From Vicinamibacterales bacterium (GTDB lineage: Bacteria > Acidobacteriota > Vicinamibacteria > Vicinamibacterales > UBA2999): 64,000 nt of DNA. Both the position numbers and the translations under genes were made by a program. The DNA lies in the NCBI GenBank assembly GCA_050187355.1, contig JBFWXO010000006.1, positions 43,658-107,657 on the forward strand. The letters are read 5' to 3'. Shown piece by piece: positions 1 through 64,000 of the stretch. The notes beneath the pieces were generated by a model that was not told where the DNA came from, did no database searches, and worked only from the letters and a program-made list of their open reading frames with translations. Position 1 is the first letter of the stretch. Each line of letters begins with the position of its first letter.

Positions 1-1289
1 ACCGAGAAGGCCCCGACCTTCCCCGTCACCTTGCCGCCGCCCACGATCGGCACCTCCTGGCCGTCCACGAGCCCGATCTGGCGCGAGTAGAAGAGCGGCA
101 GGATCCCCGGGTCGTTCGCCGCCGCCTCGCCGCCGGCGCTCGAGCCGCTCTTGCCGTAGTCGAAGACCCCGGCGCTCTCGGTGAAGAAGACGCGCTTCTC
201 CGGGAAGAAGAGGCTGAACCGCGTGTTGTTCACGACCTCCTGGTCGGCCTCGACCTGCGCGAAATCGGTGTTGTAGGTGAGGTCGGCCGTGAGCTCGTCG
301 GTCAGGCCGATCTTCAGGTCGAGGCCGCCCTCGACCTTGAAGTCACGGTGGCGTCCGCCGGCGCCGGCCGGCGGGCCGAAGTCGTCGCTGGCGCGGGGCA
401 GCACGTACGGCAGGACTTCCACCCGGCGCTTCGGCCGCAGGTCGGTCAGCCCGGCGAGGACGCCCGCATTGCCCATCCGGGCGAGGCCGCCGGCGCCCCA
501 CTCGCGCGGGAACGGGACCCAGTAGGACTCCTCGTTCCGCCGCATCAGGATGCGGCAGACGTTCAGCCCCCAGGTGACGTCGCCCGGATCGCCACGAAAG
601 CGGATCTGGCTGAGAGGGATGCGCGCCTCGATGTACCAGCCGCGGCCGTCCACCGACGTCTGGTTCTCCCAGACGGCGTTCCAGTCGTAGTTGATGGTGC
701 GGCCGTTCTCGACGCTCTGCGCGTCCTTGTAGGCACCGAGCGGGTTCGTGAAGAAGATGTACGAGTTGCGGTGATCGTGGAACGTGTCGATGGCGATCTT
801 GATCTGGTCGCCCTTCCGGAGCCCCGAGTCCCGCTTCATCTCGCTGCCGAGGATGTGCGCCGGGTCCCGGTCCCACACCCACACGCCGAAGTACAGGTTC
901 CGGTCGTCGTAGAGCACGCGGAACTCGGTCTCCTCGGTGGAGGGCGCGCCGAAGGTCGGCTCGCGCTGGATGAAGTGGCCCTGCGGAGGCGCGGCCTGCC
1001 AGATCGGCTCGTCGAGCCGCCCGTCGATCCGCGGCGTCTGGCCGTCGGGCACGCGGACCACGATCGCCCGGAACGACTCCGGATCGATCGACTTCACGTC
1101 CACCAGGGCGGGGGAGGCGGGACGCGGATCGCCGGCCGCCTCGGGCGCCGCGCCGCCGTCCGGCACCTGCGCGGCCGCAGACGCGTGCCATGCCACGAAC
1201 GCGGCCACCATCCCGACGACGCGCCAGTCCTTCACGGTGGGGAGATTCTGCCACGGCCGGCCGGGCCGACTGATGAAGTCGGCTATCAT
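1..1289 (-). CDS. DUF5916 / CBM9-like domain exported protein (3' end outside window)
   Basis: Not in the ORF track because there is no stop in the window. Manual translation from ATG 1289: ...WHASAAAQ...PRIDGRLDEPIW...EETEFRVLYDDRNLYFGVW...LFFPEKRVFF...PLFYSRQIG. Motifs are shared with the 7932-10238 paralogue. True start may be a downstream GTG/ATG. Confidence 0.8.
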   Translation of the reverse strand, partial: MIADFISRPGRPWQNLPTVKDWRVVGMVAAFVAWHASAAAQVPDGGAAPEAAGDPRPASPALVDVKSIDPESFRAIVVRVPDGQTPRIDGRLDEPIWQAAPPQGHFIQREPTFGAPSTEETEFRVLYDDRNLYFGVWVWDRDPAHILGSEMKRDSGLRKGDQIKIAIDTFHDHRNSYIFFTNPLGAYKDAQSVENGRTINYDWNAVWENQTSVDGRGWYIEARIPLSQIRFRGDPGDVTWGLNVCRILMRRNEESYWVPFPREWGAGGLARMGNAGVLAGLTDLRPKRRVEVLPYVLPRASDDFGPPAGAGGRHRDFKVEGGLDLKIGLTDELTADLTYNTDFAQVEADQEVVNNTRFSLFFPEKRVFFTESAGVFDYGKSGSSAGGEAAANDPGILPLFYSRQIGLVDGQEVPIVGGGKVTGKVGAFS

Positions 1290-1309
1290 GCGGCTCTTCG
1301 TTCCCGGCC

Positions 1310-6808
<5,499 letters not shown>

Positions 6809-6832
6809 TCGTCCGGCTCGCGCGGCGGCCGC

Positions 6833-7480
6833 TCACTCGGCCGCGAACACCGGGGTGAGCAGCCGGGCCAGCGCCTGGCGCGCGCGGTGGACCCGAATCT
6901 TGACGGCGTTGGGCGAGGCGCCGAGCAGGCCCGCCACCGTGGGCGTATCGAGCTCCTCGATGTCGCGCAGCAGCAGCACCGTGCGATAGGCGGCCGGGAG
7001 GCGATCGATGGCCGCCCGCACGTGCGACCGGGTCTCCTGGACCTCGAGCGCGCGCTCCACGTCGGTCCACTCGGGCGCCGGCGACGCCTGGTGGCCATCG
7101 GACAGGAACGTCGGCAGCATCTCCTCGATCGACGTCTCGGGCCGGCGCTTGCGGCTCCGCAGCCGCATGAGGGCGCTGTTCACGACGATGCGGTGCAGCC
7201 ACGTGGACAGGAGGCAGTCGCCGCGGAACGACGGCAGCGCGCGCAGGGCCAGGATCATCCCGTCCTGCACCACCTCCTGGGCGTCCTCCTCGTTGCGAAG
7301 CAGCCGCCGGGCCACCGCGAGGAGGCGGTGCGTGTTGGCGCGCACCAGTTCCTCGAAGGCCCGCTCCTCGCCCTGCTGCAGCCGCGCCAGGAGCCGGCGA
7401 TCCGCCGAGTCGGGCACCTCCGGCGGCAGCGGGAGGCGCGGGACGACGTCGTCCAGGGAGGGCAGCTGCGGTGCGGTCAT
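6833..7480 (-). CDS. ECF-type RNA polymerase sigma-70 factor
   Basis: AFEELVR..., DAQEVVQD, STWLHRIVVNSALMRLR (region 2); LPAAYRTVLLLRDIEEL...VKIRVHRARQAL (region 4). Start set at ATG 7480 inside the longer track ORF. Confidence 0.9.
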   Translation of the reverse strand: MTAPQLPSLDDVVPRLPLPPEVPDSADRRLLARLQQGEERAFEELVRANTHRLLAVARRLLRNEEDAQEVVQDGMILALRALPSFRGDCLLSTWLHRIVVNSALMRLRSRKRRPETSIEEMLPTFLSDGHQASPAPEWTDVERALEVQETRSHVRAAIDRLPAAYRTVLLLRDIEELDTPTVAGLLGASPNAVKIRVHRARQALARLLTPVFAAE

Positions 7481-7719
7481 GACGGCGCTCCCTCGATGAG
7501 CAGCCGGACGAGGGGCGGAACGTTCAGGAGCCGGGCACCCTGCCGGGCCAGCCGGGCCAGCGCGGCCGCGGCGGGGCGGTCGACGAAGGTGATCCCTCCG
7601 AGGTCGAGGGTCGCGGCTGCCCCGTCCTCGGGCAGCAGGTCCACGGATGCGGCAGTCAGGCGGCCCTCGATGAACATCACGGGTCCCTCCGGGCGGTCGT
7701 TCACGGTGATCCTCAGCAT
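7477..7719 (-). CDS. Small STAS-domain protein
   Basis: MLRITVND...FIEGRLTAASVD...TLDLGGITFVD...LARQGARLLNVPPLVRLL is a STAS-like pattern; 4-nt overlap with the ECF start. Confidence 0.7.
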   Translation of the reverse strand: MLRITVNDRPEGPVMFIEGRLTAASVDLLPEDGAAATLDLGGITFVDRPAAAALARLARQGARLLNVPPLVRLLIEGAPS

Positions 7720-7737
7720 CGGCGTACCCGTCCATGG

Positions 7738-7753
7738 GGCAACCGGCATGCCG
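7738..7753 (-). promoter_or_regulatory. Putative sigma54 -24/-12 promoter for STAS-ECF
   Basis: Minus strand reads cGGCATgccggTTGCc: exact GG-N10-GC spacing, close to TGGCAC-N5-TTGC. Confidence 0.65.
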
Positions 7754-7855
7754 CCCGGTCCATGACGGCGAGAAACCCGCCGGTGGCGGATTTCCGGCCA
7801 GAACTCGAGGAAGACGGCGGGAACCGCTCCGGGGAGCGAGGGGTAGGCCACGGCA

Positions 7856-7909
7856 CCCACGAAATGTCGTGGCTCCCGGACGTCGTGGGACCCACGAAAT
7901 ATCGTGGGG
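7856..7909. promoter_or_regulatory. Two palindromic putative enhancer (UAS) sites CCACGA-N4-TCGTGG
   Basis: CCACGAAATGTCGTGG (7857-7872) and CCCACGAAATATCGTGGG (7891-7908), 35 bp apart; extra half-site TCGTGGG at 7883-7889. Confidence 0.65.
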
Positions 7910-7931
7910 CCGCGGTCCGGGCCTGGCGCCG

Positions 7932-10238
7932 CTACACGCGGAAGAACCGGGTCAGCTTCACGACGAACGCGCGGTTCTTCAGTCCGGGGTAGCCCGCCGT
8001 CCGGGTGTCGCGCTCGTCGGTGTAGACGACGAAGAACTCACTGCCGAGCTTGTACTCCCAGCGGTAGCGCACGTTGGTGCTGAAGCTCTTGTCCGTGGAG
8101 TTGTACTGGACCAGCGCGCTGGCGAACATGCGCGGCGAGAAGGCGTAGTCGGTGCGGGTGCGGAGCAAGGTGGTGGTGAAGCCCCCGCCCGGGAGGTCCA
8201 CCTTCGTGTACTGGATCGTGGGCTCCACCGAGAACTGCCGCTGGAACGAGACCCGGGCGGCCGTGTAGCTCAGGCTGCGGATCGTGCCGTTCCAGAAGTG
8301 GCCGACCTGGGCGCCGAGCGCGCCCGCCACCCGGCGCTGCGCGCCCAGGGAGTAGGTGGCCTGGATGTCGTCGAACTGGTAGCTGCCCGGCTGGATGGTG
8401 ACGCCGCTCACCACGTCGAAGGCGCGCGGCAGGCCCTCGTAGTCGCGGGTGGCCTCCACGTTGAGGAAGTCGCTGTTCTCCAGCTCCACGCTGAACTTCC
8501 CGACGTGCACGCGGGTCTCCAGCGCGCCGGCGCCGCTCTCGATGTGCTCGAGGTCGTACTGCCAGGTGAGCTTGCGCACGCCCTTCAGGCGGCGGGGCCG
8601 CGGGCTGAAGCGGAGCGACGCGAAACCGCGCGTGAAGTCATCGCGCTGGACGAAGCCCACCTCGGGGTTGAAGTGGTCGCCGACGTGCACGTATTCCAGT
8701 TTCGCGCCGTAGCGATCGGCGAAGTAGTCGAGGCGCGCCTGGTAGCTGTCGTCGTCGCCCGACAGGCCTTCCGTGGCGGTGCGCGCGTAGTAGCCGCCGA
8801 CCGTGAGGTCGTTCCTGAGCCCGAAGGCGGCGTCCACGCCGTAGGCCTGGTTCGACGAGCCCGGACTGACGTTGGAGGCCGAACGGTTCGTGACGATGGC
8901 GCCGACGGTGCTGTTCTTGAAGATGTCGCGCTTGACGCGGATCACGCTGAAGTTCGTGGCGGGCGTGGCCGACACCTGATCGTCGCCGGCCTGGATGTCG
9001 AGCAGCCCCACGCCGAACTTGCCCACCTTGCCCGTCGCCCGCGCGCCCACGCGGATCGGCACCACCCGGCCGCCGTTCAGCCCGATGCGGCGACTGTAGA
9101 ACAGCGTGGGCGTGGACGACGGCCCGCCGAACCCGCTGCCGAGGCCGCCGCCCCCGCCGCCGCCCCCGCCGCCGCTCGCGCCGCCGCGTCCGAAGTCGAA
9201 GATGCCGCGGCCTTCCAGGAAGAAGTCCCGCTTCTCCGGGAAGAACAGGCTGAAGCGCGTCAGGTTCACCTGCTGCTCGTCCACTTCCACCTGGGCGAAG
9301 TCGGTGTTGTAGGTGAAGTCGGCGGTGAGGTTGGCCGTGATCCCGTACTTCACGTCGAGGCCGGCCTGGGCGTCGAGGTCGTTCGAGACGGCCGGCGTCC
9401 GGAGCCGGTCCGTCGTGGAGCGGCCGAACACGTACGGCTTGATCTCGAGGTTGCGCGTGCTCTCCGGGACGTCGATGCCGGTGGCCCCTCCGTAGAGCGA
9501 CACGCGGTTGAGACCGAGCGGGCCGCCCATCGAGGCCGGGAGCGGCGACAGGTACGCCCATTCGTTCTTGCGGCGGATGGAGCGGCGGACCTGGAAGCCC
9601 CACGTCTGGTTGCGCCCGCTCCGGAAGCGGATGGACTTGAACGGGATGATCATCTCCATCGTCCAGCCGCCGTCGAACCGCCCCGTCCGCACGTTCCAGA
9701 CCGGGTTCCAGTCGGAGTTCGGCTGGCCCTCGTCGATGACCGAGTAGTCCGAGAACGCTCCGAGCGGGCTGGCGTAGAACATGAACCCGCTGCGCCGGTC
9801 GTGGAACGTGTCGAACCCGACGCCGAGGTGGTCGTTCTGGCGCAGGGGCGCGCTGTCGCGCCGGTACTCGTTGGCCACCCACTGTTCGGGCGGCGAGGAG
9901 TCGTACACCCGCGCGCCGACGTAGATGTTGCGGTCGTCGAACATCAGCCAGACGTCCGTCCGCTCGGTGGCCGCCTCGCCCGTGCGGGGCACCACCTGGA
10001 TGAGATCGCCGAACGGCTGGTTCTGCCCGTAGACGGCTTCCTCGAGCCGCCCGTCCACCGTCAACGGCTCGCGGAGCCGGATCGCGCGCACCGTGGGCTG
10101 GCCGTGCTCGTCGCGGACGATGGTGGCCGGGGCCACGGGGCCGGGCGGTACATCGGGCGGCGCCGGCGCCTGGGCGGCGGCGGGGCGGGGCAAGGCGAGG
10201 ACGGACGCCAGGAGAGCGGCGAGGACGAACCGGATCAT
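7932..10238 (-). CDS. DUF5916 / CBM9-like domain exported protein
   Basis: Signal peptide MIRFVLAALLASVLALPRPAAAQ; LTVDGRLEE, TDVWLMFDDRNIYVG, DFTYNTDFAQVEVDEQQVNLTRFSLFFPEKRDFFLEG; ends in a barrel-like FVVKLTRFFRV. Confidence 0.85.
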   Translation of the reverse strand: MIRFVLAALLASVLALPRPAAAQAPAPPDVPPGPVAPATIVRDEHGQPTVRAIRLREPLTVDGRLEEAVYGQNQPFGDLIQVVPRTGEAATERTDVWLMFDDRNIYVGARVYDSSPPEQWVANEYRRDSAPLRQNDHLGVGFDTFHDRRSGFMFYASPLGAFSDYSVIDEGQPNSDWNPVWNVRTGRFDGGWTMEMIIPFKSIRFRSGRNQTWGFQVRRSIRRKNEWAYLSPLPASMGGPLGLNRVSLYGGATGIDVPESTRNLEIKPYVFGRSTTDRLRTPAVSNDLDAQAGLDVKYGITANLTADFTYNTDFAQVEVDEQQVNLTRFSLFFPEKRDFFLEGRGIFDFGRGGASGGGGGGGGGGLGSGFGGPSSTPTLFYSRRIGLNGGRVVPIRVGARATGKVGKFGVGLLDIQAGDDQVSATPATNFSVIRVKRDIFKNSTVGAIVTNRSASNVSPGSSNQAYGVDAAFGLRNDLTVGGYYARTATEGLSGDDDSYQARLDYFADRYGAKLEYVHVGDHFNPEVGFVQRDDFTRGFASLRFSPRPRRLKGVRKLTWQYDLEHIESGAGALETRVHVGKFSVELENSDFLNVEATRDYEGLPRAFDVVSGVTIQPGSYQFDDIQATYSLGAQRRVAGALGAQVGHFWNGTIRSLSYTAARVSFQRQFSVEPTIQYTKVDLPGGGFTTTLLRTRTDYAFSPRMFASALVQYNSTDKSFSTNVRYRWEYKLGSEFFVVYTDERDTRTAGYPGLKNRAFVVKLTRFFRV

Positions 10239-10317
10239 GGAGCGGAGTACCCGAGGGCGCGCAACTGGCGATCTTACCGGATTGGGCCCGGCGCCCGATG
10301 GCCGGCCGCCTGTCCCC

Positions 10318-11124
10318 TCAGGCGCTGAACTCGCCGAAATCCCCCGGGAAGAGGAACTGGAGCACGTCGCCGACGCGGTCCGCCCACGCGCCCTCGCTGT
10401 GCGTCGCGCCCTGGGGCTCGCAGTACGCCAGGTCCTGGTGCTCGCGCCATCCCGCCGTCTCCAGGGCCCCCTTGAGACGCCGGGCGTCGGCGACGCCATT
10501 CTTGCTCTCGGCCGTGCCCATGTCGAGCCAGATCCGCGTGGCCGGCTTCGGGCGGGCCCTGGCGACGTAGCGCAGGATGGACCGCTTGCCCCACCAGACC
10601 GACGGCGACATCACGGCGAGCCGCCCGAAGACCTCGGCGTGGCGAAGCCCGAGATACATCGTCGCCAGCCCGCCGAGCGACGACCCGCCCAGGCCCGTGT
10701 GCTCGCGGTCCGCGGCGGTCCGGTAGGTGTCGTCGACGAACGGCTTCAGTTCCTCGGTGAGGAGCCGGCCCCAGTCGCGGGCGCCGCCGCCGCCGAGCCG
10801 CGGGTCCTTCGTGGGCGTGTACTCGTGCAGGCGGGCCGGCCCGCCGTGGTTGACGCCCACGATGAGGAGCGGCGCCACGCGGCCCTCGGCGATGAGCATG
10901 TCCGCCATCTCGCCGAGGCGCCAGTACTGCCCGCGCACGTACGACGTCTCCGGGTCGAAGAGGTTCTGTCCGTCGTGCATGTAGAGCACGGGGAAGCGCC
11001 GGCGGCGGTCGTCGTCGTACCCGGGCGGAACGTAGACGGTGACGTCGCGCCGGGGCTCCAGGAACCGGGACGGGAAGGCGGCGTGGCGCTCGAGGCGTGG
11101 TGCGGTGGAAACCGGCACGGTCAT
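10318..11124 (-). CDS. Alpha/beta-hydrolase esterase (Fes/IroE-like putative esterase)
   Basis: VYVPPGY, VLYMHDGQNLF, GGSSLGG nucleophile elbow, HSEGAWADR. Confidence 0.88.
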   Translation of the reverse strand: MTVPVSTAPRLERHAAFPSRFLEPRRDVTVYVPPGYDDDRRRRFPVLYMHDGQNLFDPETSYVRGQYWRLGEMADMLIAEGRVAPLLIVGVNHGGPARLHEYTPTKDPRLGGGGARDWGRLLTEELKPFVDDTYRTAADREHTGLGGSSLGGLATMYLGLRHAEVFGRLAVMSPSVWWGKRSILRYVARARPKPATRIWLDMGTAESKNGVADARRLKGALETAGWREHQDLAYCEPQGATHSEGAWADRVGDVLQFLFPGDFGEFSA

Positions 11125-11228
11125 GTAATCGGCGCGAAGGCGGCCCTGTCGATGCACGAGTCTGTCCACGGGTTCCCGCGACCGCTCCGGCGTCCGCCGG
11201 CCGCGAGCCCGCGTTCAACCGGCCGCTC

Positions 11229-11294
11229 GCCGACGCTCAACGAGCCGCCAGCCGACGCTCAACTAGCCGCCAGCCGCTAGCCCCTAGCCGCTAG
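11229..11294. repeat. 22-bp tandem duplication followed by 7-bp repeats
   Basis: gccgacgctcaacgagccgcca / gccgacgctcaactagccgcca (1 mismatch), then gccgcta-gccccta-gccgcta, in the divergent intergenic region. Confidence 0.8.
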
Positions 11295-11345
11295 TATAGA
11301 TGCCGCGCGCGTCCACCCGGGTCGCGCCGCCGGGCCCGAGGCAGG

Positions 11346-12059
11346 ATGAAACGCGACTATCACCGTTGGTACTCCCGATCGCTCAATCGGGACATGGAAC
11401 TCCTCGTCTTCGGCCACGGCGGTACGCCGGTCGTCGTCTTCCCCAGCTCCATGGGCTCGTTCTTCGAGTTCGAGGATCGCGGCCTGGTCCGCGCGGTGGA
11501 CCAGAAGATCGAGCACGGATGGCTGCAGCTGTTCTGCGTGTCGTCGGTGGACGGCGAGAGCTGGTACGGGCGCAGGCGGCATCCGCGCGAGCGCATCGAC
11601 CGGCATCTCCAGTACGAGTCCTACATCCTGTCCGACGTCGTGCCGCTGGTGCGTCAACTGAACCCGTCGCACGGCATCGGCGTGACGGGCTGCTCCTTCG
11701 GTGCCTACCACGCGATGGCGATGGCGCTGCGCCATCCCTACGTGTTCACGTCGTGCATCACGATGGGCGGCGCCTTCGACATCGGCCAGTTCCTCGAGGG
11801 CTACGCCGACCAGGATGCGTACCTGCTGAACCCCGTGGCGTTCCTGCCGAACCTGACCGAGCCCTACTACCTGGATCAGCTCCGCCGCAACAAGTTCGTC
11901 CTCGCCACCGGCGAATGGGACATCTGCCGGAAGGCGAACGAGGAATTCAGCGGGATGCTCTCGGGCCGGGGCATCCCCCACGCCCTCCACGTCTGGGGCT
12001 TCGGCAGCAAGCACGACTGGCCCTACTGGCAGCCGATGGCCAGCGCCTACCTCCCCTGA
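11346..12059 (+). CDS. Alpha/beta-hydrolase esterase family protein
   Basis: FGHGGTPVVVFPSSMG, TGCSFGAYHA (GxSxG), HDWPYW. Confidence 0.88.
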   Translation: MKRDYHRWYSRSLNRDMELLVFGHGGTPVVVFPSSMGSFFEFEDRGLVRAVDQKIEHGWLQLFCVSSVDGESWYGRRRHPRERIDRHLQYESYILSDVVPLVRQLNPSHGIGVTGCSFGAYHAMAMALRHPYVFTSCITMGGAFDIGQFLEGYADQDAYLLNPVAFLPNLTEPYYLDQLRRNKFVLATGEWDICRKANEEFSGMLSGRGIPHALHVWGFGSKHDWPYWQPMASAYLP

Positions 12060-12215
12060 CGCGCGCGCCCGACCGCCGGCACGGCGGCGGGTGGCCGAGG
12101 TGGCCGGGGCCCGCCGGACGGCGCGGCCGCGCGGGCGTGATCGGCTAAGCTGACATCGCCCTCCCGGGCGTTCGACGAGCGCCGGGAGCGGCATCCCGAG
12201 ATCCGGAGACTCCCC

Positions 12216-13148
12216 ATGGCCACCATCGGCGTCCTGTTCGGCATGGAGAACGTGTTCCCCGGCGCGCTGGTCGAGCGCGTCAACGCGATGGCGGTGCCCG
12301 GCGTCTCGGCGGAGTTCGTCCAGATCGGCGGCGTCCGGATGGACGGGCCCTGCCCGTACCGCGTCATCGTGGATCGCATCTCCCACGACATCCCCTTCTA
12401 CCGCGCGTGGCTGAAGACGGCCGTGCTCGGCGGCGCCTACGTCGTCAGCAACCCGTTCTGGTCGAGCGCCGACGACAAGTTCTTCAACTACGCGCTGGCC
12501 GCGCGCCTCGGCGTGGCGGTGCCGCCGACGGTGGTGCTGCCGCACAAGGAGCACCCGCCCGGCACGACCGACAAGTCGATGCGGAACCTGGTGTATCCCC
12601 TGAACTGGGACGAGATCTTCGAGTACGTCGGGTTCCCGGCGTTCCTGAAGCCGTTCGACGGCGGGGGCTGGCGCGACGTGTACCACGTGAAGTCGCGCGA
12701 GGACTTCTTCCGCGACTACGACCGGACGCGGACCCACTGCATGACGCTGCAGCGGGCCGTGCAGTTCACCGAGTACTTCCGCTGCTACGTGGTGGGCCAG
12801 GAAGACGTGCACATCATGCCCTACGACCCCAGGGCCCCGTTCCACGAGCGCTACGTGAAGCACCCGCCCTCCTATCCCGAGGCGCTCCTGGAGCGCGTGC
12901 GGCGCGACGCCGTCACGCTGTGCCGAGCGCTGGGCTACGACCTGAACACCGTGGAGTTCGCCTGCGAGGACGGCGTGCCCTACGCCATCGACTTCATGAA
13001 CCCGGCGCCCGATGCGGACCCGTACTCGGTCGGGGCGGACAACTTCGAGTGGATCGTGGACAAGGTGGCCCGCTTCGCGGTGAAGAAGGCGCAGGAGCCG
13101 CCGTCGCTGCCCGAGCTCCGCTGGGCGCCGATGCTCGGGGGCCGGTGA
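12216..13148 (+). CDS. ATP-grasp ligase (RimK/glutathione-synthase-like)
   Basis: VIVDRISH, NPFWSSADDKF, FPAFLKPFDGGGW, NTVEFA...YAIDFMNPAPD. Confidence 0.85.
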   Translation: MATIGVLFGMENVFPGALVERVNAMAVPGVSAEFVQIGGVRMDGPCPYRVIVDRISHDIPFYRAWLKTAVLGGAYVVSNPFWSSADDKFFNYALAARLGVAVPPTVVLPHKEHPPGTTDKSMRNLVYPLNWDEIFEYVGFPAFLKPFDGGGWRDVYHVKSREDFFRDYDRTRTHCMTLQRAVQFTEYFRCYVVGQEDVHIMPYDPRAPFHERYVKHPPSYPEALLERVRRDAVTLCRALGYDLNTVEFACEDGVPYAIDFMNPAPDADPYSVGADNFEWIVDKVARFAVKKAQEPPSLPELRWAPMLGGR

Positions 13149-14254
13149 TGATGAAGCCCTCGTTCTCGATCGGCATCGAGGAGGAATACCAGACGATCGA
13201 TCCGGACACGTTCGACCTGCGCTCGCACATCCAGACCGAGCTCATGGCCAAGGGCCGGCGGGTGCTGAACGAGAAGGTGAAGGCCGAGCTCCACCAATCC
13301 GTGGTGGAGGTGGGCACGGGCGTCTGCCGCAACATGGACGAGGCGCGCGCCGACATGGTGAACCTGCGGCGCCAGATGCTGGAGCTCGCCACCGAGAACG
13401 GGCTGCTGCTCGTCGCCGGCGCCACGCACCCGTTCGCCGACTGGCGGGTGCAGGACATCTCGCCCGACGAGCGCTACCTGCAGGTCGTCGAGGACATGCA
13501 GCTCGTGGCACGGGCGAACCTGATCTTCGGCCTGCACGTGCACGTCGGCATCGAGGACCGCGAGACGTCCATCCAGATCATGAACCAGGTGCGGTACTTC
13601 CTGCCGCACATGCTCGCGCTGTCCACGAACTCGCCGTTCTGGCTGGGCATGAACACCGGCCTGAAGTCGTACCGCTGCAAGGTGTTCGACAAATTCCCGC
13701 GGACGAACATCCCGGACACGTTCACCGGGTGGGCCGACTACGAAGGGTTCGTGAACCTCCTGGTCCGGACCAACTGCATCGACAACGCGAAGAAGATCTG
13801 GTGGGACGTCAGGCCGCACCCGTTCTTCCCGACTCTGGAGGTGCGCATCTGCGACCTGCCGCTGCGCGTGGACGAGACGCTGGCGCTGGCGGCCCTCATC
13901 CAGGCCACCGTGTACAAGCTCTGGATGCTCCACGCCCGCAACCAGGCGTGGCGGTCCTACAGCCGCGCCCTCATCATGGAGAACAAGTGGCGGGCCTCCC
14001 GCTACGGCATCGACGGCGCGCTCATCGACTTCGGGCGCGAGCTGGAGGTGCCGGCGCGGCAGCTCCTGGAGGAGTACCTGGCGTTCGTGGACGACGCGGT
14101 GGACGCGCTGGGCAGCCGCCGCGAGATCGACGGCATCCGCTGGATCATGAAGCACGGGACCGGCGCCGATCGACAGCTGGCCGCGTATGCGAAGAACCAG
14201 GATCTGCGCGAGGTCGTGCGGTTCATGGTGGAGGAAACGAAGGCGGGGCTCTAG
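13148..14254 (+). CDS. ybdK: Carboxylate-amine ligase, GCS2/YbdK family
   Basis: SIGIEEEYQ, ELHQSVVEVGT, GLHVHVG, LALSTNSPFW, IWWDVRPHPFFPTLEVRICD; TGATG coupling with the upstream gene. Confidence 0.9.
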   Translation: MMKPSFSIGIEEEYQTIDPDTFDLRSHIQTELMAKGRRVLNEKVKAELHQSVVEVGTGVCRNMDEARADMVNLRRQMLELATENGLLLVAGATHPFADWRVQDISPDERYLQVVEDMQLVARANLIFGLHVHVGIEDRETSIQIMNQVRYFLPHMLALSTNSPFWLGMNTGLKSYRCKVFDKFPRTNIPDTFTGWADYEGFVNLLVRTNCIDNAKKIWWDVRPHPFFPTLEVRICDLPLRVDETLALAALIQATVYKLWMLHARNQAWRSYSRALIMENKWRASRYGIDGALIDFGRELEVPARQLLEEYLAFVDDAVDALGSRREIDGIRWIMKHGTGADRQLAAYAKNQDLREVVRFMVEETKAGL

Positions 14255-14269
14255 CTCCCTTACGCCTGT

Positions 14270-14299
14270 AGGGACCGGGGACCAGGGACCAGGGGCTAG
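14270..14299 (+). repeat. Heptamer repeat (RGGGACC)n, G-quadruplex-type tract
   Basis: agggacc-ggggacc-agggacc-aggggct, starting 16 nt after the ybdK stop. Confidence 0.75.
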
Positions 14300-14360
14300 A
14301 GCGGATCGCGTTGTCACGCTGTCGGGCTGTCTCGCCGCAAGGAGCATGCGTGTGGAGGTC

Positions 14361-15155
14361 ATGACCCGTAGATCGGGGCTGGCGGTGGCGCTGGCGGTGG
14401 CGCTCGTCGGGGCGGGGGTGGCGGGGGCGCAGCAGGCGAAGCCGTACGAGCCGCAGATCGGGCAGGGGGGCAAGGACGTCGTCTGGGTGCCGACGCCCGG
14501 TGCGCTGGTCGAGCTGATGCTCGACATGGCCAAAGTGACGCCCGACGACCTCGTCATGGACCTCGGGTCGGGCGACGGGCGCAACGTGATCGCGGCGGCC
14601 AGGCGCGGCGCCCGGGCCATCGGCGTCGAGTTCAATCCGGACATGGTCGCGCTCGCCCGCGATCTCGCCGACGAGGCGGGTGTGGGCGCGCGCGCGACCT
14701 TCGTCGAAGGCGACATGTTCAAGGCCGACGTGTCGAAGGCCTCGGTCCTCGCGCTGTTCCTGCTGCCCGACAACCTCGAGCAGCTGACCGACGCGTTCCT
14801 CCTGCTGGCGCCCGGCAGCCGCATCGTGCTCAACACGTTCGCCATCCCGGGCTGGGAGCCCGACGAGGAGCAGCACGTCGGCGGCGACTGCACCAGCTGG
14901 TGCACGGCGCTCCTGTATGTCGTGCCCGCGCGCGTCGACGGCCGCTGGACGACACCCGACGGGACGCTGGAACTGACGCAGACCTTCCAGATGGTGCGCG
15001 GCACCCTGACGGGGGCCGACGGGACGACGGCGGTGTCGGGCCGGCTGCGCGGCACCGCCCTGACGCTCGACGCCGACGGCCGGGCGCTCGGGGGCACCGT
15101 CGCGGGCGACCGCATCGACGGCGACGGGTGGCAAGCCACCCGGGCCGCACGCTGA
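14361..15155 (+). CDS. Class I SAM-dependent methyltransferase with predicted signal peptide
   Basis: VMDLGSGDGR motif I, AIGVEFN, FVEGDMF; hydrophobic N-terminus ending VAGA-QQ. Alternative start at 14346. Confidence 0.85.
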   Translation: MTRRSGLAVALAVALVGAGVAGAQQAKPYEPQIGQGGKDVVWVPTPGALVELMLDMAKVTPDDLVMDLGSGDGRNVIAAARRGARAIGVEFNPDMVALARDLADEAGVGARATFVEGDMFKADVSKASVLALFLLPDNLEQLTDAFLLLAPGSRIVLNTFAIPGWEPDEEQHVGGDCTSWCTALLYVVPARVDGRWTTPDGTLELTQTFQMVRGTLTGADGTTAVSGRLRGTALTLDADGRALGGTVAGDRIDGDGWQATRAAR

Positions 15156-15179
15156 CGTCGGGCCCGGCGGCGCGGCCCG

Positions 15180-15683
15180 CTACTCGTTGGTGACGGGCGT
15201 CGTCGTGTCCGGTTCGAGCAGGCGGAGATCCGGCCGGGCGTTCAGCACGCGCGCGCAGGCGTTCCAGCGGAGCGTCGCCTCGTCGTTGCCAGCGATCCGC
15301 AGCCGCTCGGCTTCTTCGTAGTGCCCCATCGCCTCGTGCAGCCAGTGGACGGCCGTGCGCGCCCGCCCGGGACCGCCGCCTTCGAGCAGGGCCCGGGCGC
15401 GCCGTTCCGCGACGAGGCCGGCGAAATACGCGCGCTCGTACGGCGTGTGGAGCTGTGAGGCGAGCTGCTGCGCGCGCGCGACCAGGTGGCCGTCGCCCCG
15501 ATCGAAGCGGTCGGTGAGCGCCAGGAGCAGCGTGATGGTCGCCTGATGGTTGCCGGGGTCGGCCGCGAGGATGTCCTCGCAGATGCTCTCGGCCTGATCG
15601 GGCTCGTTCAGGAGGCGGTAGCGCTCCGCTTTCGCCTGCGCGGCCGGCAGGGCCTCGGACGACAGCGGCTTCAGCGTGATCAT
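15180..15683 (-). CDS. Hypothetical helical protein downstream of sdhB
   Basis: 167-aa ORF 19 nt after the sdhB stop (KAERYRLLNEPDQAESICEDIL...WNACAR); function not recognised. Confidence 0.7.
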   Translation of the reverse strand: MITLKPLSSEALPAAQAKAERYRLLNEPDQAESICEDILAADPGNHQATITLLLALTDRFDRGDGHLVARAQQLASQLHTPYERAYFAGLVAERRARALLEGGGPGRARTAVHWLHEAMGHYEEAERLRIAGNDEATLRWNACARVLNARPDLRLLEPDTTTPVTNE

Positions 15684-15702
15684 GGCGCCCTCCTCGCGGC
15701 TG

Positions 15703-16440
15703 CTAGCGCAGCATCCGCAGCAACCGGGTCACGGGATCGTAGAAGCGATCGACGACCCGCTCCTTGAGCGGGATGATCGCATTGTCCGTGATGTGAATGT
15801 GCTCGGGACACACTTTCGTGCAGCACTTCGTGATGTTGCAGTACCCGATCCCGTGCGCGTCCTTGAGGTCCGGCAGGCGGTCGGCCGCGTCCAGCGGGTG
15901 CATCTCGAGCGCCGCCGAGTACGTGAGGAAACGGGGCCCGATGAACTCGTCGTGCTTGCCGTGATCGCGCAGGACGTGGCACACGTCCTGGCAGAGGAAG
16001 CACTCGATGCACTTGCGGAACTCCTGCACCCGGTCGGCGTCGCGCTGCGACATGCGCCACGTGCCGTCGGGCGCGTCGGGCGTCCGTGGGGCGAAGCGCC
16101 GGATGCCCTGCTTGACACGGTAGTTCCAGGACACGTCGGTCACGAGGTCCTTGATGAGCGGGAAGGTCCGCATCGGCTCGATCGTGACCGTCTGGCTGAG
16201 GTCCAGGCTGTTCAGCCGGGTCATGCACATCAGCCGCGGCCGCCCGTTGATCTCGGCCGAGCACGACCCGCACTTCCCCGCCTTGCAGTTCCACCGGCAC
16301 GCCAGGTCCGGCGCGTGCTCGGCCTGGATCTGGTGCACGGCGTCGAGCACCACCATCCCCTCGGACACGTCGGTCGCGTAGTCGGTGAACCCGCCTGAGT
16401 CCGCGGACGTGCTGCGCCAGATGCTGAATGTCGCCTTCAT
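15703..16440 (-). CDS. sdhB: Succinate dehydrogenase/fumarate reductase Fe-S subunit
   Basis: CRWNCKAGKCGSC...C, CIECFLCQDVC and CNITKCCTKVCP cluster motifs. Confidence 0.95.
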   Translation of the reverse strand: MKATFSIWRSTSADSGGFTDYATDVSEGMVVLDAVHQIQAEHAPDLACRWNCKAGKCGSCSAEINGRPRLMCMTRLNSLDLSQTVTIEPMRTFPLIKDLVTDVSWNYRVKQGIRRFAPRTPDAPDGTWRMSQRDADRVQEFRKCIECFLCQDVCHVLRDHGKHDEFIGPRFLTYSAALEMHPLDAADRLPDLKDAHGIGYCNITKCCTKVCPEHIHITDNAIIPLKERVVDRFYDPVTRLLRMLR

Positions 16441-16517
16441 CGTGTCCGTGCCCCGCTTCTTCCTTCGCCGCCGTACTCGTCGACAGCGCGACAGTGTGAC
16501 GGCGTGATCCTGGCGGA

Positions 16518-16557
16518 CCCTGTTCCCCGGTCCCCGGCCCCTGCACGCGTCGGTCCC
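16518..16557 (-). repeat. Heptamer-like G-tract repeat after the sdhA stop
   Basis: Minus strand reads GGGG-cc-GGGG-acc-GGGG-aaca-GGG (16541-16518); ggggacc directly follows the TAG. Confidence 0.65.
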
Positions 16558-18375
16558 CTAGGTCTTCTCCTCCTCGATCACCTGCGCGAGCTCCGGGGGC
16601 AGGGGCGGCAGCGGGACGCGCGACACCTGCATCGAGCCGTCGCCGGCGCGACGCGTCGCGACGTTGCAGTTGCTGAACTCCTTCGCCTTGTCCGGATAGT
16701 CCTCGCGGAAGTGGCCGCCGCGGCTCTCCTTGCGCTCGATGGCCGAGCGCGCGATGGCCTCGGACACGTCCAGCAGGTTCCGCAGGTCCAGGCACGTGTG
16801 CCAGCCGGCGTGGTACTCGCGGTGCCCGTCCACCCCGGCGCGAGCCGCGCGCTCGCGCAGCGAGGCCAGCTTCACGAGGGCGTCCTGCATCTCGGCCTCG
16901 GTCCGGACGATGCCCACGAGCGCCTGCATCATCTCCTGCAGCTCGTGCTGCAGCCGGTACGGGTTCTCGCCCGATCCGCCGCGTTCGAACGGCTCGAGCG
17001 ACGCCTGGATCGCGCGCTCCACCGCCCCCTCGTCGAGCGCCGCGTGGAGGTTCGCGCGGGCGAACGCGGCCGCGTGCTCGCCGGCGCGCTTGCCGAACAC
17101 GATGAGGTCCGACAGCGAGTTGCCGCCGAGCCGGTTCGCGCCGTTGATGCCGGCGGCGCACTCGCCCGCCGCGAAGAGCCCCGGGATGGACGACTCCTGC
17201 GTGTCGGCGTTCACGCGGATGCCGCCCATGATGTAGTGGGTGGTGGGCCCCACCTCCATCGGCGTCTTCGTGATGTCGAGATCCGCCAGCTCCTTGAACT
17301 GGTGGTACATGCTCGGCAGCTTCCGCTTGATGTGGGCCTCGGCGTCCGGCAACTTCTCCCGGATCCACGCGATGTCCAGGAACACGCCGCCGTGGGGGCT
17401 GCCGCGCCCGGCCTTCACCTCGCGGTTGATGCACCGCGCGACATGGTCGCGCGTGAGGAGCTCGGGCGGCCGCCGGGCGCTCTTGTCGCCCTGGGTGTAG
17501 CGCCAGCCCTCCTCGGGATCCGACGCCGTCTGCGGCTTGTAGTTGTCGGGGATGTCGTCGAACATGAAGCGGCGGCCCTCGCTGTTGCGCAGCACGCCGC
17601 CCTCGCCCCGCACGCCCTCGGTCACCAGGATGCCGCGCACGCTGGGCGGCCACACCATGCCCGTGGGGTGGAACTGCACGAACTCCATGTCGATGAGCTC
17701 GGCGCCGGCCCGGTACGCCAGCGCGTGCCCGTCGCCCGTGCCCTCCCAGGAATTGCTCGTGATCTTGAAGGCGCGCCCGACGCCGCCCGTGGCCAGCACG
17801 ACGGCCTTGGCGGAGAAGACGTGGAACCGCCCGCGCTCGCGGTCGTACGCCAGGACGCCGGAGGCGCGGCCGCCGTCGAGCAGCAGCTCGATCACCGTGT
17901 GCTCCATGTGCACGGTGACGCCCTGGTGGATCGTGTGGTCCTGCAGCGTGCGGATGAGTTCCAGGCCGGTCCGGTCGCCGACGTGCGCCAGGCGCGGGTA
18001 GCGGTGGCCGCCGAAGTTGCGCTGCAGGATGCGCCCATCGGCCGTCCGGTCGAAGACGGCGCCGTACGCCTCGAGTTCGCGGACGCGGTCCGGGGCCTCC
18101 TTGGCGTGGATCTCGGCCATGCGCCAGTTGTTCACGTACTGGCCGCCCCGCATGGTGTCGGCGAAGTGCACCTTCCAGCTGTCGCGGTCGTCGGCGTTGG
18201 CCAGGGCCGCCGCCATGCCGCCCTCGGCCATCACGGTGTGCGCCTTCCCCAGGAGCGACTTGCAGATGAGGCCCACGGTGACGCCGGACGCGGCCGCCTC
18301 GATGGCGGCGCGCAGGCCCGCCCCGCCGGCGCCCACGACGAGGACGTCGTAGCTGTAGGTCTGCCTGGCCGCCAT
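16558..18375 (-). CDS. sdhA: Succinate dehydrogenase/fumarate reductase flavoprotein subunit
   Basis: VVGAGGAGLRAA, AHTVMAEGG (covalent-FAD His), QFHPTG, THYIMGG, GANRLGGNSL, RKESRGGHFR. Confidence 0.96.
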   Translation of the reverse strand: MAARQTYSYDVLVVGAGGAGLRAAIEAAASGVTVGLICKSLLGKAHTVMAEGGMAAALANADDRDSWKVHFADTMRGGQYVNNWRMAEIHAKEAPDRVRELEAYGAVFDRTADGRILQRNFGGHRYPRLAHVGDRTGLELIRTLQDHTIHQGVTVHMEHTVIELLLDGGRASGVLAYDRERGRFHVFSAKAVVLATGGVGRAFKITSNSWEGTGDGHALAYRAGAELIDMEFVQFHPTGMVWPPSVRGILVTEGVRGEGGVLRNSEGRRFMFDDIPDNYKPQTASDPEEGWRYTQGDKSARRPPELLTRDHVARCINREVKAGRGSPHGGVFLDIAWIREKLPDAEAHIKRKLPSMYHQFKELADLDITKTPMEVGPTTHYIMGGIRVNADTQESSIPGLFAAGECAAGINGANRLGGNSLSDLIVFGKRAGEHAAAFARANLHAALDEGAVERAIQASLEPFERGGSGENPYRLQHELQEMMQALVGIVRTEAEMQDALVKLASLRERAARAGVDGHREYHAGWHTCLDLRNLLDVSEAIARSAIERKESRGGHFREDYPDKAKEFSNCNVATRRAGDGSMQVSRVPLPPLPPELAQVIEEEKT

Positions 18376-19179
18376 TTACAGGATCCTCAGGTCCGTGAGC
18401 ACGCCCATGGAACACAGCCGGACGTAGAGGTCGGAGGACATCACGCTGAAGAGGCTGCACCAGGCGAACAGCTGGTGCCGTCCGTTCAGGCCGGAGACGC
18501 ACGCGTAGGCGAAGTGGCAGGTGGGCGACTTCGACACCTCGTCGAGCCGGCCGCCCACGACGTGGCGGAGCACGTGGCAGCCCCAGGTATAGCAGGCGAG
18601 CAGGACGACGTTGACGGCCAGGATCACCGTGCCGACGCCGATGCCGAACTCGCGCGCGCCGGTCGCCGGGTTCTCGAACCACATCGCGAGCCACACGTCG
18701 TAGGTGAGCAGCGCGATGAAGACGAGCGCCACCCACATGAAGAACCGATGCGCGTTCTGCAGGATCAGGGGGAAGGAGTGCTCGCCGCGGTAGCGGGTAC
18801 GCGGCTCCCCGACGGCGCAGGACGGGGGGTCGGCCCAGAACGACTTGTAGTAGGCGCCGCGGTAGTAATAGCAGGTGAAGCGAAACAGGCCCGGGAACGG
18901 CAGGATCAGGAGGGCCGGCGAGAACGGCAGCCACCCCGGCCACGCGGCGGGGCGCGGACCGAACCAGGCGTGCGGCGAGTCGCCGAAGAGCTCGGGGGAA
19001 TAGAAGGGCGACAGGTACGGGCCGTAGGTGTAGTGCGCGTTCTGGAACGCCGCCCACGTGGCGTAGACCACGAACGCCGACAAGCCGACGAACACCGCGA
19101 GCGGCGTCGCCCACCACGCATCCCGTCGAGCCGTCGTCCCGAATCCGCGATGCACGGCAGACACCGGAATCACTTGCAT
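18376..19179 (-). CDS. Succinate dehydrogenase membrane anchor, actinobacterial Sdh1 (Rv0249c-like) type
   Basis: Multiple TM helices; FRFTCYYYRGAYY, PPSCAVGEP, YTWGCHVLRH, LNGRHQLFAW; its TAA abuts the sdhA ATG. Confidence 0.82.
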   Translation of the reverse strand: MQVIPVSAVHRGFGTTARRDAWWATPLAVFVGLSAFVVYATWAAFQNAHYTYGPYLSPFYSPELFGDSPHAWFGPRPAAWPGWLPFSPALLILPFPGLFRFTCYYYRGAYYKSFWADPPSCAVGEPRTRYRGEHSFPLILQNAHRFFMWVALVFIALLTYDVWLAMWFENPATGAREFGIGVGTVILAVNVVLLACYTWGCHVLRHVVGGRLDEVSKSPTCHFAYACVSGLNGRHQLFAWCSLFSVMSSDLYVRLCSMGVLTDLRIL

Positions 19180-19326
19180 CGGACCCCCTGAGCGTCTGAT
19201 TCCCGAAGCGTTTTTGCCCGGAAACCATACTCCAAAACCCGGCACTTCCGTGAATCGGTGCATGCGCCGGCGCGCGTGCGGCGGCCCCGGCCGCCCGGCG
19301 CGGGCCGAGGCGGGCGATAATCGGGC

Positions 19327-20796
19327 ATGAATCGCACGACGCCAGGGTCACCAGGCGGCCACGCCCTCGCGTGGGAACCCGAACGCACCTTCGACGCGCT
19401 GCGCGCCACCGAGTACGCGCGTCTCGACATCGCCGGGCACGTGTACCTGGACTACACGGGCGGGGGCCTCCACGCCGCCTCGCAGCTCCGGCAGCACCAT
19501 GCCGAGCTGGAGACGGAGGTCTTCGGCAACCCGCATTCGAACAACCCGACCTCACAGGCCACGACGGACCGCGTGGCGCGGGCGCGCGCCTACGTGCTCG
19601 AGTACTTCCGCGCGCCGGCCGACGAATACCTGGTGATCTTCACCTCGAACGCGAGCGGCGCCCTGCGCCAGGTGGGCGAGGCCTATCCGTTCGACAGCGG
19701 CAGCCGGTACCTCCTGACGTTCGACAACCACAACTCGGTGAACGGCATCCGCGAGTTCGCCCGCCGGGCCGGCGCGGCCACGACGTATCTGCCCCTGACC
19801 CGCACGGACTTGCGGCTGGATCGTGGCGCCGTGGCCCGGGCGCTGGCGGCGCCGGCGGCCGGCGTGGCGAATCTCTTCGCATACCCGGCGCAGTCGAACT
19901 ACTCCGGCGTCCAGCACCCCCTGGAGCTCATCGACGAGGCCCACGCCGCCGGCTGGGACGTGCTGCTGGATGCGGCGGCGTTCGTGCCGACCAATCGCCT
20001 CGATCTCGGGCGCTGGAAGCCCGACATGGTGGTGCTGTCGTTCTACAAGATGTTCGGGTACCCCACCGGCCTCGGCGCGCTCCTCATGCGCCGCGACATG
20101 GCCGCGCGGATGCGCCGGCCGTGGTTCGCGGGTGGCACCATCCGGATTGCCAGCGTGCAGGGCGAGGGCTTCTACCGGGCGGCCGACGAGGCCGCCTTCG
20201 AGGACGGCACCGTCGACTACCTGAACATCCCGGCGGTCGAGATCGGGCTGCGCTACCTGGCCGGCGTCGGCATCGATGCCGTGCACGACCACGTGACCGC
20301 GCTGACCGGACGGATGCTCGACGGGATGCGCGCCCTCCAGCACGCGGGCGGGGCGCCAATGGTGAGGCTGCACGGCCCCGACACCGCGGACGCCCGGGGC
20401 GGCACGGTGGCGTTCAACGTGCTGGCGCCCGATGGGCACCCCTACGACATCCGGCGCGTCGAGGAACTGGCCATCGGCCAGCGCATCTCCCTGCGCACCG
20501 GCTGCTTCTGCAACCCCGGGGCCAACGAGGCCACCTACGGGCTGAGCGCCGCGCAGATCGGGGCGTTCTTCAACCGGTCGCAGAGCATGAGCTTCGACGA
20601 ACTGCGCCTCGGCCTCCGGGACGCGTACGGCGTCGAGATCGGCGCCATCCGGGCCTCCGTGGGCATCGCGACGAACGGCGCCGACATCCAGCGTTTTCTG
20701 GGGTTCCTCGGCGGATTCCGCGACCGGACGGTCGCCGACGTCGGCGCGGGCCCCGTGCGCTCGACCTGCGGCGCCGAGGCGCGCGACTCGGCCTGA
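19327..20796 (+). CDS. Class V PLP enzyme, molybdenum-cofactor-sulfurase/cysteine-desulfurase-like
   Basis: YLDYTGGG, FGNPHS, DNHNSVNGIRE, LLDAAAF, SFYKMFGYPTG (PLP Lys), LRTGCFCNPG. Confidence 0.85.
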   Translation: MNRTTPGSPGGHALAWEPERTFDALRATEYARLDIAGHVYLDYTGGGLHAASQLRQHHAELETEVFGNPHSNNPTSQATTDRVARARAYVLEYFRAPADEYLVIFTSNASGALRQVGEAYPFDSGSRYLLTFDNHNSVNGIREFARRAGAATTYLPLTRTDLRLDRGAVARALAAPAAGVANLFAYPAQSNYSGVQHPLELIDEAHAAGWDVLLDAAAFVPTNRLDLGRWKPDMVVLSFYKMFGYPTGLGALLMRRDMAARMRRPWFAGGTIRIASVQGEGFYRAADEAAFEDGTVDYLNIPAVEIGLRYLAGVGIDAVHDHVTALTGRMLDGMRALQHAGGAPMVRLHGPDTADARGGTVAFNVLAPDGHPYDIRRVEELAIGQRISLRTGCFCNPGANEATYGLSAAQIGAFFNRSQSMSFDELRLGLRDAYGVEIGAIRASVGIATNGADIQRFLGFLGGFRDRTVADVGAGPVRSTCGAEARDSA

Positions 20797-20863
20797 GCCG
20801 CACACCGGGCGGCCTGACGAGTACGGCCGGCACGAGATTCGTGCGGTCGAGGTATGGTCAAAT

Positions 20864-21901
20864 GTGCCCGTCGAGGACCCTCGAGCCGTGCTGACTTCGT
20901 CGTTCGATCCGGAACTCTCGCCCGGCGCCCGTAACGCCGTCCGGGTGTGCCTGGGCGTGCAGCCGCACGAGCGCGTGACGCTCGTGACGGATCGCGCCTG
21001 CGAGGAAATCGCCGCGAGCCTGGCCGCCGAGGTGGCCGCCGTGGGCGCGCCCTGCCGCGCCTTCGTGCTCGAGGAGGAGGCGCCGCGCCCGCTGACGGGC
21101 CTGCCCGCGTCGGTGGCCGCCGACATGGAGCTGAGCCAGGTCTCGATCTTCGCGGTGCAGGTGCAGCAGCACGAGCTCGCCTCGCGCATGCAGCTCACCG
21201 ACATCGTGAACCGCCGCCGGATGCGCCACGCGCACATGGTCAACATCACGCCGCAGATCATGCGCGAGGGCATGCGGGCGGACTACCTCAAGGTGGACCG
21301 CCTCAGCCAGAAGGTCATCGAGATGGTGCGCGCCGCGCGCCAGGTCCGGGCCCGGACCCCGGCGGGCAGCGACTTCACCACCACGCTCAACCCGGACTAC
21401 CGCTGGCTCAAGACGAGCGGCCTCATCAGCCCCGACAAGTGGGGCAACCTGCCGGGCGGCGAGATCTTCACGACGCCGGGCGAGGTGAATGGCACGGTGG
21501 TGGTGGACGGCGTGGTGGGCGATTTCCTCTGCGCCCGGTTCGGGATGCTCACCGACACCCCCCTCAGGCTCGAGATCGCGAAGAACCGGCTCGTGTCGGC
21601 GTCGAGCGCGAACAAGGAGCTCGAGGACGCGTTCTGGCAGTACACGCACACCGACGAGAACTCCGATCGCGTGGGCGAGTTCGCCATCGGCACCAACATC
21701 GAGCTCACCCGCCTCATCGGCAACATCCTGCAGGACGAGAAGTTCCCGGGCATCCACATCGCGTTCGGCAATCCCTACGGCGCGCACACGGGCGCCCAGT
21801 GGCACTCCACCACCCACATCGACGTGGTCGGCACGGGCTTCGACATCTGGGTGGACGACACGCCCCTCATGGAAGGCGGCGCCTTCCTCGTGTCGGCCTG
21901 A
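20864..21901 (+). CDS. Aminopeptidase, M29 (thermophilic metalloprotease)-like
   Basis: NLPGGEIFTTP, VGEFAIGTN, ILQDEKFPGIHIAFG, THIDVV. Confidence 0.85.
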   Translation: MPVEDPRAVLTSSFDPELSPGARNAVRVCLGVQPHERVTLVTDRACEEIAASLAAEVAAVGAPCRAFVLEEEAPRPLTGLPASVAADMELSQVSIFAVQVQQHELASRMQLTDIVNRRRMRHAHMVNITPQIMREGMRADYLKVDRLSQKVIEMVRAARQVRARTPAGSDFTTTLNPDYRWLKTSGLISPDKWGNLPGGEIFTTPGEVNGTVVVDGVVGDFLCARFGMLTDTPLRLEIAKNRLVSASSANKELEDAFWQYTHTDENSDRVGEFAIGTNIELTRLIGNILQDEKFPGIHIAFGNPYGAHTGAQWHSTTHIDVVGTGFDIWVDDTPLMEGGAFLVSA

Positions 21902-21911
21902 CACACCGGCC

Positions 21912-23102
21912 ATGATTCCCGCGCTGCGCCAGCGATTCAATCGTGACTGGACCCCGGCGCGGCACGAGCAGGTCCTGGCGCGCCTGGCCGCCGCCACCGG
22001 CGTGACGCCGGCCTTCGCGGTCTCCGAGACGCCCTGCTTCCTGCCGGCCGACCTCGTCGGCGAGATGGCCGATGCCGGCCGGACCCTGGTCACGTCGTTC
22101 CTCGACGACGCCGCCGCCCGCGCCGAGGTGGAGGCGCTCGTGCCCGCGCGCTACGCGGGCCCGGGCCAGGAGACCCGTCCGACGTGCGTCCAGGTGGACT
22201 TCGGGATCGTGCGCGAGGCGGGCGGGCGCGCCGTGCCGAGGCTGGTGGAGCTGCAGGCCTTTCCCTCCCTCTACGGCTTCCAGCACACGCTGGCGGGGCT
22301 GTACCGCGAGGCCCACGGGATCCCGGCGTCGCTGTCCGCGCACCTCGACGGGCTCGACGACGACGGCTACCTCGCGCTGATGCGCGGCGTGCTGGTGGGC
22401 GCGCACGATCCGGCCCACGTCGTGCTCATGGAGATCGCGCCGGAGCGGCAGAAGACGCGGCCCGACTTCGTGCTGACCGAGCGCCTCTGGGGGGTCGAGA
22501 CCGTCGACCCGAAGGACGTCGTCGTCCGGGGACGATCGCTCTGGCGCGTCCGCGACGGGCGCGAGGTGCCGATCCGCCGGGTCTACAACCGCGTGATTCC
22601 GGACGAGCTGGACCGGACGGCGCACCCGATCCCCTTCGACTATCGGGACGACCTGGACGTCGAATGGATCGGCCACCCGGCGTGGTACTTCCGGCTCAGC
22701 AAGGCGTCCATCCCGTGGCTGCGCCACCCGGCGGTCCCGCGGACGTGGCGGCTGGCCGACGTGGACGTCCTGCCGGCGCCCCGCGAGCAGCTCGTGCTGA
22801 AACCGCTCTTCTCCTTCGCCGGCGGCGGCATCGTGTTCGGGCCCACCGACGAGCAGCTCGCCGCCATTCCGGCCCGCGAGCGCCATCTCTACCTGCTGCA
22901 GGAACGCGTCCCGTTCACGCCCGTCATCGAGACGCCGCACGGTCCGACCCAGGCCGAGGTCCGCGTGATGTACGTCTGGACGGACCGGCTGCGCCCGGTC
23001 CTGATGCTCATCCGGATGGGCCGCGGCGCGATGATGGGCGTGGCGCACAACCGGGGCCTGCAGTGGGTGGGCGCGTCTGCGGGGTTCGTGGGCGAGGCAT
23101 GA
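21912..23102 (+). CDS. Putative circularly permuted ATP-grasp (GspS/GSH-synthase-like) ligase
   Basis: VQVDFGIV...RLVELQAFPS, RVYNRVIPDEL, VLKPLFSFAGGG, YLLQERV, EVRVMYVW. Fold assignment is inference. Confidence 0.6.
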   Translation: MIPALRQRFNRDWTPARHEQVLARLAAATGVTPAFAVSETPCFLPADLVGEMADAGRTLVTSFLDDAAARAEVEALVPARYAGPGQETRPTCVQVDFGIVREAGGRAVPRLVELQAFPSLYGFQHTLAGLYREAHGIPASLSAHLDGLDDDGYLALMRGVLVGAHDPAHVVLMEIAPERQKTRPDFVLTERLWGVETVDPKDVVVRGRSLWRVRDGREVPIRRVYNRVIPDELDRTAHPIPFDYRDDLDVEWIGHPAWYFRLSKASIPWLRHPAVPRTWRLADVDVLPAPREQLVLKPLFSFAGGGIVFGPTDEQLAAIPARERHLYLLQERVPFTPVIETPHGPTQAEVRVMYVWTDRLRPVLMLIRMGRGAMMGVAHNRGLQWVGASAGFVGEA

Positions 23103-25159
23103 GCGCGCTCGCCCGCTACGGGTTCGCGGCGCTGTCGGTGCTGCTCGGCACCATCGGGCTCTCCGCCTTCAGCCGGATCTTCGACGTCGAGCCCGCGCCG
23201 TTCTTCCTCTTCACGCCGTCGGTCTTCGTGGCCGCCGTCGTCGGCGGCCTCGGCCCCGGGGTGTTCGCCACCTTCCTCGGCTCGCTGACCGTCGAGCTCG
23301 TGCTGATGGGCACCGAGAACCAGCAGGGGTCGCTGGAACTCGTGCGCCTGGGCCTGTTCGTCGTCATCGGCACCGGGATCAGCGCGCTGGCCGGCAGCCT
23401 GAAGGACGCCCGCGCGCTCGCCGAGGACCGCGAGCGCCTGGCCAACCGGCGGGCCGACGAGCTGGCCTCGGCGCGGCTCGCCGCCGAGCGCAGCGCGCGG
23501 GAGGCGGAGCGGCGGGCGGCGGAGCTCGAGGCGCTGTTCAACGTGTCGCCGGTGGGCCTGGCCCGAACCGACGATCCGGAGTGCCGGACGATCACGGTGA
23601 ACCAGAGCCTCGCCCGCCGGCTGGGACTGTCCGGCGACGGCGCGGCCGCCTCGCCGGCGCACCCCACGGTCCTCACGACCGTCGACGATCTCCGGCTGAT
23701 CGGCGCCAGCGAGCTGCCGCTGCAGACCGCCGCACGGTCGCGGCGCCCCGTCGTGGACGCCGAGTTCGCCACGCAGCCCGTCGAGGGGCGGCCGGTGCTG
23801 CTCCAGGGCCATGCCGTCCCCCTGCTGGACGAGCAGGGCGCCGTACGCGGCGCGCTGGGGGTCTTCACCGACGTCACCGAGCACCGGCTGGCGGGCGTCG
23901 AGCAGGGGTTCCTCGCCGAGGCCTCGCGGCTGCTGAGCGGCTCGCTCGACTACGGCGAGACACTGCACCGCATCGCGGCCCTCGGGGTGCCGGACATGGC
24001 CGACTGGGCCGTGCTCGACGTGACGGACGCGGCGGGGCGCGTCACGCGCCTCACCGCCACGCACCGCGATCCGGAGATCCAGGCGGCCCTCGAGGCGGCC
24101 GGACTCTGGCGGCGGGGCGGATTCGAGCCGCCGCCCCCCACGCTCGTCGACCTGGCAAAGGCGCCGGTGCTCGAGGCGCGGGTCGACGAGGACGCGCTCC
24201 ACCGGTGGGGCGCCACCGAGTCGCAGATCGCCAGCCTCGCGCCGGCCTGCATCGGCTCGGCGCTTGCCGTGCCCCTCGTGCTGCACGGCGCCGCCGTCGG
24301 GGTGCTCGCGTGGGTGCGCGGGCCGGACCGGCCCGCGTTCGACGCGCGCGACCTGGCCCTGGCGGAGGAAATCGGACGCCGGGCCGCGATGGCGGTGGAG
24401 CACGCGCGGCTGTACGCCGAGGCGCAGTCGGCCAGCCGCCTGAAGGACGAGTTCGTGGCCACGCTGTCGCACGAGCTCCGCACGCCGCTCAACGCCCTGC
24501 TCGGCTGGACCGATCTCCTGCGCACCGGGCGGCTGGGCCCGGAGCGGCAGCGGCAGGCCATCGAAGCCATCCACCGCGCGGCGAACGCGCAGGCCCTCCT
24601 CACGAACGACCTCGTGGACATCTCGCGGGCCGTGTCCGGCAAGTTCCAGCTCATGCCGCGAGAGGTGGAGTTCGACGGGCTCGTCCGGGCGGCGACCGAG
24701 ACGTTCAGGCTCGCCGCCGAGTCGAAGGGCCTGTGGCTCCGGTGCCGCGTGGCCGAGCCCCTGCCGCGCGTGGTCGTCGACCCCGACCGCGTTCGCCAGA
24801 TCGCCTACAACCTCGTCGGCAACGCGGTGAAGTTCACGGCGTCCGGCGGCGTCGACGTGGAGGCGTCCGTCGACGAGGACTGGCTGCTGCTCGCGGTGCG
24901 CGACACGGGAATCGGCATCGATCCCGTCTTCCTGCCCCACGTGTTCGAGCCGTTCCGGCAGGCCGATGGCAGCGTGTCGCGGGAGTTCGGCGGCCTGGGC
25001 CTCGGGCTGTCGATCGTCCGCGCGCTCGTGCAGCTGCACGGCGGCACGGTGGGCGTGCACAGCCAGGGGCGGGGACAGGGGGCCACCTTCACGGTCCGCC
25101 TGCCGCTGGCGCCGCCGGGCGCCAGGCGTCCCCAGGACGTCGTGGCGCAGTCGGCCTGA
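23099..25159 (+). CDS. Membrane sensor histidine kinase (DUF4118-like TM, PAS, GAF, HisKA, HATPase)
   Basis: LSHELRTPLN H-box, NLVGNAVKF, VRDTGIGI, FRQAD, GGLGLGL. Confidence 0.92.
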   Translation: MSALARYGFAALSVLLGTIGLSAFSRIFDVEPAPFFLFTPSVFVAAVVGGLGPGVFATFLGSLTVELVLMGTENQQGSLELVRLGLFVVIGTGISALAGSLKDARALAEDRERLANRRADELASARLAAERSAREAERRAAELEALFNVSPVGLARTDDPECRTITVNQSLARRLGLSGDGAAASPAHPTVLTTVDDLRLIGASELPLQTAARSRRPVVDAEFATQPVEGRPVLLQGHAVPLLDEQGAVRGALGVFTDVTEHRLAGVEQGFLAEASRLLSGSLDYGETLHRIAALGVPDMADWAVLDVTDAAGRVTRLTATHRDPEIQAALEAAGLWRRGGFEPPPPTLVDLAKAPVLEARVDEDALHRWGATESQIASLAPACIGSALAVPLVLHGAAVGVLAWVRGPDRPAFDARDLALAEEIGRRAAMAVEHARLYAEAQSASRLKDEFVATLSHELRTPLNALLGWTDLLRTGRLGPERQRQAIEAIHRAANAQALLTNDLVDISRAVSGKFQLMPREVEFDGLVRAATETFRLAAESKGLWLRCRVAEPLPRVVVDPDRVRQIAYNLVGNAVKFTASGGVDVEASVDEDWLLLAVRDTGIGIDPVFLPHVFEPFRQADGSVSREFGGLGLGLSIVRALVQLHGGTVGVHSQGRGQGATFTVRLPLAPPGARRPQDVVAQSA

Positions 25160-25181
25160 CGGCCCGTCGTGAGTCCCGCGG

Positions 25182-25856
25182 TCACCCAGAGCGGCCGCGG
25201 GTGACCAGGGCCACCGCGCCGGACACGGGCCCGGCGAACACGACGCGGCCGTGGTCGAGGACGACGGCCCGGTCGGCCGCGTGCGCCAGTTCCGCCAGGT
25301 CGTGCGTGACCCAGACGATGGGCACGCCAAGCGCCTGACGGGTCCGCAGCACGTAGGGGAGGATCCGGTCGCGCCGCGCGGGGTCCAGCGCGCCGAGCGG
25401 CTCGTCGAGCAGCAGCAGGTCCGGCGCGGCGGCCAGCGCGCGACCCAGGGCGACGCGCTGCTTCTCGCCGCCCGAGAGCGAGGGCACCGGCCGGTCGAGG
25501 AGCGGCGCAATCTCCAGCATCTCGGCCACGGCGTCCACGCGCGCGCGATCGTGCGCGCCGTACTCGAGGTTGCGGCGGACGCTCATGTGGGGGAACAGGA
25601 GGGCGTCCTGCGGAACGTAGCCGACGCGCCGCCGACGAGGCATCAGGTCCACGCCGGCGCGGGTGTCGAGCAGCGTCCGTCCGCCGACGCGCACCACGCC
25701 CTCGGCCCGGCGCAGGCCGGCCAGCGTCTCGAGCAGGGTCGTCTTCCCCGCGCCCGACGGTCCCACGAGCCCGAGCACCTGCACCTCGGCGCGGTCGCGC
25801 ACTTCGAGGGCGAACTCGTCCTGGGCGACCCGGACGTCGATCTCGAGCGCGATCAC
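25182..25856 (-). CDS. modC: Molybdate ABC transporter ATPase
   Basis: GPSGAGKT, LSGGEKQRVA, LLLLDEP; GTG start overlapping the modB end. Confidence 0.9.
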   Translation of the reverse strand: MIALEIDVRVAQDEFALEVRDRAEVQVLGLVGPSGAGKTTLLETLAGLRRAEGVVRVGGRTLLDTRAGVDLMPRRRRVGYVPQDALLFPHMSVRRNLEYGAHDRARVDAVAEMLEIAPLLDRPVPSLSGGEKQRVALGRALAAAPDLLLLDEPLGALDPARRDRILPYVLRTRQALGVPIVWVTHDLAELAHAADRAVVLDHGRVVFAGPVSGAVALVTRGRSG

Positions 25857-26518
25857 CGGCGCCCCCGGGGCACCGCGGCATTGGCCACGGCGAGCACGGC
25901 GAAGGCGAGGGCCACCGACACCAGCATCAGCACGTTGGCATCCGCCTCGCGGCCGGCCTCGGTGAGGTTGAAGATGGCGACGGCGAGGGTCTGGGTCTCG
26001 CCCGGAATGCCGCCGGCGACGACGATGGTCGCGCCGAACTCGCCGAGGGCGCGGGCGAATCCCAGGAGCGCACCCGCAAGCACGCTCCGCCTGGCGAGCG
26101 GCAGCGTGATGGTGGCGACCACCCGGAGGGGGCCCGCCCCCAGCGACGCGGCCATCGTCTCGAAGCGGCGGTCCACCTGCTCGATGCCGGCCCGGATGGT
26201 CATGACCATCAGCGGCAGGCTCATCACGGCCATGGCCGCCACCACGGCCTTCCACGTGAACACCACCTCGAGGCCGATCCCGTCCAGGAGGCGGCCCAGC
26301 GGCCGCGTCCGTCCCAGCGCCTGCAGCAGGAGCAGGCCCACGGCCACGGGCGGCAGGACGAGCGGCAGCGACACCAGCGTCTCGATGAGGGCCTTGCCGC
26401 GGAACGACGTCCGCGCGAGCACGAGGGCCACGACGAGCGCGACGGGCAGCGCGAGCAGCATGGCGACGGCCGCGGTGGCGACCGTGAACGACGCGATGCC
26501 GAGGACGCTCTGGTTCAT
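25853..26518 (-). CDS. modB: Molybdate ABC transporter permease
   Basis: LPLVLPPVAVG, RALGEFGATIVVAGGIPGETQTLAVAIF. Confidence 0.93.
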   Translation of the reverse strand: MNQSVLGIASFTVATAAVAMLLALPVALVVALVLARTSFRGKALIETLVSLPLVLPPVAVGLLLLQALGRTRPLGRLLDGIGLEVVFTWKAVVAAMAVMSLPLMVMTIRAGIEQVDRRFETMAASLGAGPLRVVATITLPLARRSVLAGALLGFARALGEFGATIVVAGGIPGETQTLAVAIFNLTEAGREADANVLMLVSVALAFAVLAVANAAVPRGRR

Positions 26519-26535
26519 GCCGGACGCGGGCGCCG

Positions 26536-27288
26536 TCAGCGGCGGACGAGGCCGAAGCCGGCGGCCGTGAAGATCGCGGCGGCCTCGTCGCCCGACAGGT
26601 AGGCCAGGAACTTCGCCGCGGCGGCGGCCTGGCGGGCGTGGGTGACGGCGGCCGGATACCGGATGGACGGCGCGGCGTCCTCGGGCACGCGGTACAGGAC
26701 GGGCACCGCGGCGTCGGTCCTGGCGTCCGTGTCGTAGACCACGGCCGCGTCGGCGCGGCCCGACCGGACCGCGGCGAGTGCCGCCCGGACGGTGACCGTC
26801 GGCACGACGCGCGGCGCCACCGACGCCCAGACGCCGGCCCGCTCGAGCCACCGGCGGGCGTAGACGCCGGCCGGCACGCTCTCCGGATTCCCCAGGGCGA
26901 GCCGGCGAAGGCCGGGCGCGGCCAGGTCGGCGGGACCGGAGACACGGCGGGCGGTGCCGGGCGGCCCGACGACGACGAGCCGGTTGGTCAGCAGGTCGAT
27001 CCGGGATCCGGCCACGACGTGGCCCGCCCGCTCCACCAGGTCCATCTGCGTGTCGTCGGCGCTGACGAAGACATCCACGCGCGCCCCTTCGATGATCTGG
27101 CGGGCGAGGAAGTTGGAGCCGGCCGTGTTCAGCCGCACCTGCGGTCCGCCGCGCTCCTCGTAGCGCCGGGCGATGTCGCTCATGACGTCGCCCAGGCTCG
27201 AGGCGACCGACACGAGGAGCGGCGGCCTGGGGGCCGGATCGGGCGCCAGCGCGGCGGCGGCGGCGAGCACGACCAGGAGTCGCGTCAT
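26536..27288 (-). CDS. modA: Molybdate-binding protein
   Basis: SVASSL, AGSNFLARQI.EGA..DVFVSAD, GNPESVPAGVYA, DAAVVYDTDA. Confidence 0.92.
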   Translation of the reverse strand: MTRLLVVLAAAAALAPDPAPRPPLLVSVASSLGDVMSDIARRYEERGGPQVRLNTAGSNFLARQIIEGARVDVFVSADDTQMDLVERAGHVVAGSRIDLLTNRLVVVGPPGTARRVSGPADLAAPGLRRLALGNPESVPAGVYARRWLERAGVWASVAPRVVPTVTVRAALAAVRSGRADAAVVYDTDARTDAAVPVLYRVPEDAAPSIRYPAAVTHARQAAAAAKFLAYLSGDEAAAIFTAAGFGLVRR

Positions 27289-27296
27289 CGTCCCGA

Positions 27297-27314
27297 CAGA
27301 ATAGTATGATTCTG
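27297..27314. promoter_or_regulatory. Palindromic operator overlapping divergent -10-like hexamers
   Basis: CAGAAT-agtatg-ATTCTG between modA and the TOBE/HTH gene; contains TATGAT (+) and TACTAT (-). Confidence 0.55.
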
Positions 27315-27320
27315 GCCGAT

Positions 27321-27878
27321 ATGGGTGTCGATTCCCGTCGGATCACGGGCCCCAGGCCCGCGGCCGCTGGCGTCCAGCCGGGCGCCGCCCTCCTGGGCGT
27401 GCGCGAGGCGGCGCGCCGGCTCGGCGTCAGCTACTCGGCCTTCAAGCAGTGGATCTACCGCGGCAGCGTGCGCACGATCCGCACGAGCGGCGGCCATCAC
27501 CGCATCCCGCTGGCCGAGGTCGATCGCCTGCTCGCGCAGGGGCCGGCGCCGCCGGCCGCGGCGGGACCGGTCCGGACGGCGCCGCGCGGCGTGCTCGTGG
27601 CCCTCAGCGGGCGCAACCAGCTCCGGGGCATCGTGGACGAGGTGCGGCACGACGGCCTGCTCGCGCAGGTCCGGCTGCGCATCGGCGACCAGCGGCTGAC
27701 GGCCGTGATCACGCGCGACGCGCTGGTCGAGCTGGGCCTGAAGCGCGGCGACGAGGCGCTGGCCATCGTCAAGTCCACCGAGGTGATGATCGGCCGCGAG
27801 GACACGTCCGGCGGGGCGCCCGGGCGGCGACGCGGCGCGGCGCCCCGCGGCAGGGCCGGCAGCGGGCGTTCGCGGTAG
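27321..27878 (+). CDS. Excisionase-type HTH + TOBE (Mop) molybdate-responsive regulator
   Basis: VREAARRLGVSYSAFKQWIYRG...GGHHRIP HTH; SGRNQLRG...AVIT...LGL...AIVKSTEV TOBE; divergent from modA. Confidence 0.85.
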   Translation: MGVDSRRITGPRPAAAGVQPGAALLGVREAARRLGVSYSAFKQWIYRGSVRTIRTSGGHHRIPLAEVDRLLAQGPAPPAAAGPVRTAPRGVLVALSGRNQLRGIVDEVRHDGLLAQVRLRIGDQRLTAVITRDALVELGLKRGDEALAIVKSTEVMIGREDTSGGAPGRRRGAAPRGRAGSGRSR

Positions 27879-27948
27879 GATGGCGGCGGCCGGGCACCGC
27901 CGCGTCCGCCCGCGCCGCGCGACCATCCGATCTCACGAGGCCCGTCCC

Positions 27949-29532
27949 ATGCGCCGGTTCCTGCCGCTCCTGCTCCTCCTCACGGCCCTGGGCCTGCCCC
28001 TCGGCGCCCAGTCGCCCGGGCTCGACCCGGCCACCATCGCGCGGGTGCGCGAGGAGGCGAGCACGCGCTCGAAGGTCTACGAGCACGTGTGGTGGCTGTC
28101 CGAGGCGCTCGGCCCGCGCGTGACCGGCACCCCCGCGTTCGCGAAGGCGAGCGAGTGGGTCATGCAGCAGTTCCAGGCCTGGGGCCTCGCCAACGTGCAC
28201 CAGGAGCGCTGGCCGTTCGGGCAGGGCTGGACCATCGAGCACTTCAGCGCGACGATGATTGCGCCGCAGCCGTCCGTCCTCATCGGGCTGCCGCGCGCGT
28301 ACTCGCCCTCGACGCCGGGCGTCGTGACGAGCGACGTCGTCCACGTGCGCGTCGAGCGCGAGGCGGACCTCGCCGCCTACCGGGGAAAGCTGCGCGGAAA
28401 GATCGTCGTGATGCAGCCCGTGCGCGCCGTGCGCATGCTGGAAGGGCCGATCATCCTGCGCATGGACGACGGGCCCTGGTGGACCGAGGCGGCGACGCCG
28501 GTCGAGGCCACCGAGACGGCGCCGGCGGCCGGACGGGCCGAGGCGATCCGCGAGCGCCAGCGCCTGGCGGCCGCGATCCAGCGCTTCCTCGTGGAGGAAG
28601 GCGTGAGCGTGCTGCTCGAACGCGGCGGCGACCAGGACACGGCCGCCGGCGGCAGCGACCTCACCTGGGAACAGCAGCGGCCCGACGGCGGCACGATCTT
28701 CCCGACCGGCGGCGGCTCGCGCGATCCCGGCGCGCCGGCGCAGGTGCCGTCCGCGACGCTCGCGGTCGAGCACTACAACCGCATCGTCCGGCTGCTCGAG
28801 CACGACATGCCGGTACGGCTGCAGATCGAGATCCGGACGGCCTTCCATCCCGAGGGCGCCGACGGCAACGGGATCAACACGGTGGGGGAGATTCCGGGCA
28901 CCGACCTGGCGCAGGAAGTCGTGATCCTCGGCGCGCACATGGACAGCGTGCCCTACGCCATCGGCGCCACGGACAACGCGACGGGCACGGCCGCGATGAT
29001 GGAGGCCGTGCGCGCGATCCAGGCGCTGAAGCTCCGGCCGCGGCGCACGATCCGGGTCGTGCTGTGGGGCGGTGAGGAACAGGGGCTGCTCGGGTCGCGC
29101 GCCTACGTCGCCCGGCACTTCTGGAACGCGGCGGCGAAGCGGCCGACGGCCGAGCACGCCAACGTCGCCGCGTATTTCAACCTCGACAACGGCACGGGGC
29201 GGATCCGCGGCATCTGGGGCCAGGGCAACAAGGGCGCGCTGCCCATCTTCGAGCGCTGGGGAGAGCCGCTGAAGGATCTCGGCTGGAAGATGGCGAGCCC
29301 GCGGAGCGTCGGCGCCACCGACCATGCGTCGTTCGACCAGGTCGGGCTGCCGGGCTTCCAGTTCATCCAGGAGCGGCTCGAGTACAACTCGCGGTCGCAC
29401 CACTCGAACATGGACACGTTCGACCGCGTGCAGCGCGCCGACGCCGAGCAGCAGGGCGTGGTGGCCGCGGTGTTCGCGTGGCAGGCCGCCAACTGGCCCG
29501 ACAAGCTCCCGCGAAAGCCCCTGCAGCCCTAG
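27949..29532 (+). CDS. Secreted M28-family zinc peptidase
   Basis: Signal peptide; GAHMDS, GATDNATG, GEEQGLLGS, NLDNG, TDHASF, HHSNMDT. Confidence 0.9.
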   Translation: MRRFLPLLLLLTALGLPLGAQSPGLDPATIARVREEASTRSKVYEHVWWLSEALGPRVTGTPAFAKASEWVMQQFQAWGLANVHQERWPFGQGWTIEHFSATMIAPQPSVLIGLPRAYSPSTPGVVTSDVVHVRVEREADLAAYRGKLRGKIVVMQPVRAVRMLEGPIILRMDDGPWWTEAATPVEATETAPAAGRAEAIRERQRLAAAIQRFLVEEGVSVLLERGGDQDTAAGGSDLTWEQQRPDGGTIFPTGGGSRDPGAPAQVPSATLAVEHYNRIVRLLEHDMPVRLQIEIRTAFHPEGADGNGINTVGEIPGTDLAQEVVILGAHMDSVPYAIGATDNATGTAAMMEAVRAIQALKLRPRRTIRVVLWGGEEQGLLGSRAYVARHFWNAAAKRPTAEHANVAAYFNLDNGTGRIRGIWGQGNKGALPIFERWGEPLKDLGWKMASPRSVGATDHASFDQVGLPGFQFIQERLEYNSRSHHSNMDTFDRVQRADAEQQGVVAAVFAWQAANWPDKLPRKPLQP

Positions 29533-29566
29533 GCGGCGTCGGCCCGGCCGACCGCCGGGCCCGCGG

Positions 29567-30418
29567 TCACGGCGTGCGGGGCTGGCGGAACGCCGCGACG
29601 ACGTAGGCGTACGCCCGCGCCGGCCGCCCGTGCACGAGGGGCGGGCGGAAGCCCAGCGTCTTGACGGCGTCCAGCGTCGGCTGATCGAACCCGGGGGCCG
29701 ACCGCACGATCTTCATCGCGTCGATCGCCCCGGTTGCCGACAGCGACAGCTCGGCCATCGTCACGCCGTCGAACATCGCGTTGGGCGGATAGAGCGGCAT
29801 CACGGCCTGGCCGGTCGGGGCCGGCGCGGCGTCGGACGACCTGGCGACCGTCTCCGGCGGCTGCCCCAGCGTGCCGGTGTAGAGCGACGGGGGGCGGAAC
29901 AGGCCCATTACGAGCACCGTCGACGCCGTGGGCCGGCGGGTCGTGAGATCGACCGGCGCGCCGGCCGGGGGCACCGCGACGTCCTGGGCCGGCTCGAAGG
30001 TCCAGCCGCGCACGGCCATCATCAACGCCGCGGTGAAGGGGGGCGTCTGCCGGATCGCGGTCACGCCGCTCACCCGGCCTTCGGGTGTCACGTTCACTTC
30101 CAGGAGCACCTCGCCGCCGGCGACGGCCTGGGGTGGAATCATCGGCAGGCCGCCGTCGACGAACCTCGCCGGGGCGAGCGCCTGCCGCGGCCGCTCTGAC
30201 GCCTCGCCGGCCGCCGCGGCGGGAGGCGCCGGGGCGGACCCGGTCATCGGCCGCCACGTCTCCTTGACGTCTTCGTTGGTCAACACCCGGGCAGGCGCCG
30301 CGATGGCGCGGCGCCGGGCCGCTTCCCGAGCCGCGACGTCGCCGAGCGACTGGGCGGGCGCGGTGGTGGCGGTCAGCGCGGCGACCACGGCGATGGCGGA
30401 GACGGCGCGCGGGGACAT
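29567..30418 (-). CDS. TonB C-terminal-like domain protein (two apparent copies)
   Basis: GEVLLEVNVTPEGRV...AVRGWTFEPA and MAELSLSATGAI...VRSAPGFDQ..LDAVK...FRP; N-terminal signal-like segment. Confidence 0.65.
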   Translation of the reverse strand: MSPRAVSAIAVVAALTATTAPAQSLGDVAAREAARRRAIAAPARVLTNEDVKETWRPMTGSAPAPPAAAAGEASERPRQALAPARFVDGGLPMIPPQAVAGGEVLLEVNVTPEGRVSGVTAIRQTPPFTAALMMAVRGWTFEPAQDVAVPPAGAPVDLTTRRPTASTVLVMGLFRPPSLYTGTLGQPPETVARSSDAAPAPTGQAVMPLYPPNAMFDGVTMAELSLSATGAIDAMKIVRSAPGFDQPTLDAVKTLGFRPPLVHGRPARAYAYVVAAFRQPRTP

Positions 30419-30526
30419 GGACCCTCCACGACTACACTACCGCACCCCACGCGCTCCGGCGGGGCCCGCCGCGATCTTGCGCAGTCAGCGCGCGCGAAGG
30501 CGGTCAACCCCGTATATCCTGGGACC

Positions 30527-30883
30527 ATGGCAGGCGCCCTCCGGGGCCCCGGGTTCCGCGCGGCGGTGGTCCAGCTGGTGCTGGTGTCGCTCCTGGCGGT
30601 GAATGCCTCGGCGGCATTCCACGACCGGTCCGACGATCCGACGTGCGACGGAATCCTCGGGGGCGGCGGCTACGGGCTCGCGATCGTTCCTGCCGACGGC
30701 CCCGTCCATAAGGCCGAGCACTGCGTCGTCTGCCACGCGCTGCAGTCCGCGCGGGCGTCGCAGGACATCGCCCGCCACGCGCCGCCCGTCGCCCACGTTC
30801 GCGTCGCGCCGCCGATGGCGGTCAGCGTCCGCGATCGACTCGTCACACTCGCCTCGCAAGTACGCGCACCTCCCGCCGCCTGA
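30527..30883 (+). CDS. DUF2946/CruR-like leader protein with CxxC and C-terminal RAPP motif
   Basis: N-terminal hydrophobic helix, HKAEHCVVCH, ends QVRAPPAA*; directly upstream of a metal-uptake operon. Confidence 0.75.
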   Translation: MAGALRGPGFRAAVVQLVLVSLLAVNASAAFHDRSDDPTCDGILGGGGYGLAIVPADGPVHKAEHCVVCHALQSARASQDIARHAPPVAHVRVAPPMAVSVRDRLVTLASQVRAPPAA

Positions 30884-30938
30884 CCGTCGCAGGTGAACGG
30901 GGATGCGGGCCGCCTGGCCCGCAAGGGAGGGTGTGGTC

Positions 30939-32180
30939 ATGTACGCACGTCGAGTGGCCTGTGCGGCCGTCGTTGCCGCGTTGTCGTGGACGCCGGCCCC
31001 TGCCTGGGCGCAGGAGGCCGATAGGGTTCAGGCGCTGCAGCGGCAGATCGAGGATCTCCAGAAGGACTTCGCCGACAAGCTGGCCGCCCTGCAGGCGGAG
31101 GTGGCCGCGCTGAAGGCCTCGCAGGCCGCCGCCGAGGCGGCCGCGGCCGCGGTGCCCGTGGCCCCGCCGGCGGGCGCCGGCCTCACGACCGGCAAGGTCT
31201 TCAACCCGGACGTGGCCGTGATCGGCAGCTTCCTCGGCGCCGCCGGCCGCAATCCCGTCGATCCCGCGCCCGCGCTCGAGATGGCCGAATCCGAGGTCTC
31301 CCTGCAGGCGGTCATCGATCCGTACGCGCGCGGCGACTTCTTCCTGTCGTTCGGGCACCAGGGCGTCGACCTCGAGGAGGGCTTCATCACCTTCACCGAG
31401 CTGCCGGGGAAGCTGCTGGTCAAGGCCGGCAAGATGCGCACGGCGTTCGGCAAGGTGGACGGCATGCACTCGCACGCGCTGCCCTGGGTCGACCGGCCGC
31501 TCGTCACGACGAACCTGCTGGGCGGCGAGGAAGGGCTGTCGGATGCCGGTGTCTCGATGGCACGCCTCATCCCGGCCGGGACGCTCTTCCTGGAAGCGAC
31601 CGGTCAGGTCTTCCGCGGCGAGGCCGGCGACGGCGTGTTCCAGACGGCCGAGCGCAGCGACCTGAGCTACCTCGGACACCTCCGCGCGTACCACGACCTC
31701 AGCGAGTCGACCAACATCGACCTCGGGGCCTCGGTCAGCCGCGGGCACAACGGGGCCGGCCTGGTGGACGGCAGCGATCTCGGCCGGTTCACGACCCGCC
31801 TCTACGGCACCGACGTCACGCTGCGCTGGCGGCCGCTGCAGCGGGCCATCTACCGCCAGTTCATCGGGCGCAGCGAGGTCGTGTGGAGCCGGCGCGAGCA
31901 GTTCGGCGGGGCGCAGCACGCCATGGGCTTCTACGTTTCCGGCGACTATCAGCTCGCGCGGCGATGGTTCGCGGGCGCGCGCTTCGACCGCTCGGGGCGG
32001 GCCGACGCGGGCGACGTGGTGGACCGCGGCGGGTCGGTGCTGCTCACCTACCGGCCGAGCGAGTTCTCGCAGGTGCGCGGCCAGTACCGCCGCATCCATT
32101 TCGGCGATGCCGGGAACGGCAACGAGCTGCTGTTCCAGGCCCAGTTCTCGATCGGGGCGCACGGCGCCCATGCGTTCTGA
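30939..32180 (+). CDS. Outer-membrane beta-barrel/porin-like protein of the metal-uptake operon
   Basis: SD GGGAGG; signal peptide AWA-Q; coiled coil; FNPDVAVIG, GMHSHALPW; amphipathic strands; C-terminal QFSIGAHGAHAF. Confidence 0.75.
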   Translation: MYARRVACAAVVAALSWTPAPAWAQEADRVQALQRQIEDLQKDFADKLAALQAEVAALKASQAAAEAAAAAVPVAPPAGAGLTTGKVFNPDVAVIGSFLGAAGRNPVDPAPALEMAESEVSLQAVIDPYARGDFFLSFGHQGVDLEEGFITFTELPGKLLVKAGKMRTAFGKVDGMHSHALPWVDRPLVTTNLLGGEEGLSDAGVSMARLIPAGTLFLEATGQVFRGEAGDGVFQTAERSDLSYLGHLRAYHDLSESTNIDLGASVSRGHNGAGLVDGSDLGRFTTRLYGTDVTLRWRPLQRAIYRQFIGRSEVVWSRREQFGGAQHAMGFYVSGDYQLARRWFAGARFDRSGRADAGDVVDRGGSVLLTYRPSEFSQVRGQYRRIHFGDAGNGNELLFQAQFSIGAHGAHAF

Positions 32181-32188
32181 GGTGTGAC

Positions 32189-33118
32189 ATGACGATGCGA
32201 TTGACGGGACTTCTGGCGGCGATGCTCCTGGCCGCCCCGCCCCTGGCGGGCGCGCAGGGCAAGCTGAACGTCGTCACCACCACCGAGGACCTGGCCTCGC
32301 TCGTCTCCGCGATCGGCGGGGACAAGGTGACGGTCACGGGCCTGGCCAAGGGCTACCAGGATCCCCACTTCGTGGATCCCAAGCCGAGCTTCATCCTGGC
32401 GATGAGCCGGGCCGACCTGCTCGTCGTCGTCGGCCGTGAGCTCGAGATCGGCTGGCTGCCGCCGCTCCTGAACAGCAGCCGCAACTCGAAGGTGCAGCCG
32501 GGGGCGAACGGCTACCTGGATGCGTCGCTGACGGTGCGGATCCTCGACATCCCGGCCGGCCAGATCACGCGGGCCATGGGCGACTACCACCCGCTGGCCA
32601 ACCCCCACTACGGGTTGGCGCCCGGCACCGGCCGCCGGTTGGCCGCGGCCATCCGCGACCGCCTCTCGGCGCTGCGCGGCGCCGATACGGCCTACTTCGC
32701 CGAGCGCTACAAGGACTTCGACGGCCGGCTCGCCGAGGCCGAGAAGCGCTGGGACGCCACGCTGGCGCCGTACAAGGGCACCAAGATCGTGACCTACCAC
32801 CGCTCCTGGCCGAACTTCATGGAGCGCTTCGGCCTCGACGTCATGGGCTACGTCGAGCCGAAGCCGGGCATCCCGCCCAGCCCGTCGCACACGCTCGAGC
32901 TCGTCGAGGACATGAAGGCGCAGGGCGTCAAGCTGATCGTCGTCGAGCCGTACTTCGACCCGAAGACCCCGCAGGCGATCGCCAACCAGGTGGGCGGGAA
33001 GGTGATCACGCTCGCGCCCTCGGTGGGCGGGGTGAAGGCGGCCAGCGACTACGTGCAGCTGTTCGAGTACGACGTCAGCACGCTGGCGGCCGCGCTGAAG
33101 CAGGTCACGGGCAAGTAG
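32189..33118 (+). CDS. Metal ABC transporter substrate-binding protein (ZnuA/TroA cluster A-I)
   Basis: QDPHFVDPKPS, ADLLVVVGRELEIGWL, HPLANPHY, YHRSWPNF, EPKPGIPPSPSH. Confidence 0.9.
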   Translation: MTMRLTGLLAAMLLAAPPLAGAQGKLNVVTTTEDLASLVSAIGGDKVTVTGLAKGYQDPHFVDPKPSFILAMSRADLLVVVGRELEIGWLPPLLNSSRNSKVQPGANGYLDASLTVRILDIPAGQITRAMGDYHPLANPHYGLAPGTGRRLAAAIRDRLSALRGADTAYFAERYKDFDGRLAEAEKRWDATLAPYKGTKIVTYHRSWPNFMERFGLDVMGYVEPKPGIPPSPSHTLELVEDMKAQGVKLIVVEPYFDPKTPQAIANQVGGKVITLAPSVGGVKAASDYVQLFEYDVSTLAAALKQVTGK

Positions 33119-33122
33119 CGCC

Positions 33123-33950
33123 ATGGACCTCTCGATCCTCCAGTTCCTGGCGCCCGCCATCGCGGCGAGCCTCATCATCGCGGGCATCCACGCCTATCTC
33201 GGGCTGCACGTCGTCGAGCGCGGGGTCATCTTCGTGGACCTCTCGCTGGCGCAGATCGCGTCGCTCGGCGCGGCCATCGCCGTCTTCCAGGGGTACGACG
33301 CGCACGATCCCGCCGTCTACTGGATGAGCCTGGCCTTCACCCTGATCGGCGCCTTCATCTTCGCGATGGTCAAGGGCCACGAGGCCCGGATCCCGCAGGA
33401 GGCCATCATCGGCATCTCCTATGCCGTGGCCTCGGCGGCCGTGATCCTCACGCTCAGCAAGTCCACGGGCGAAGCCGAGCACCTGCAGAGCATGCTGGTG
33501 GGGAACATCCTGTCGGTGCAGTGGCCCGAGGTGTGGCTGACGGCCGCCATCTACGCCGCCATCGGGGTGCTGCACTACGCGTTCCGCCGGAAGTTCCTCG
33601 CCATCTCGATGGACGCGGTGGGCGAAGCGGCGCGCGGCGTGCCCGTGCGCGCGTGGGACTTCCTCTTCTACGCGTCCTTCGGCCTCGTGGTGACCCGCTC
33701 GGTCGCGATCGCCGGCGTGCTCCTGGTGTTCTGCTATCTCATCGTGCCGTCGGTGGGCGGCATGCTCTTCTCGGAGCGGGTCGGCGTCCGGCTGGCGATC
33801 GGCTGGGCGATGGGCGTGCTGGTGTCGATGCTGGGGATGTACTTCTCGGTCCAGTTCGACTTCCCCACGGGGGCGGCCATCGTCTGCACCTTCGGCCTCG
33901 TCCTGGCCCTGATGGCGCTCGTGCGTTCGCTGGCGCGCGGGCGCACCTGA
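33123..33950 (+). CDS. Metal ABC transporter permease (ZnuB/MntB-like, ABC-3)
   Basis: YLGLHVVERGVIFVDLSLAQ, QEAIIG, SVAIAGVLLVFCYLIVP; multiple TM helices. Confidence 0.88.
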   Translation: MDLSILQFLAPAIAASLIIAGIHAYLGLHVVERGVIFVDLSLAQIASLGAAIAVFQGYDAHDPAVYWMSLAFTLIGAFIFAMVKGHEARIPQEAIIGISYAVASAAVILTLSKSTGEAEHLQSMLVGNILSVQWPEVWLTAAIYAAIGVLHYAFRRKFLAISMDAVGEAARGVPVRAWDFLFYASFGLVVTRSVAIAGVLLVFCYLIVPSVGGMLFSERVGVRLAIGWAMGVLVSMLGMYFSVQFDFPTGAAIVCTFGLVLALMALVRSLARGRT

Positions 33951-34011
33951 CCGGAGGATTCCGCCGGCCGGCGGCGGTCCTGGCGGTAGACTACGCGCCG
34001 GAGGACGCCCG

Positions 34012-35151
34012 ATGCCGTCACGCCGCGAGTTCCTGCAGACCGCTGCCGTCGCCGGCAGCGCCCTGGCCGCCGGGTCGAAAGCCGCGGCGGCGACCGCGCG
34101 CCAGCCCGGAGCGGCGGCGCCGCGCCGACTGAAGCTCCTGATCCTGGGCGGGACCGGCTTCATCGGCCCCTGGCAGGTCCGCTACGCCGTGCAGCGCGGC
34201 CACGAGGTGACGATCTTCAACCGCGGACGCAGCGCGCCCGGGATGTTCGAGGGCGTGGAGGAACTGACGGGCGACCGCGCGGCCAACCAGCTGGACGCGC
34301 TGAAGGGCCGGCGGTGGGACGCCGTCATCGACAACTCGGCCTCGCGGGCCGACGCGCCGGACTGGGTGCGCCAGTCGGCGGGCCTGCTGAAGGACGCCGC
34401 CGACCAGTATCTCTTCATCTCGACGCGGTCGGTGTTCGCGGACCTCAGCGCGGTCCCGGGCACGGTGGGCGCGCCGCTCCTCACGCTCGAGAACACGCCG
34501 AACTGGACGCGCGGGCAGCCCTATCCGTACGGCCTCGCCAAGGCCCTGGCCGAAGCCGAGGCCACGTCGGCCTTCGGCCCGCGCACCACGATCGTGCGGC
34601 CGGGCCTCATCGTGGGCCCGGGCGACGACACGGACCGCTTCACCTACTGGCCGGTCCGCATCGAGCGCGGCGGCGAGATCCTGGCGCCCGGGGACCCGGA
34701 GGGCGACCGCGTCCAGATCATCGACGTGCGCGACCTCTGCGAATGGGCCGTGCGCCTCTGCGAGCAGCGCACCTACGGCACGTTCATGGCCATCGGGCCA
34801 GAGCACGGGCGCTCGATGGCCGAGTTCCTGTACGGCATCGCCGGCGTCACGACGGCGCCGCTCACGTGGACGTGGGTGCCGCGGGAGTTCCTGGAGCGGC
34901 ACAAGATCCGGCCGTACGTGGAGATGCCGGTCTGGCGGCCGCCCACGCCGGGCTGGGAGGGCTTCGCGCGCTTCGACCTGACGCGCGAGATCCAGGCGGG
35001 CCTCACGTTCCGCGCCCTGGCCGATACCGCGTCGGCCACGCTCGCCTTCCATCACGGGCGTCCCACGGATCGCCAAAAACTGAGGGCGGGCGCCACGGCC
35101 GATCAGGAAGCGGCCGTCCTCACGGCGTGGCACGCGCGGGGACGCGCGTGA
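34012..35151 (+). CDS. Tat-exported NAD-dependent epimerase/dehydratase (atypical SDR)
   Basis: SRREFL twin-arginine signal; ILGGTGFIG; YGLAKALAE; IVRPGLIVGP. Confidence 0.87.
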   Translation: MPSRREFLQTAAVAGSALAAGSKAAAATARQPGAAAPRRLKLLILGGTGFIGPWQVRYAVQRGHEVTIFNRGRSAPGMFEGVEELTGDRAANQLDALKGRRWDAVIDNSASRADAPDWVRQSAGLLKDAADQYLFISTRSVFADLSAVPGTVGAPLLTLENTPNWTRGQPYPYGLAKALAEAEATSAFGPRTTIVRPGLIVGPGDDTDRFTYWPVRIERGGEILAPGDPEGDRVQIIDVRDLCEWAVRLCEQRTYGTFMAIGPEHGRSMAEFLYGIAGVTTAPLTWTWVPREFLERHKIRPYVEMPVWRPPTPGWEGFARFDLTREIQAGLTFRALADTASATLAFHHGRPTDRQKLRAGATADQEAAVLTAWHARGRA

Positions 35152-36653
35152 GCGGCCCGGGCAGGGTCGCCGCCACGACCGACGTCTCCACGCTCGACAC
35201 CGAGTTCACGCGGGGCCTGGGCCTCTACGACTCGACCATGATCGTGGTCGGCTCGATGATCGGCTCGGGCATCTTCATCGTGTCGGCCGACATGGCGCGG
35301 CTGCTCGGCAGCCCCGGCTGGCTGCTCGCGGCGTGGGTGCTCACGGGCTTCCTGACCATCGTCGGCGCGCTGTCGTATGGCGAACTGGCGACGATGATGC
35401 CCCGGGCCGGCGGTCAGTACGTGTACCTGCGCGAGGCTTACAACCCGCTCTGCGGCTTCCTGTACGGCTGGACGCTGTTCCTGGTGATTCAGACGGGCAC
35501 CGCGGCCGCCGTGGCCGTCGGCTTCGCCCGCTACCTCGGCGCGCTCTGGCCCGCGATCGCCGACGACCGGTATCTCGTGCCGCCCGTGCACCTGACGACC
35601 GGCTACGCGCTCTCGCTGTCCACCACGCAGGGCGTGGCGCTGCTGCTCATCGCCTTGCTGACGTGGACCAACACCCGCGGCCTGCAGTACGGAAAGATCA
35701 TCCAGAACCTCTTCACCACGACGAAGACCGGCGCGCTCATCGGTCTGGCCGCCGTCGGGATCCTGGCCGGCTGGAACACCGAGGCCGTGTCCGGGAACTT
35801 CGGCGCCGCGTGGACGCCGCAGGGCGTCACCCCGGTGGTGCCGGGCCTGGACGCCACGACCGCCTTCGGGCTGTTCGTGGCCCTCGCCGTGTCGCAGACC
35901 GGCTCGCTCTTCTCGGCCGACGCGTGGAACAACATCACGTTCACGGCGGGCGAGGTGAAGGAGCCGCAGCGCAACGTCCCGCTGTCGCTGGCCTTCGGCA
36001 CCGTGATCGTGATCGGCCTCTACGTGCTGGCCAACGTCGCCTACCTGGTGACGCTGCCCCTCGACACGATGCAGCACGTGCCCGGCGACCGCGTGGCGAC
36101 GGCCACCCTCGACCGGATCTTCCAGGGCGCCGGCGCGACGATCATGGCCGTGGGCATCATGATTTCGACCTTCGGCTGCGCCAACGGCCTGCTGCTCTCG
36201 GGGGCGCGGGCCTACTACGCGATGGCGCGCGACGGGCTGTTCTTCGCGGGGGCCGGCCGACTCAACGCCGCGAAGGTGCCGGCGTGGGGCCTCGTGCTGC
36301 AGGGCGTGTGGGCGGCGTTCCTGGTGCTGCCGCGCACCTTCGACGCGGGAACGGGCGCGTACGGGAACGTGTACAGCAACCTCCTCGACTACATCGTGTC
36401 GGCGGCGCTGCTCTTCTACATCCTGACGATTGCGGCCGTGTTCCGGCTGCGGCGGTCGCGGCCGGACGCGCCCCGGCCCTACAAGGCGTTCGGGTATCCG
36501 CTGGTGCCGGCCCTGTACATCGCCGGGGCGGCCGCCATCCTGCTGGTGCTCGTCGCGTATCGCCCGGCCACCACGTGGCCGGGCTTCGCGATCGTCCTGC
36601 TGGGGCTGCCGGTGTACGCCGCGTGGGCCAGGAAGGCGTCACCCGCGCGCTGA
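35148..36653 (+). CDS. APC-family amino acid permease
   Basis: GSMIGSGIFIV, GGQYVYLREAY, AWNNITFTAGEVKEPQRN, RAYYAMARDG; GTG start overlapping the upstream stop. Confidence 0.92.
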   Translation: MSGPGRVAATTDVSTLDTEFTRGLGLYDSTMIVVGSMIGSGIFIVSADMARLLGSPGWLLAAWVLTGFLTIVGALSYGELATMMPRAGGQYVYLREAYNPLCGFLYGWTLFLVIQTGTAAAVAVGFARYLGALWPAIADDRYLVPPVHLTTGYALSLSTTQGVALLLIALLTWTNTRGLQYGKIIQNLFTTTKTGALIGLAAVGILAGWNTEAVSGNFGAAWTPQGVTPVVPGLDATTAFGLFVALAVSQTGSLFSADAWNNITFTAGEVKEPQRNVPLSLAFGTVIVIGLYVLANVAYLVTLPLDTMQHVPGDRVATATLDRIFQGAGATIMAVGIMISTFGCANGLLLSGARAYYAMARDGLFFAGAGRLNAAKVPAWGLVLQGVWAAFLVLPRTFDAGTGAYGNVYSNLLDYIVSAALLFYILTIAAVFRLRRSRPDAPRPYKAFGYPLVPALYIAGAAAILLVLVAYRPATTWPGFAIVLLGLPVYAAWARKASPAR

Positions 36654-36682
36654 ACGCCGTTCGCCGCCGGGCGGCGGCGCCT

Positions 36683-37141
36683 TCAGTGCTTGACGAAGAC
36701 CGTCTTCGCGCCGCCCTTGGTGAAGGCCACCGTGTTGTACGGGTCCTTTTGGCCGCCCTGCTCCATGCCCGGCGAGCCCATCGGCATCCCGGGCACGGCG
36801 ATGCCCGTGATCTTCGGCCGTTCCTTCAGCATCTTCTGGATGTCGGCGGCGGGCACGTGGCCTTCCACCGTGTATCCCTCGACCTTGGCCGTGTGGCACG
36901 ACCGCAGATCGTCGGTGACGCCTGACTCGGCCGCGACCTGGTCGAGCCGCTGATCGCTCACGTCGTGGGCTTCCACCTGGAAGCCTGCCGCCCGGAGATG
37001 TTGCACCCAGGCGCCGCAGCAGCCTCAAGTGGGTGATTTGTAGACGACCACCTTTGTCGCGGCCTGCCTCGCCTGCACGGCGAGACCGAATCCGACGGAC
37101 GCGACGGCGGCCAGGGCGATGGCAAGGGCTCTGGTGCGCAT
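36683..37141 (-). CDS. DUF411/CopG-like exported metal-binding protein with in-frame TGA at codon 39 (candidate selenoprotein, or pseudogene)
   Basis: Continuous frame MRTRALAIALAAVASVGFGLAVQARQAATKVVVYKSPT-TGA-GCCGAWVQHLRAAGF...SCHTAKVEGYTVEGHVPA...GIAVPGMPMGSPGME; the family motif is YKSPTCGCC. Confidence 0.85.
36985..37022 (-). other. Candidate bacterial SECIS-like hairpin 3' of the UGA
   Basis: Hand-folded mRNA after UGA: CUGCU/GGCAG lower stem, 5-nt bulge, GCCUGG/CCGGGC upper stem, 11-nt loop starting with G, 18 nt from the UGA. Confidence 0.5.
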
Positions 37142-37278
37142 GACGGCTAGTGTGCCACAGGCCCGGCGGCGCCGCGGCTGAGCCGGCCGGATCCGCGCCG
37201 GTGCGCGGACTCTTCCGCACACGGCACCCGGCGCCGGCCCGCGGTCCACGGCCATGGGCCGCGCCGCACGATCTTCAC

Positions 37279-37294
37279 TGGCAATCGAATTGCT
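37279..37294 (+). promoter_or_regulatory. Putative sigma54 -24/-12 promoter
   Basis: TGGCAatcgaaTTGCT with exact GG-N10-GC spacing, 67 nt upstream of the ATG at 37362. Confidence 0.72.
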
Positions 37295-37361
37295 CCGGCA
37301 CGACCGTTCGGCGCGTGCGCCGGTCCCCGGGTGTCGCCGCCCGGCGTCGAAGGAGGCTCTC

Positions 37362-40300
37362 ATGACACGACGCACCCCTCGGGTTCCGCTTCTGGCCCTG
37401 TTCGCGGCCTGTGTCCTGGCGTTGTCGGACTCGAGCGGGCCCCTCACGGCCCGGCAGGCGACTCCGCCATCGCCGGAGATGGACGCGCTGGCCCGCCTCC
37501 GGTGGCGCGAGATCGGACCGGCCAACCAGGCGGGGCGCGTGTCGGTCTTCGTCGGGGTGCCGGGCGATCCCGGCGTCATGTACGTGGCCGGCGCCAACGG
37601 CGGCATCTTCAAGACGACCAACGCCGGCGTCACCTGGCGGCCGATCTTCGACCACCAGGCCGTGCTGTCCATCGGGGCGATCGAGGTCGCGCCCTCCAAC
37701 CCGAACGTCCTCTACGTCGGCACCGGGGAGGGCAACCCGCGGAACAACGCCTCCTTCGGCGACGGCGTCTACCGGTCCAACGACGGCGGCGAGACGTGGT
37801 CCCACCTGGGCCTCCGAGACACCGACCGCATCGCCCGGATCCGCATCGACGGGCGCAACCCCGATATCGCGTACGTCTGCGCGATGGGGCGCGAGTGGGG
37901 CCAGAGCGAGGCGCGGGGCGTCTTCAGGACGGGCGACGGGGGCCGGACCTGGCAGAAGGTGCTCTACAAGGATCAGAGCACCGGCTGCTCGGACATCGAC
38001 GTCAACCCCGAGAACTCGAACGAGATCTACGCCGGCATGTACACGTTCTACCGGCAGCCGTGGCACCTGCGCAGCGGCGGCGGCGAGACGGCGCTCTACA
38101 AGTCCATGGACGGGGGCACGACGTGGACGAAGATGACCAGGGGGCTTCCCGCCATGCTCGACCGGATCGGCGTCTCGATCTCGCGCAGCAGTCCGAGCAC
38201 CGTCTACATGGTGAGCGAGACGCTCGACTACGGCGGCGAGCTGTGGCGCACCGACGACTCCGGCGCCGCGTGGCGGCTGGCCAGCAAGGACCCCAACATC
38301 AACTTCCGGCCCTTCTACTACGCGGACATCCGCGTCGATCCGCAGGATCCCAACCGTGTCTACGCGCTGTCCGGCGCGCTGTACCTCACCGAGGACGGCG
38401 GCCGCACGTTCCGGACGATCGGCCGCGACGTGCACGGCGACCACCAGGCCCTGTGGATCGACCCGCTGAACCCGAAGCGCGTGCTGAGCGGCAGCGACGG
38501 CGGATTCCAGATCTCCTACGACCGCGGCGCCACCTTCGAGGTGATCAACACCGTGGCGTTCACGCAGTTCTACCACGTGCACTACGACCTGCAGCGGCCG
38601 TACATGGTCTGCGGCGGCCTGCAGGACAACGGCACGTGGTGCGGTCCGAGCAACTCGCTCGCGGCCGAGGGCATCCGGAAGACGGACTGGTACACGGTGG
38701 GCGGCGGAGACGGCTTCTTCGCCGTGCCGGACCTGTCGCACCCGTGGCGGGTCTACACGGACCTGCAGGGCGGGGTCATCAGCGTCATCGACACGCGCTC
38801 GGGAGCGCAGCGCACGATCTCGCCGTATCCCAACCGGGTGGGGTCGGTGGGCGACGCGATGGAGCACCACAAGTACCGCTTCAACTGGGACTCGCCGATC
38901 GAACTGTCGCCCCAGGACCCGAACACCGTGTACTTCGGCGGCAACGTCCTGTTCAGGACCACCAACGCCGGCCAGTCGTGGGACGTCATCAGCCCCGACC
39001 TCACGACCAACGACAAGCGGAAGCAGGTCTCCTCGGGAGAACCGATCGTGGTGGACAACACCGCGGCCGAGTTCTACTGCACCATCATCGCCATCGCGCC
39101 GTCGCCGGTCGACCCGGACGTCATCTGGGTGGGCACCGACGACGGGAACGTGCAGGTGACCAGGGACGGCGGGAAGACGTGGGCGAACGTCGTCGGCAAC
39201 ATCAAGGGCCTGGCGCCAAACGCGTGGATTCCCAACATCGAGGCGTCGCACGCCGACGCGGGCACCGCGTACGTGGCCGTCGATCACCACCGGGACGACG
39301 ACTACGCCCCGTATTTCTTCAAGACGACGGACTTCGGCCGGACGTGGACGTCCTTCACGGTGGGGACGTCCACGACCGCCGGCTGGTCGCACGTCATCCG
39401 CGAGGACCCGAAGAACAGGAACGTCCTCTACGCGGGGACGGAGCTGGGGCTCTGGGTGTCGTTCGACGGCGGCGCCCGGTGGACGTCGCTGCGCAACAAC
39501 ATGCCGCCGGCACCCGTGCGCGACATCAAGATCCACCCGCGCGACAACGACATCATCGTGGCCACGCACGGGCGCGGCCTCTACATCCTCGATCGGGCCG
39601 CCGCGGTGCAGCAGATCGCGGACGCCCTCAAGACGGACGTGTTCCTGTTCGACGTCGCCCCCGCCGTCCGATGGACCATCTGGGGCCGGGACGGCAACCT
39701 GGGTCAGAAGCTGTACCGGGCGGACAACCCGCCGCAGGGCGCCGTGATCGACTACTACCTCAAGGCGGACAGGACGCCGGACCTGTCGATCGTCATCACC
39801 GACGCCGCCGGCAGGACGGTCCGCACGCTGCGCAACCCGCCGGCGGACGCCGGCGTCAGCCGCGTCACCTGGGACCTCCGCTACGACGGACCGCGGCCGG
39901 GCGCGGCCCAGCAGCGCCGCGGCGCCGACGAGGAGGAGGACAACGCGTTCCGGCGCTTCGGCGCGGCCGGTCCCTGGGTGCTGCCGGGCGACTACACCGT
40001 CACCCTCCAGGCCGGGGGCCGTACCTTGAAGAAGACGGTGCGCGTCGAGATGGACCCGCGCACCGAGGTCCCGGCGGCCGACCTCACGTCACAGCTCGAC
40101 ACGGCCATGACCCTTCGCGCCCTCGCCGAGCGCGTCACCGCCACCATCGACCGCACCAACGACGTCATCCAGCAGCTCACCGAGCTGGCCGATCGGGTCA
40201 AGGCGGGCGGCCCGGACGCCGGCCTGCCGAACGCCCGCGGGGCGTACGAGCTGGCGAGCACCACCATCGGGCTCCTGACGGCGCTGCGGGACGAGCAGAT

Positions 40301-40550
40301 GGTGCGTCCGGTGGCCAACCTCGGCTATCGGCAGTATCCGCGCCTGCGCGAGGAGGTGCAGTCGGTGTACGGCATGGTCTCGCGGCCGCCGTTCCGGCCC
40401 ACCGACGGCCAGGCGCTGCGCACGAAGGAGCTCGTCCAGGAGACCGACGGCGTCGTCGCCTCGCTCAACCGCATCCTGACGGACCAGGTCGGGAAGCTGA
40501 ATCAGATGCTGGCGGGCGCGCCGCGAATCAGCGCGCCGCCGGTCAAATAG
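37362..40550 (+). CDS. Large exported VPS10/sortilin-like BNR-repeat beta-propeller protein
   Basis: SD AAGGAGG; signal peptide; repeated SxDGGxTW boxes (RSNDGGETW, KSMDGGTTW, VTRDGGKTW); WREIGPANQAGRV. Confidence 0.9.
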   Translation: MTRRTPRVPLLALFAACVLALSDSSGPLTARQATPPSPEMDALARLRWREIGPANQAGRVSVFVGVPGDPGVMYVAGANGGIFKTTNAGVTWRPIFDHQAVLSIGAIEVAPSNPNVLYVGTGEGNPRNNASFGDGVYRSNDGGETWSHLGLRDTDRIARIRIDGRNPDIAYVCAMGREWGQSEARGVFRTGDGGRTWQKVLYKDQSTGCSDIDVNPENSNEIYAGMYTFYRQPWHLRSGGGETALYKSMDGGTTWTKMTRGLPAMLDRIGVSISRSSPSTVYMVSETLDYGGELWRTDDSGAAWRLASKDPNINFRPFYYADIRVDPQDPNRVYALSGALYLTEDGGRTFRTIGRDVHGDHQALWIDPLNPKRVLSGSDGGFQISYDRGATFEVINTVAFTQFYHVHYDLQRPYMVCGGLQDNGTWCGPSNSLAAEGIRKTDWYTVGGGDGFFAVPDLSHPWRVYTDLQGGVISVIDTRSGAQRTISPYPNRVGSVGDAMEHHKYRFNWDSPIELSPQDPNTVYFGGNVLFRTTNAGQSWDVISPDLTTNDKRKQVSSGEPIVVDNTAAEFYCTIIAIAPSPVDPDVIWVGTDDGNVQVTRDGGKTWANVVGNIKGLAPNAWIPNIEASHADAGTAYVAVDHHRDDDYAPYFFKTTDFGRTWTSFTVGTSTTAGWSHVIREDPKNRNVLYAGTELGLWVSFDGGARWTSLRNNMPPAPVRDIKIHPRDNDIIVATHGRGLYILDRAAAVQQIADALKTDVFLFDVAPAVRWTIWGRDGNLGQKLYRADNPPQGAVIDYYLKADRTPDLSIVITDAAGRTVRTLRNPPADAGVSRVTWDLRYDGPRPGAAQQRRGADEEEDNAFRRFGAAGPWVLPGDYTVTLQAGGRTLKKTVRVEMDPRTEVPAADLTSQLDTAMTLRALAERVTATIDRTNDVIQQLTELADRVKAGGPDAGLPNARGAYELASTTIGLLTALRDEQMVRPVANLGYRQYPRLREEVQSVYGMVSRPPFRPTDGQALRTKELVQETDGVVASLNRILTDQVGKLNQMLAGAPRISAPPVK

Positions 40551-40648
40551 CCCGCGGCGTCGCGCCAGGGCGCCGGCCGCTGATATCCTGTCGATGCCCG
40601 GTCGGACCGCCGGCGGCGGTTCTCGACTGCCGGGCACGGAGAGTGGAC

Positions 40649-40843
40649 ATGGCCGGTTACAAGTGCGAGAAGTGCGGGATGAGCATCGGGTCGATGACGT
40701 GCGGGCAGTGCGGACAGGAGCTGGTGCACTCGACGATCACGAAGGCCGATGGCTCGTCGGTCCACGTCTCCCAGTGCCCGGGCGGGCACGGCAAGGTGAA
40801 GTCGCCGATGTGCTGCGGGCAGGACATGACCTGCTCCATCTGA
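40649..40843 (+). CDS. 64-aa Cys-rich metal-binding miniprotein
   Basis: MAGYKCEKCGMSIGSMTCGQCGQEL...SQCPGGHG...PMCCGQDMTCSI; GGAGAG SD-like sequence upstream; forms the last 64 codons of a track ORF. Confidence 0.75.
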   Translation: MAGYKCEKCGMSIGSMTCGQCGQELVHSTITKADGSSVHVSQCPGGHGKVKSPMCCGQDMTCSI

Positions 40844-40881
40844 CGCTCCGGCCGGCGCGTGCCTGAGACGGCGGGCCCGGC

Positions 40882-42006
40882 CTACGAGGCGGCCGGCACT
40901 GCGCCGCGCTCGCCCGCGTCGGCGTTCTGCGGCAGGAACGGAATTCGGGTCACGTCCGGGAACGCCTGCTCGAACGCCGCGACGACGTTCGGGTCGAACT
41001 GGCTGCCCGCGTGGCGCTTCAGCTCCTCGAGGGCCAGGAGCGCGTGCTTGCGGACGCCGTAGGCCCGCGTGGTGGTCATGGCGTCGAAGGCGTCGGCCAC
41101 GCAGACGATGCGCGCGGGCATCGGGATCGCCTCGCCGCGCAGCCCGTCGGGAAACCCGAGCCCGTCCATGCGCTCGTGGTGGAAACGGACGATCTCGAGC
41201 ACCACCGGCCAGTCGCGGCGGAGGGGCTCGAGCATCTCCTCGCCCTCGATCACGTGCTGGCGGACGTGCTCGAATTCCTCCGTGGTCAGCGGCCCGGGCT
41301 TGTTCAGCAGCGCGTCCCGCGTCCCGATCTTCCCGATGTCGTGCAGCTCGCCGCCCAGGCGGATCTGGTCGAGCGCCCCGCCCGTGAAGCCGAGCACCAC
41401 GCTCATCCGGACGGCGTACTGGCTGACGCGGCGCGAGTGGCCGCGCGTGTAGTAGTCCTTCTTCTCCAGCATCCGCACGGCCATCTGGATCTGGCCGAGG
41501 AACTGCTCCTTGTTCTTGTGATCGAGCTCCCGCACCATCGCTTCCAGGCGGCCCTGGTAGGACTCCTGGAGGTAGCGGTTCTCGAGGACCAGCCGGCGCT
41601 TCTCGAGCGCCTTGGCCACGCGGGCGCGGAACTCGCCTACGACGACGGGCTTGGACACGTAGTCGACGGCGCCCGCCTGCAGGGCCTCGACGGCCGTCCC
41701 CACTTCGGCGACGCCCGTGAGCATGATGACGGCGGTGTCCGGAAAGCGCCGCAGCACCTCGCGCAATAGCGCCAAGCCGTCCATCACGGGCATCCGCAGG
41801 TCGCTGATGACGAGCGGGAACTCGCCGAACTCCTCGATGGCGAGAAGCGCCTCCCGGCCGTCGGACGCCTCGATCGCCGAGATCCCCAGAGGGGCGATGG
41901 CGCGGCACAGCGTCCGGCGCAGGGCCCGGTCGTCGTCCACGACGAGCGCGCGGACCGCTCCGACAGGGGCAGCCGTGTCGGGCTCTTGCTCGAACATTTT
42001 CTGCAT
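40882..42006 (-). CDS. Response regulator with HD-GYP phosphodiesterase domain
   Basis: LVVDDD...VISDLRMP REC; GHSRRV, LHDIGKIG, HHERMDGLGFPDGLRGEAIP, VADAFDAM. Alternative start at 41997. Confidence 0.92.
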   Translation of the reverse strand: MQKMFEQEPDTAAPVGAVRALVVDDDRALRRTLCRAIAPLGISAIEASDGREALLAIEEFGEFPLVISDLRMPVMDGLALLREVLRRFPDTAVIMLTGVAEVGTAVEALQAGAVDYVSKPVVVGEFRARVAKALEKRRLVLENRYLQESYQGRLEAMVRELDHKNKEQFLGQIQMAVRMLEKKDYYTRGHSRRVSQYAVRMSVVLGFTGGALDQIRLGGELHDIGKIGTRDALLNKPGPLTTEEFEHVRQHVIEGEEMLEPLRRDWPVVLEIVRFHHERMDGLGFPDGLRGEAIPMPARIVCVADAFDAMTTTRAYGVRKHALLALEELKRHAGSQFDPNVVAAFEQAFPDVTRIPFLPQNADAGERGAVPAAS

Positions 42007-42111
42007 CCTACCAGCCTTCTGGCGGCTGGGCACCCGCGCCGTCGCAGGCGGCTGCACACCGACGAGGGCCAGGGCGGCTTCGGGATATCCTAGCCGCCGG
42101 TTTCCGCCCGC

Positions 42112-45100
42112 GTGCCAGCACCGTCTCCCCACGTGCAGACCGCCTGGGTTCTCAGCGACGCCGACGACAGCGCCCCAACCGCGCGAGCCGCTCTCGAGGC
42201 CCTCGGGTTCGCGGTCAGTCTGCGTGCCTGGACCCGCACGTCGGGGCAGCCGCCGGATCTGCTCGTCCTGTGCCTGGGGGACGGCCACGCGATCGAGTCC
42301 GTGCGCCAGGCCCTCGACCTGACCGGGGCCGGGTGTGCCGTCGTGTGCATCGGGGCGCCACCAGCGATCGGACGCATCCAGGACAGCGGCCTCGTCGAGG
42401 GGCTCGCCTGCCTCGCGCGGCCCGTGCAGGCCGAGGACGTGGTCAGCGCGGTCCAGGTGGCCCTCCACGCCCGGCGCCTGCGCCGGCGGTCGACGCGCGC
42501 CGCCGCCGGGACGGCAGGCACGGCCGAGGCGGCCGCCGACGGGCTGGACACGATCCGCGGGCAGCTCCGCGAACGCGAAAGCGTCCTGGCCGGCATCAAC
42601 GCCAACCTCGTCGGCACGGTGGTCTACCGGCTCGTGTTCAGGCCCGACGGGCGGATGCACTGCCCGTACATCAGCGACAACGTCTCCGACTTGGTGGGCA
42701 TCCCCGCCCGGGCGTTCATCGACCGCGCGGAGCTGGTCTTCGACATCGTCGTCCCCGACGATCTGCCCAGGGTGCGCGACGCCGTCGCGGCGTCGCTGCT
42801 CACCGACGCCCCGACGTCCATCGATGCCCGCGTCAGGACGGCGGCCGGCGAGCTGCGCTGGCTGCAGTTCCGCTCGCGGCGGACCGAGATCCTGCCCGAC
42901 GGCAGCCAGGTCCGCGACGGCGTGGCGACCGACCTCACGGCGATTCGGCTCGCCGAGGCGGCGCTGCGCGAGAGCGAGCAGCGGCTCGAGGTCACGCTGG
43001 CCTCCATCGGCGACGGCGTGCTGACCACCGATGTCGACGGGCATGTGACGAGGCTCAACCCGGTGGCCGAGACGCTCACGGGGTGGACCCAGGCCGAGGC
43101 CCTCGGCCGGCCGGTGTCGGACGTGTGCCCCATCGTGGACGAGCGGACGCGCGCACCCGCGGTGATGCCCGTGGACGAGGTGCTCGCCACCGGCCGCCTG
43201 CACGCGCGGGGGAGGCACGCGGCCCTCGCCGCCAGGGGCGGGAGGGTCGTGCCGATCGCCGACAGCGCCGCGCCGATCCGCGACGGCGACGGCAGGGTCA
43301 TCGGCGTCGTGCTCGTGTTCCGCGACGAGACCGAGGTGCGCGAGCAGCGCCGGCTCGTGGATCGCCAGCGCCGGATGCTCGACGGCCTGCGGCGCGTGCA
43401 CGAGCGGTTCATCGCCGACCCGGACGGCCACGACGCCTTCGACGACCTGCTCGAGGTGCTCGTGGACAGCACCGGCAGCGCCTGTGGGTGCATCGACGAA
43501 GTGACGCGCGAAGACGTGGGCGCACTCGCCATGAAGACGCTGGCGATGAGCGCCGGACCGGCGGCGGCGCTGGCGGGCGACGACGACGACGCCCGCCGCC
43601 AGGTGGAGCGGATGCGCGACCTGCTGCGCGACGCGAGCGCGGCCGCCTCGCCGATCGTGAAGGGCGACCGCACCGCCGGCGCGCCGCCCGCCGCCCGCGG
43701 CTTCCGGACGTTCCTGGCCCTGCCGGTGGCCGTCGGCGGCGAGGTGGTCGGCGTGGTCGGCGTGGCCGACCGCGACGGCGGCTACGACCCGACGCTCGTG
43801 GCCGAGCTCCAGCCGCTCGTGGCGACGGCGCGGAGCCTCATCCTGGCGCGCCGGGCCGAGGGCCGTCGCCGGGATGCCGAGGCCGAACTGCGGGCGCTCA
43901 ACGCCACGCTGGAGGAGCGCGTCGAACAGCGCGGCCGGGCCCTCATCGCCGAGCGCAAGCACGCCGACCAGGAGCTGCGGCGGTCGCACGCGCTCCTGAC
44001 GGCGACACTCGAGGCCGCCACCGACGGCATCGTCGTGACGAGCCGCGAGGGCCGCGTGACCGGCTTCAACGAGCGGTTCCTCGCCCTGTGGCCGCTCGAT
44101 CGCGCTGACGTCGAGCGTGTCGACGTCGACCAGCTCTTCGACGCCGCGGCCCGGTCGGTCGAGGACGCCGGGACGTTCCTCGCCGAGGTGCGGACCGCGG
44201 GGGCGGAAGCCAGCGCCCAGGCGATGGGCGAGGTGACGCTGAAGGACAGCCGCGTCCTCGAGTGGTACTCGCAGCCGCAGCGCGTCGGCGACGCGGTGGT
44301 GGGCCGGGTGTGGAGCGTCCGCGACGTGACGGAGCGGCGCCGCCTCGAGCGCCAGGTGGTCCGGGCGCAGCGGATGGACGCCATCGGCACGCTCGCGGGC
44401 GGCATCGCCCACGACCTGAACAACGCGCTGGCGCCGATCACGATGGCCATCCAGATGCTGACGCTGTCGAATCCCGGGCAGGTCGACGTGCTCGACACGC
44501 TCGCCTCGAGCGCGGCGCGGGCGGTCGGGATGGTCCGCCAGCTGCTGACCTTCGCCAAGGGCTCCGAGGGGGGGCGCACCCCCACCGACACCTGCCAGCT
44601 CGTACGCGAGATGGAGAAGATCGTCGCCTCCACCTTCCCGAAGAACATCCGCCTCACGACGCGTCTCCCGGCGGCGCCGACCTTCGTGCTGGGCGACCGC
44701 ACCCAGCTGGATCAGGTCCTGCTGAACCTGTGCGTCAACGCACGTGATGCGATGCCGAGCGGCGGCACCCTGACGATCGAGGCGGGGGTGGAGACGGCGC
44801 CGCCCTTGGATGGGCACGAGCAGCCGCACGGGGCGCTGGCGCCCGGCGCGCCCGCGGTGGTCCTGCGCGTGAGCGACTCCGGCACGGGCATCCCGCCGGC
44901 CGACCTCGACCGGATCTTCGACCCGTTCTACACGACCAGGCCGCACGAAGGGACGGGCCTCGGCCTCTCCACCGTGCTGGGCATCGTCAAGGGCCACGGC
45001 GGCCTCGTCCGGGTCCGCTCGGCACCCGGCGCCGGGGCGACGTTCACGGTGTACCTGCCCCCGCACACCCCGGATGCGCAGGAGGCGCCGGCGGCGGCCG

Positions 45101-45501
45101 CGCCGGCCGCCCAGGGGGCCGGTGAGCTCGTGCTGTACGTCGACGACGAGGCCGGCGTCCGGCGGCTCGCCAGGAAGGTGCTGGAGCGCCTGGGCTTCCG
45201 GACCGTCGCGGTCGCCGACGGGAACGACGCGCTCCGCACGCTCATGGGCCAGCGGGAGGCAATCCAGCTCATCATCACGGACCTCCACATGCCGCGGCTC
45301 GGCGGGCTCGCCTTTGCGCGGGCAGCCCGGAGGATCGCGCCGGAGATCCCGGTGGTCCTCGCCAGCGGCCGGGTGGAGGACCGCGTCCTGGCGGACTTCC
45401 GCGACATCGGCGTCACGCTCGTCCTGGAGAAGCCTTTCAGCCAGCAGCAGATGGCGGATATCCTGCGGGTCGCACTGAAGGGACGGGAACCATGGCCGTA
45501 A
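42112..45501 (+). CDS. Hybrid multi-PAS/GAF histidine kinase with C-terminal receiver
   Basis: IAHDLNN, LNLCVNARDAM, VSDSGTGI, FDPFYTT, GTGLGL; REC YVDDE...ITDLHMP; degenerate N-terminal REC-like region. Confidence 0.92.
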   Translation: MPAPSPHVQTAWVLSDADDSAPTARAALEALGFAVSLRAWTRTSGQPPDLLVLCLGDGHAIESVRQALDLTGAGCAVVCIGAPPAIGRIQDSGLVEGLACLARPVQAEDVVSAVQVALHARRLRRRSTRAAAGTAGTAEAAADGLDTIRGQLRERESVLAGINANLVGTVVYRLVFRPDGRMHCPYISDNVSDLVGIPARAFIDRAELVFDIVVPDDLPRVRDAVAASLLTDAPTSIDARVRTAAGELRWLQFRSRRTEILPDGSQVRDGVATDLTAIRLAEAALRESEQRLEVTLASIGDGVLTTDVDGHVTRLNPVAETLTGWTQAEALGRPVSDVCPIVDERTRAPAVMPVDEVLATGRLHARGRHAALAARGGRVVPIADSAAPIRDGDGRVIGVVLVFRDETEVREQRRLVDRQRRMLDGLRRVHERFIADPDGHDAFDDLLEVLVDSTGSACGCIDEVTREDVGALAMKTLAMSAGPAAALAGDDDDARRQVERMRDLLRDASAAASPIVKGDRTAGAPPAARGFRTFLALPVAVGGEVVGVVGVADRDGGYDPTLVAELQPLVATARSLILARRAEGRRRDAEAELRALNATLEERVEQRGRALIAERKHADQELRRSHALLTATLEAATDGIVVTSREGRVTGFNERFLALWPLDRADVERVDVDQLFDAAARSVEDAGTFLAEVRTAGAEASAQAMGEVTLKDSRVLEWYSQPQRVGDAVVGRVWSVRDVTERRRLERQVVRAQRMDAIGTLAGGIAHDLNNALAPITMAIQMLTLSNPGQVDVLDTLASSAARAVGMVRQLLTFAKGSEGGRTPTDTCQLVREMEKIVASTFPKNIRLTTRLPAAPTFVLGDRTQLDQVLLNLCVNARDAMPSGGTLTIEAGVETAPPLDGHEQPHGALAPGAPAVVLRVSDSGTGIPPADLDRIFDPFYTTRPHEGTGLGLSTVLGIVKGHGGLVRVRSAPGAGATFTVYLPPHTPDAQEAPAAAAPAAQGAGELVLYVDDEAGVRRLARKVLERLGFRTVAVADGNDALRTLMGQREAIQLIITDLHMPRLGGLAFARAARRIAPEIPVVLASGRVEDRVLADFRDIGVTLVLEKPFSQQQMADILRVALKGREPWP

Positions 45502-46250
45502 CGAACGACTCGGCGCCCGGGCCTCCGCCTTCCGACGGCGACCCGTTCGCGCGGCTCCTGCGGTCGGCGCGCCTCGAACTGACGGGTCGGCTCGTGGACA
45601 CGGCCGTCCATGAGCTCAACAACCTGCTGGGCGTCATCCTGGCCAACGTCTCGATGGCCCGTGAGTCCGTGCCCGTCGGGACGCCGGCGGAGGAGGACCT
45701 CGGCGAGGCCTCGCGCGCGGTGGGCGACGCCACGAACCTGGTCCGGCACCTGCGCCAGATCTCGCTCTTGCCGCCGCGCGAGGCCGGCCCCGTGGATCTG
45801 GGGGCCGTGGCGGCCGACACCGTGGCCGCCGTCAGGCGGCTGGTGGGCCGGGTGGTGAGCGTCGAAGCGGACGCGCCGGCGGGCGTGACGATGGTGTCCG
45901 CGCCCCGGGCCGTCGTCCAGCAGATCGTCGCGGCCCTGGTCGTGGACGCGCGTGACGCGATGCCGGAGGGCGGCACGATTCACGTCAGGACGGGGGCCGC
46001 CGCCCCGGACGACGGCACCGTCACGGGCTTCGCGGCGCTCGAAGTGATCGAGGCCGCTCACGGTGCGATCGACCGGACCATGGATCCGCAGGCGGTGCTC
46101 CGCGTCCCCCGCGCGGGCCTCGACGCGCTGCGCCCGATCGTGGCCGCGGTCGGCGGCGAGGTGGGGCACGAGGACGGCGGCGCCGGCGTCCGGACGGTCG
46201 TGCGGCTGCCCGTGGCGGGAGGGAGCGCTGAAGTAGAATTTCCGGAATGA
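45492..46250 (+). CDS. Degenerate histidine-kinase-like protein (His retained, ATP-binding boxes lost)
   Basis: AVHELNNLLGVI H-box intact; N-box reads QQIVAALVVDARDAM; no DxGxG or GxGL boxes. Confidence 0.7.
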   Translation: MAVTNDSAPGPPPSDGDPFARLLRSARLELTGRLVDTAVHELNNLLGVILANVSMARESVPVGTPAEEDLGEASRAVGDATNLVRHLRQISLLPPREAGPVDLGAVAADTVAAVRRLVGRVVSVEADAPAGVTMVSAPRAVVQQIVAALVVDARDAMPEGGTIHVRTGAAAPDDGTVTGFAALEVIEAAHGAIDRTMDPQAVLRVPRAGLDALRPIVAAVGGEVGHEDGGAGVRTVVRLPVAGGSAEVEFPE

Positions 46251-48472
46251 GCGCGCGATCGCGGTCCGATCACGCGACGCCGGCTCGAGGCGGCCGCTGG
46301 CGGTGGTCCGGAGTCGCCGCGGCCGCGGCCCTCGCGGCCGTGGCGGGGACGGCCGCGTGGTGGTGGTGGACGCGCGATGGCGCCGCCGACGGTCCGATCG
46401 TCCTCATCTCGATCGACACGCTGCGCGCGGATCACCTGCCCCTCTACGGATACGCGAAGGTCCGCACGCCCGCCCTCGACGCCCTGGCGCGCGACGGGGT
46501 CCTCTTCGAGCGCGCCTACTCGCATTCCCCGCAGACGCTGCCCGCACACACGTCGATCCTGTCGGGCCGGCTGCCCTTCGAGCACGGCGTGCGCGACAAC
46601 ATCGGCTTCGCGGTCAAGCCCGGCGAACGTCTCCTCCCGGGACTGCTGCACGAGCGCGGGTATGCGACGGCGGGCGTGGTCTCGGCGTACGTGCTTCGCA
46701 AGGACGTCGGCCTGGACCAGGGCTTCGACCTGTACGACAGCGCGCTGGCCATCCAGTCGCCGGAGCTGTCGGTGGGCCAGGTGCAGCGCGACGGCGCCGA
46801 GTCGCTGACGATCGCCGAGCAGTGGATCGGGCAGCGTCAGGATCCCCGCTGGTTCCTGTTCCTCCACCTCTACGAGCCCCACAAGCCGTACGCCCCACCG
46901 GCCCGCTTCGCCGAGTTCGCGCCGTACGACGGCGAGATCGCCTATGCCGACGAGCTCGTCGGCCGCCTCGTCGCCGACCTGAGGGCGCGGGGCCTGTACG
47001 ACCGCGCCACCATCGTGCTGCTCGCCGATCACGGCGAAGGCCTGGGGGACCACGGCGAGCTCGAACACGGCGTCTTCCTCTACAACGAGACGACCCACGT
47101 GCCGCTCATCGTGAAGCGGCCCGGCCAGCGGGGCGCCGGCCGCCGCGTGGCGGCGCCGGTCCAGCACATCGACGTGGTGCCGACGATCCTCGACGGCCTC
47201 GGCGTGCCGGTGCCGGCCGATCTCCAGGGCCGATCGCTCGTGCCGCTCATGGACGGCACCGGGCCCATTCGCGACACCGGCATCTACGCGGAGGCCCTGT
47301 ATCCGCGCTACCACTTCGGCTGGAGCGAGCTGACGAGCATCACGGCCAACGACTACCGCTACATCCGGGCGCCGCGGGAGGAGCTGTATCAGCTGGCGGC
47401 CGATCCCGGCGAGCGTACCAACCTGGCGGCGGCCGAGCCGCAGGTGGCCGCGGGCTTCCGCGCGGGGCTGGAACGGCTGATCGCCGGCCGGGCCATCGAC
47501 ATGCCCTCGGCGGTCTCGGACGAGGATCGGCGGCGCCTGGCGGCCCTCGGGTACGTCAGCGTCACGGCGGCCGTGCCCGCCGACGGCCAGCAGCTCGCCG
47601 ATCCCAAGGACAAGATCGCCACGCTGCGCCTGTACCGCGAGACCGTGGACCTCATGGGGGAGCGGCGCTTCGGCGAGGCCATCGCCGGCTTCCGCACGAT
47701 CCTGGCCGACAACCCGGCGATGAAGGACGTGTGGCACCAGCTCGCCAACGCGTCCATCCGCGCGGGCGACCTCGCCGCGGCCATCGACGCCTACGAGCGG
47801 CTGGTGGCCCTGGACGCCACCGACGCCCGCGCCCTGTCGGGCCTGGCCGCGGTGTACCTGCGGCAGCGGGACCTGGACAAGGCCCAGGCGCACGCCGAGC
47901 TGGCGGCCAGGTTCGCCACCGAGGACCGGCGGCTCAAGGGCGGCGCCTACGAGCTGCTGGCGAAAGTGGCGCTGGCCCGCCGCGCGCCCGCGGACGCCCG
48001 CCGCTACGCCGAGCTCGCCGAGGAAGCGGATCCGACGCTGCCGATGGCCAGCTACGTCCAGGGGCTGCTCGATCATGCCGGCGGCCGCTACGACGCGGCC
48101 CTCGCGCGGTTCCAGGAGACGCTGCGGCGTCTCGACGAGACGTCCGTCACGCTGACCGAGGTCCACTACTACACGGCCGATACGCTCGCGCGCCTCGGAC
48201 GGAACGCCGAGGCGGAAGCCCAGTTCCGCGAAGAGGTCACGCTCTTCCCCGCCAACCTCCAGGCCTGGGCGGGGCTGGCCATGCTCTACCGGTCGCAGGG
48301 CCGCGACGACGGCGTGGAGCGGACGATCGGGTCGATGGTCCGGAGCGTGCCGACGGCCGAGGGCTACGGCCTCGGCGCCCGCTTGTGGACCATGTTCGGC
48401 GAGCCGGCGCGCGCCGCGAACCTGCGGCACGAGGCAGAGGCGCGTGCGACCGCCGGAAGGCCGCCCCGATGA
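46247..48472 (+). CDS. Membrane-anchored sulfatase-fold (alkaline phosphatase superfamily) protein with TPRs
   Basis: TM helix; ISIDTLRADHL, TLPAHTSILSG, HLYEPHKPY, ADHGEGLGDHGE..HG; C-terminal TPR-like repeats. Confidence 0.88.
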   Translation: MSARSRSDHATPARGGRWRWSGVAAAAALAAVAGTAAWWWWTRDGAADGPIVLISIDTLRADHLPLYGYAKVRTPALDALARDGVLFERAYSHSPQTLPAHTSILSGRLPFEHGVRDNIGFAVKPGERLLPGLLHERGYATAGVVSAYVLRKDVGLDQGFDLYDSALAIQSPELSVGQVQRDGAESLTIAEQWIGQRQDPRWFLFLHLYEPHKPYAPPARFAEFAPYDGEIAYADELVGRLVADLRARGLYDRATIVLLADHGEGLGDHGELEHGVFLYNETTHVPLIVKRPGQRGAGRRVAAPVQHIDVVPTILDGLGVPVPADLQGRSLVPLMDGTGPIRDTGIYAEALYPRYHFGWSELTSITANDYRYIRAPREELYQLAADPGERTNLAAAEPQVAAGFRAGLERLIAGRAIDMPSAVSDEDRRRLAALGYVSVTAAVPADGQQLADPKDKIATLRLYRETVDLMGERRFGEAIAGFRTILADNPAMKDVWHQLANASIRAGDLAAAIDAYERLVALDATDARALSGLAAVYLRQRDLDKAQAHAELAARFATEDRRLKGGAYELLAKVALARRAPADARRYAELAEEADPTLPMASYVQGLLDHAGGRYDAALARFQETLRRLDETSVTLTEVHYYTADTLARLGRNAEAEAQFREEVTLFPANLQAWAGLAMLYRSQGRDDGVERTIGSMVRSVPTAEGYGLGARLWTMFGEPARAANLRHEAEARATAGRPPR

Positions 48473-50685
48473 GCAGGCGGAAGAGGCGCGAGCCCGCGCC
48501 GCCGGCGGCGCCACCGCCGTCGGCCTCCACCGGGCCGCAGACGCCGGACCGGCCCGCGCGGCGATCCGCGACGACGATCGTGGTCCTGGCCGCGGCCGCG
48601 GCGGCGCTCGCGGGCGGGGTGGCCTGGTATCGGGCCGGCGGATCCCGGGCGGCGATCGTCGAACGCGTGTCCGATCAGAACGTGCTGCTCGTTACGATCG
48701 ACACCCTGCGCGCCGACGCGATCGGCGCCGGGACCGGGCCCGGGCGGGCGCCGACGCCCACCATCGACGGCCTGGCCCGGCGGGGCGCGCGCTTCGACTT
48801 CGCGCACGCGCAGGCGGTCGTGACCCTGCCGTCCCACACGAGCATCCTCACGGGCCGCTTCCCGTTCGACCACGGCGTCCGCGACAACAACGGCTTTCGG
48901 CTCGGCGCCTCGATGCCCACGCTGGCGACCCGGCTGAAGGCCCAGGGCTTCGCCACGGCGGCGTTCGTCGGGGCCTACGTGCTCGACTCGCGGTTCGGGC
49001 TCGACGCGGGATTCGACCGCTACGACGACCGCCTGCAGACCTCCGACGCGCCCACCGACATCTCCATCCCCGAACGCCGCGCCGAGGCGGTCGTGGCCCT
49101 CGCCCGCGAGTGGCTGGCCGCGCACCGCGGCGGCCGGTGGTTCCTCTGGGTCCACGTCTTCGACCCGCACGCGCCCTACGATCCGCCCGCGCCGTTCAAC
49201 GAGACCTATCGGGACCGGCCCTACGCGGGGGAGGTGGCCTATACGGACGGCGCGCTGGCGCCCCTGCTGGCCGACGTGGACGCCATCGCCGACCGCCCGA
49301 CCCTGGTCGTGCTCACGGGCGACCACGGCGAGGCGCTCGGCGATCACGGCGAGATGACGCACGGGCTCTTCGCCTACGAGCCGACGCTGCACGTGCCGCT
49401 GGTCATGGCGCAGGTCGGATCCGGACGCCGCGCCGAGCCCGCGGCGGTCTCCGCGGCGCCCGTGCGCCACGTGGACATCGTGCCGACGGTGCTCGACGCG
49501 CTGGGGATGCCGGCGGCCGAGGGCCTGCCGGGATGGTCGCTGCTGCAGACGCTGGACGGCCATCCCGCCGCGGACACCACGTCGTACTTCGAGGCGCTGA
49601 CGACGTCGCTCAACCGCGGCTGGGCGCCGCTCAGGGGCGTGGTCGTGGGGCGCGACAAGTTCATCGATCTGCCGGTGCCGGAGGTGTACGACCTGGCACG
49701 CGACGCGGCCGAAGCGCACAACCTGTTCGATGCGGACCCGGTGCGGCGCCGTCCGCTGCAGGCGACGCTCTCGTCGCTCAACGCGGCCCTGCCCGGCGAG
49801 CGGCAGGCCGAATCGCCCGAGGTCCTGCGGCGGCTGCGCGCGCTCGGCTACGTGGCCGGCAACGACACCGCGCCCCGCCGCACCGAGTACGGCGTGGAGG
49901 ACGATCCGAAGCGGCTCGTCGAGATCGAGCTGCAGATCCACCGCGGCGTGGAGCTCATCGAGCGGGGCCGGCTGGACGAGGCAAGTCGCGTCTACGGCGA
50001 GATCATCGCGGCGCGGCCCGATATCGCCGTCGCCTACCGCCATCTGGGCTACATCCACTGGCGGAGCGGCGACGCCGCCGGCGCCATCGCCGTGCTCAAG
50101 GGCGCGATCGCGCGCGGCCTGACGTCGCCCGACCTGCGGGCGCAGCTCGGCACCTACCTGTCCGAGACCGGCGCGGCGCCCGAGGCGGTCGCCCTGCTCG
50201 AGGACCAGCGGACCGCCGACCCGCCCGATGAAGAGGCGCTGCGCGCGCTGGGCATGGCGTACGCCCGCTCCGGCAGGCCCGGCGACGCGCTGCAGGTCTT
50301 CGACCGCGTGCTCGCCGCCGCGCCCGACGACGCCATGGCGCTGCAGAACGCCGGGGCGGCGCTGCTCACGGCCGGCGACGCGGCGCGGGCGCGCGAGCGC
50401 TTCCAGAAGGCCATCGCCGTGGACGCGGCCCTCGCCCCCGCCTACACGGGGCTCGGCGTGGCCGAGGCCAGCCGCGGCGACATTCCCGCCGCCATCGCCG
50501 CCTGGCGGCGTGCCGTCGAGCTGGACCCGCGCGAGTTCGACGCCATGCACAATCTGGCGCTGGCGCTGCTGCGGACCGATCCCACCGAGGCGCGGCCCGT
50601 CATCGAGCGCTTCGTCCGCGAGGCCCCCCGCGCGCTCTACGGGCCGGACATCGCCGAGCTCGAGCGGCTGCTGTCGCGGCGGTGA
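48469..50685 (+). CDS. Second membrane-anchored sulfatase-fold protein with TPRs
   Basis: VTIDTLRADAI, TLPSHTSILTG, HVFDPHAPY, GDHGEALGDHGEMTHG; TPR-like repeats; ATG overlaps the upstream TGA. Confidence 0.88.
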   Translation: MSRRKRREPAPPAAPPPSASTGPQTPDRPARRSATTIVVLAAAAAALAGGVAWYRAGGSRAAIVERVSDQNVLLVTIDTLRADAIGAGTGPGRAPTPTIDGLARRGARFDFAHAQAVVTLPSHTSILTGRFPFDHGVRDNNGFRLGASMPTLATRLKAQGFATAAFVGAYVLDSRFGLDAGFDRYDDRLQTSDAPTDISIPERRAEAVVALAREWLAAHRGGRWFLWVHVFDPHAPYDPPAPFNETYRDRPYAGEVAYTDGALAPLLADVDAIADRPTLVVLTGDHGEALGDHGEMTHGLFAYEPTLHVPLVMAQVGSGRRAEPAAVSAAPVRHVDIVPTVLDALGMPAAEGLPGWSLLQTLDGHPAADTTSYFEALTTSLNRGWAPLRGVVVGRDKFIDLPVPEVYDLARDAAEAHNLFDADPVRRRPLQATLSSLNAALPGERQAESPEVLRRLRALGYVAGNDTAPRRTEYGVEDDPKRLVEIELQIHRGVELIERGRLDEASRVYGEIIAARPDIAVAYRHLGYIHWRSGDAAGAIAVLKGAIARGLTSPDLRAQLGTYLSETGAAPEAVALLEDQRTADPPDEEALRALGMAYARSGRPGDALQVFDRVLAAAPDDAMALQNAGAALLTAGDAARARERFQKAIAVDAALAPAYTGLGVAEASRGDIPAAIAAWRRAVELDPREFDAMHNLALALLRTDPTEARPVIERFVREAPRALYGPDIAELERLLSRR

Positions 50686-50774
50686 CTCCGCCGCCGGGCG
50701 CGAGTACACTCGGGGGCGCATCGCGCCCATTCGTCACCCCCGGCCCGGCCGGGGGAACTGCGAGCCCGATTCCG

Positions 50775-53360
50775 ATGACGAGATGGATTCCCGCGTTCGC
50801 GTGCGCGGCCCTGCTGGCCGCGTCGCCCTTCGCACGCGCCGGCCAGACGCCCGAGGGCCAGACGCCCGTGTTCCGTACCGGCGTCGAGATCGTCCGCCTC
50901 GACGCGCGCGTCCTCGACGGCGCCGGCCGGCCCGTGAAGGACGTCCGCCAGGACGAAGTGACGGTGCTGGAGAACGGGCAGCCGCGTCCAGTCGTGTTCT
51001 TCCAGCACGTGGACGAGCCCGACGCGCCGTACGTCGAAGTGGCCAGCCGCACGATCGGGTCCGAGGTCTCCACCAACCGCGGCGCCCCCCGCGGGCATCT
51101 CTACGTCCTCGTGTTCGACCAGCAGCACATCACGGCCGGCAACGAACAGCGGGCCCGGCTGGCCGCCGAGCGCTTCCTCCGCTCCCGGATCCGCCCGGGC
51201 GACCGCGTCGCGCTGGCGGCCTTCCCGGGGCCCGGACCGCGGCTGACGTTCTCGGCGGACGTCGAGCGGGCCATCGCGGAGCTGCCGAAGATTCGGGGCA
51301 ACCTCGAGCGGACCGGCATCGGGGCGCTCGGCACCATGACCACCTACGAGGCGCGGCAGATCGTCCGCGGCAACGACCTCGTGCTGTCGCAGGTCGCCAC
51401 GCGCCTGGCCGCGGAGAGCGGCACGACCGACACGACGCGGACGGGTGGCGCCGCCGGGCGCGCGGGCGGCGGCGACTCGTACTCGACGCAGCTGGTGCGC
51501 GAGGACGCCTCGACGCTCGCCCGCCGCGAGGACGAGGGCGCGCGGCAGTTCCTGCTGGGGCTGACGGCCCTGCTGCGCGATCTGGAGGGCATCGAGGGAC
51601 GCAAGGCCATCGTGCTCGTCTCCGAGGGCTTCTTCGTGGACAACGTCTCGCGTGACGTCGAGCGCGCGGCGGCCGCCGCGGCGCGGGCGCACGGCGTCGT
51701 CTACGCCCTGGACCTCAACCGGCGCAGCGACACGCTGCGCGACAGCGGCCCGACGGGCGGCGACGCGCAGGCCGAGGTGTCCAGCCGGCTGGAGTCCATC
51801 GGCGGCCTGGCGGCCGAGACCGACGGCGCGCTCTTCGTGGACGCCACCTCGCACATGGACGACGTCTTCGACCGCGTGGCGGCGGAATCGCAGGACTACT
51901 ACCTCGTCGGGTTCGAGCCGAGCGCGGCGGCCCTCGCGGACCGCTCGGCCTACCGCCGCGTCTCGGTCGCGGTCCGGCGGCGAGGCGTGACCGTCAAGAC
52001 GCGGTCCGGATACGCGCTCGACGCCGGCAGCCCGTCGCCCGCCGACCGCCGGCGGAGCATCGACGTGGCGCTCCGGGCGCCGTTTCCCCAGCAGGGCCTC
52101 CCGGTCGACTTCACGACCTATACGCTGGGCGGCGGCAGCAACGACAGCCAGCGGGTCGTGCTGAGCCTCGAGGCGGACCTCCCCATCGCCAGCCCGGAGG
52201 TGCGGTCGGCCGACGTCGTCTTCGTCGTGAAGGACGCGGTCGACGGGCGCGTCGCCGCCAGCGGCACCGACGTCATGTCGCTGCCCGAGGCTCCCGCCTC
52301 GGACCGGGCCACCGGACGCGGCGCCTACAAGGTGCAGTTCGAGCTGGGCGCCGGACAGTATCTGATGCGCGTCGTCGTACGCGAGCCGGGTGGCCTCATG
52401 GGGAGCGCCGATCGACGGTTCGAGGTGCGCGCTCTGGGCGCGAGCGACGTCACGGCGAGCGACCTCGTCTTCGGCTCCCGGCACGGCCTCGCCGTGCGGC
52501 CCACCGGGCACGCCGGGGAGGTCCTGCCGGGCGTCGTCGAGGTCTACGGCCCGACCGACCGGGCCCTCGCGGACCTCCGCGTCCACCTGGCGGTGGCGCC
52601 CGTGGGCCAGTCGCCCACCCTGGAGATGGACGGCGACCCGCTGCCGGCCACGTTGACCGACGGGGGGTTCGTGCGGCCCGTCCAGGTGGACCTGCCCCTC
52701 GAAGGCCTCGCGCCGGGCCAGTACGTCGCGCGCGGTGTCGTGACGGCCGGCGGCCGGATCGTGGCCGAGCTCTCACGCGAGATCGAGGTCCTCGCCGGAC
52801 CGGCAGGAGCGCCGGCGGCCCGGCCGATGGGTTCCGGCGCGACGGATCCTCGAGGGGTGGACCCCAGATCCGTGCTCGACGGCGCCGTGGGAAGGGCCAC
52901 GCTGGCCCGCGCGCGTGAGGCCGCGGCCGGCCAGCCGGCAGACCAGTTCGGCCTGGCCGCCGCAAGCCGGTGGGAGCGCCTGGACGGCGGCATCGAAGGG
53001 CCGGCCGGGACCGCACGGCCCGGCCAGCGCCTCCTGGCGGGCATGGCGCGGTTCGCGAGACGCGACTTCCCGGGTGCGCTCGAGGCCTGGGAACCGGCGC
53101 TCTCGGACGCGGACGCCGGTGTGGCGTTCCTGGCGGGCTGGGCACACGCCATGTCGGGCGACGATCGCGGCGCGGTCGGCGCCTGGCGGCACGCGGTGCG
53201 GCTCGATCCGACGCTGGTGTCGGCCTACCTGGCCATCGCGGATGCCTGCGTGCGGCTGGACAGCCCGGGACTGGCGGTCCAGGCCCTCCGGGCCGGCCTG
53301 GCGGCCCTGCCGGATTCGCCGGAGCTGGCGGAACGGCTCGCGCGGCTGGAACGTCCGTAG
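50775..53360 (+). CDS. Acidobacterial-type VWA-domain protein with C-terminal TPR
   Basis: Signal peptide; PVFRTGVEIVRLDARVLD, VLVFDQQHI, RKAIVLVSEGF, YYLVGFEP, VKTRSGY. Confidence 0.8.
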   Translation: MTRWIPAFACAALLAASPFARAGQTPEGQTPVFRTGVEIVRLDARVLDGAGRPVKDVRQDEVTVLENGQPRPVVFFQHVDEPDAPYVEVASRTIGSEVSTNRGAPRGHLYVLVFDQQHITAGNEQRARLAAERFLRSRIRPGDRVALAAFPGPGPRLTFSADVERAIAELPKIRGNLERTGIGALGTMTTYEARQIVRGNDLVLSQVATRLAAESGTTDTTRTGGAAGRAGGGDSYSTQLVREDASTLARREDEGARQFLLGLTALLRDLEGIEGRKAIVLVSEGFFVDNVSRDVERAAAAAARAHGVVYALDLNRRSDTLRDSGPTGGDAQAEVSSRLESIGGLAAETDGALFVDATSHMDDVFDRVAAESQDYYLVGFEPSAAALADRSAYRRVSVAVRRRGVTVKTRSGYALDAGSPSPADRRRSIDVALRAPFPQQGLPVDFTTYTLGGGSNDSQRVVLSLEADLPIASPEVRSADVVFVVKDAVDGRVAASGTDVMSLPEAPASDRATGRGAYKVQFELGAGQYLMRVVVREPGGLMGSADRRFEVRALGASDVTASDLVFGSRHGLAVRPTGHAGEVLPGVVEVYGPTDRALADLRVHLAVAPVGQSPTLEMDGDPLPATLTDGGFVRPVQVDLPLEGLAPGQYVARGVVTAGGRIVAELSREIEVLAGPAGAPAARPMGSGATDPRGVDPRSVLDGAVGRATLARAREAAAGQPADQFGLAAASRWERLDGGIEGPAGTARPGQRLLAGMARFARRDFPGALEAWEPALSDADAGVAFLAGWAHAMSGDDRGAVGAWRHAVRLDPTLVSAYLAIADACVRLDSPGLAVQALRAGLAALPDSPELAERLARLERP

Positions 53361-53406
53361 TGCAACGGGGCTCGCCGTCCGCGCCGGACGGCAACGGAGG
53401 TTGGTG

Positions 53407-54165
53407 ATGCTGCTCCTGTGGATGATGCTGTCGCAAGCGCCTCCGGCGGTGGACGCCACGGCGCTGACCGTCGCGGCCCCGACCGCGGTCGCCGAGATCG
53501 ACGGCGGCAAGTGGAAGGGCGAGGCCCAGCAGCTCGCCTGGTCGCCCGACCGCAAGGAGATCTACCTGCAGTTCGTCGAGACCCGGCGAAACGGGCAGAG
53601 CGTGACCCACGCCGTCGCGACGGTGGCCACCGGTGTCCTCAAGAAGGTGGATGGCCCGCCGGCGTGGGCCGCCGCCTACTGGGCGTGGAAGTCGGGCCGC
53701 GGAGCCCCGGCCAAGCCGTCCTTCCAGATCACGGTGGACCAGCGGACCGAGGCCGTGACGTCCACGGCCACGCCGATGGGCGGCGATCTCGCGCGCGGCG
53801 GGGCCGACCCCGGGGCATCGGGGATCAGCGTGGAGGAGGTGGCCGGCGCCCACAACCAGCGGCAGGCCGTGCAGGTCTTCGAGCTGCGCCTGAAGGGCGA
53901 GAGCCTCGGGACCTGGAAGAACGAGGCGGTCGTTCCGGGCACGACCTTCGGCTGGGCGCCCGCCGGCACCGGAGTGGCCATCGCCTACGTGACCGCGAAG
54001 GGCGACCTCGTGCTGATGGACGAACGGGGCGGGAAGCGGCAGGTGGATGGCGTGGCCGGCGCCAGCCTGCCGGCGTGGAGCGACGACGGGTCGGAGATCG
54101 CGGTGCTCGTCAGGACCGGCCGCCGGACGCAGTCGCTCACGGTCGTCCCGGTGTCGAAGCCGTAG
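53407..54165 (+). CDS. Hypothetical exported protein with PD40/TolB-like segments
   Basis: GGAGG at 53396-53400; QLAWSPDRKEIY, FGWAPAG, LPAWSDDGSEIA. Alternative GTG start at 53404. Confidence 0.65.
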   Translation: MLLLWMMLSQAPPAVDATALTVAAPTAVAEIDGGKWKGEAQQLAWSPDRKEIYLQFVETRRNGQSVTHAVATVATGVLKKVDGPPAWAAAYWAWKSGRGAPAKPSFQITVDQRTEAVTSTATPMGGDLARGGADPGASGISVEEVAGAHNQRQAVQVFELRLKGESLGTWKNEAVVPGTTFGWAPAGTGVAIAYVTAKGDLVLMDERGGKRQVDGVAGASLPAWSDDGSEIAVLVRTGRRTQSLTVVPVSKP

Positions 54166-54186
54166 CCCGCGCCGCGCCTGGACATG

Positions 54187-54219
54187 CAACGGGCCGGGGC
54201 TGTCCGCCCCGGCCCGTTG
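54187..54219. terminator. Inverted repeat, probable terminator between convergent genes
   Basis: caacgggccggggc-tgtcc-gccccggcccgttg: perfect 14-bp stem. Confidence 0.75.
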
Positions 54220-54259
54220 TCTTGTCGTCCCGTGCGCCCCCCTCACGGGGGCGCCGGCG

Positions 54260-57136
54260 CTAGAACGTGAACCGGACGCCCAGACGGGCGATCCGCGGGT
54301 TCATGATCTCCAGCGTGCGTCCGAACCCGGTCGCCGAGGTCGCGGCGAACCGGTGGTCGAACTGGCGCCCGAGCACCGTGGACACGTTGCCCAGGTTGAA
54401 CACGTCGAGGTCCAGGTAGAGGTTCGACGTCTTGATCTGGAAGGCCTTCTCGACCCGGACGTCCACCGAGTGCACCGTCGGGAGCCGGTCCCCGCCGATG
54501 TCCTTGGTCAGCAGCACGCGGCGGCGGCCAAGCTGGTCTCCGACGCTGATGTTGCTTTCGAACCACGGCTGCCCGTAGCCCTGACGGGCCACGTAGTTCG
54601 CGCCGAAGTTGATGCCGAACGGTCCCTGGTAGAGGCCGTTGGCGATGAACTGGTACTTCGGCACGATGAGGTAGATCTCGCTCTTGCCGCTGCCGGCGCT
54701 GCGCTGGATCACCTGGCCGCCATCGACGAGCGGACCTGGCGAGTTCGCGGGCGTCGAGCGGGGATTCGGGTTCGGGTCCTCGATCGACACGTTGCGGTCG
54801 TCGAAGTATTCCGTGTGGCTGTTGGTCGAGAAGCCCACGCGCATCATCCATCGGTTCGAGAGCCGCTTGGTGGCCGACACCTCGAGGCCCTGGAAGCGCT
54901 GGTGGTACTTGTCGCGGTTGACGAACTCACGGCCGTTGCCCGCCGGCGTCAGAGCGGCGGGCAGGCCGTAGAGCGGAATCGAGTAGGAGCCGGTCTCCGG
55001 CGCGGTGCCACTCAGCGTGTTGACCTGGACGAACTGCGGCGACCGGACGCCGATGAGCGGGGTCCAGGTGACGTCGTTGATGTAGCGGTAGGTGTACGAC
55101 GCGCTCACGCCGAAGTTCCGCCCGAGCTCGCGGTCCACGCCCAGGATCACTTCCCGCGTCTTGGGCGCGTTGACGTCGCCGATCCGGTTCGTGCTCTCGG
55201 TCTTCGTCGGGTTGTCGGGGTCGATCCCGTAGGAGTACTGCAGGCCGTCGCTGAACAGGATCTCGTTGAACTGCGCGATGTTGTCCCCGTTCCTGTCGAT
55301 GCCGTTGTAGTAGATGTACGAGTAGCCGACCGGGTTGATGAAGCTCGCCTGGGAGGCGCTCAGCTGCGAGGCGAACTCCGAGTAGCTGGCGCGCACCTGC
55401 GTGCGGCGGTCCTCGGTGAGCGAGTAGGTGACGCCCAGGCGCGGCGTGATGTTGTTCCACTTCACCGCGTTGTTCACGGCCGGCGCCGAGATCGACGCCA
55501 GCAGCGGGAAGCCGCTCACGCCCTCCACCGAGTTGGCCAGCAGGCTCGAGGTCTGATGGTCCCACCGGAAGCCGACGTTGATCGTCGCCCGGTCGAGCGT
55601 GATCGTGTCGCCCACGTAGAAGTTCTGGTAGTTCCCCTCGGTCTTCTGCTTGGTGTCACGCGCGACCTTGACGTAGAGGTCCGGATACCCCACGTGGTAG
55701 GTGATGATCTTCGAGCCCGGCCACTGCGAGATCGAGTCCACCGGGAACTTCCGGTAGGCGTAGCCGAACTTGAACTCGTGCCGGCCCGCGAAGTAGTTCG
55801 CGTCGATGTTCGCGGTCTTCTGCGGGCGCTTGGTGGAGTAGTAGACGTACGAGTTGTGCCACACGCCGTCGTCGTCCTGGTAGACCTCCTTGCCGGAGGT
55901 CAGGCCGCCGCGCGGGTCGAGCGTGAACCCCATGTCGGCGTACGCGTAGCGGCCGACCACGTAGAGGTTCTGCTTCGTGAAGCTCAGATCGCCCTTGTAG
56001 ATGCTGGTCGGGCCGTTCTGGTTCCAGGTCGTCTCGTCGGGGTGCGTCGCGCTGGCGCCGCGCCCGTACTTCAGCTTGTCGCCGCGGAAGTACATGAAGC
56101 TGGGCCGCCAGGTGTCGGACAGCTGCGCCTGTGACTTGAAGGCGTAGTTCTCGAGGATGGTGCGATCCAGGACGTCGGTCAGCGTGCGGATGCGGACGTC
56201 GGTCTTGCCGTAGGAGCCCCACGCCCACCACCGGCCCTTGATGATCGGGCCGCCGAGGTCGAAGCCGTAGTCGGCGTACTGATCGGTGCGGTTGCCCTTG
56301 CCGCTCGCGCCGCCGATGGATGCCGCCAGGTCGGCCGGCATGTTGTTCGACTGGAGGCTCTCGTTCTCGAAGTACGTGCGCGCCGCGCCGTGCGGCGTGT
56401 CGCTGCCCGTCTTCATGGCGAAGTTGAGCTGCACACCGGGCGTCGCGCTGGTCACGTCGGCGCCGCCGGTCGTGATGCTGATCTCCTGGAAGGCGTCGAA
56501 GTCGAAGTAAGTCGACGTCGCGCCCGTGGCGGACATGTCGGTCACCGGCACGCCGTCGACGTTCCAGGTGGCGTCACCGCGCTGGGCGCCCTTGGCCGTG
56601 AAGTTCGACTGCTGGCCGGACTCCGAACCACCCACGTTCACGCGGTCCACGACGATGCTGGGCACCGACTGCATGACGACCCAGGGGTCGCGCGCGCTCG
56701 GGATGTTCTGAAGTTCTTCCAGCGTGACGTTGGTCTGGGTGGTCTGACGGCGGATGTCGATGACGGGCGTCTCCGCCGACACCGAGACGGTCTCCTGCAC
56801 CCCGGCGAGGCGCATGGGGATCTTGAGGTTCACCGACCCGCCGGCCACGACCTGCACGTCGGCGCTGCTGTAGTCCACGAACCCGGATAGCACCGACGTC
56901 ACCTGGTAGGTGCCCGTTGGCAGGTTCAAGAACCGGACTTCGCCGCGGGCATCGGTCACGGCGGTCGTGTTCTGGGGCCCGGCGATCGTCACTGTGACAC
57001 CGGGCAGGACCGACCCGGACGGATCGACGACCGTCACTTCAATGCGGCCCTGGTACACCTGGCCAAAGGCGGGCACTGCGAGCAGTGTCAGCACGATTGG
57101 CACGATGGTGCTCAAGCGCCAGCTCCTTCTCATCAT
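54260..57136 (-). CDS. TonB-dependent receptor, Oar-like with N-terminal carboxypeptidase-regulatory-like domain
   Basis: SD AGGAGG; signal peptide; VVDPSGSVLPGVTVT, FLNLPTGTY, plug LQNIPSARDPW...NVDGVPVTD...QEISITTGG; ends PRIARLGVRFTF. Confidence 0.92.
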   Translation of the reverse strand: MMRRSWRLSTIVPIVLTLLAVPAFGQVYQGRIEVTVVDPSGSVLPGVTVTIAGPQNTTAVTDARGEVRFLNLPTGTYQVTSVLSGFVDYSSADVQVVAGGSVNLKIPMRLAGVQETVSVSAETPVIDIRRQTTQTNVTLEELQNIPSARDPWVVMQSVPSIVVDRVNVGGSESGQQSNFTAKGAQRGDATWNVDGVPVTDMSATGATSTYFDFDAFQEISITTGGADVTSATPGVQLNFAMKTGSDTPHGAARTYFENESLQSNNMPADLAASIGGASGKGNRTDQYADYGFDLGGPIIKGRWWAWGSYGKTDVRIRTLTDVLDRTILENYAFKSQAQLSDTWRPSFMYFRGDKLKYGRGASATHPDETTWNQNGPTSIYKGDLSFTKQNLYVVGRYAYADMGFTLDPRGGLTSGKEVYQDDDGVWHNSYVYYSTKRPQKTANIDANYFAGRHEFKFGYAYRKFPVDSISQWPGSKIITYHVGYPDLYVKVARDTKQKTEGNYQNFYVGDTITLDRATINVGFRWDHQTSSLLANSVEGVSGFPLLASISAPAVNNAVKWNNITPRLGVTYSLTEDRRTQVRASYSEFASQLSASQASFINPVGYSYIYYNGIDRNGDNIAQFNEILFSDGLQYSYGIDPDNPTKTESTNRIGDVNAPKTREVILGVDRELGRNFGVSASYTYRYINDVTWTPLIGVRSPQFVQVNTLSGTAPETGSYSIPLYGLPAALTPAGNGREFVNRDKYHQRFQGLEVSATKRLSNRWMMRVGFSTNSHTEYFDDRNVSIEDPNPNPRSTPANSPGPLVDGGQVIQRSAGSGKSEIYLIVPKYQFIANGLYQGPFGINFGANYVARQGYGQPWFESNISVGDQLGRRRVLLTKDIGGDRLPTVHSVDVRVEKAFQIKTSNLYLDLDVFNLGNVSTVLGRQFDHRFAATSATGFGRTLEIMNPRIARLGVRFTF

Positions 57137-57211
57137 CCCCTCCTGGAAAAGCAAATAGAAAACGTAATCGCAATCCAAACTATGCCATATAGTCGCGGCG
57201 ATAGAGCCTGA

Positions 57212-59368
57212 ATGCGGCCCGATCTTCCGTGCAGCGGGGCTCGTCCAACCGCCGTCCGGCGGAGGGGAGAATTTGTCCCGACAATTCTCCTTTTATTCGC
57301 TTTTCCCCTCGCAGCTCAGCCGCAGACCCCGCCGCCGCCAGCCCCGCCGGACCAGCCGACTCTCCGCATCGAGACGTCCCTGGTGGAGGTGCCGGTATGG
57401 GTCCAGGACGGGTCGGGCGCCTTCGAGCCCGGTCTGACCGCCGACGACTTCGAGGTCTACGACGACGGCGTCCGGCGCCCGATCCGGGACGTCCTCCTGC
57501 TGGGTGCGTCCGAACGCCGCGGCACCGCCGGCCTCGACGCACGGGGTGCGCAGGCCCCCGCCGCGCCCGGAGCCCTGCTCCTGGCCTTCGACGACGCCCA
57601 CATGGATCCCGGGGCATTCAGGCGGCTGACGTCGGCGGCCGCGGCGTTCCTGCCGACGCTGCCGGCCACCCAGCTCGCGGGCGTCTTCATCGGCGGACGG
57701 CTCGCCGGCGGGCGGCTCATGACCGAGCGGGCCCCGCTCCTGCAGGCCCTCGCCGCGGCCCAGGCGCCTCCGACGCGGCTGCGGTGGCGCCGCGACGCCG
57801 GGGACTGGCCCCGCCTGTCCGACGAAGCCGAAGCCGTCCTGATTGCCGGAGACGACGGCGCGCTGCTGGATCAGGCCGTGCGGCGCGCCTGCGCCGACGA
57901 GCCCGATGCCTGCAAGAAGGACGGCGGCTCAAGCGCCCGGATCGAGCTGATGGCCAAGGCCCGGCGGTTGTCGGCCGACCTCCGGCAGACGGCGACGCAG
58001 AGCCTGGCGGCCTGGCGCGCCCTGGCGCGGGGCCTGCGGGCCGCGCCCGGCCGGAAGGCGGTCGTCGTGCTCAGCGGCGGCTTCGAGGTGCAGGAACAGC
58101 TCGGTGCCCTGCGCGGCCTCATCGAGGATGCCGCGCGGGCGGACGTGATCTTCTACTTCGTGGACGCGGCCGGTACGGCCAGGGCGGCCCGCGGCGGGGA
58201 CGTCCTCGACCGGGGCGGCTGGACGGCCGGCGACTCGCCGCTGGCGTCGGCCATGGCTCGGACGAGCGAGGACGCGATGAACGCCGTCGCCAACGACACG
58301 GGCGGCTACGTGGTCCGGGGACGGAACGATGCCGGACCCGCGCTGGCCGGGATCGCGGACGATCAGCGCCGCCACTACGTGCTGGCGTTCGAGCCCGAGG
58401 GCCCGATGACGGGCGACTGGCGGCGGCTGCGCGTCGTCGTCCGGCGCCGCGGCCTGCACGTCCGCGCGCGGCAGGGCTACTGGGCGACACCGTCGCCGTC
58501 GCGGGCGATGCCCACGGCGCCGGATCCCGCGGCGGCCGCACCCGTCTCCGAGGCTCCCGCTCCCGCCGCGGCCCCCACGCGCGTCGCCGATGCGGTCGTC
58601 CCCACTTCCGGCCGGCCGGACGCTGCGGCAGCCCCCTCCCGGCCGGCCGAACCCGCGGCGGTCCTGAACCGCGATGCCCTCCATGCGCGCCCGGTCGCGG
58701 CGGATCACGTCGCCGCGCTGGCCTCGTCGGGCGGCGGGACGGGGTCGTCGGAGGCCGAGACGGCCGCCCGCGAGGGCTGGCAGGCCTACGAACGCGGCGA
58801 CCTCGAACGCGCCCGGACGCGGCTCGGCGATGCGGTCCGCCTCGACACGCCCCGCCCGTGGGTGTACTACGCGCTGGGATTCGCCGAGATGGCCACGGCC
58901 AGCCCGAAGGCCGCCGCGACGGCATGGGAGGAGGTGCGCGCGGCCGCTCCCGAGTTCCAGCCCGTCTACTTCGACCTGGCGGACGCCTACCTGCGCCTCG
59001 GCCGCTCGAGCGACGCGCTCGACGTGCTCGAGGCCGCGGAGCGGCGCTGGCCGGGCGACACCGAGGTGCTGAACGCCCTGGGCGCCATCCACGTCGGGCG
59101 CGGATCGATCGACGCGGGGCTGTCGTGCTTCCAGCGCGCGCTGGCGGCGAACGAGGCCGATGCGATGATCCACTTCAACCTGGGCAAGTCCTACGAGCTG
59201 CGCTACATCCGGTCGGCCCGCTTCGTCCGGTCGACCCGTCAGTGGCACCGCGACGAGGGCGCCCGCCAGGACGCCATCCGCCACTACCAGCGGCACATCG
59301 AGCTGGGAGGGGCCATGGCGGACCAGGCGCGCGAGGGGCTGCGGCGGCTCGCCTGGGCGCCCCGCTGA
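57212..59368 (+). CDS. Acidobacterial-type VWA-domain protein with Pro/Ala linker and TPRs (start uncertain)
   Basis: LRIETSLVEVPVWVQD, LLAFDDAHM, RKAVVVLSGGF, DTGG, HYVLAFEP, RARQGYW; TPR-like C-terminus. Confidence 0.8.
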   Translation: MRPDLPCSGARPTAVRRRGEFVPTILLLFAFPLAAQPQTPPPPAPPDQPTLRIETSLVEVPVWVQDGSGAFEPGLTADDFEVYDDGVRRPIRDVLLLGASERRGTAGLDARGAQAPAAPGALLLAFDDAHMDPGAFRRLTSAAAAFLPTLPATQLAGVFIGGRLAGGRLMTERAPLLQALAAAQAPPTRLRWRRDAGDWPRLSDEAEAVLIAGDDGALLDQAVRRACADEPDACKKDGGSSARIELMAKARRLSADLRQTATQSLAAWRALARGLRAAPGRKAVVVLSGGFEVQEQLGALRGLIEDAARADVIFYFVDAAGTARAARGGDVLDRGGWTAGDSPLASAMARTSEDAMNAVANDTGGYVVRGRNDAGPALAGIADDQRRHYVLAFEPEGPMTGDWRRLRVVVRRRGLHVRARQGYWATPSPSRAMPTAPDPAAAAPVSEAPAPAAAPTRVADAVVPTSGRPDAAAAPSRPAEPAAVLNRDALHARPVAADHVAALASSGGGTGSSEAETAAREGWQAYERGDLERARTRLGDAVRLDTPRPWVYYALGFAEMATASPKAAATAWEEVRAAAPEFQPVYFDLADAYLRLGRSSDALDVLEAAERRWPGDTEVLNALGAIHVGRGSIDAGLSCFQRALAANEADAMIHFNLGKSYELRYIRSARFVRSTRQWHRDEGARQDAIRHYQRHIELGGAMADQAREGLRRLAWAPR

Positions 59369-59369
59369 T

Positions 59370-59388
59370 CCGCCGGCGGTGCCGGCGG
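59370..59388 (+). terminator. GC hairpin just after the VWA-TPR stop
   Basis: ccgccggc-ggt-gccggcgg; no U-tract. Confidence 0.35.
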
Positions 59389-59404
59389 CGGCGCGCGCGG
59401 CGGT

Positions 59405-59433
59405 TTGCGATGCGCGCCATTTTCGGCTACGCT
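59405..59433 (+). promoter_or_regulatory. Putative sigma70 promoter of the his operon
   Basis: TTGCGA, 17-nt spacer, TACGCT; ends 10 nt before the leader ATG. Confidence 0.6.
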
Positions 59434-59443
59434 CTCCGGCGTC

Positions 59444-59518
59444 ATGTCCGCCGTGGTCCACGTGCATCGCGTCCACCATCACCTGCCCCATCGCGGGCCG
59501 GCTGGACTGCACGTGTAG
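59444..59518 (+). CDS. hisL: His operon leader peptide (24 aa, 7 His)
   Basis: MSAVVHVHRVHHHLPHRGPAGLHV*; below the ORF-track length cutoff; lies directly upstream of a terminator and hisI. Confidence 0.85.
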   Translation: MSAVVHVHRVHHHLPHRGPAGLHV

Positions 59519-59556
59519 CGCACACGACGTCAGCGTTCACCTCTGAACCTGAGCAG

Positions 59557-59583
59557 CCCCGCCGGCATCCGGCGGGGTTTTTT
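59557..59583 (+). terminator. Attenuator terminator
   Basis: ccccgccgg-cat-ccggcgggg followed by TTTTTT. Confidence 0.88.
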
Positions 59584-59610
59584 CGTGGTGGCGCACCCCG
59601 TCTGGCGTTC

Positions 59611-59664
59611 CAGCCGCCCGTCGCGGCGTTTCCCAGCCGCCCGTCGCGGCGTTTCCCAGCCGCC
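59611..59664. repeat. 23-bp tandem repeat, about 2.3 copies
   Basis: cagccgcccgtcgcggcgtttcc twice exactly, plus cagccgcc. Confidence 0.85.
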
Positions 59665-59694
59665 TGTGACAACGGAACAGCGAAGGATCGACCC

Positions 59695-60033
59695 ATGACC
59701 CTGGATTTCACGAAACTGGACGGCCTGGTGCCCGCGGTGGTGCAGGACCACGAGAGCGGCGAGGTGCTGATGGTGGGCTTCATGAACGAGGAGGCCTGGA
59801 GCATCACGCGGCGCATCGGCTACGTGACCTTCTACAGCCGGACGCGCAACACGCTGTGGACCAAGGGCGAGACGTCGGGCAACCGCCTGGCCGTCAAGCG
59901 GATCCTCGTGGACTGCGACGACGACACGGTGCTCGTGCAGGCCGCCCGCGAGGGCGACGGCAACGTGTGCCACACCGGCACGCGCACCTGCTTCAACACC
60001 GAGGTGACCGACTGGACGGAGGCCGCGCGATGA
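59695..60033 (+). CDS. hisI: Phosphoribosyl-AMP cyclohydrolase (monofunctional)
   Basis: [32 protein letters not shown]. Confidence 0.95.
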
Positions 60034-60923
60034 AGACGACGCTGAAGCTGGGCATCCCCAAGGGATCGCTCGAGGAGTCCACCGTGGCGCTCTTCCGCCG
60101 GGCGGGCTACGAGATCCGGACGAGCTCGCGGTCCTACTTCCCCAGCATCGACGATCCCGAGATCGAGTGCATGCTGATCCGCGCGCAGGAGATGGCGCGC
60201 TACGTCAGCGACGGCGTCCTCGATGCCGGCCTCACCGGCATGGACTGGATCGAGGAGCACGCCATCGGCCATCCCGAACAGGTCCCCCTGGTCCCGGTGT
60301 GCGACCTCGTCTACTCGAAGCAGAGCTTCGGCAAGGTCCGGTGGGTGCTCGCGGTGCCGGAGGCCTCGCCCGTCCAGAAGGCCGAGGACCTGCGGGGCAA
60401 GCGCGTGGCCACCGAGCTCGTCCGCGTGACGTCCGCCTGGTTCGCCGCCAAGGCGACGCCCGTGGAGGTGGAGTTCTCCTGGGGCGCCACGGAAGTGAAG
60501 CCGCCGGAGCTCGCCGACGCCATCGTCGAGGCCACCGAGACCGGATCGACGCTGCGCGCCAACCGCCTGCGCATCGTCGACACGCTGATGGAGAGCAACA
60601 CGCGCCTGGTGGCCAACGCCGCCACCATGGCCGACGCCTGGAAGCGCGAGAAGGTCGAGACGCTGGCCCTCCTGCTGAAGGCCGCGATCGAGGCGCAGGG
60701 CCGCGTGGGGCTGATGCTCAACGTGCAGCGGTCGGACCTGGACCGGGTGCTCGCCGAGCTCCCGGCGCTGCAGCGCCCGACTGTCTCGGCGCTCTCGGAT
60801 CCCGACTGGGTGGCCGTGAACACGATCCTGGAGGAGCGCACCGTCCGCTCGATCATCCCGAGGCTCAAGGCCGCCGGCGGCCAGGGGATCGTGGAGTATC
60901 CGCTGAACAAGATAGTGATCTAG
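60030..60923 (+). CDS. hisG: ATP phosphoribosyltransferase (long form)
   Basis: [48 protein letters not shown]. Confidence 0.96.
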
Positions 60924-61008
60924 CAGGGACCGGGGACCAGGGAGCGGGGAACGAGAATTCCGCGTCAGCGGGCATCGTGTTGCCCTGGTCCCTGGTCCCC
61001 GGTCCCTG
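60924..61008. repeat. REP-like inverted heptamer repeat between hisG and hisD
   Basis: cagggaccggggaccaggg (60924-60942) is the exact reverse complement of ccctggtccccggtccctg (60990-61008). Confidence 0.85.
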
Positions 61009-61022
61009 CCTGCGAGGTTTTC

Positions 61023-62285
61023 GTGATCAGAATCGTGGAGTCCAGCAACCGGGCCGAGGTCGAGGCCCTGCTCAAGCCGACCGCCATTCGCGATCGGGCC
61101 ACCGAGCGGAAGGCCGCGGTCATCGTCGAGCGCGTGCGGCGCGAGGGCGATGGGGCGCTGAAGGCCTACGCGAAGGCGCTCGACGGCTGGGGCGGCGCGA
61201 TCGAGGTGCCGCGGCGCGCGATCGAGGCCGGGGCGCGGCGGGCGCCGGCCGGCGTGCGGGCGGCGCTGAGGCGGGCGGCCGCCGCGATTCACGCCGTGGC
61301 CGAGGCGCAGCGGCCCCGGCCGTGGCGGAAGCGCGTCGCCCCCGGCGTCACCGTCGAGCAGCGGGTCATTCCGCTCGACCGGGTCGGCTGCTACGTGCCG
61401 GGCGGCCGGTATCCCCTGCCGTCGTCGCTCCTGATGACGGCGATCCCGGCGCGCGTGGCCGGCGTGCCCGACGTGATCGTCTGCTCGCCGTCGATGGATC
61501 CCGTGGTGCTGGCCGCCGCCGTCGAGGCCGGCGCCGACCGCGTGTTCCGGCTCGGCGGGGCGCATGCGGTGGCGGCGATGGCGTACGGCACCGCGACGGT
61601 GCCGCGCGTCGCCAAGATCGTCGGGCCGGGGAACCGGTGGGTCTCGGCCGCCAAGGCGCTCGTCGCGGCCGACTGCCCCATCGACTTCTACGCCGGACCG
61701 ACCGAGATCCTGATCGTGGCCGATCGCGGCCCGGCCGGCTGGATTGCCGCGGACCTCATCGCGCAGGCCGAGCACGATCCCGACGCGCGCGCCGTCTTCG
61801 TCACCTCGCGCCGGTCCCTCGCCCGCGCGGTGGCCGAGGAGGTGGCGCGGCAGCTGCCGGCCACGGGCCCGGCCGCCGCGTCGCTCTGGCACCACGGAGG
61901 CATCATCGTCACGCGCACCATGACGGACGCCGTGGCCCTGGCCAACGAGGCCGCGCCCGAGCACCTGGTCGTGGACACGGACGAGCGCGCCGATCGCATC
62001 CGGAACGCCGGGGCCATCTTCGTCGGTCCCTGGACCGCGCAGGCGGCCGGCGACTACGCCATCGGCTCGAACCACACGCTGCCCACGGCGGGCGTGGCGT
62101 CGGTGCGCGGCGGGCTGCACGCCGCCGACTTCGTGAAGCTCGTGTCGGTGCAGCGGCTCACGAGGGCCGGCGCGGCCGCCATCGGGCCAACGGCCGTCAC
62201 GCTGGCACGCGCGGAGGGCTTGGAAGGCCACGCCCGATCGGTGGAGGCACGGCTGCACCCGGGGACGGGAGCCCCGACACGATGA
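61023..62285 (+). CDS. hisD: Histidinol dehydrogenase
   Basis: [44 protein letters not shown]. Confidence 0.96.
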
Positions 62286-63358
62286 GCACGATCCAGGGAT
62301 TGCGTACTCCGGGCCCGGGCCTGCGCCTGCACCTGAACGAGAACACCGCCGGGTGTTCGCCGCGCGTGCTGGAGGCGATTCACCGCGTGACGGCCGACGA
62401 AGTCTCCACCTATCCGGACTACGAGGCCGCGGTCCGCGAGACCGCCGCGCATCTCGGCGCCGATCCGGACTGGACGGTGCTGACCAACGGGCTCGACGAC
62501 GGCCTGCTCCTCACGGCGATCGGCTACCTCACGGCGCGTGCGCCCGACGGCCTCGTCGCGCTGGGCGCCACGCCCGTGGTCCCGAGCGGCCAGCCGGAGC
62601 AGATTCTCGTGCTGCCCACGTTCGAGCCGTACCTGGTGAACGCCAGGGCCCTCGGCGCGAGGACCGTCGCGATTCCGTCCGACGCGGACTTCGCGTTCCC
62701 GCTGGCGCAGGTGCTGGGGGCGATCTCGCCGAACACGCGCCTCATCCTCGTCAACACGCCGCACAACCCCAGCGGGCGGCCCGTGGCCGAGTCCGACATC
62801 CGCGCGGTCATCGAGGCGGCGCCGCACGCCGCCGTCTTCATCGACGAGGCGTATCACGACTTCCACGGCGTCAACCACCTGGGGCTGGCCCGGGACTATC
62901 CGAACGTGATCATCGGCCGCACGTTCTCCAAGGCCTACGGCCTGGCCGGCATCCGGATCGGCGTGGTCATCGCGCCCCCGCCCCTCCTGGCGCCCATCCG
63001 GTACGTCATGCCGCTCTTCAACCTGAACGCCGTCGCCGTGGCGGCGCTCCGGGCGGCCGTGGCCGACCCGCGGTTCCTGGCGGCGTCGGTCGCCCAGGCG
63101 CGCGAGTCGAAGACGCTGCTGTACGAGGCCCTGACGCGCCTCAGCCTTCCCCACTGGAAGAGCGAGACGAACTTCGTCCTCGTGAACGGCGGCGATCGCT
63201 GCCAGGAGTTCGTGTCGGGCCTCGCCGCCCGCGGCGTGCACGTCCGCGACCGGAGCCGGGAGCATGGCTGCGCGGGCTGCTTCCGCGTGTCGGTCGGCCC
63301 GGTGGAGCACACGCGGGCGGCCATCGCCGCGCTGGAGGCGCTGTGCGCACGGCCGTAA
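62282..63358 (+). CDS. hisC: Histidinol-phosphate aminotransferase
   Basis: [34 protein letters not shown]. Confidence 0.94.
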
Positions 63359-63930
63359 TCGATCGGAAGACGGGCGAGACGCGCGTCAGGATCGCGCTCA
63401 CCCTCGAGGGGCGGGGGCGCTTCGACAACGCGACCGGCATCCGCTTCCTGGACCACATGCTGGACCTGGTGGCGCGGCATGGCGCGTTCGACCTGTCGGT
63501 GCGCGCCGCCGGCGACCTCGACGTGGACCAGCACCACACCGTCGAGGACGTCGGCATCGCGCTGGGCCAGGCCGTGGACAAGGCGCTGGGCGACCGCCGG
63601 GGCATCAACCGCGCCGGCTATTTCGTGATGCCGATGGACGAGACGCTGGCCGTGGTCGCCATCGACCTGGGCGGGCGCCCGCACACGGTGGTGGACACGA
63701 AGGTGCGGGTGCGCCTGGTGGGCGACCTGCAGACCGAGCTCGTGACCGACTTCTTCGAGGGCTTCGCCACGGCCGCGCGCGCCAACGTCCACGTGAAGGT
63801 GATGCACGGCCGATCCAACCACCACAAGATCGAGGCCTGCTTCAAGGCCTTCGCCCGCGCGCTGCGGGTCGCGTGCGCGAAGGACGCGCGCATGGCGAAG
63901 CAGTTGCCGAGCACGAAGGGGCTGCTGTGA
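63343..63930 (+). CDS. hisB: Imidazoleglycerol-phosphate dehydratase
   Basis: [33 protein letters not shown]. Confidence 0.96.
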
Positions 63931-64000
63931 TCGCGCTGGTGGACTACGGCGCCGGCAACCTGACGTCGGTCAGGAAGGTGCTGGGCGCGGCGGGGGCCGA
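63927..64000 (+). CDS. hisH: Imidazole glycerol phosphate synthase glutaminase subunit (5' part only)
   Basis: GTG start; (M)[18 protein letters not shown]; expected position in the operon. Confidence 0.85.

What the first reader, a model, noticed from the sequence alone, without database searches (positions are those of the whole stretch)
6833..7760. sigma54-to-ECF sigma cascade: an anti-sigma-less ECF transcribed from a -24/-12 promoter with a STAS partner
Seen: GG-N10-GC promoter (cGGCATgccggTTGCc) about 20 nt upstream of a STAS gene that overlaps an ECF gene. No anti-sigma gene follows, because the ECF converges on the activator. The STAS has FVDR where SpoIIAA-type proteins carry the phosphorylated DS. 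Inference: the adjacent giant bEBP turns on the ECF transcriptionally, a compact sigma-factor relay with a non-phosphorylated STAS modulator.
Basis: partly seen in the sequence, partly recalled or inferred. Interest (0 to 1): 0.7.

Follow-up and report, generated by a model that had tools for sequence, protein, structure and literature searches.

The report
Sigma-54 switch driving STAS-ECF sigma operon
An uncultured landfill bacterium makes one of its stress-type (ECF) sigma factors, together with a tiny STAS protein, from a sigma-54 promoter that the giant activator gene next door most likely controls; the design recurs in several phyla in place of the usual anti-sigma factor, but nobody has tested it.

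Summary
An 80-aa STAS gene (7477-7719, minus) overlaps by ATGA a 215-aa ECF sigma gene (6833-7480, minus). That gene converges on a 1832-aa sigma-54 activator (1310-6808). cGGCATgccggTTGCc (7738-7753) lies 19 nt before the STAS ATG.

Taken alone, the promoter match is at chance level: 1 hit in the window against 0.83 expected. The case rests on comparison. In 22 related loci from Acidobacteriota, Myxococcota, Planctomycetota and Binatia, 19 keep a -24/-12 element within 60 nt of the operon start, against 1 of 53 control loci. Of 23 such loci, 22 keep CGA-N4-TCG palindromes 100-225 nt upstream. An activator gene is adjacent in most, in three different orientations. The two perfect palindromes here are the only two in the 6.3-Mb genome.

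Close ECF relatives without this cassette are followed by a small zinc anti-sigma. STAS and that anti-sigma never co-occur (0/20 against 53/67).

The STAS has a confident SpoIIAA/RsbV fold, no conserved phospho-serine and no linked kinase. In one clade it is fused to the ECF.

Verdict: a sigma-54-to-ECF relay like HrpRS/HrpL, in a different ECF group with an added STAS partner. It is a new variant of a known kind. The role of the STAS is unresolved and nothing has been tested experimentally.

The parts
1310..6808 (+). Giant bacterial enhancer-binding protein (1832 aa): kinase-like N-domain (below the Pfam cut-off), AAA_16/STAND, helical region, GAF, sigma-54 interaction AAA+ domain, HTH_8. Proposed activator of the operon.
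   Evidence: Pfam: Sigma54_activat 4.4e-71, AAA_16 4.1e-37, GAF 4.2e-11, HTH_8 5.2e-5, Pkinase 26.5 bits against a 31.7 cut-off. The best NCBIfam profile is FhlA, below its cut-off. Homologous bEBPs adjoin the STAS gene in 25 of the 30 best STAS loci (own locus included).
6833..7480 (-). ECF (group 4) sigma factor, 215 aa, with no anti-sigma gene downstream. It converges on the bEBP gene with a 24-nt gap.
   Evidence: Orthologues of 53-64% identity follow a STAS gene in L009, L012-L015, L019 and L020.
7477..7719 (-). Mini-STAS protein, 80 aa, SpoIIAA/RsbV fold. Arg replaces the phospho-serine (FVDR). Translationally coupled to the ECF gene by ATGA.
   Evidence: Profile against PDB: TM1442 at 3.9e-7. 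AF2 pLDDT 93.1, pTM 0.81. Foldseek: RsbV 6m36_B, 4hyl, SpoIIAA 1thn. The family has 2497 representatives at E <= 1e-10.
7738..7753 (-). Sigma-54 type -24/-12 promoter element, 5'-cGGCATgccggTTGCc-3'. GG at 7752/7751, GC at 7740/7739.
   Evidence: single hit in the window. Equivalent elements occur in related loci, for example L009 cGGCACgtccgTTGCg, L012 TGGCACtcccaTTGCc, L093 TGGCACgaggtTTGCt. 19/22 against 1/53, p = 1e-13.
7727..7727 (-). Predicted transcription start, placed 12 nt after the C of the -12 GC. The leader would be only about 8 nt. Inferred, not mapped.
   Evidence: Inference from the usual sigma-54 promoter geometry. The distance from -12 to the ATG is 13-19 nt in 10 related loci, all of which start with ATG.
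7857..7872 (.). Perfect palindrome CCACGAAATGTCGTGG, proposed enhancer (UAS) site 1, centred about 137 nt upstream of the predicted start.
   Evidence: One of only two CCACGA-N4-TCGTGG sites in the 6.3-Mb genome. yRCGA-N4-TCGYr is found in 22 of 23 related loci.
7880..7889 (.). Half-site ACGTCGTGGG between the two palindromes.
   Evidence: A similar half-site lies beside the palindrome in L009 and L091.
7892..7907 (.). Perfect palindrome CCACGAAATATCGTGG, proposed enhancer site 2, 35 bp from site 1 and about 172 nt upstream of the predicted start.

Best explanation
This is a transcriptional sigma-factor relay.

Proposed mechanism (inferred throughout):
1. The 1832-aa enhancer-binding protein senses a signal that is still unknown. 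Its sensor half is a kinase-like/STAND/GAF region.
2. It binds the two CCACGA-N4-TCGTGG palindromes at 7857-7907.
3. Using ATP, it opens the sigma-54 holoenzyme waiting at the -24/-12 element at 7738-7753.
4. The result is a nearly leaderless two-gene mRNA encoding the mini-STAS and then the ECF sigma, coupled by ATGA.
5. The new ECF sigma redirects RNA polymerase to a regulon that has not been identified.

In this lineage, control of synthesis by sigma-54 and the bEBP has replaced the small zinc anti-sigma that holds the closest ECF relatives. The STAS is a kinase-independent SpoIIAA-like domain made together with the sigma. My best guess, at about 45%, is that it binds the ECF directly and tunes or holds its activity.

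Shown here: the genes, the motifs, their conservation, their exclusivity with the anti-sigma, the STAS fold, and natural STAS-ECF fusions.

Inferred: sigma-54 dependence, the start site, which bEBP binds the palindromes, and any STAS-ECF contact.
For: - Gene anatomy and domains.
- rpoN is present. The genome has 30 bEBPs, so sigma-54 control is in wide use.
- The palindrome pair is unique in the genome. In the window there are 2 hits against 0.42 expected.
- In G034 (the same family, another genus) the bEBP, a co-varied palindrome CCGCGACATGTCGCGG, cGGCACgtccgTTGCg, the STAS and the ECF are all kept, although the bEBP has moved upstream onto the same strand.
- Of the 30 best STAS loci (own locus plus 29 from genomes of the same order), 25 have an adjacent bEBP. 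All 8 ECF-bearing loci have a -24/-12 element and palindromes.
- Across phyla: a -24/-12 site in 19/22 cassette loci against 1/53 anti-sigma loci, p = 1e-13; STAS and ZAS co-occur in 0/20 against 53/67, p = 6e-11. The UAS is found in 22/23 loci.
- The ZAS sits directly downstream in relatives.
- STAS fold and homology.
- The phospho-site is not conserved. RsbW-type kinases lie 83 kb away or on another contig.
- STAS is fused in frame to the ECF in L073 and L085 and in more than 120 protein clusters.
- The 4-nt overlap between STAS and ECF is kept in the clade of this locus.
Against: - There is no transcript, start-site or binding data. The organism is a landfill MAG with DNA runs only.
- The promoter motif alone is at chance frequency. 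It has T instead of C at the sixth position of TGGCAC and C instead of W after TTGC.
- An 8-nt leader lacks a Shine-Dalgarno sequence. An internal GGAGGG precedes V14/M15 and could mark a different start.
- STAS homologues head sigma-54 operons with hydrolase, dehydrogenase or efflux cargo. Three ECF loci have the bEBP and promoter but no STAS (L060, L095, L106). Both facts argue that the STAS may serve the bEBP and not the ECF.
- AF2 of a natural fusion gave no confident domain packing (pTM 0.36).
- A paralogous ZAS exists in the genome.
- No ECF target promoter was found.
Confidence: 0.75

Rival explanations
1. The relay is real, but the STAS works on the activator and not on the sigma. As the first product of the sigma-54 operon it would bind the bEBP, probably its AAA+ core, and feed back on it. 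PspA does this to PspF and HrpV does it to HrpS. The ECF would be only one of several possible cargo genes.
For: - Mini-STAS genes adjoin a bEBP in 25 of the 30 best STAS loci (own locus included), whatever follows them: ECF, alpha/beta hydrolase, Zn-dehydrogenase or outer-membrane efflux protein.
- Hydrolase-type loci share the CGCGA-N4-TCGCG palindromes and a TGGC..TTGCT promoter.
- ECF loci L060, L095 and L106 work with the bEBP and promoter but no STAS.
- STAS domains are known to bind ATPases: MlaB with MlaF, and SpoIIAA with SpoIIAB. Both appear among the structural matches.
Against: - A large clade fuses the STAS to the ECF in one polypeptide.
- In L041, L058 and L091 the STAS stays beside the ECF although no bEBP lies within the flanks held.
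- The non-ECF STAS proteins are a more distant subfamily, with E-values of 1e-8 to 1e-12 and a different C-terminal motif.
Confidence: 0.3
2. The ECF is not free of post-translational control. The soluble zinc anti-sigma of the paralogous ECF pair on contig C5 (C5:113255-113494) also binds this sigma, so synthesis from the sigma-54 promoter is only one of two checkpoints.
For: The genome holds two paralogues of this ECF, 57% and 51% identical. The first is followed by a canonical H-x3-C-x2-C anti-sigma that is 40-52% identical to the ZAS of related loci.
Against: - ZAS and the STAS/bEBP cassette are strictly exclusive at the locus level (0/20). This would be odd if cross-binding were the rule.
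- 57% identity between the sigmas allows a diverged anti-sigma interface.
- There is no direct test.
Confidence: 0.15
3. The -24/-12 match is fortuitous. The STAS-ECF genes would then be transcribed from a sigma-70 or ECF-type promoter, or by read-through from the DUF5916 gene upstream, and the convergent bEBP would regulate something else.
For: - The motif frequency is at chance: 1 against 0.83 in the window, 83 against about 104 in the genome.
- The site departs from the consensus at two positions.
- No terminator-like site was found after the DUF5916 gene.
Against: - The element, the palindromes and the bEBP neighbourhood are conserved across four phyla, and absent from 52 of 53 control loci.
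- No sigma-70-like promoter was found in 6700-8100.
- DUF5916 is not conserved next to the cassette elsewhere.
Confidence: 0.06

Closest known systems
HrpR/HrpS - sigma-54 - hrpL (ECF32) cascade of Pseudomonas syringae (PMC5263251; PMC8999054, section 3.1)
   Same: An ECF sigma gene with no anti-sigma is switched on from a sigma-54 promoter by enhancer-binding proteins encoded nearby. Sigma activity is set mainly by synthesis.
   Different: - The ECF group differs. Relatives here pair with a small zinc anti-sigma, and the best NCBIfam profile is PRK11922, below its cut-off.
- The activator is a single giant sensor protein (kinase-like/STAND/GAF). HrpR and HrpS are a pair of proteins without sensor domains.
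- A co-transcribed STAS protein is present.
- There is no type III secretion context.
- The hosts are Acidobacteriota-like soil and waste bacteria.
SigR-RsrA / SigH-RshA type ECF-ZAS pairs (soluble zinc anti-sigma; ECF12-like)
   Same: The nearest relatives of this ECF, and its own paralogue on contig C5, are followed with a 4-nt overlap by a 75-106-aa soluble H-x3-C-x2-C anti-sigma.
   Different: This locus and about 20 relatives have lost the ZAS. They carry the STAS, the sigma-54 promoter and the bEBP in its place. Assignment to an ECF group could not be tested, because no ECF-Hub models are on hand.
SpoIIAA / RsbV / BtrV partner-switching STAS antagonists
   Same: The fold and the sequence family are the same. 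In Bordetella a STAS protein (BtrV) is encoded with an ECF (BtrS); that statement rests on my own knowledge.
   Different: There is no conserved phosphorylatable Ser (FVDR here; R/L/G/T/H/A/Q elsewhere). No RsbW/SpoIIAB kinase or PP2C phosphatase is in the locus. The protein is shorter, 80-95 aa. In one clade it is fused to the sigma itself.
PspF-PspA (E. coli) feedback logic
   Same: The first gene of a sigma-54 operon encodes a small protein that could act back on the operon's own bEBP.
   Different: PspA is a coiled-coil ESCRT-III-like protein and not a STAS. This is an analogy of wiring only, and it is untested here.
FhlA-type GAF-regulated bEBPs
   Same: The C-terminal GAF-AAA+-HTH_8 part scores best against the FhlA profile (388.8 bits). 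The proposed sites are inverted repeats with a CGA/TCG core.
   Different: The score is far below the FhlA cut-off of 830. The N-terminal 1300 residues (kinase-like/STAND) are foreign to FhlA. The target is a sigma factor operon and not hydrogenase genes.

Membership tests
Sigma-54 (-24/-12) dependent promoter | GG and GC doublets exactly 10 nt apart within a TGGCAC-N5-TTGCW-like context, on the coding strand upstream of the gene | tested here: met
   cGGCATgccggTTGCc at 7738-7753, minus strand. Two departures from the consensus. The equivalent element is conserved in 19/22 related loci.
Sigma-54 (-24/-12) dependent promoter | rpoN present in the genome | tested here: met
   Sigma54_DBD at 220 bits in an intact 493-aa frame on contig C2.
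Sigma-54 (-24/-12) dependent promoter | A cognate bEBP and upstream activator sites about 80-200 nt from the promoter | tested here: met
   A bEBP is adjacent. Two perfect palindromes, unique in the genome, lie at about -137 and -172. The same motif class is found in 22/23 related loci. That this bEBP binds them is inferred.
Sigma-54 (-24/-12) dependent promoter | rpoN- and bEBP-dependent transcription, with a start about 12 nt after the GC | not testable with these tools
   Only DNA runs from landfill metagenomes hold the sequence.
ECF (group 4) sigma-70 family | Only regions sigma-2 and sigma-4, about 200 aa | tested here: met
   Sigma70_r2 at residues 45-113 and Sigma70_r4_2 at 154-204, 215 aa. 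TIGR02937 sigma70-ECF scores 89.3 bits against a 42.9 cut-off.
ECF32 (HrpL) group | Sequence membership in the HrpL group, with a type III secretion regulon | not tested
   No ECF32 model is on hand. The best profiles are PRK11922, SigM and RpoE, all below their cut-offs. Relatives pair with ZAS anti-sigmas, which ECF32 members lack. The relay works like HrpL, but this ECF is not filed as a member of that group.
ECF-ZAS pair (SigR-RsrA-like) | A zf-HC2 (H-x3-C-x2-C) anti-sigma gene directly downstream of the sigma gene | tested here: not met
   Nothing follows the ECF here except the convergent bEBP. A ZAS is present in 53 related loci and beside the C5 paralogue.
STAS / SpoIIAA-like anti-sigma antagonist | STAS fold | tested here: met
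   AF2 pLDDT 93.1. Foldseek probability 1.00 to RsbV, SpoIIAA and 4hyl, with query-normalised TM 0.60-0.72. Profile against PDB: 3.9e-7. The single-sequence Pfam hit is below the cut-off (23.2 against 29.2).
STAS / SpoIIAA-like anti-sigma antagonist | A conserved phosphorylatable Ser/Thr after the Asp at the N-cap of helix 2 (the DS motif) | tested here: not met
   FVDR here. The position is R, R, L, G, T, H, A, Q, A, N, S or D in relatives.
STAS / SpoIIAA-like anti-sigma antagonist | A linked anti-sigma serine kinase (RsbW/SpoIIAB, HATPase_c_2) and a PP2C phosphatase | tested here: not met
   The two strong HATPase_c_2 hits in the genome lie at C6:134331 (83 kb away) and C2:149146. No such gene turned up in the ORF listings of the related loci or in the products scanned against Pfam; these flanks were not searched with the HATPase_c_2 model. 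PP2C was not searched.

The most novel reading that the evidence does not exclude
The mini-STAS would define a previously undescribed, kinase-independent way of controlling ECF sigma factors. A non-phosphorylatable SpoIIAA-like domain, encoded just upstream of the sigma or fused to its N-terminus, would bind the sigma directly. It would replace the zinc anti-sigma as the post-translational checkpoint, while sigma-54 and the bEBP set synthesis.
Probability: 0.35. Interest if true: 0.75.

Novelty: new variant of a known kind. Interest (0 to 1): 0.55.

Why it matters
ECF sigma factors are among the largest signalling families in bacteria, and almost all studied ones are held by an anti-sigma.

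Here one ECF group contains lineages with the classical zinc anti-sigma and lineages in which a sigma-54 promoter, an enhancer-binding protein and a mini-STAS stand in its place. At least three switches between the two states are forced by well-supported branches of the tree. That makes a natural experiment on how control by release of a sigma is exchanged for control by its synthesis.

It extends the HrpL paradigm to abundant uncultured soil and waste-site phyla. It also points to a large uncharacterised mini-STAS family (about 2500 representative clusters) whose partner is testable: the sigma, the activator, or both. The compact cassette of enhancer, -24/-12 element and an orthogonal ECF could be useful as a tightly closed synthetic switch.

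Tried and rejected
1. RNA evidence. The look-up of sequencing runs found only DNA metagenome runs, so the start site and rpoN dependence could not be examined.

2. A word-based homologue search with the 80-aa STAS found only itself. The family was reached through genome HMM searches instead and through the full HMMER scan.

3. ECF target or autoregulatory promoter.
- Enumerating pairs of -35-like and -10-like words in 40 upstream regions of ZAS-type relatives gave nothing above shuffles.
- A SigR-like GGAAT-N17-19-GTT scan gave 91 genome hits. These were not clearly above scrambled controls, and none lay in the window.
- The regulon stays unknown.

4. AF2 of a natural STAS-ECF fusion, to look for docking of the two domains, gave pLDDT 65 and pTM 0.36, which is uninformative.

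5. DUF5916/CBM9, the upstream neighbour, was considered as part of the module. It is not conserved at any related locus.

6. The palindromes were considered as an intrinsic terminator of the upstream gene. There is no T-tract and no terminator-like hit. They recur upstream of the promoter in loci where the upstream gene is the bEBP.

7. The 300-aa ORF 6833-7735 and the 127-aa GTG-extended STAS ORF 7477-7860 were rejected. The family N-terminus MLRIT is conserved, and the best hits begin at residue 1.

8. Monophyly of the STAS-linked ECFs. The tree is poorly resolved and does not support a single origin; at least 3 changes are forced by starred branches.

9. Literature. Five full-text searches and two papers read found no description of a STAS + bEBP + ECF cassette or of a STAS-ECF fusion. 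The supplements of the ECF classification paper are not held.

Full report
**Observation**

- On the minus strand, an 80-aa ORF (7477-7719) ends with a TGA that overlaps the ATG of a 215-aa ORF (6833-7480).
- The longer ORF is an ECF sigma factor: Sigma70_r2 2.6e-16, Sigma70_r4_2 8.1e-14, and TIGR02937 above its cut-off.
- The shorter ORF gives a sub-threshold STAS_2 hit of 23.2 bits against a cut-off of 29.2.
- The ECF stop lies 24 nt from the stop of a convergent 1832-aa gene (1310-6808). That gene carries a weak kinase-like domain, AAA_16/STAND, GAF, a sigma-54 interaction domain (4.4e-71) and HTH_8.
- GGCATGCCGGTTGC lies at 7739-7752 on the minus strand, with 19 nt between the C of GC and the STAS ATG.

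Taken alone, the match is not above chance. The window has one hit against 0.83 expected. The genome has 83 hits against about 104 expected from base composition.

**Local extras**

- Upstream, at 7857-7872 and 7892-7907, lie two perfect palindromes, CCACGA-N4-TCGTGG.
- They are the only two such sites in the whole 6.3-Mb assembly. They sit about 137 and 172 nt before the predicted start, which is ordinary enhancer geometry for a bEBP.
- The genome has rpoN and 30 bEBP AAA+ domains.
- Neither a sigma-70-like promoter nor a terminator-like site was found in 6700-8100.

**Conservation within the order**

- The STAS is absent from all 18 same-genus genomes searched. It is present in another genus of the family (G034) at 50% identity, followed by an ECF of 63% identity.
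- In G034 the bEBP has moved to the upstream side on the same strand. A co-varied palindrome (CCGCGACATGTCGCGG) and cGGCACgtccgTTGCg still lie between it and the STAS ATG.
- A three-sequence STAS profile found matches in 108 of 401 genomes of the order.
- Of the 30 best loci (this window's own locus among them), 25 have a bEBP within the 1.5-kb flanks. It lies upstream on the same strand, convergent or divergent.
- All eight loci with an orthologous ECF have a -24/-12 element and two or three CYACGA-N4-TCGTRG sites.

**Conservation across phyla**

An ECF alignment retrieved 80 loci from Acidobacteriota, Myxococcota, Planctomycetota, Binatia and others. They fall into two exclusive classes.

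- In about 53 loci the ECF is followed, usually with a 4-nt overlap, by a 75-106-aa soluble H-x3-C-x2-C anti-sigma. These loci have no STAS, no bEBP and no good -24/-12 element.
- In about 20 loci a STAS precedes the ECF, no ZAS follows, a bEBP is usually adjacent, and a -24/-12 element lies 14-52 nt before the start.
- Three loci (L060, L095, L106) have the bEBP and promoter directly before the ECF, with neither STAS nor ZAS.

| Comparison | Cassette loci | ZAS-type loci | p (Fisher) |
|---|---|---|---|
| -24/-12 site within 60 nt of the start | 19/22 | 1/53 | 1e-13 |
| yRCGA-N4-TCGYr motif at -100 to -225 | 22/23 | loose chance-like hits in 10/53 | not computed |

A separate contrast compares loci with and without a STAS: a ZAS is present in 0 of 20 STAS loci and in 53 of 67 loci without STAS (p = 6e-11).

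On a weakly resolved ECF tree the two classes are interspersed. At least three changes are forced by well-supported branches.

**'Anti-sigma-less' is true of the locus only**

The genome has two paralogues of this ECF on contig C5, 57% and 51% identical. The first has a canonical ZAS, so cross-control cannot be excluded.

**The STAS**

- A 13-sequence profile matches solved anti-sigma antagonists: TM1442 at 3.9e-7, then SpoIIAA and RsfB.
- AF2 gives pLDDT 93 and pTM 0.81. Foldseek places the model with RsbV, SpoIIAA and related antagonists.
- The residue after the conserved FxD is Arg here and varies freely in relatives.
- The only strong RsbW-type kinases in the genome are 83 kb away or on another contig.
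- The family is large: 2497 representatives at E <= 1e-10, mostly 84-95 aa and matching from residue 1. Sources annotate it only generically.
- This copy is the shortest seen. It lacks about ten residues of helix 1.

**Which partner does the STAS serve?**

Two observations pull in different directions.

- In L073 and L085, and in more than 120 protein clusters of about 300-310 aa, the STAS is fused in frame to the N-terminus of the ECF. This argues for a direct functional link to the sigma.
- More distant STAS homologues head bEBP-linked operons whose cargo is an alpha/beta hydrolase, a Zn-dehydrogenase or an outer-membrane efflux protein. Some of these have the same palindrome class. This argues for a link to the activator.

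In L091 the STAS lies upstream of the enhancer and promoter, and only the ECF sits behind them. AF2 of a natural fusion did not resolve any docking of the domains.

**Mechanism**

Best supported, at about 0.75: the bEBP binds the palindromes and activates sigma-54 holoenzyme at 7738-7753. A nearly leaderless STAS-ECF transcript is made, and the ECF then acts without a dedicated anti-sigma.

The STAS is a kinase-independent partner. I put about 45% on it binding the ECF, about 30% on it feeding back on the bEBP in PspA-like logic, and the rest on something else.

**Comparison with known systems**

The only sigma-54-to-ECF relay I found in the literature is HrpRS-HrpL (ECF32) (PMC5263251; PMC8999054). 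The ECF classification paper does not mention STAS in its main text. No paper in five searches describes this cassette or the fusion.

Earlier notes from this scan report the same cassette in Gemmatimonadales, Nitrospira and Acidobacteria genomes. They agree with this reading but are not independent evidence.

This is therefore a new variant of a known kind. It is well supported by comparison and experimentally untested.

Noticed in passing
window 7719-7740; L009, L012, L019, L020, L040, L071, L073, L082, L085: The distance from the -12 GC to the STAS start codon is only 13-19 nt in ten loci. The implied leaders are 2-8 nt with no Shine-Dalgarno sequence, and all ten start with ATG. Loci with longer leaders carry GGAGG-like sites and often start with GTG or TTG. 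This suggests leaderless-type translation from a sigma-54 promoter.
   Followed up: partly
L073:7755-8675 and L085:5463-6389 (Binatia-like MAGs): The STAS and the ECF form one 306-308-aa polypeptide. More than 120 protein clusters of this length exist, and many carry both STAS_2 and Sigma70_r2/r4 Pfam hits.
   Followed up: partly
own genome C5:112608-113494 and C5:115874-116425: Two paralogues of the ECF lie 3 kb apart. The first has a canonical soluble zinc anti-sigma. The second has no anti-sigma, no STAS and no obvious sigma-54 promoter.
   Followed up: partly
L104:7210-8561 (Myxococcota MAG): A hybrid locus. An ECF-ZAS pair is preceded by a perfect TGGCACGccggTTGCT and a CACGACATCTCGCG site, and a STAS-like gene lies on the opposite strand upstream. 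It may be an intermediate between the two control modes.
   Followed up: no
L091:5313-5860 (Myxococcota MAG): The STAS gene lies upstream of the enhancer palindrome and the -24/-12 element. Only the ECF is behind the sigma-54 promoter there.
   Followed up: partly
L021, L028, L036 (same order); L031: The STAS-like domain is in frame, with no stop, with a downstream Hydrolase_4 alpha/beta hydrolase. In L031 it is in frame with an efflux protein whose signal peptide would then be internal. These may be real fusions or may reflect the scarcity of stop codons in high-GC DNA.
   Followed up: partly
window 7660-7682 (minus strand): An internal GGAGGG (the codons for P-E-G) lies 5-8 nt before GTG (V14) and ATG (M15) of the STAS. 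It could serve as an alternative ribosome-binding site and start that would remove the first beta strand.
   Followed up: no
window 1310-2100: The kinase-like N-domain of the bEBP scores below the Pfam Pkinase cut-off (26.5 against 31.7 bits). Only some related cassettes (L045, L063) have the giant kinase-like/STAND sensor. Most have bEBPs with open reading frames of about 640-720 aa; their N-terminal halves were read by eye as GAF/PAS-like and were not scanned against Pfam.
   Followed up: partly
L012:2469-3254, L019:2478-3263: In two cassette loci a PlsC-type acyltransferase gene follows the ECF. It is a possible first hint of a cell-envelope or lipid regulon.
   Followed up: no

What the first reader, a model, noticed from the sequence alone, without database searches (positions are those of the whole stretch)
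30527..30941. Metal-sensing ribosome-arrest leader (CxxC + RAPP) whose RAPP codons can sequester the downstream SD
Seen: a 118-aa peptide with a TM/signal helix, HKAEHCVVCH and terminal RAPP. The RAPP codons GCACCTCCC (30866-30874) are complementary to GGGAGGGTGT (30925-30934), which contains the porin SD, and they enclose an inner hairpin gcgggcc/ggcccgc (30905-30922). Established: Bordetella CruR (DUF2946; CxxC, RAPP) controls a downstream TonB-dependent transporter post-transcriptionally in response to copper, and RAPP-like motifs stall ribosomes. Inference: stalling under metal starvation opens the SD. Here the target is a porin plus Zn/Mn-type SBP and permease, which would extend this mechanism to a different transporter class and possibly a different metal.
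Basis: partly seen in the sequence, partly recalled or inferred. Interest (0 to 1): 0.8.

Follow-up and report, generated by a model that had tools for sequence, protein, structure and literature searches.

The report
Zinc-operon leader peptide with ribosome-arrest tail
A 118-codon gene in front of a porin and zinc-type importer operon is a distant relative of the copper-sensing, ribosome-stalling leader peptides CruR and CutF, so this kind of control probably also governs zinc uptake; the proposed RNA switch is physically plausible but not proven.

Summary
ORF 30527-30883 encodes a 118-aa peptide with an export signal, HCVVCH, a 43-residue spacer, RAPP, two more residues and a stop.

It is not a chance ORF. 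About 45 related leaders from Acidobacteriota and Gemmatimonadota keep only CxxC, R[AGS]PP and a 42-45-residue spacing. The window peptide misses Pfam's DUF2946 cut-off, but relatives reach it, so it is a divergent CruR/CutF-type leader.

These leaders head two operon types:
- a 16-strand porin, a ZnuA-type binding protein with three His ligands, and an ABC-3 permease, as here;
- a ZnuD-like TonB-dependent receptor.

This context points to zinc rather than copper.

On the RNA side, the porin Shine-Dalgarno sequence (SD) is predicted more than 90% paired. It has two competing partners in the last 14 leader codons, one of them the RAPP codons. A ribosome stalled at RAPP would lower the cost of opening the SD by about 5 kcal/mol. 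However, shuffled sequences mask the SD equally well, and the closest orthologue does not keep the effect.

Two features are robust. A hairpin abutting the SD shows compensatory changes. CCU is enriched at the first Pro codon, which creates CCUCC.

Verdict: a new variant of a known kind. Arrest, the metal sensed and the switch all remain untested.

The parts
30527..30883 (+). Leader ORF (uORF), 118 aa, a divergent DUF2946/CruR/CutF-like candidate arrest peptide
   Evidence: ORF listed. Homologues found; alignment A1. PF11162 scores 11.4 bits (E = 0.57), aligned to the profile's C-terminal end.
30527..30613 (+). Export signal: residues 1-29 with R6/R11, hydrophobic core AAVVQLVLVSLLAV, and A27-S28-A29
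   Evidence: Read from the sequence. No signal-peptide predictor was available. All family members have a comparable N-terminal hydrophobic segment.
30620..30622 (+). His32 codon in the LHD..DD..C motif; a possible additional metal ligand
   Evidence: Nearly invariant (at least 90%) in alignment A1.
30719..30736 (+). HCVVCH (residues 65-70), the putative metal-binding CxxC motif
   Evidence: C66 and C69 are invariant and H65 is at least 90% conserved across 30 aligned leaders.
30843..30854 (+). Competing anti-SD tract UCACACUCGCCU (codons V-T-L-A), 15-26 nt upstream of the stalled P site
   Evidence: It is the dominant ensemble partner of the SD (probability 0.6-0.8 per base) and the MFE partner.
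30863..30874 (+). RAPP codons CGC GCA CCU CCC: the predicted stall site (P115 in the P site, P116 in the A site) and the second anti-SD tract (CCUCCC)
   Evidence: R113, P115 and P116 are invariant. The stall register is taken from PMC12992588. The duplex with the SD scores -20.6 kcal/mol and is the MFE. CCU is enriched at this position in the family.
30881..30883 (+). Leader stop codon TGA, two codons after RAPP
   Evidence: Tails of 1-11 residues across the family.
30905..30922 (+). Conserved hairpin GCGGGCC-GCCU-GGCCCGC, 2 nt upstream of the SD
   Evidence: RNAalifold consensus on 9 related loci. 95.8% of cells are paired and 5 of 8 pairs have compensatory changes; 0 of 500 shuffles reach the paired fraction or the covariation score, 2 of 500 the count of compensatory pairs.
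30925..30934 (+). Shine-Dalgarno region GGGAGGGUGU of the porin gene
   Evidence: Lies 5-14 nt upstream of ATG 30939. Predicted paired with probability above 0.9 in the free RNA.
30939..32180 (+). Outer-membrane porin-like protein, 413 aa, with an N-terminal coiled coil and a roughly 16-strand barrel ending in F
   Evidence: No Pfam family. More than 7500 homologues, all unnamed. AlphaFold model with pLDDT 69.7. Foldseek hits to OmpT, OprP, OmpF and DcaP at E 1e-11 to 1e-8.
32195..33118 (+). ZnuA-family periplasmic metal-binding protein, 307 aa
   Evidence: PF01297 at 3.5e-49. Closest solved structures are Synechocystis and E. coli ZnuA. The three His ligands (DPH, NPH, YHRSW) are conserved and there is no His-rich loop.
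33123..33950 (+). ABC-3 (ZnuB-type) permease, 275 aa
   Evidence: PF00950 at 4e-34. It is the only ABC-3 gene in the 99.4%-complete genome.

Best explanation
The ORF 30527-30883 is a cis-acting regulatory leader of the CruR/CutF (DUF2946) kind, not a structural protein.

Proposed mechanism:
1. The ribosome translating the leader arrests at R113-A114-P115-P116, with Pro115 in the P site and Pro116 in the A site.
2. At that moment the CxxC motif lies 46-49 residues behind the peptidyl-transferase centre, so it has just left the exit tunnel.
3. When the metal is scarce (most likely zinc), the arrest persists. The stalled ribosome covers or abuts the last ~14 leader codons. Both C-rich tracts that otherwise pair with the porin SD (30843-54 and the RAPP codons 30863-74) lie there.
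4. The SD is therefore freed, and the porin is translated. The downstream ZnuA-type binding protein and ZnuB-type permease would benefit from a stabilised, translated mRNA.
5. When the metal binds the nascent Cys/His site, the arrest is released, the leader terminates, the SD is re-masked and the operon is shut down. Secondary Rho polarity may add to this.
6. The covarying hairpin next to the SD is a constitutive part of this leader RNA; its exact role is unknown.

Shown here: the motifs, their conservation and spacing, the operon contexts, the hairpin covariation and the CCU codon bias.

Inferred: arrest, the identity of the metal, the direction of the response, and the SD switch.
For: Family:
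- 30 aligned leaders share only C66, C69, R113, P115 and P116 (plus H32 and H65 at 90% or more), with a mean column identity of 28%.
- The CxxC-to-RxPP spacer is 42-45 residues in all ~45 loci. The CruR value is 45 plus or minus 2 (PMC9426467).
- 19 of 30 leaders touch PF11162 at E <= 1, the best at 3.7e-6.
- One member (L053) passes Pfam's cut-off at 26.6 bits.
- RAPP arrests ribosomes in several sequence contexts, and CruR arrests in vitro (PMC12992588).

Context:
- At least 23 loci have leader + porin + ZnuA + ABC-3.
- About 20 loci have leader + TonB-dependent receptor. The four receptors that matched any NCBIfam model match ZnuD best (4rdr at 2e-42; NCBIfam ZnuD at 1e-61 to 1e-69, against the copper receptor model at 1e-17 to 1e-22); a fifth (L059) matched none.
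- ZnuA keeps its three His ligands.

RNA:
- The SD is paired with probability above 0.9.
- The cost of opening the SD is 12.5 kcal/mol in the free RNA and 7.1 kcal/mol in the stalled state.
- In 16 of 23 porin-type loci the predicted SD partner lies within 30 nt upstream to 15 nt downstream of the stalled P site.
- CCU occupies the first Pro codon in 17 of 40 independent loci against about 9-10% background, p about 1e-7, creating CCUCC.
- The hairpin shows covariation.
- The intergenic region is short (55 nt) and G-rich (C/G 0.58), with no terminator or Rfam match. This favours translational control over Rho-dependent control.
- CutF supplies an experimental precedent for an SD-shielding stem-loop opened by a stalled DUF2946 leader (PMC9973294 and bioRxiv 10.1101/2025.02.05.636593).
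Against: - No experimental or expression data exist: only DNA metagenomes hold this sequence.
- The window peptide itself fails Pfam's DUF2946 threshold (11.4 against 23.7 bits).
- SD masking is no stronger than with shuffled leader 3' ends. The fraction of shuffles reaching the observed value is 0.33 for the window and about 0.4 at the median over 20 loci.
- Cognate against non-cognate stall-region:SD duplexes give p = 0.12.
- The closest orthologue shows no predicted stall effect.
- Pairing of the SD with 30843-54 lies just outside a strict ribosome footprint, and even in the stalled state the SD is partly paired with the start of the porin ORF (7.1 kcal/mol).
- The C-rich composition imposed by Arg/Ala/Pro codons would give anti-SD potential without any selection.
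- CCU enrichment could instead reflect tRNA-Pro isoacceptor effects on arrest.
- Zinc is inferred only from the neighbouring genes. The characterised family members sense copper, and a CxxC motif is a classic Cu(I) site.
Confidence: 0.6

Rival explanations
1. CruR-type transcriptional attenuation. The stalled ribosome at RAPP does not act on the SD. Instead it blocks Rho from loading on the leader mRNA. When the metal releases the arrest, Rho terminates transcription before or inside the porin gene.
For: This is the mechanism demonstrated for the family prototype CruR (PMC9426467). The leader's 3' end (30780-30897) is C-rich and G-poor (C/G 1.5-1.6), so it could serve as a rut site once ribosomes have left it. 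Many receptor-type relatives have 90-190-nt intergenic regions.
Against: The intergenic region here is only 55 nt (162 nt in B. pertussis), G-rich (C/G 0.58) and largely folded into a conserved hairpin. The only C-rich stretch lies inside the translated leader. Rho polarity would in any case follow from an untranslated porin gene, so it may be a consequence rather than the primary switch.
Confidence: 0.2
2. The leader senses copper, as CruR and CutF do (or another metal such as Mn, Ni or Co), and the porin/ZnuA-like/ABC-3 system imports that metal rather than zinc.
For: Both characterised DUF2946 leaders respond to copper through Cys motifs. CutF-like proteins with other contexts have been proposed to sense Ni/Co. 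Cluster A-I binding proteins with His3Asp sites can bind Mn or Zn.
Against: ZnuA keeps the three-His zinc-type ligand set. The four receptor partners that matched any NCBIfam model match ZnuD 40-50 orders of magnitude in E-value better than the copper receptor model. None of the PepSY_TM, PCuAC, Sco, CopC or multicopper oxidase partners typical of copper operons appear. Zn metallopeptidases (M28, M61) recur in the receptor-type operons.
Confidence: 0.15
3. The ORF encodes a functional exported small metal-binding protein (a periplasmic chaperone or accessory factor of the importer), and the C-terminal RAPP is incidental.
For: It has an export signal and Cys/His residues. It is co-oriented with uptake genes.
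Against: Conservation is confined to five residues plus a fixed spacer length, and everything else drifts freely (28% mean column identity). This is the signature of a nascent-chain sensor rather than a folded protein. RAPP, RGPP or RSPP lies 1-11 residues from the stop in every member. RAPP is about 2.3-fold rarer than its permutations in this genome's open frames (crude count) and is reported to be counter-selected in proteomes (PMC12992588).
Confidence: 0.05

Closest known systems
CruR (Bp2923) of Bordetella pertussis, prototype of Pfam DUF2946/PF11162 (Roy et al. 2022, PMC9426467)
   Same: Small first gene of a metal-uptake operon. It has an N-terminal export signal, an invariant CxxC, RAPP 2-3 residues from the C-terminus, and a fixed spacing between the motifs (45 there, 43 here). 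The expected logic is also the same: uptake genes are on when the metal is scarce. Relatives of the window peptide head TonB-dependent receptor genes, as cruR does.
   Different: The window peptide falls below Pfam's threshold. The target is a porin + ZnuA + ABC-3 permease rather than CrtA + PepSY_TM. The context points to zinc, not copper. The intergenic region is 55 nt and G-rich rather than 162 nt, so Rho-dependent termination in the intergenic region is unlikely to be the primary mechanism. The lineage is Acidobacteriota, not reported for the family in that paper's main text.
CutF of Rhodobacter capsulatus (cutFOG; Ozturk et al. 2023, PMC9973294; bioRxiv 10.1101/2025.02.05.636593)
   Same: A DUF2946-family leader with a Sec signal, a Cys motif about 45 residues upstream of a Pro-rich arrest tail, and an mRNA structure that shields the SD of the next gene and is opened by the stalled ribosome.
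   Different: CutF uses CxxxC and controls a detoxifying multicopper oxidase, so metal induces stalling. Here an uptake system requires the opposite logic. In CutF the anti-SD lies in an intergenic stem-loop. Here the candidate anti-SD tracts lie inside the leader's last codons, and the conserved intergenic hairpin does not contain the SD.
RAPP-class arrest peptides ApdA, ApdP and ApcA, and SecM (Sakiyama 2021; Fujiwara 2024 and 2025, PMC12992588)
   Same: A C-terminal R-A-P-P core in a small exported or membrane protein encoded upstream of the regulated gene. The stall has the third and fourth motif codons in the P and A sites. The downstream gene is induced by SD exposure.
   Different: Those peptides monitor Sec/YidC activity and precede secretion genes. 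Here a Cys/His motif at a fixed distance and a metal-uptake context indicate metal sensing.

Membership tests
DUF2946 / CruR family (Pfam PF11162) | Match to the PF11162 profile above the gathering threshold (23.7 bits) | tested here: not met
   The window peptide scores 11.4 bits, E = 0.57, aligned at residues 46-116 to profile positions 44-117. Indirect link: 19 of 30 aligned relatives hit at E <= 1, the best at 3.7e-6. Relative L053 (G221) scores 26.6 bits, over the cut-off, and is also found by the family profile A1 at 2.1e-12.
DUF2946 / CruR family (Pfam PF11162) | Conserved CXXC motif | tested here: met
   C66-V-V-C69. Both Cys are invariant in 30 aligned leaders.
DUF2946 / CruR family (Pfam PF11162) | RAPP motif about three residues from the C-terminus | tested here: met
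   RAPP at 113-116, followed by AA and the stop. R, P and P are invariant; position 2 is A, G or S in relatives.
DUF2946 / CruR family (Pfam PF11162) | Spacing of about 45 (plus or minus 1-2) residues between CXXC and RAPP | tested here: met
   43 intervening residues here; 42-45 in about 45 related loci, although the regex allowed a wider range.
DUF2946 / CruR family (Pfam PF11162) | N-terminal export signal (present in more than 95% of members) | tested here: met
   Read from the sequence: R6/R11, a 14-residue hydrophobic core, and ASA at 27-29. No dedicated predictor was available.
DUF2946 / CruR family (Pfam PF11162) | First gene of an operon of metal-homeostasis genes | tested here: met
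   Followed on the same strand by the porin, ZnuA and the ABC-3 permease, with gaps of 55, 14 and 4 nt. The gene upstream is divergent.
DUF2946 / CruR family (Pfam PF11162) | Long intergenic region and Rho-dependent termination downstream of the leader | tested here: not met
   The intergenic region is 55 nt, with C/G 0.58, and is mostly a hairpin. Rho dependence itself cannot be tested in silico.
DUF2946 / CruR family (Pfam PF11162) | Ribosome arrest at RAPP and a copper-dependent response | not testable with these tools
   No RNA or ribosome-profiling data are available. The gene context suggests zinc.
CutF-type SD-shielding leaders | mRNA structure that masks the SD of the next gene and is opened by the stalled ribosome | tested here: inconclusive
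   The SD is predicted more than 90% paired, and the opening cost falls from 12.5 to 7.1 kcal/mol on stalling. Shuffled controls do as well (0.33). The cognate/non-cognate test gives p = 0.12. The orthologue L021 shows no effect.
CutF-type SD-shielding leaders | CxxxC motif and a downstream multicopper oxidase | tested here: not met
   The motif is CxxC, and the downstream genes are a porin, ZnuA and ABC-3.
Sec/YidC-monitoring RAPP arrest peptides (ApdA, ApdP, SecM) | Encoded upstream of sec or yidC genes | tested here: not met
   The downstream genes are metal-uptake genes.

The most novel reading that the evidence does not exclude
This would be a natural zinc-responsive arrest peptide in which the arrest codons are dual-coded. 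The Pro-Pro codons are selected as CCU-CCN so that the stall site itself (CCUCC, identical to the 16S anti-SD core) is the mask of the downstream ribosome-binding site. One ribosome would then both read the metal signal and physically uncover the next gene's SD. Zn-dependent folding of a His/Cys site 43 residues upstream would release the arrest.
Probability: 0.3. Interest if true: 0.75.

Novelty: new variant of a known kind. Interest (0 to 1): 0.55.

Why it matters
Nascent-chain metal sensing by DUF2946 leaders has been shown only for copper, in CruR and CutF. A conserved branch of the family sits in front of the sole ZnuB-type importer of the genome, and in front of ZnuD-like receptors in relatives. 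That would make zinc uptake, classically attributed to Zur repression, subject to translational arrest control in Acidobacteriota and Gemmatimonadota, two major soil phyla.

The family also offers a compact and testable architecture: CxxC, a 43-residue ruler, RAPP, and an anti-SD/hairpin/SD arrangement. This can be used to ask two open questions in the arrest-peptide field. How does metal binding outside the tunnel release an arrest? Are the arrest codons themselves used as RNA regulatory elements?

Tried and rejected
- **Pfam and NCBIfam on the peptide.** No hit at E <= 0.1. Only a sub-threshold DUF2946 alignment at E = 0.57.
- **Word-indexed protein search.** Found a single 86% homologue. 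The exhaustive HMMER search found only 14. Whole-genome and locus searches were needed to reveal the family.
- **Rfam, terminator and sigma-70 scans of 30250-31100.** Nothing relevant. The hairpin has no U-tract, so an intrinsic attenuator is rejected.
- **Significance of the local fold.** z = -1.47, not significant.
- **Shuffle control for SD masking.** Not significant in most loci.
- **Cognate against non-cognate anti-SD:SD duplex test.** p = 0.12.
- **RNAalifold.** Recovers the hairpin but no alignable outer helix.
- **Rho rut-like composition in the intergenic region.** Absent.
- **RNA-seq or metatranscriptome support.** Only DNA runs hold the sequence.
- **Downstream TAT-signal epimerase (34012-35151) as part of the operon.** Rejected, because it is not conserved in a related locus.
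- **Search for an ABC ATPase in porin-type operons.** None found in the window or in L054 and L061.
- **Genome-wide scan for other R[AGS]PP-ending small ORFs in this genome.** 70 open frames, but only this one has the full pattern. The rest look like non-coding high-GC frames.
Full report
**Observation.**
- The ORF 30527-30883 encodes MAGALRGPGFRAAVVQLVLVSLLAVNASAAFHDRSDDPTCDG...VHKAEHCVVCHALQ...LASQVRAPPAA.
- It has a signal-like N-terminus (R6, R11, a hydrophobic core, ASA at 27-29).
- The CxxC motif is at C66/C69. Forty-three residues follow, then R113-A114-P115-P116, then two Ala and TGA.
- The RAPP codons are CGC GCA CCT CCC (30863-30874).
- The porin gene has GGGAGGGTGT at 30925-30934 and ATG at 30939.
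- The hairpin GCGGGCC/GGCCCGC occupies 30905-30922.

**Is it a real, conserved element?**
Yes.
- The word-indexed search found one 86%-identical homologue, named Vicinamibacterales bacterium.
- An exhaustive HMMER search of 1.8 billion representatives found 14 proteins of 115-131 aa with the same layout.
- Six-frame searches of related genomes found further copies, as did loci fetched through the downstream porin and through the protein hits. The total is about 45 leaders, from Acidobacteriota (Vicinamibacterales, Bryobacterales, Solibacteraceae and others) and Gemmatimonadota.
- In a 30-sequence alignment only C66, C69, R113, P115 and P116 are invariant. H32 and H65 are at least 90% conserved, and mean column identity is 28%.
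- The spacer between CxxC and R[AGS]PP is 42-45 residues in every locus, although the search pattern allowed 36-52.
- The tail after the motif is 1-11 residues.
- The genome holds only this one copy.

**Family membership.**
- The window peptide does not reach Pfam's DUF2946 threshold. It scores 11.4 against 23.7 bits, E = 0.57, but the alignment runs to the C-terminal end of the profile.
- Nineteen of the 30 aligned relatives touch PF11162 at E <= 1, the best at 3.7e-6.
- One relative (G221, locus L053) is found both by the profile built from this family (2.1e-12) and by PF11162 above its cut-off (26.6 bits).
- I therefore treat the peptide as a divergent member of the CruR/CutF superfamily by transitive homology. 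The direct test was not met.

**What the leaders control.**
Two operon types follow these leaders.
- *Type A, as in the window.*
  - A 400-470-aa outer-membrane protein, then a ZnuA-family binding protein, then an ABC-3 permease.
  - The outer-membrane protein has no Pfam family and more than 7500 unnamed homologues.
  - Its model (pLDDT 69.7) has an N-terminal coiled coil and about 16 strands. It matches OmpT, OprP, OmpF and the coiled-coil porin DcaP at E 1e-11 to 1e-8. "Porin" is therefore reasonable at the fold level.
  - Nine or ten of the 15 porin loci fetched independently of the leader carry a CxxC...RxPP leader, including two from Gemmatimonadota.
- *Type B.*
  - A TonB-dependent receptor (Plug + barrel).
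  - For the four receptors that matched any NCBIfam model, the best match is the zinc receptor ZnuD. PDB 4rdr scores 2e-42 (tested for L027) against 9e-17 for the next hit. The NCBIfam ZnuD model scores 1e-61 to 1e-69, well below its strict cut-off, against 1e-17 to 1e-22 for the copper receptor model. A fifth receptor (L059) matched no NCBIfam model.
  - Several receptors carry long His/Asp-rich loops.
  - Genes behind them include M28 or M61 Zn-peptidases and an ABC-3 permease, but no PepSY_TM, PCuAC, Sco or CopC.

**The window's binding protein and permease.**
- The ZnuA-like protein aligns best to Synechocystis and E. coli ZnuA. It keeps the three His ligands (DPH, NPH, YHRSW) and lacks a His-rich loop.
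- The permease is the only ABC-3 gene in a 99.4%-complete genome.
- Together this points to zinc rather than copper, although this rests on context only.
- The CruR and CutF papers and the RAPP survey do not mention ZnuA, ABC-3, porin or zinc contexts in their main texts. Library searches found no paper describing them.

**The RNA switch in the window.**
- In the free RNA the SD is predicted paired with probability above 0.9.
- Two mutually exclusive partners compete for it. UCACACUCGCCU (30843-54) has probability about 0.7-0.8. The RAPP codons CGCGCACCUCCC (30863-74) have probability about 0.15.
- The RAPP pairing is the minimum-free-energy structure when 30809-30953 is folded (-63.4 kcal/mol), and scores -20.6 kcal/mol as an isolated duplex.
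- Both partners lie in or directly behind the footprint of a ribosome arrested with CCU115 in the P site. That register was shown for ApdA, ApdP and CruR (PMC12992588).
- Folding only the RNA downstream of such a ribosome lowers the cost of opening the SD and start codon from 12.5 to 7.1 kcal/mol.

**The RNA switch across loci.**
- Across 23 porin-type loci the predicted SD partner lies within the stall footprint in 12, and just upstream of it in 4.
- The controls are sobering.
  - The local fold is not unusual (z = -1.47).
  - Dinucleotide-shuffled leader 3' ends mask the SD as well as the native ones: 33% of shuffles do so for the window, and the median over 20 loci is about 0.4.
  - Each SD pairs with other loci's stall regions almost as well as with its own (p = 0.12).
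  - The 86%-identical orthologue shows no predicted effect.
- SD masking is thus physically expected, because Arg/Ala/Pro codons are C-rich and the SD is G-rich. I could not show that it is selected.

**Two RNA-level features that are statistically solid.**
- *The hairpin directly upstream of the SD.*
  - It is conserved in structure but not in sequence across nine related loci: GCGGGCC/GGCCCGC, GCGGACC/GGUUCGC, GCGAACG/CGUUCGC, GCGAGCC/GGCUCGC and others.
  - 95.8% of cells are paired. Five of eight pairs have compensatory changes. No shuffle out of 500 reaches the paired fraction or the covariation score (2 of 500 reach the count of compensatory pairs), and slid controls fall to 25-47% paired.
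  - It has no U-tract, so it is not a terminator.
  - Its role is unknown. It may shorten the effective loop between the anti-SD tracts and the SD.
- *The first Pro codon of the arrest motif.*
  - It is CCU in 17 of 40 non-redundant loci. CCU makes up 8.7% of Pro codons in the downstream genes and 10% elsewhere in the leaders. The binomial p is about 1e-7 at a 10% background and 1e-3 even at 20%.
  - In the first 20 loci, where full codon counts were made, CCC is nearly absent at this position (1 of 20) and is enriched at the second Pro (12 of 20 against 31%).
- The result is CCUCC, the anti-SD core, at the stall site.
  - It could equally reflect a tRNA-Pro isoacceptor preference for arrest, or avoidance of the shift-prone CCC-C.

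**Mechanism and rivals.**
- The best-supported reading is a metal-sensing arrest leader. It has CruR-like logic (arrest persists when the metal is scarce, so uptake genes are on) and a CutF/SecM-like output (the stalled ribosome exposes the SD of the next gene).
- Primary Rho-dependent attenuation, as in CruR, is less likely here. The intergenic region is 55 nt, G-rich (C/G 0.58) and structured. The only C-rich tract lies inside the leader. Secondary polarity cannot be excluded.
- Copper or another metal remains possible.
- A trans-acting small periplasmic protein is unlikely, given the conservation pattern.
- No RNA data exist for this organism: only landfill, sediment and wastewater DNA metagenomes hold the sequence.

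**Earlier notes of this scan.**
These were read after I had fixed my own interpretation. They report the same leader-plus-zinc-operon pattern in other genomes. They agree with this report but are not independent evidence.

**Verdict.**
- It is a new variant of a known kind: a DUF2946-type arrest leader attached to zinc-type uptake genes in Acidobacteriota.
- The SD-masking step is plausible but unproven.

Noticed in passing
window 30939-33950; L054, L061, L051: None of the porin + ZnuA + ABC-3 operons examined contains an ABC ATPase gene. The window's permease is the only ABC-3 gene in a 99.4%-complete genome, so the ATPase partner must be encoded elsewhere.
   Followed up: partly
window 27880-29532 (+); L034, L052, L053 downstream of the receptor: PA-domain M28 Zn-aminopeptidases recur next to these leaders. 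One lies 1 kb upstream in the window, and others sit directly behind the ZnuD-like receptor in three relatives. An M61 peptidase takes this place in L060. This may be a functional link between zinc uptake and secreted Zn peptidases.
   Followed up: partly
window 29567-30418 (-): A TonB C-terminal domain protein (two TonB_C stretches) is transcribed divergently from the leader, although the window's operon has a porin rather than a TonB-dependent receptor.
   Followed up: no
L031 (G039:C135), reverse strand, leaders at 522-902 and 1079-1456 of the oriented locus: Two tandem paralogous leaders (RAPP and RGPP, both with HCAICHW and a 44-residue spacer) precede one long open frame of up to 1092 aa (unscanned; its real start probably lies about 220 codons in).
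   Followed up: no
L036 about 2813-3354: In one Vicinamibacterales MAG the leader is split between two frames: HCMSCS... in one and ...GRSPPASNDLFL in another. This is either an assembly indel or a genuine frameshift between the CxxC and RSPP motifs.
   Followed up: no
L024 and L026 receptor genes: The ZnuD-like receptors carry very long His/Asp-rich loops (for example HHHHDDDHDDDHDDDDHDDDHDEH), suggestive of direct metal capture.
   Followed up: no
L055 3242-4750: An ABC-3 permease is fused to C-terminal HEAT repeats, directly behind a leader-controlled receptor.
   Followed up: no
L024 and L033 intergenic regions: Pairs of near-perfect GC-rich palindromes with GCUGAAGC- or GCUUCAGC-type loops lie between the leader and the receptor gene. 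They resemble REP-like repeats.
   Followed up: no
window 34012-35151 (+): An NAD-dependent epimerase/dehydratase-family protein with a twin-arginine signal follows the permease. A periplasmic Rossmann-fold protein is unusual. It is not conserved in a related operon.
   Followed up: partly

What the first reader, a model, noticed from the sequence alone, without database searches (positions are those of the whole stretch)
36683..37141. Candidate new selenoprotein: DUF411/CopG-like protein with UGCC in place of CGCC and a SECIS-like hairpin
Seen: the ORF track splits this gene, but signal peptide and domain are in one frame interrupted only by TGA (37025-37027), exactly at the first Cys of YKSPT-C-GCC. 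Both halves look intact. Right after the UGA the mRNA can form a stem-loop with a 6-bp upper stem and a G-initiated loop 18 nt downstream, which fits the bacterial SECIS model. Codons around the site (AAA TCA CCC ACT; CAA CAT) are unusually A/T-ending for this genome, suggesting RNA-level constraint. Established: DUF411/CopG are periplasmic Cys-ligated copper proteins; I do not recall this family among described selenoproteins, which needs checking. Inference: an exported Sec-containing copper/redox protein.
Basis: partly seen in the sequence, partly recalled or inferred. Interest (0 to 1): 0.88.

Follow-up and report, generated by a model that had tools for sequence, protein, structure and literature searches.

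The report
Selenocysteine form of copper protein CopG
The apparent stop codon inside this small exported copper-protein gene (CopG/DUF411) is almost certainly read as selenocysteine, because dozens of related soil bacteria keep the same TGA at the same metal-binding cysteine position in an otherwise intact gene, and published selenoprotein catalogues do not list this family.

Summary
On the minus strand, 37141..36683 is one 152-codon frame, broken only by TGA at 37027..37025. That TGA is codon 39, the first Cys of the CxCC motif of a DUF411/CopG protein (PF04214, 96.8 bits; PDB 6WIS, E 6e-32).

This is not a pseudogene or an assembly error:
- The same TGA occurs in 17 of 18 species genomes of the genus.
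- It occurs in 25 of 53 DUF411 hits in a 401-genome Acidobacteriota sample.
- It occurs in 73 of 80 fetched metagenome contigs.
- Both halves are under purifying selection.
- Independent landfill, wastewater and sediment assemblies carry it.

The genome has selA, selB, tRNA-Sec and a second selenoprotein gene, an FDH-like gene. selD is missing from the assembly. A selD-bearing 2.8-kb contig of matching depth exists in the source runs.

The RNA after the UGA folds much better in Sec forms than in Cys forms (-13.9 vs -8.2 kcal/mol). The codons around the UGA are rare ones. A second hairpin, 43-60 nt downstream, is invariant at synonymous sites.

A 2026 catalogue of 119 selenoprotein families lacks PF04214. 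Earlier notes of this scan reached the same reading many times. Selenium incorporation and a copper-ligand role are inferred, not shown.

The parts
36683..37141 (-). Whole gene: 152 codons plus a TGA stop. Sec-containing DUF411/CopG-like exported protein.
   Evidence: frame. (PF04214, 96.8 bits against a cut-off of 27). (6WIS, E 6e-32). (thioredoxin-like model; best Foldseek hits are CopG 6WJE/6WIS).
37070..37141 (-). Signal peptide, about 24 residues: MRTR, a hydrophobic core, then AVQA|RQ. There is no lipobox Cys, so it is a soluble periplasmic protein rather than a lipoprotein.
   Evidence: By inspection of the translation; no signal-peptide predictor was available. The same layout is seen in all orthologues.
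37025..37027 (-). In-frame TGA, codon 39, read as selenocysteine.
   Evidence: Same position in 39 further distinct genomic sequences (40 counting this window's) and in 73 of 80 metagenome contigs. It aligns to the first Cys of CxCC. No variant at this site in independent assemblies.
37016..37027 (-). U-G-C-C motif, the counterpart of the CxCC copper-cluster motif of CopG. It sits at the N-terminal end of helix 1 of the thioredoxin-like fold.
   Evidence: alignment to 6WIS. (strand 30-35, helix 40-51). PMC7558416 for the role of CxCC.
37028..37039 (-). Rare-codon run AAA TCA CCC ACT just before the UGA. Pro is at -2 in 40 of 40 Sec forms and Thr at -1 in 39 of 40. ACT is used in 18 of 19 sequences of the close set.
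36985..37019 (-). Hairpin 1, the candidate SECIS (nt 9-43 after the U of UGA). Core stem nt 15-22 with 31/33-39 (37013..36989). Apical loop nt 23-30, beginning 19 nt after the UGA.
   Evidence: fold. (Sec forms -13.9 against Cys forms -8.2 kcal/mol in nt 10-42). (bSECIS criteria).
36968..36985 (-). Hairpin 2: GGCUUCC-AGGU-GGAAGCC (nt 43-60 after the U of UGA; codons G-F-Q-V-E-A). It is invariant at the nucleotide level in the close relatives. Its role is unknown; it may be part of the recoding signal.
36764..36907 (-). PF04214 (DUF411) core, residues 79-126: SCHT, GHVPA and PGMPMGSPGME.

Best explanation
This is an intact gene for a small protein exported by a Sec-type signal peptide. The protein is a thioredoxin-fold CopG/DUF411 protein. 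UGA codon 39 is recoded to selenocysteine by the bacterial SelA/SelB/tRNA-Sec system.

The recoding is directed by an RNA hairpin in the coding sequence whose apical loop begins about 19 nt after the UGA. A second, sequence-invariant hairpin at nt 43-60 may contribute.

The product carries U-G-C-C in place of the C-x-C-C motif, which in Pseudomonas CopG holds a tetranuclear copper cluster. Sec is therefore most likely a copper ligand and/or the redox-active nucleophile of a periplasmic copper-handling protein.

Shown here: the conserved TGA, selection on both halves, the RNA-level constraint, the machinery (except selD), and family and fold membership.

Inferred: selenium insertion, export, and copper binding or redox function.

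The confidence of 0.88 is for a working selenoprotein gene; for the copper-site role of Sec it is about 0.5-0.6.
For: 1. The TGA sits at the same alignment column in every case examined.
- 17 of 18 species genomes of the genus have it; one has TGC.
- 25 of 53 DUF411 hits in 401 Acidobacteriota genomes carry exactly one TGA. All 23 that I read place it at this site, in families f1, f10, f16, f22 and f66.
- More than 120 metagenome stretches match the motif. Of the 80 fetched, 73 have a full DUF411 domain in frame after the TGA, giving 72 distinct proteins.

2. Purifying selection acts on both sides. pN/pS is 0.14 in the strand before the UGA and 0.31 after it, with pS of 0.33-0.44.

3. Natural Sec/Cys pairs exist. 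A Cys subclade is nested inside the Sec clade, and well-supported branches force at least 3 Sec/Cys changes.

4. TGA is still a stop codon here, because the gene itself ends in TGA.

5. The machinery is present: selA at 420 bits, selB at 294 to 323 bits and tRNA-Sec. A second selenoprotein gene has SCNRT-U-HAPSV and a GGUCU loop at nt 22-26.

6. RNA structure differs between Sec and Cys forms.
- In nt 10-42 after the codon, mean MFE is -13.9 in 40 Sec forms and -8.2 in 57 Cys forms at equal GC (Mann-Whitney p 1e-10).
- A control window shows no difference.
- The result holds for the two largest Sec clades (mean MFE -16.3 and -12.7, z about -3). The third clade is only slightly below the Cys mean (-9.6, z -0.9). 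The four Cys forms nested in the f1 clade fold less well (-7.9 to -13.5).
- Distant lineages show 6-7 bp stems with GGUCN loops at nt 21-25.
- The window's own hairpin meets the four published bSECIS constraints.

7. There is a cluster of codons that are rare in this genome. Codons +14 to +19 show zero synonymous variation; they are the only such run in the gene.

8. Independent assemblies from three studies carry the TGA, and metatranscriptome contigs cover the site.

9. CopG membership: PF04214, 6WIS at E 6e-32, Foldseek top hits 6WJE/6WIS.
Against: - selD was not found in this assembly by HMM or by tblastn with the closest relative's SelD. Only a co-abundant contig, 83% identical to the relative's selD, hints at it.
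- The window's hairpin alone is no better than dinucleotide shuffles (z -0.88).
- There is no column-wise compensatory covariation within the family clade. The stem is kept by register shifts instead. Only one compensatory pair is seen in the distant set.
- In most genus orthologues the MFE loop lacks a G in its first two positions.
- No copper genes lie next to the gene, and the neighbourhood is not conserved.
- There are no protein-level data of any kind.
Confidence: 0.88

Rival explanations
1. Pseudogene or assembly error: a recent nonsense mutation or a miscalled base truncates a normal Cys-type CopG gene.
For: Gene callers split the gene, and databases hold only fragments. One orthologue (G005) does carry a frameshift.
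Against: The same TGA occurs at the same codon in 40 distinct genomic sequences and in 73 metagenome contigs. pN/pS is 0.14-0.31 on both sides. Independent assemblies agree. The TGA co-occurs with a stabilised downstream hairpin.
Confidence: 0.02
2. UGA is recoded, but not to selenocysteine in this organism. With selD missing, tRNA-Sec could be charged with Cys (thiophosphate route) or stay Ser, or the UGA could be read through by a near-cognate tRNA. The product would then be an ordinary Cys, Ser or Trp CopG.
For: selD is absent from a 99.4%-complete assembly, and so is the 9.5-kb region that holds it in the closest relative.
Against: selA, selB, tRNA-Sec and an FDH-type selenoprotein gene are intact. 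13 of the 15 other genus genomes searched have selD. In the two source runs a selD-bearing 2.8-kb contig has depth 12.6 and 9.37, against 11.8 and 8.9 for the window's contig. That fits an unbinned short contig.
Confidence: 0.05
3. The gene is a genuine selenoprotein, but Sec is not a metal ligand. The U-x-C-C site would work as a selenol/thiol redox couple of a thioredoxin-like oxidoreductase unrelated to copper.
For: Sec sits at the N-terminus of helix 1, the CxxC position of thioredoxin-fold enzymes. There is a weak glutaredoxin match at residues 31-65. No copper genes are nearby.
Against: All other CopG cluster features are kept, namely the second and third Cys, SCHT, GHVPA and the Met-rich PGMPxGSPGME loop. 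The only characterised member binds a Cu4 cluster through CxCC and is itself proposed to be redox-active on copper (PMC7558416). The two roles are therefore not exclusive.
Confidence: 0.2

Closest known systems
CopG / CutG (DUF411, PF04214), e.g. Pseudomonas aeruginosa CopG, PDB 6WIS/6WJE
   Same: - PF04214 at 96.8 bits; phmmer E 6e-32 over 121 residues; Foldseek identity 42-45%.
- Thioredoxin-like fold and an export signal.
- x-C-C, SCHT, GHVPA and the PGMPxGSPGME Met loop are all kept.
   Different: - The first Cys of CxCC is encoded by UGA (Sec).
- The coding RNA after it carries a recoding hairpin.
- The gene stands alone rather than beside copA, cus or cueO.
- It is not a lipoprotein.
Bacterial selenoprotein genes with an in-ORF SECIS (E. 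coli fdhF/fdnG type; bSECIS consensus model in PMC13188914)
   Same: - UGA aligned to Cys in homologues.
- The hairpin loop starts 19 nt after the UGA, within the 16-37 nt range.
- G is among the first two loop bases, and MFE is below -7.5.
- Distant relatives have GGUC loops like fdhF and like this genome's own FDH gene.
   Different: - Within this genus the loop is large (8-9 nt) and mostly lacks the G.
- The stem register shifts between species.
- A second invariant AGGU-loop hairpin lies 46 nt downstream, outside the model's spacing range.
Catalogued metal-related selenoproteins (CopZ-family 2Fe-2S form, SO_0444 Cu/Zn efflux UxC, MerT-like, MbdU, UGC-type TlpA; Table 1 of PMC13188914)
   Same: Sec replaces a Cys in a metal-binding or thioredoxin-like motif.
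   Different: These are different Pfam or NCBIfam families. None is PF04214, and none has a UxCC motif. This protein matches none of their models.

Membership tests
Bacterial selenoprotein gene (SelB-dependent UGA recoding) | In-frame UGA aligned with Cys in homologues (Sec/Cys pair) | tested here: met
   TGA falls in the column of the first Cys of CxCC in all 40 distinct Sec forms. One species of the genus has TGC.
Bacterial selenoprotein gene (SelB-dependent UGA recoding) | Reading frame intact and under purifying selection on both sides of the UGA | tested here: met
   pN/pS is 0.14 before the UGA and 0.31 after it, with pS 0.33-0.44.
Bacterial selenoprotein gene (SelB-dependent UGA recoding) | SECIS hairpin by the published bSECIS criteria: loop of 3-9 nt, stem of 4-16 bp, G in loop position 1-2, 16-37 nt from the UGA, MFE <= -7.5 | tested here: met
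   The loop is UGCAACAU (8 nt) and starts 19 nt after the UGA. The stem has 8 bp with one bulge, and MFE is -17.7.

Caveats: the single-sequence z is only -0.88, and most genus orthologues fail the G rule in their MFE fold.
Bacterial selenoprotein gene (SelB-dependent UGA recoding) | selA, selB and tRNA-Sec in the genome | tested here: met
Bacterial selenoprotein gene (SelB-dependent UGA recoding) | selD (selenophosphate synthetase) in the genome | tested here: inconclusive
   Not in the assembly. Present in 13 of the 15 other genus genomes searched. A co-abundant selD contig is in the source runs.
Bacterial selenoprotein gene (SelB-dependent UGA recoding) | Selenium actually incorporated at the UGA | not testable with these tools
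   Needs 75Se labelling or mass spectrometry.
CopG / DUF411 (PF04214) | Match to PF04214 above the gathering score | tested here: met
   96.8 bits against 27.
CopG / DUF411 (PF04214) | CxCC motif plus the adjacent conserved Met residues | tested here: met
   The motif is U-G-C-C, with the first position encoded by UGA, and PGMPMGSPGME is conserved. The motif's role is taken from PMC7558416.
CopG / DUF411 (PF04214) | Thioredoxin-like fold | tested here: met
   pLDDT 86-94 for residues 31-70 and 73-87 up to residue 110; the Met loop is of low confidence; 6WJE/6WIS at E 8e-9 with TM 0.56-0.68, followed by thioredoxins.
CopG / DUF411 (PF04214) | Periplasmic location (export signal) | tested here: inconclusive
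   An n-h-c signal with AVQA|RQ is visible and is conserved. No predictor was run.
CopG / DUF411 (PF04214) | Binds a tetranuclear copper cluster; contributes to copper resistance | not testable with these tools
   Biochemistry is needed. There is no linkage to copper genes here.
Catalogued prokaryotic selenoprotein families (119 in PMC13188914) | Family or Pfam accession listed in the catalogue | tested here: not met
   no PF04214, DUF411, CopG or UxCC; no paper holds both DUF411 and selenoprotein; the BSepDB main text has none; no NCBIfam selenoprotein model matches.

The most novel reading that the evidence does not exclude
Sec-type CopG is an uncatalogued, widespread selenoprotein family of soil and sediment bacteria. 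In it, selenolate replaces a thiolate ligand of a multinuclear copper cluster in the periplasm.

In this particular family of Vicinamibacterales the recoding signal is bipartite. A structure-only hairpin close to the UGA acts as a spacer. An invariant AGGU-loop hairpin 46 nt downstream, outside the accepted 16-37 nt window, is the SelB-binding element.
Probability: 0.2. Interest if true: 0.8.

Novelty: new variant of a known kind. Interest (0 to 1): 0.62.

Why it matters
1. It adds a selenoprotein family that the 2026 catalogue of 119 families does not list. NCBI's selenoprotein models miss it too, so gene callers split these genes at the TGA and the collections searched here hold the two checked examples only as 97-107-residue fragments.

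2. It places selenium at the copper-cluster motif of CopG. That would be a natural Cu-selenolate site, and it gives a direct handle (U versus C variants, Se K-edge spectroscopy) on the still unclear chemistry of CopG.

3. About half of the DUF411 genes in the Acidobacteriota sample are the Sec form. This links selenium availability to copper handling in abundant soil bacteria.

4. The hairpin varies in register while a second hairpin is invariant. That makes the family a useful test set for bacterial SECIS models, which currently fail on atypical elements.

Tried and rejected
- Rfam scan of the locus at E up to 10 found no SECIS or other relevant family.
- RNAalifold on 20 close sequences predicted only hairpin 2, with no covariation.
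- Fixed-register pair counts gave no compensatory changes in the family clade and one in the distant set. Classical covariation therefore does not prove hairpin 1.
- The search for selD in the genome gave only ThiL and other AIR-synthase relatives. This used TIGR00476, tblastn with the closest relative's SelD, and blastn with 9.5 kb around that relative's selD.
- Pfam scan of the neighbours found an amino-acid permease, a sortilin/BNR protein and a response regulator-HD protein, but no copper genes.
- Synteny is kept only in the closest relative, and in part in one more. A look at ORFs in five other loci by eye showed nothing copper-related.
- The CopG structure paper (PMC7415965) is not held, so cluster details rest on a review.
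- BSepDB supplements are not held.
- Global TGA reassignment is rejected, because the gene ends in TGA.

Full report
**The observation**

On the minus strand, ATG at 37141 opens a frame that ends at TGA 36685..36683. Its only interruption is TGA at 37027..37025.

Read through, it gives a 152-residue protein. The N-terminus looks like a signal peptide: MRTR, a hydrophobic core, then AVQA|RQ. A short strand KVVVYKSPT follows, then U-G-C-C, then a complete DUF411 domain.
- Pfam PF04214 matches at 96.8 bits against a cut-off of 27.
- phmmer finds CopG of PDB 6WIS/6WJE at E 6e-32. The TGA aligns to the first Cys of its CGCC.
- An AlphaFold model puts codon 39 at the N-terminal end of helix 1 of a thioredoxin-like fold.
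- The best Foldseek matches are the CopG structures, followed by thioredoxins.

Gene callers split the gene. The big protein collection holds only a 97-residue piece for this window and a 107-residue piece for a relative.

**Is the TGA real and conserved?**

Assemblies agree on it.
- Logan contigs of the two landfill runs that match the window have no variant there.
- Independent wastewater and sediment assemblies also carry it.
- Metatranscriptome contigs of a close strain cover the site.

The genus keeps it. In whole-genome searches, 17 of 18 species representatives of the genus have an orthologue with exactly one internal stop, a TGA. One species has TGC, and one genome lacks the gene. MAG titles place the genus in Vicinamibacterales, Acidobacteriota. 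In every case the TGA is at the same codon, in the context P-T-U-G-C-C.

The phylum keeps it too. In an even sample of 401 Acidobacteriota genomes, 51 have DUF411. Of 53 hits, 25 carry one TGA, and all those I read have it at this codon, in at least five families.

Metagenomes are full of it. Of the 80 fetched, 73 have a full DUF411 domain in frame after the TGA, giving 72 distinct proteins. The other 7 have short downstream frames and lie close to contig ends.

**Selection and phylogeny**

Across 19 close Sec orthologues, pN/pS is 0.14 for the nine codons before the UGA and 0.31 for the domain after it. Synonymous divergence is 0.33-0.44. Both halves are therefore maintained.

A tree of 97 distinct sequences needs at least 7 Sec/Cys changes, of which well-supported branches force 3. 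A small Cys subclade is nested inside this window's Sec clade. That is the usual picture for Sec/Cys pairs.

The gene's own terminator is TGA, so TGA is not reassigned genome-wide. This is the only DUF411 gene in the genome.

**Machinery**

- selA: 420 bits, open frame.
- selB: 294 bits, 323 with its C-terminal piece.
- tRNA-Sec with anticodon TCA is present.
- A molybdopterin oxidoreductase on contig 12 has TGA in the classic SCNRT-U-HAPSV context, followed by a stem with a GGUCU loop at nt 22-26. The organism therefore has at least one other selenoprotein gene.

selD is the gap.
- The best TIGR00476 match is ThiL.
- tblastn with SelD of the closest relative finds only paralogues. That relative is 92% identical in DNA at the DUF411 locus.
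- 13 of the 15 other genus genomes searched have selD, most with their own Sec codon. The two without are only 74-76% complete.
- In the two source runs, a 2801-nt contig ends inside a selD gene and is 83% identical to the relative's. Its depth is 12.6 and 9.37, against 11.8 and 8.9 for the window's contig.

I read this as a short contig that was not binned. It is not proven.

**The recoding signal: hairpin 1**

In this window, nt 15-22 after the U of UGA pair with nt 31 and 33-39. The 8-nt loop UGCAACAU starts 19 nt after the UGA, and MFE is -17.7 kcal/mol for nt 4-45.

That meets the four published bSECIS constraints: loop of 3-9 nt, stem of 4-16 bp, G in loop position 1-2, 16-37 nt spacing, and MFE <= -7.5 (PMC13188914). 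Alone it is not better than shuffled sequence of this GC-rich composition (z -0.88).

The comparative evidence is stronger.
- In nt 10-42, 40 distinct Sec forms fold to a mean of -13.9 kcal/mol (z -2.5). 57 Cys forms of equal GC fold to -8.2 (z -0.2). Mann-Whitney p is 1e-10, and a control window shows no difference.
- The difference holds in two of the three Sec clades separately (z about -3); the third is only slightly below the Cys mean (-9.6, z -0.9). The four Cys forms nested in this clade fold less well.
- Distant lineages have compact 6-7 bp stems with GGUCN loops at nt 21-25, like fdhF and like this genome's own FDH gene.

Within the family, the stem is kept in different registers rather than by column-wise compensation. 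Classical covariation counts are therefore null, with one compensatory pair in the distant set.

The codons around the site are rare in this genome: ACT 1.2%, TCA 1.7%, AAA 3%, CAA 3%, GCA 2.4%, CAT 12% and GAA 16%. ACT before the UGA is kept in 18 of 19 sequences of the close set.

**An unexpected extra: hairpin 2**

Codons +14 to +19 (GGC TTC CAG GTG GAA GCC) form a 7-bp hairpin with an AGGU loop at nt 43-60.

They show no synonymous variation in 19 sequences. Among 56 amino-acid-invariant degenerate columns, only 13 have a single codon. Six of those 13 are this run, the only run of three or more.

The nearest Cys forms use GAG instead of GAA. One Sec form changes Gln to Arg in the loop but keeps the stem.

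The loop starts 46 nt after the UGA, beyond the usual range. Its role is open. It could be a second part of the recoding signal, or the SelB site itself with hairpin 1 acting as a spacer.

**Function**

CopG proteins are periplasmic. They contribute to copper resistance under anaerobic conditions. They bind a tetranuclear copper cluster through CxCC and two nearby Met residues, and are proposed to oxidise Cu(I) and pass copper to cuproproteins (review PMC7558416).

All those residues are kept here except that the first Cys is Sec. The most likely role of Sec is as a cluster ligand and/or the redox-active nucleophile.

This is inference. No copper genes are adjacent: the neighbours are an amino-acid permease, convergent, and a sortilin/BNR protein, divergent. 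The neighbourhood is not conserved in the genus.

**Novelty**

- No paper in the library holds both DUF411 and selenoprotein.
- Papers holding both CopG and selenocysteine are unrelated to this question.
- Table 1 of the 2026 review, with 119 families and subfamilies, has no PF04214, DUF411, CopG or UxCC entry.
- The BSepDB paper does not mention the family.
- No NCBIfam selenoprotein model matches.

Earlier AI notes of this scan describe the same Sec-CopG form in at least 20 other genomes. They agree with this reading, but they are not independent evidence. I re-derived the conservation and the catalogue check myself.

**Verdict**

This is a genuine Sec/Cys family variant of a known protein family, decoded by a known mechanism. 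It is not yet catalogued and is systematically mis-annotated. The RNA signal has an interesting open question.

My confidence that the gene is a working selenoprotein gene is about 0.9. My confidence that Sec acts at a copper site is about 0.5-0.6.

Noticed in passing
window 36968..36985 (-): A second hairpin, GGCUUCC-AGGU-GGAAGCC, lies 43-60 nt after the UGA. It is nucleotide-invariant in 19 orthologues and is the only run of single-codon columns in the gene. Its loop lies outside the 16-37 nt SECIS window. The nearest Cys forms use GAG instead of GAA.
   Followed up: partly
own genome G000, contig C12 about 125221-125796 (-), locus L135: An FDH-like molybdopterin oxidoreductase has an in-frame TGA in SCNRT-U-HAPSV, followed by a stem with a GGUCU loop at nt 22-26. 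It is a second selenoprotein gene in this genome.
   Followed up: partly
own genome G000 (whole assembly); L092:4252-5169 in relative G014: selD is missing from this 99.4%-complete assembly, and so is the whole 9.5-kb region that holds it in the closest relative. A 2801-nt contig with a selD gene and matching depth is in both source runs.
   Followed up: partly
L088-L092 (selD of relatives): SelD in this order is itself a selenoprotein (SCAG-U-ASK). Two hairpins follow its UGA, and the second has a CAGGUG or CACGUG top that resembles hairpin 2 of the CopG gene.
   Followed up: no
L034 (G005:C31:277013-277478): The orthologue in one genus member keeps the TGA but has a frameshift about 75 codons later. 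This is either an assembly error or a real pseudogene.
   Followed up: no
window 40649..40843 (+): A small 64-residue Cys-rich ORF (MAGYKCEKCG...CGQCG...MCCGQDMTCSI) has two CxxC pairs and a CC. It lies just after the sortilin/BNR gene and was not characterised.
   Followed up: no
L050, L052 (records CAYUAX010000017.1, CAZCEL010000039.1): Two MAG records titled 'uncultured Bifidobacteriaceae' carry DUF411 genes that sit inside the Acidobacteriota clade. The bins are probably mislabelled or contaminated.
   Followed up: no
window 37028..37033 (-) and orthologues: In Sec forms the two residues before Sec are fixed: Pro in 40 of 40 and Thr in 39 of 40. Cys forms vary widely at these positions. 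This may reflect a context requirement for Sec insertion or for the Sec site.
   Followed up: partly

What the first reader, a model, noticed from the sequence alone, without database searches (positions are those of the whole stretch)
59405..59583. Complete ribosome-mediated histidine attenuator in a probable acidobacterium
Seen: a sigma70-like promoter; an almost leaderless 24-aa peptide with 7 His codons (HVHRVHHHLPH core); a 9-bp terminator plus U6; and an alternative pairing of gcggg-ccg-gctg (59493-59504) with cagc-cccgc (59554-59562) that would disrupt the terminator's 5' arm. Established: this is the hisL mechanism of enterobacteria, predicted in a few other phyla; I am not aware of it being described for this lineage. 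The peptide is invisible to the ORF track.
Basis: partly seen in the sequence, partly recalled or inferred. Interest (0 to 1): 0.7.

Follow-up and report, generated by a model that had tools for sequence, protein, structure and literature searches.

The report
Histidine leader-peptide attenuator in Acidobacteriota
A 24-codon, histidine-rich mini-gene followed by a switchable transcription stop signal sits in front of the histidine-synthesis operon of this Vicinamibacterales (Acidobacteriota) genome and of most of its relatives; it is most likely the textbook E. coli-type attenuation switch, in a phylum where I found no published description.

Summary
Window 59444-59518 (+) encodes MSAVVHVHRVHHHLPHRGPAGLHV (7 His). 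An 11-bp terminator hairpin plus T6 follows at 59555-59583, 111 nt before hisI of a hisIGDCBH operon.

His-rich short ORFs lie upstream of hisI in 90 of 110 related loci, against 0-3 of 110 in controls. They span Vicinamibacterales, Terriglobales and Bryobacterales. In 87 distinct sequences a run of at least four T follows, usually 55-76 nt after the stop codon.

The terminator, a hairpin joining the His codons to the ORF's 3' end, and an antiterminator all show compensatory changes.

Constrained folds give the antiterminator when a ribosome sits on His codons 6-13. They leave the terminator free when the ribosome is at the stop codon.

A conserved -35/-10 pair ends 10-11 nt before the start codon and there is no conserved Shine-Dalgarno. 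The leader ORF is therefore probably translated from a leaderless or nearly leaderless mRNA, but no transcription start was mapped.

There is no Rfam match, including His_leader RF00514. I found no paper describing it for Acidobacteriota. This scan has already reported the same device in more than 20 other genomes.

Verdict: real, a new member of a known kind, of moderate interest.

The parts
59405..59410 (+). -35-like hexamer TTGCGA (TTGCCA in most relatives)
   Evidence: Read directly. Conserved in the genus alignment A1. Terriglobales have TTGACN at the same distance. Below the scan tool's threshold.
59428..59433 (+). -10-like hexamer TACGCT (TAnnCT), 17 nt after the -35 and 10 nt before the ATG
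   Evidence: T, A, C and T are invariant in 17 genus members. The same 9-10 nt spacing to the start codon is seen in Terriglobales. The transcription start was not mapped.
59444..59518 (+). Leader ORF, 24 codons plus UAG, MSAVVHVHRVHHHLPHRGPAGLHV; no conserved Shine-Dalgarno
   Evidence: The start-codon column is ATG here and GTG in the 16 other genus members. Homologous His-rich ORFs occur in 90 of 110 loci.
59459..59491 (+). Regulatory His codons H6, H8, H11-H13 and H16 (the seventh, H23 at 59510-59512, is Cys in relatives)
   Evidence: codon positions; His conserved, flanking residues not.
59453..59521 (+). Hairpin 1:2 (anti-antiterminator). Its core is 59459-59466 (CACGUGCA, His codons) paired with 59508-59515 (UGCACGUG).
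   Evidence: Part of the MFE of the free leader. The core pairs covary in 47 sequences, for example one pair is CG 22 / UA 11 / UG 7.
59497..59510 (+). Antiterminator 5' strand (segment 2), GCCGGCUGGACUGC; ends 6 nt before the stop codon
   Evidence: Pairs with 59553-59566 with two internal mismatches. 76.9% of cells are paired; covariation is 0.148 against 0.123 in shuffles (1 of 500) and at most 0.056 when slid. Within the genus the base pair is CG 11 / UA 4 / UG 2. It is the MFE when a ribosome is on the His codons.
59512..59526 (+). Small inner hairpin CGUGU/ACACG, which spans the stop codon; forms inside the antiterminator junction
   Evidence: MFE of the stalled state. CGUGU and ACACG are present in all genus members by eye. 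The column counts are blurred by alignment gaps.
59530..59552 (+). Hairpin B, present in both conformations and lying next to the antiterminator 3' strand
   Evidence: One G-C to C-G compensatory change within the genus (L008). Not conserved outside the genus.
59553..59566 (+). Antiterminator 3' strand (segment 3), which is the 5' arm of the terminator plus 2 nt upstream and the first loop base
59555..59583 (+). Intrinsic terminator: 11-bp stem (59555-59565 with 59569-59579), loop CAU, T6 at 59578-59583
   Evidence: 96.3% of cells are paired and 5 pairs have compensatory changes in 47 sequences. It is the RNAalifold consensus.
59610..59664 (+). Perfect 23-nt tandem repeat, 2.4 copies, in the spacer between terminator and hisI; role unknown, specific to this genome
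   Evidence: not repeated in the closest relative L002.
59695..60033 (+). hisI (phosphoribosyl-AMP cyclohydrolase), first structural gene; GAAGGA Shine-Dalgarno at 59683-59688
   Evidence: NF000768 scores 133.9 bits against a cut-off of 126.
60030..63930 (+). hisG (60030-60923), hisD (61023-62285), hisC (62282-63358) and hisB (63343-63930). hisH starts at 63927 and runs off the window.
   Evidence: hisG, hisD and hisB score above the curated cut-offs. For hisC the best match is the family model, but below its cut-off.

Best explanation
This is a ribosome-mediated (leader-peptide) transcription attenuator that senses charged tRNA-His and controls read-through into hisIGDCBH.

Transcription probably starts 2-4 nt upstream of the leader ATG. 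This is inferred from the -10 spacing.

When His-tRNA is plentiful, the ribosome runs to the UAG at 59516-59518. There it covers segment 2 (59497-59510). Segment 3 (59553-59566) is then free to pair with segment 4, and the terminator (59555-59579 plus U6) stops RNA polymerase before hisI.

When His-tRNA is scarce, the ribosome stalls on His codons 6-13 (59459-59482). It occupies segment 1 (59459-59466), so hairpin 1:2 cannot form. Segment 2 pairs with segment 3 in a three-way junction of about -30 kcal/mol. The terminator cannot fold and the operon is transcribed.

Without any translation, hairpin 1:2 forms and the terminator forms with it (super-attenuation).

Shown here: the sequence elements, their geometry, their conservation and covariation, and the energetics. 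Inferred: the transcription start, ribosome stalling, and histidine-dependent read-through in vivo.
For: 1. The ORF has 7 His in 24 codons. The terminator follows it. The operon downstream is hisI, hisG, hisD, hisC, hisB.

2. Conservation: 90 of 110 hisI-upstream loci carry a His-rich short ORF, against 0-3 of 110 in controls. In the 87 distinct sequences with a T-run, the distance from stop codon to the end of the T-run is mostly 55-76 nt. In several relatives only 8-10 nt separate the T-run from the hisI start (L024, L033, L037). That leaves no room for a separate promoter, so hisI must be transcribed through the terminator.

3. Selection acts on the RNA, not the peptide. Only the His residues are conserved. 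The conserved motif CCGGCnGGACUGyGCG is read in two different frames in different lineages (PAGL... versus RQDCAR).

4. Pair counts: terminator 96% paired with 5 compensatory pairs; hairpin 1:2 core covaries; the antiterminator exceeds both shuffles and slid controls. Within the genus one antiterminator pair shows C-G to U-A. Three of the five sequences with U in the terminator 5' arm have A at the antiterminator partner column.

5. Folding: the nascent RNA up to 59568, with a ribosome at any of H6-H13, gives the antiterminator plus inner hairpin plus hairpin B (-35 kcal/mol). With a ribosome at H23 or at the stop codon, only hairpin B forms. Antiterminator junction -30.3 against terminator plus B -31.1 kcal/mol, so the choice is kinetic. 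The free full-length leader folds into 1:2 plus B plus terminator, z = -3.3.
Against: There are no experimental data for this organism, which is a metagenome-assembled genome from landfill.

The transcription start is not mapped. Metatranscriptome contigs of relatives also cover DNA upstream of the predicted start. They do not end cleanly at the T-run.

All helices are G+C-rich, so complementarity alone is weak evidence. Per-sequence duplex z-scores against shuffled segments averaged only -1.2.

With the full transcript at equilibrium and a ribosome at H11-H13, the very stable terminator still wins. The switch therefore has to be kinetic.

A stall at H16 (A site 59489) would partly cover segment 2.

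The His codons are interspersed (HVHRVHHHLPH) rather than a pure run.
Confidence: 0.85

Rival explanations
1. The short ORF encodes a functional His-rich (for example metal-binding) micropeptide with its own terminator. The his operon is transcribed independently from a promoter between the terminator and hisI.
For: His-rich peptides can bind metals. In this window the spacer between terminator and hisI is 111 nt long and contains a repeat, so a promoter could be hidden there.
Against: Only the His residues are conserved. The C-terminal nucleotide motif is read in two frames. The spacer is only 8-10 nt in several relatives, which excludes a separate promoter there. The linkage to hisI holds throughout the phylum. 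No promoter-like site was found in the spacer.
Confidence: 0.03
2. The terminator and antiterminator are real, but the switch is set by a trans-acting factor or by uncharged tRNA or a ligand binding the RNA (T-box-, riboswitch- or protein-mediated antitermination). The His codons would be incidental.
For: T-box and HisR control of his genes exist in other phyla (PMC9413887). The leader folds stably (z = -3.3).
Against: No Rfam family matches, T-box included, even at E up to 10. The one feature conserved across very divergent leaders is the His-codon cluster placed upstream of segment 2. The leader is too short (about 140 nt) and too variable for a T-box.
Confidence: 0.05
3. A leader ORF with stalling exists, but it acts mainly through Rho-dependent polarity, mRNA stability or translational coupling rather than through the intrinsic terminator.
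For: Intrinsic terminators are rare in this 72% GC genome (69 strong sites), so Rho may dominate termination generally.
Against: This is one of the few canonical hairpin-plus-U6 terminators in the genome. It is 96% conserved with compensatory changes and overlaps the antiterminator exactly.
Confidence: 0.05

Closest known systems
Enterobacterial his operon leader (hisL attenuator; Rfam His_leader RF00514)
   Same: A short ORF with clustered His codons, mutually exclusive 1:2, 2:3 and 3:4 hairpins, an intrinsic terminator, a his biosynthetic operon downstream, and a stop codon placed so that a terminating ribosome masks segment 2.
   Different: There is no sequence or covariance-model similarity (no RF00514 hit at E up to 10). 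The first gene is hisI, not hisG. The His codons are interspersed (7 of 24) rather than 7 in a row. There is no Shine-Dalgarno, and a promoter lies directly in front of the start codon, so the mRNA is probably leaderless. The antiterminator is a three-way junction enclosing two small hairpins. The sequence is very G+C-rich.
His-leader attenuators predicted in Firmicutes (B. cereus group hisZ/hisS, Peptostreptococcaceae, Erysipelotrichales; PMC2965389, PMC9413887)
   Same: These are independently recognised His-codon leader ORFs with terminator and antiterminator outside Proteobacteria, found by comparative genomics and likewise not matched by RF00514.
   Different: A different phylum, different regulated genes and unrelated sequences. 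Neither paper reports an acidobacterial his leader. PMC2965389 states that almost no predicted attenuator in Acidobacteria had an assigned function.
Leaderless polycysteine short ORFs of mycobacteria (cysteine-responsive attenuators; bioRxiv 10.1101/834739)
   Same: A sensor uORF that starts at or next to the 5' end of the transcript, without a Shine-Dalgarno. Its clustered codons for one amino acid tune expression of the downstream operon.
   Different: The amino acid sensed is Cys rather than His, and the phylum is Actinobacteria. I did not read that preprint's mechanism in detail. Leaderless status here is only inferred from promoter spacing.

Membership tests
Ribosome-mediated (leader-peptide) amino-acid transcription attenuators | Short translatable ORF with clustered codons for the end-product amino acid, upstream of the biosynthetic operon | tested here: met
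   7 His in 24 codons upstream of hisIGDCBH. Present in 90 of 110 related loci against 0-3 in controls.
Ribosome-mediated (leader-peptide) amino-acid transcription attenuators | Intrinsic terminator between the leader ORF and the first structural gene | tested here: met
   11-bp stem plus T6. 96% paired with 5 compensatory pairs. It is the RNAalifold consensus.
Ribosome-mediated (leader-peptide) amino-acid transcription attenuators | Antiterminator helix that shares a strand with the terminator | tested here: met
   59497-59510 with 59553-59566. Exceeds shuffled and slid controls. Compensatory pair within the genus. It is the MFE of the stalled-ribosome state.
Ribosome-mediated (leader-peptide) amino-acid transcription attenuators | Anti-antiterminator (1:2) that includes the regulatory codons, with the stop codon close enough to segment 2 for a terminating ribosome to mask it | tested here: met
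   Core 59459-59466 with 59508-59515 covaries. The stop codon lies 6 nt after segment 2. Masking by a ribosome at the stop removes the antiterminator.
Ribosome-mediated (leader-peptide) amino-acid transcription attenuators | Read-through increases when the cognate charged tRNA is limiting and depends on leader translation | not testable with these tools
   No culture and no raw stranded reads. Metatranscriptome contigs only show that the leader of relatives is transcribed.
Rfam His_leader (RF00514) | Covariance-model match at or above the gathering score | tested here: not met
   cmscan of 58800-60300 at E up to 10 gave only two chance sRNA matches driven by the terminator, and no His_leader hit.
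T-box leader (His-specific) | Match to the T-box covariance model (specifier loop and T-box sequence) | tested here: not met
   No T-box hit.
Leaderless mRNA | Transcription start at, or within a few nt of, the start codon, and no Shine-Dalgarno | tested here: inconclusive
   The conserved -10 box ends 10-11 nt before the start codon here and 9-10 nt before it in Terriglobales. The bases between are not conserved and contain no Shine-Dalgarno. RNA contigs do not define a 5' end.

The most novel reading that the evidence does not exclude
The His attenuator is an ancestral, phylum-wide device of Acidobacteriota that evolved independently of proteobacterial hisL. Its sensor ORF is translated from a leaderless mRNA, or one with at most about 4 nt of 5' UTR. 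Ribosome loading would then be tied directly to promoter escape rather than to a Shine-Dalgarno. It would be the first leaderless amino-acid attenuator outside Actinobacteria.
Probability: 0.45. Interest if true: 0.55.

Novelty: new member of a known kind. Interest (0 to 1): 0.4.

Why it matters
Regulation in Acidobacteriota, a dominant but poorly cultured soil phylum, is almost uncharted. A 2010 survey noted that nearly none of their predicted attenuators had a function (PMC2965389).

This element gives a concrete, testable regulatory RNA for the his operon across the phylum, and it would fill a gap in Rfam and in genome annotation.

It also shows that intrinsic termination and transcription-translation coupling are used in a 72% GC lineage with few canonical terminators.

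If the leaderless start is confirmed, it offers a natural system for studying how leaderless 70S initiation is synchronised with RNA polymerase.

The mechanism itself is textbook, so the conceptual surprise is modest.

Tried and rejected
1. Rfam scan at a permissive threshold found only chance, terminator-driven matches to two sRNA families.

2. I replaced it with 59497-59510: 59553-59566.

3. Per-sequence duplex energies of segment 2 against the terminator arm, compared with mononucleotide shuffles, gave a mean z of only -1.2. In G+C-rich RNA this test has little power, and my automatic segment boundaries cut the window's own segment 2. I relied on column covariation instead.

4. Equilibrium folds of the full transcript with a masked ribosome mostly keep the terminator. 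Only the nascent-transcript folds are informative.

5. RNA evidence from wastewater metatranscriptomes: contigs of a close relative cover the leader at depth 2.5-3.3. One contig includes the promoter region, so they give neither a transcription start nor a termination point.

6. RNA evidence from peat and permafrost metatranscriptomes, laid on the Terriglobales locus L090. The leader is transcribed on the + strand, judged from my reading of adapter orientation. In 5 of the 8 runs laid, coverage stops 7-25 nt past the T-run. Two other runs carry contigs that run on into hisI (to 1528 and 1584), and the eighth, of unrecorded type, covers the whole stretch. Contigs also extend upstream of the predicted start, where a co-directional gene ends at 1242. 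This is suggestive only.

7. A crude screen of the whole genome for other amino-acid leader ORFs upstream of strong terminators found none. A scan for other His-run ORF ends found nothing comparable.

8. The 2010 Lopatovskaya et al. survey of attenuators (Mol Biol 44:128) is not held. I could not check whether it lists Acidobacteria.

9. I did not build a covariance model, because the pair counts already answered the question.

Full report
**1. What is in the sequence**

Window 59444-59518 (+) is an ORF of 24 codons, MSAVVHVHRVHHHLPHRGPAGLHV*, with seven His codons.

Thirty-six nucleotides after its UAG lies a canonical intrinsic terminator. The stem is 59555-59579 (11 pairs, 9 of them G-C), the loop is CAU, and T6 runs from 59578 to 59583. 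It was the only terminator-like site in the 2 kb scanned. By my own crude screen it is one of only 69 strong hairpin-plus-T5 sites in the whole 6.3-Mb, 72% GC genome.

The genes downstream are:
- hisI, 59695-60033, NF000768 above its cut-off
- hisG, 60030-60923
- hisD, 61023-62285
- hisC, 62282-63358
- hisB, 63343-63930
- the start of hisH at 63927

The upstream gene (57212-59368) is an acidobacterial VWFA/TPR protein (TIGR03436).

No Rfam family matches the region, even at E up to 10. This includes His_leader RF00514 and T-box.

**2. Taxonomy and conservation**

The closest named HisI loci are Vicinamibacterales, followed by other Acidobacteriota. The assembly comes from a landfill metagenome.

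I collected 110 hisI loci: 30 from the nearest genomes and 80 named records.
- 90 of them have a short ORF with at least 4 His in 10 residues within 400 nt upstream of hisI. The figure is 0 of 110 on the reverse complement and 0-3 of 110 in Markov-resampled sequences.
- The architecture is uniform. The ORF has about 20-31 codons. The distance from the stop codon to the end of the T-run is mostly 55-76 nt. The distance from the T-run to hisI is 8-130 nt in almost all.
- Carriers are labelled Vicinamibacterales, Terriglobales, Acidobacteriaceae, Bryobacterales, Solibacteraceae, Ca. Angelobacter and Ca. Acidoferrum.
- The Bacteroidota, Chloroflexota, Spirochaetota and gammaproteobacterial hits in the same list lack it.
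- Of the acidobacterial loci scored as lacking it, several carry degenerate or frameshifted versions (L029, L047, L052, L068). In L102 the translated upstream sequence looks like the end of another his gene.

In relatives where only 8-10 nt separate the T-run from the hisI start (L024, L033, L037), hisI can only be transcribed by reading through the terminator. This makes the terminator a regulatory attenuator rather than the end of an independent gene.

**3. Selection acts on the RNA, not the peptide**

Only the His cluster is conserved at the amino-acid level.

The conserved 3' part of the ORF, CCGGCnGGACUGyGCG, is read as PAGL(H/C/R)... in 24 sequences and, shifted by one base, as RQDCAR in 5 others. 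That excludes a conserved peptide and points to a conserved RNA strand.

**4. Secondary structure**

*Terminator.* On the 47-sequence Vicinamibacterales alignment A2, the terminator is 96.3% paired. Compensatory changes occur at 5 of its 11 pairs. It is the RNAalifold consensus.

*Hairpin 1:2.* A hairpin joins the His-codon region to the ORF's 3' end, with core 59459-59466 CACGUGCA paired with 59508-59515 UGCACGUG. It is part of the MFE of the free leader (z = -3.3) and it covaries, for example one pair is CG 22 / UA 11 / UG 7.

Across relatives it is no better than column shuffles: 332 of 500 shuffles reach its pairing, and covariation is 0.080 against 0.074.

The register 59497-59510 (GCCGGCUGGACUGC) with 59553-59566 (GCAGCCCCGCCGGC), which has two conserved internal mismatches, does better:
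- 76.9% of cells are paired.
- Covariation is 0.148 against 0.123 in shuffles (1 of 500) and at most 0.056 when slid.
- Within the genus its basal pair switches C-G to U-A in four genomes and to U-G in two.
- Where the terminator 5' arm has U instead of C, the antiterminator partner is A in three of five sequences.

In Terriglobales the sequences are different, but the same logic appears. GUGUCGGCGG near the ORF's 3' end is complementary to the terminator arm CCGCUGACGC.

**5. Energetics and geometry**

I folded the nascent RNA up to 59568, before the terminator's 3' arm exists, with everything up to 13 nt past the A site masked.
- A ribosome at any of H6-H13 gives the antiterminator enclosing a small hairpin (59512-59516 with 59522-59526) and hairpin B (59530-59552), at -35 kcal/mol.
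- A ribosome at H23 or at the stop codon leaves only hairpin B, so the terminator can form.

The antiterminator junction (-30.3 kcal/mol) and terminator plus B (-31.1 kcal/mol) are nearly isoenergetic. At equilibrium on the full transcript the terminator often wins. The decision must therefore be kinetic, as in classical attenuation.

Segment 2 ends 6 nt before the stop codon, well within a terminating ribosome's footprint.

**6. Promoter and leaderless start (inference)**

The hexamers are TTGCGA (59405-59410), 17 nt, TACGCT (59428-59433). This is 8 of 12 matches and below the scan tool's threshold. Both hexamers are conserved in the genus (TTGCCA; TAnnCT invariant). The start-codon column (ATG here, GTG in the others) always lies 10-11 nt after the -10 box. 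The bases in between are variable and contain no Shine-Dalgarno.

Terriglobales show near-consensus TTGAC(A/G/T), a spacer of about 17 nt, TA(C/G)nnT, then 9-10 nt before the ATG.

With a start about 7 nt after the -10 box, the 5' UTR would be 2-4 nt.

RNA data do not settle this.
- Wastewater metatranscriptome contigs of a close relative cover the leader, but one includes the promoter.
- I laid eight peat or permafrost runs on the Terriglobales locus L090. Six are labelled RNA and two are of unrecorded type. The leader is covered on the + strand, judged from my reading of adapter orientation.
- In five of these runs coverage stops 7-25 nt past the T-run. Two others carry contigs that run on into hisI (to 1528 and 1584). 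The eighth, of unrecorded type, covers the whole stretch.
- Contigs also run upstream of the predicted start, where a co-directional gene ends at 1242.

**7. Comparison with what is known**

Functionally this matches the enterobacterial hisL attenuator. It is not a member of RF00514, and it differs in several ways:
- the first gene is hisI, not hisG
- the His codons are interspersed
- there is no Shine-Dalgarno
- the antiterminator is a junction rather than a simple hairpin

His leader peptides outside Proteobacteria have been predicted for some Firmicutes (PMC2965389, PMC9413887). For Actinobacteria there is a conference paper cited in PMC4833913.

Leaderless sensor uORFs are documented for cysteine in mycobacteria (bioRxiv 10.1101/834739).

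My full-text searches found no description of a His attenuator in Acidobacteria. PMC2965389 says almost no acidobacterial attenuator had a function assigned. The 2010 survey by Lopatovskaya et al. could not be read.

**8. Earlier notes of this scan**

At least eight follow-up reports on other genomes reached the same reading. These are not independent evidence.

One suggested there is no 1:2 hairpin. In the Vicinamibacterales examined here, a 1:2 hairpin is present and covaries.

One reports the device in an Armatimonadota genome. I did not test that.

**9. Verdict**

It is a new member of a known kind of regulator.

Confidence that it is a functional His-sensing ribosome-mediated attenuator is about 0.85. 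Interest is moderate: the mechanism is textbook, the phylum is undescribed, the leaderless start would be an interesting twist, and this scan has already found the element repeatedly.

Noticed in passing
window 59610-59664: Perfect 23-nt tandem repeat (CCAGCCGCCCGTCGCGGCGTTTC, 2.4 copies) in the spacer between the attenuator terminator and hisI. Each unit could form a GCCGC/GCGGC mini-hairpin. The closest relative (L002) does not carry the repeat. Role unknown.
   Followed up: partly
whole genome G000 (window = C6:43658-107657): Only 69 strong hairpin-plus-T5 intrinsic terminators in 6.3 Mb (72% GC) by a crude screen. No other amino-acid leader ORF was found upstream of them.
   Followed up: partly
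L018, L020, L023, L025, L026 compared with L001-L017 (leader ORF 3' ends): The conserved RNA motif CCGGCnGGACUGyGCG is translated in two different reading frames in different Vicinamibacterales lineages (PAGL... versus RQDCAR). This is a clean example of RNA-level constraint inside an ORF.
   Followed up: yes
L052 (upstream of hisI) and L042 (upstream of hisI): The L052 leader appears to have one extra C, which removes the stop codon so the frame runs on to hisI. This is either a sequencing error or decay. L042 has roughly 90-nt tandem repeats in place of a leader.
   Followed up: no
L090:1213-1584 (Terriglobales MAG from palsa): Peat and permafrost metatranscriptome contigs cover the homologous leader. 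The highest depth (32-48) lies within the leader, and depth is zero just past the terminator in five runs. Three contigs start at exactly 1320, which is probably an assembly break rather than an RNA end.
   Followed up: partly
window 57212-59368: The upstream gene encodes a 718-aa protein with an acidobacterial VWFA domain (TIGR03436) and C-terminal TPR repeats. A second protein of similar kind, with a C-terminal TPR-like region by eye, lies at 50682-53360.
   Followed up: no
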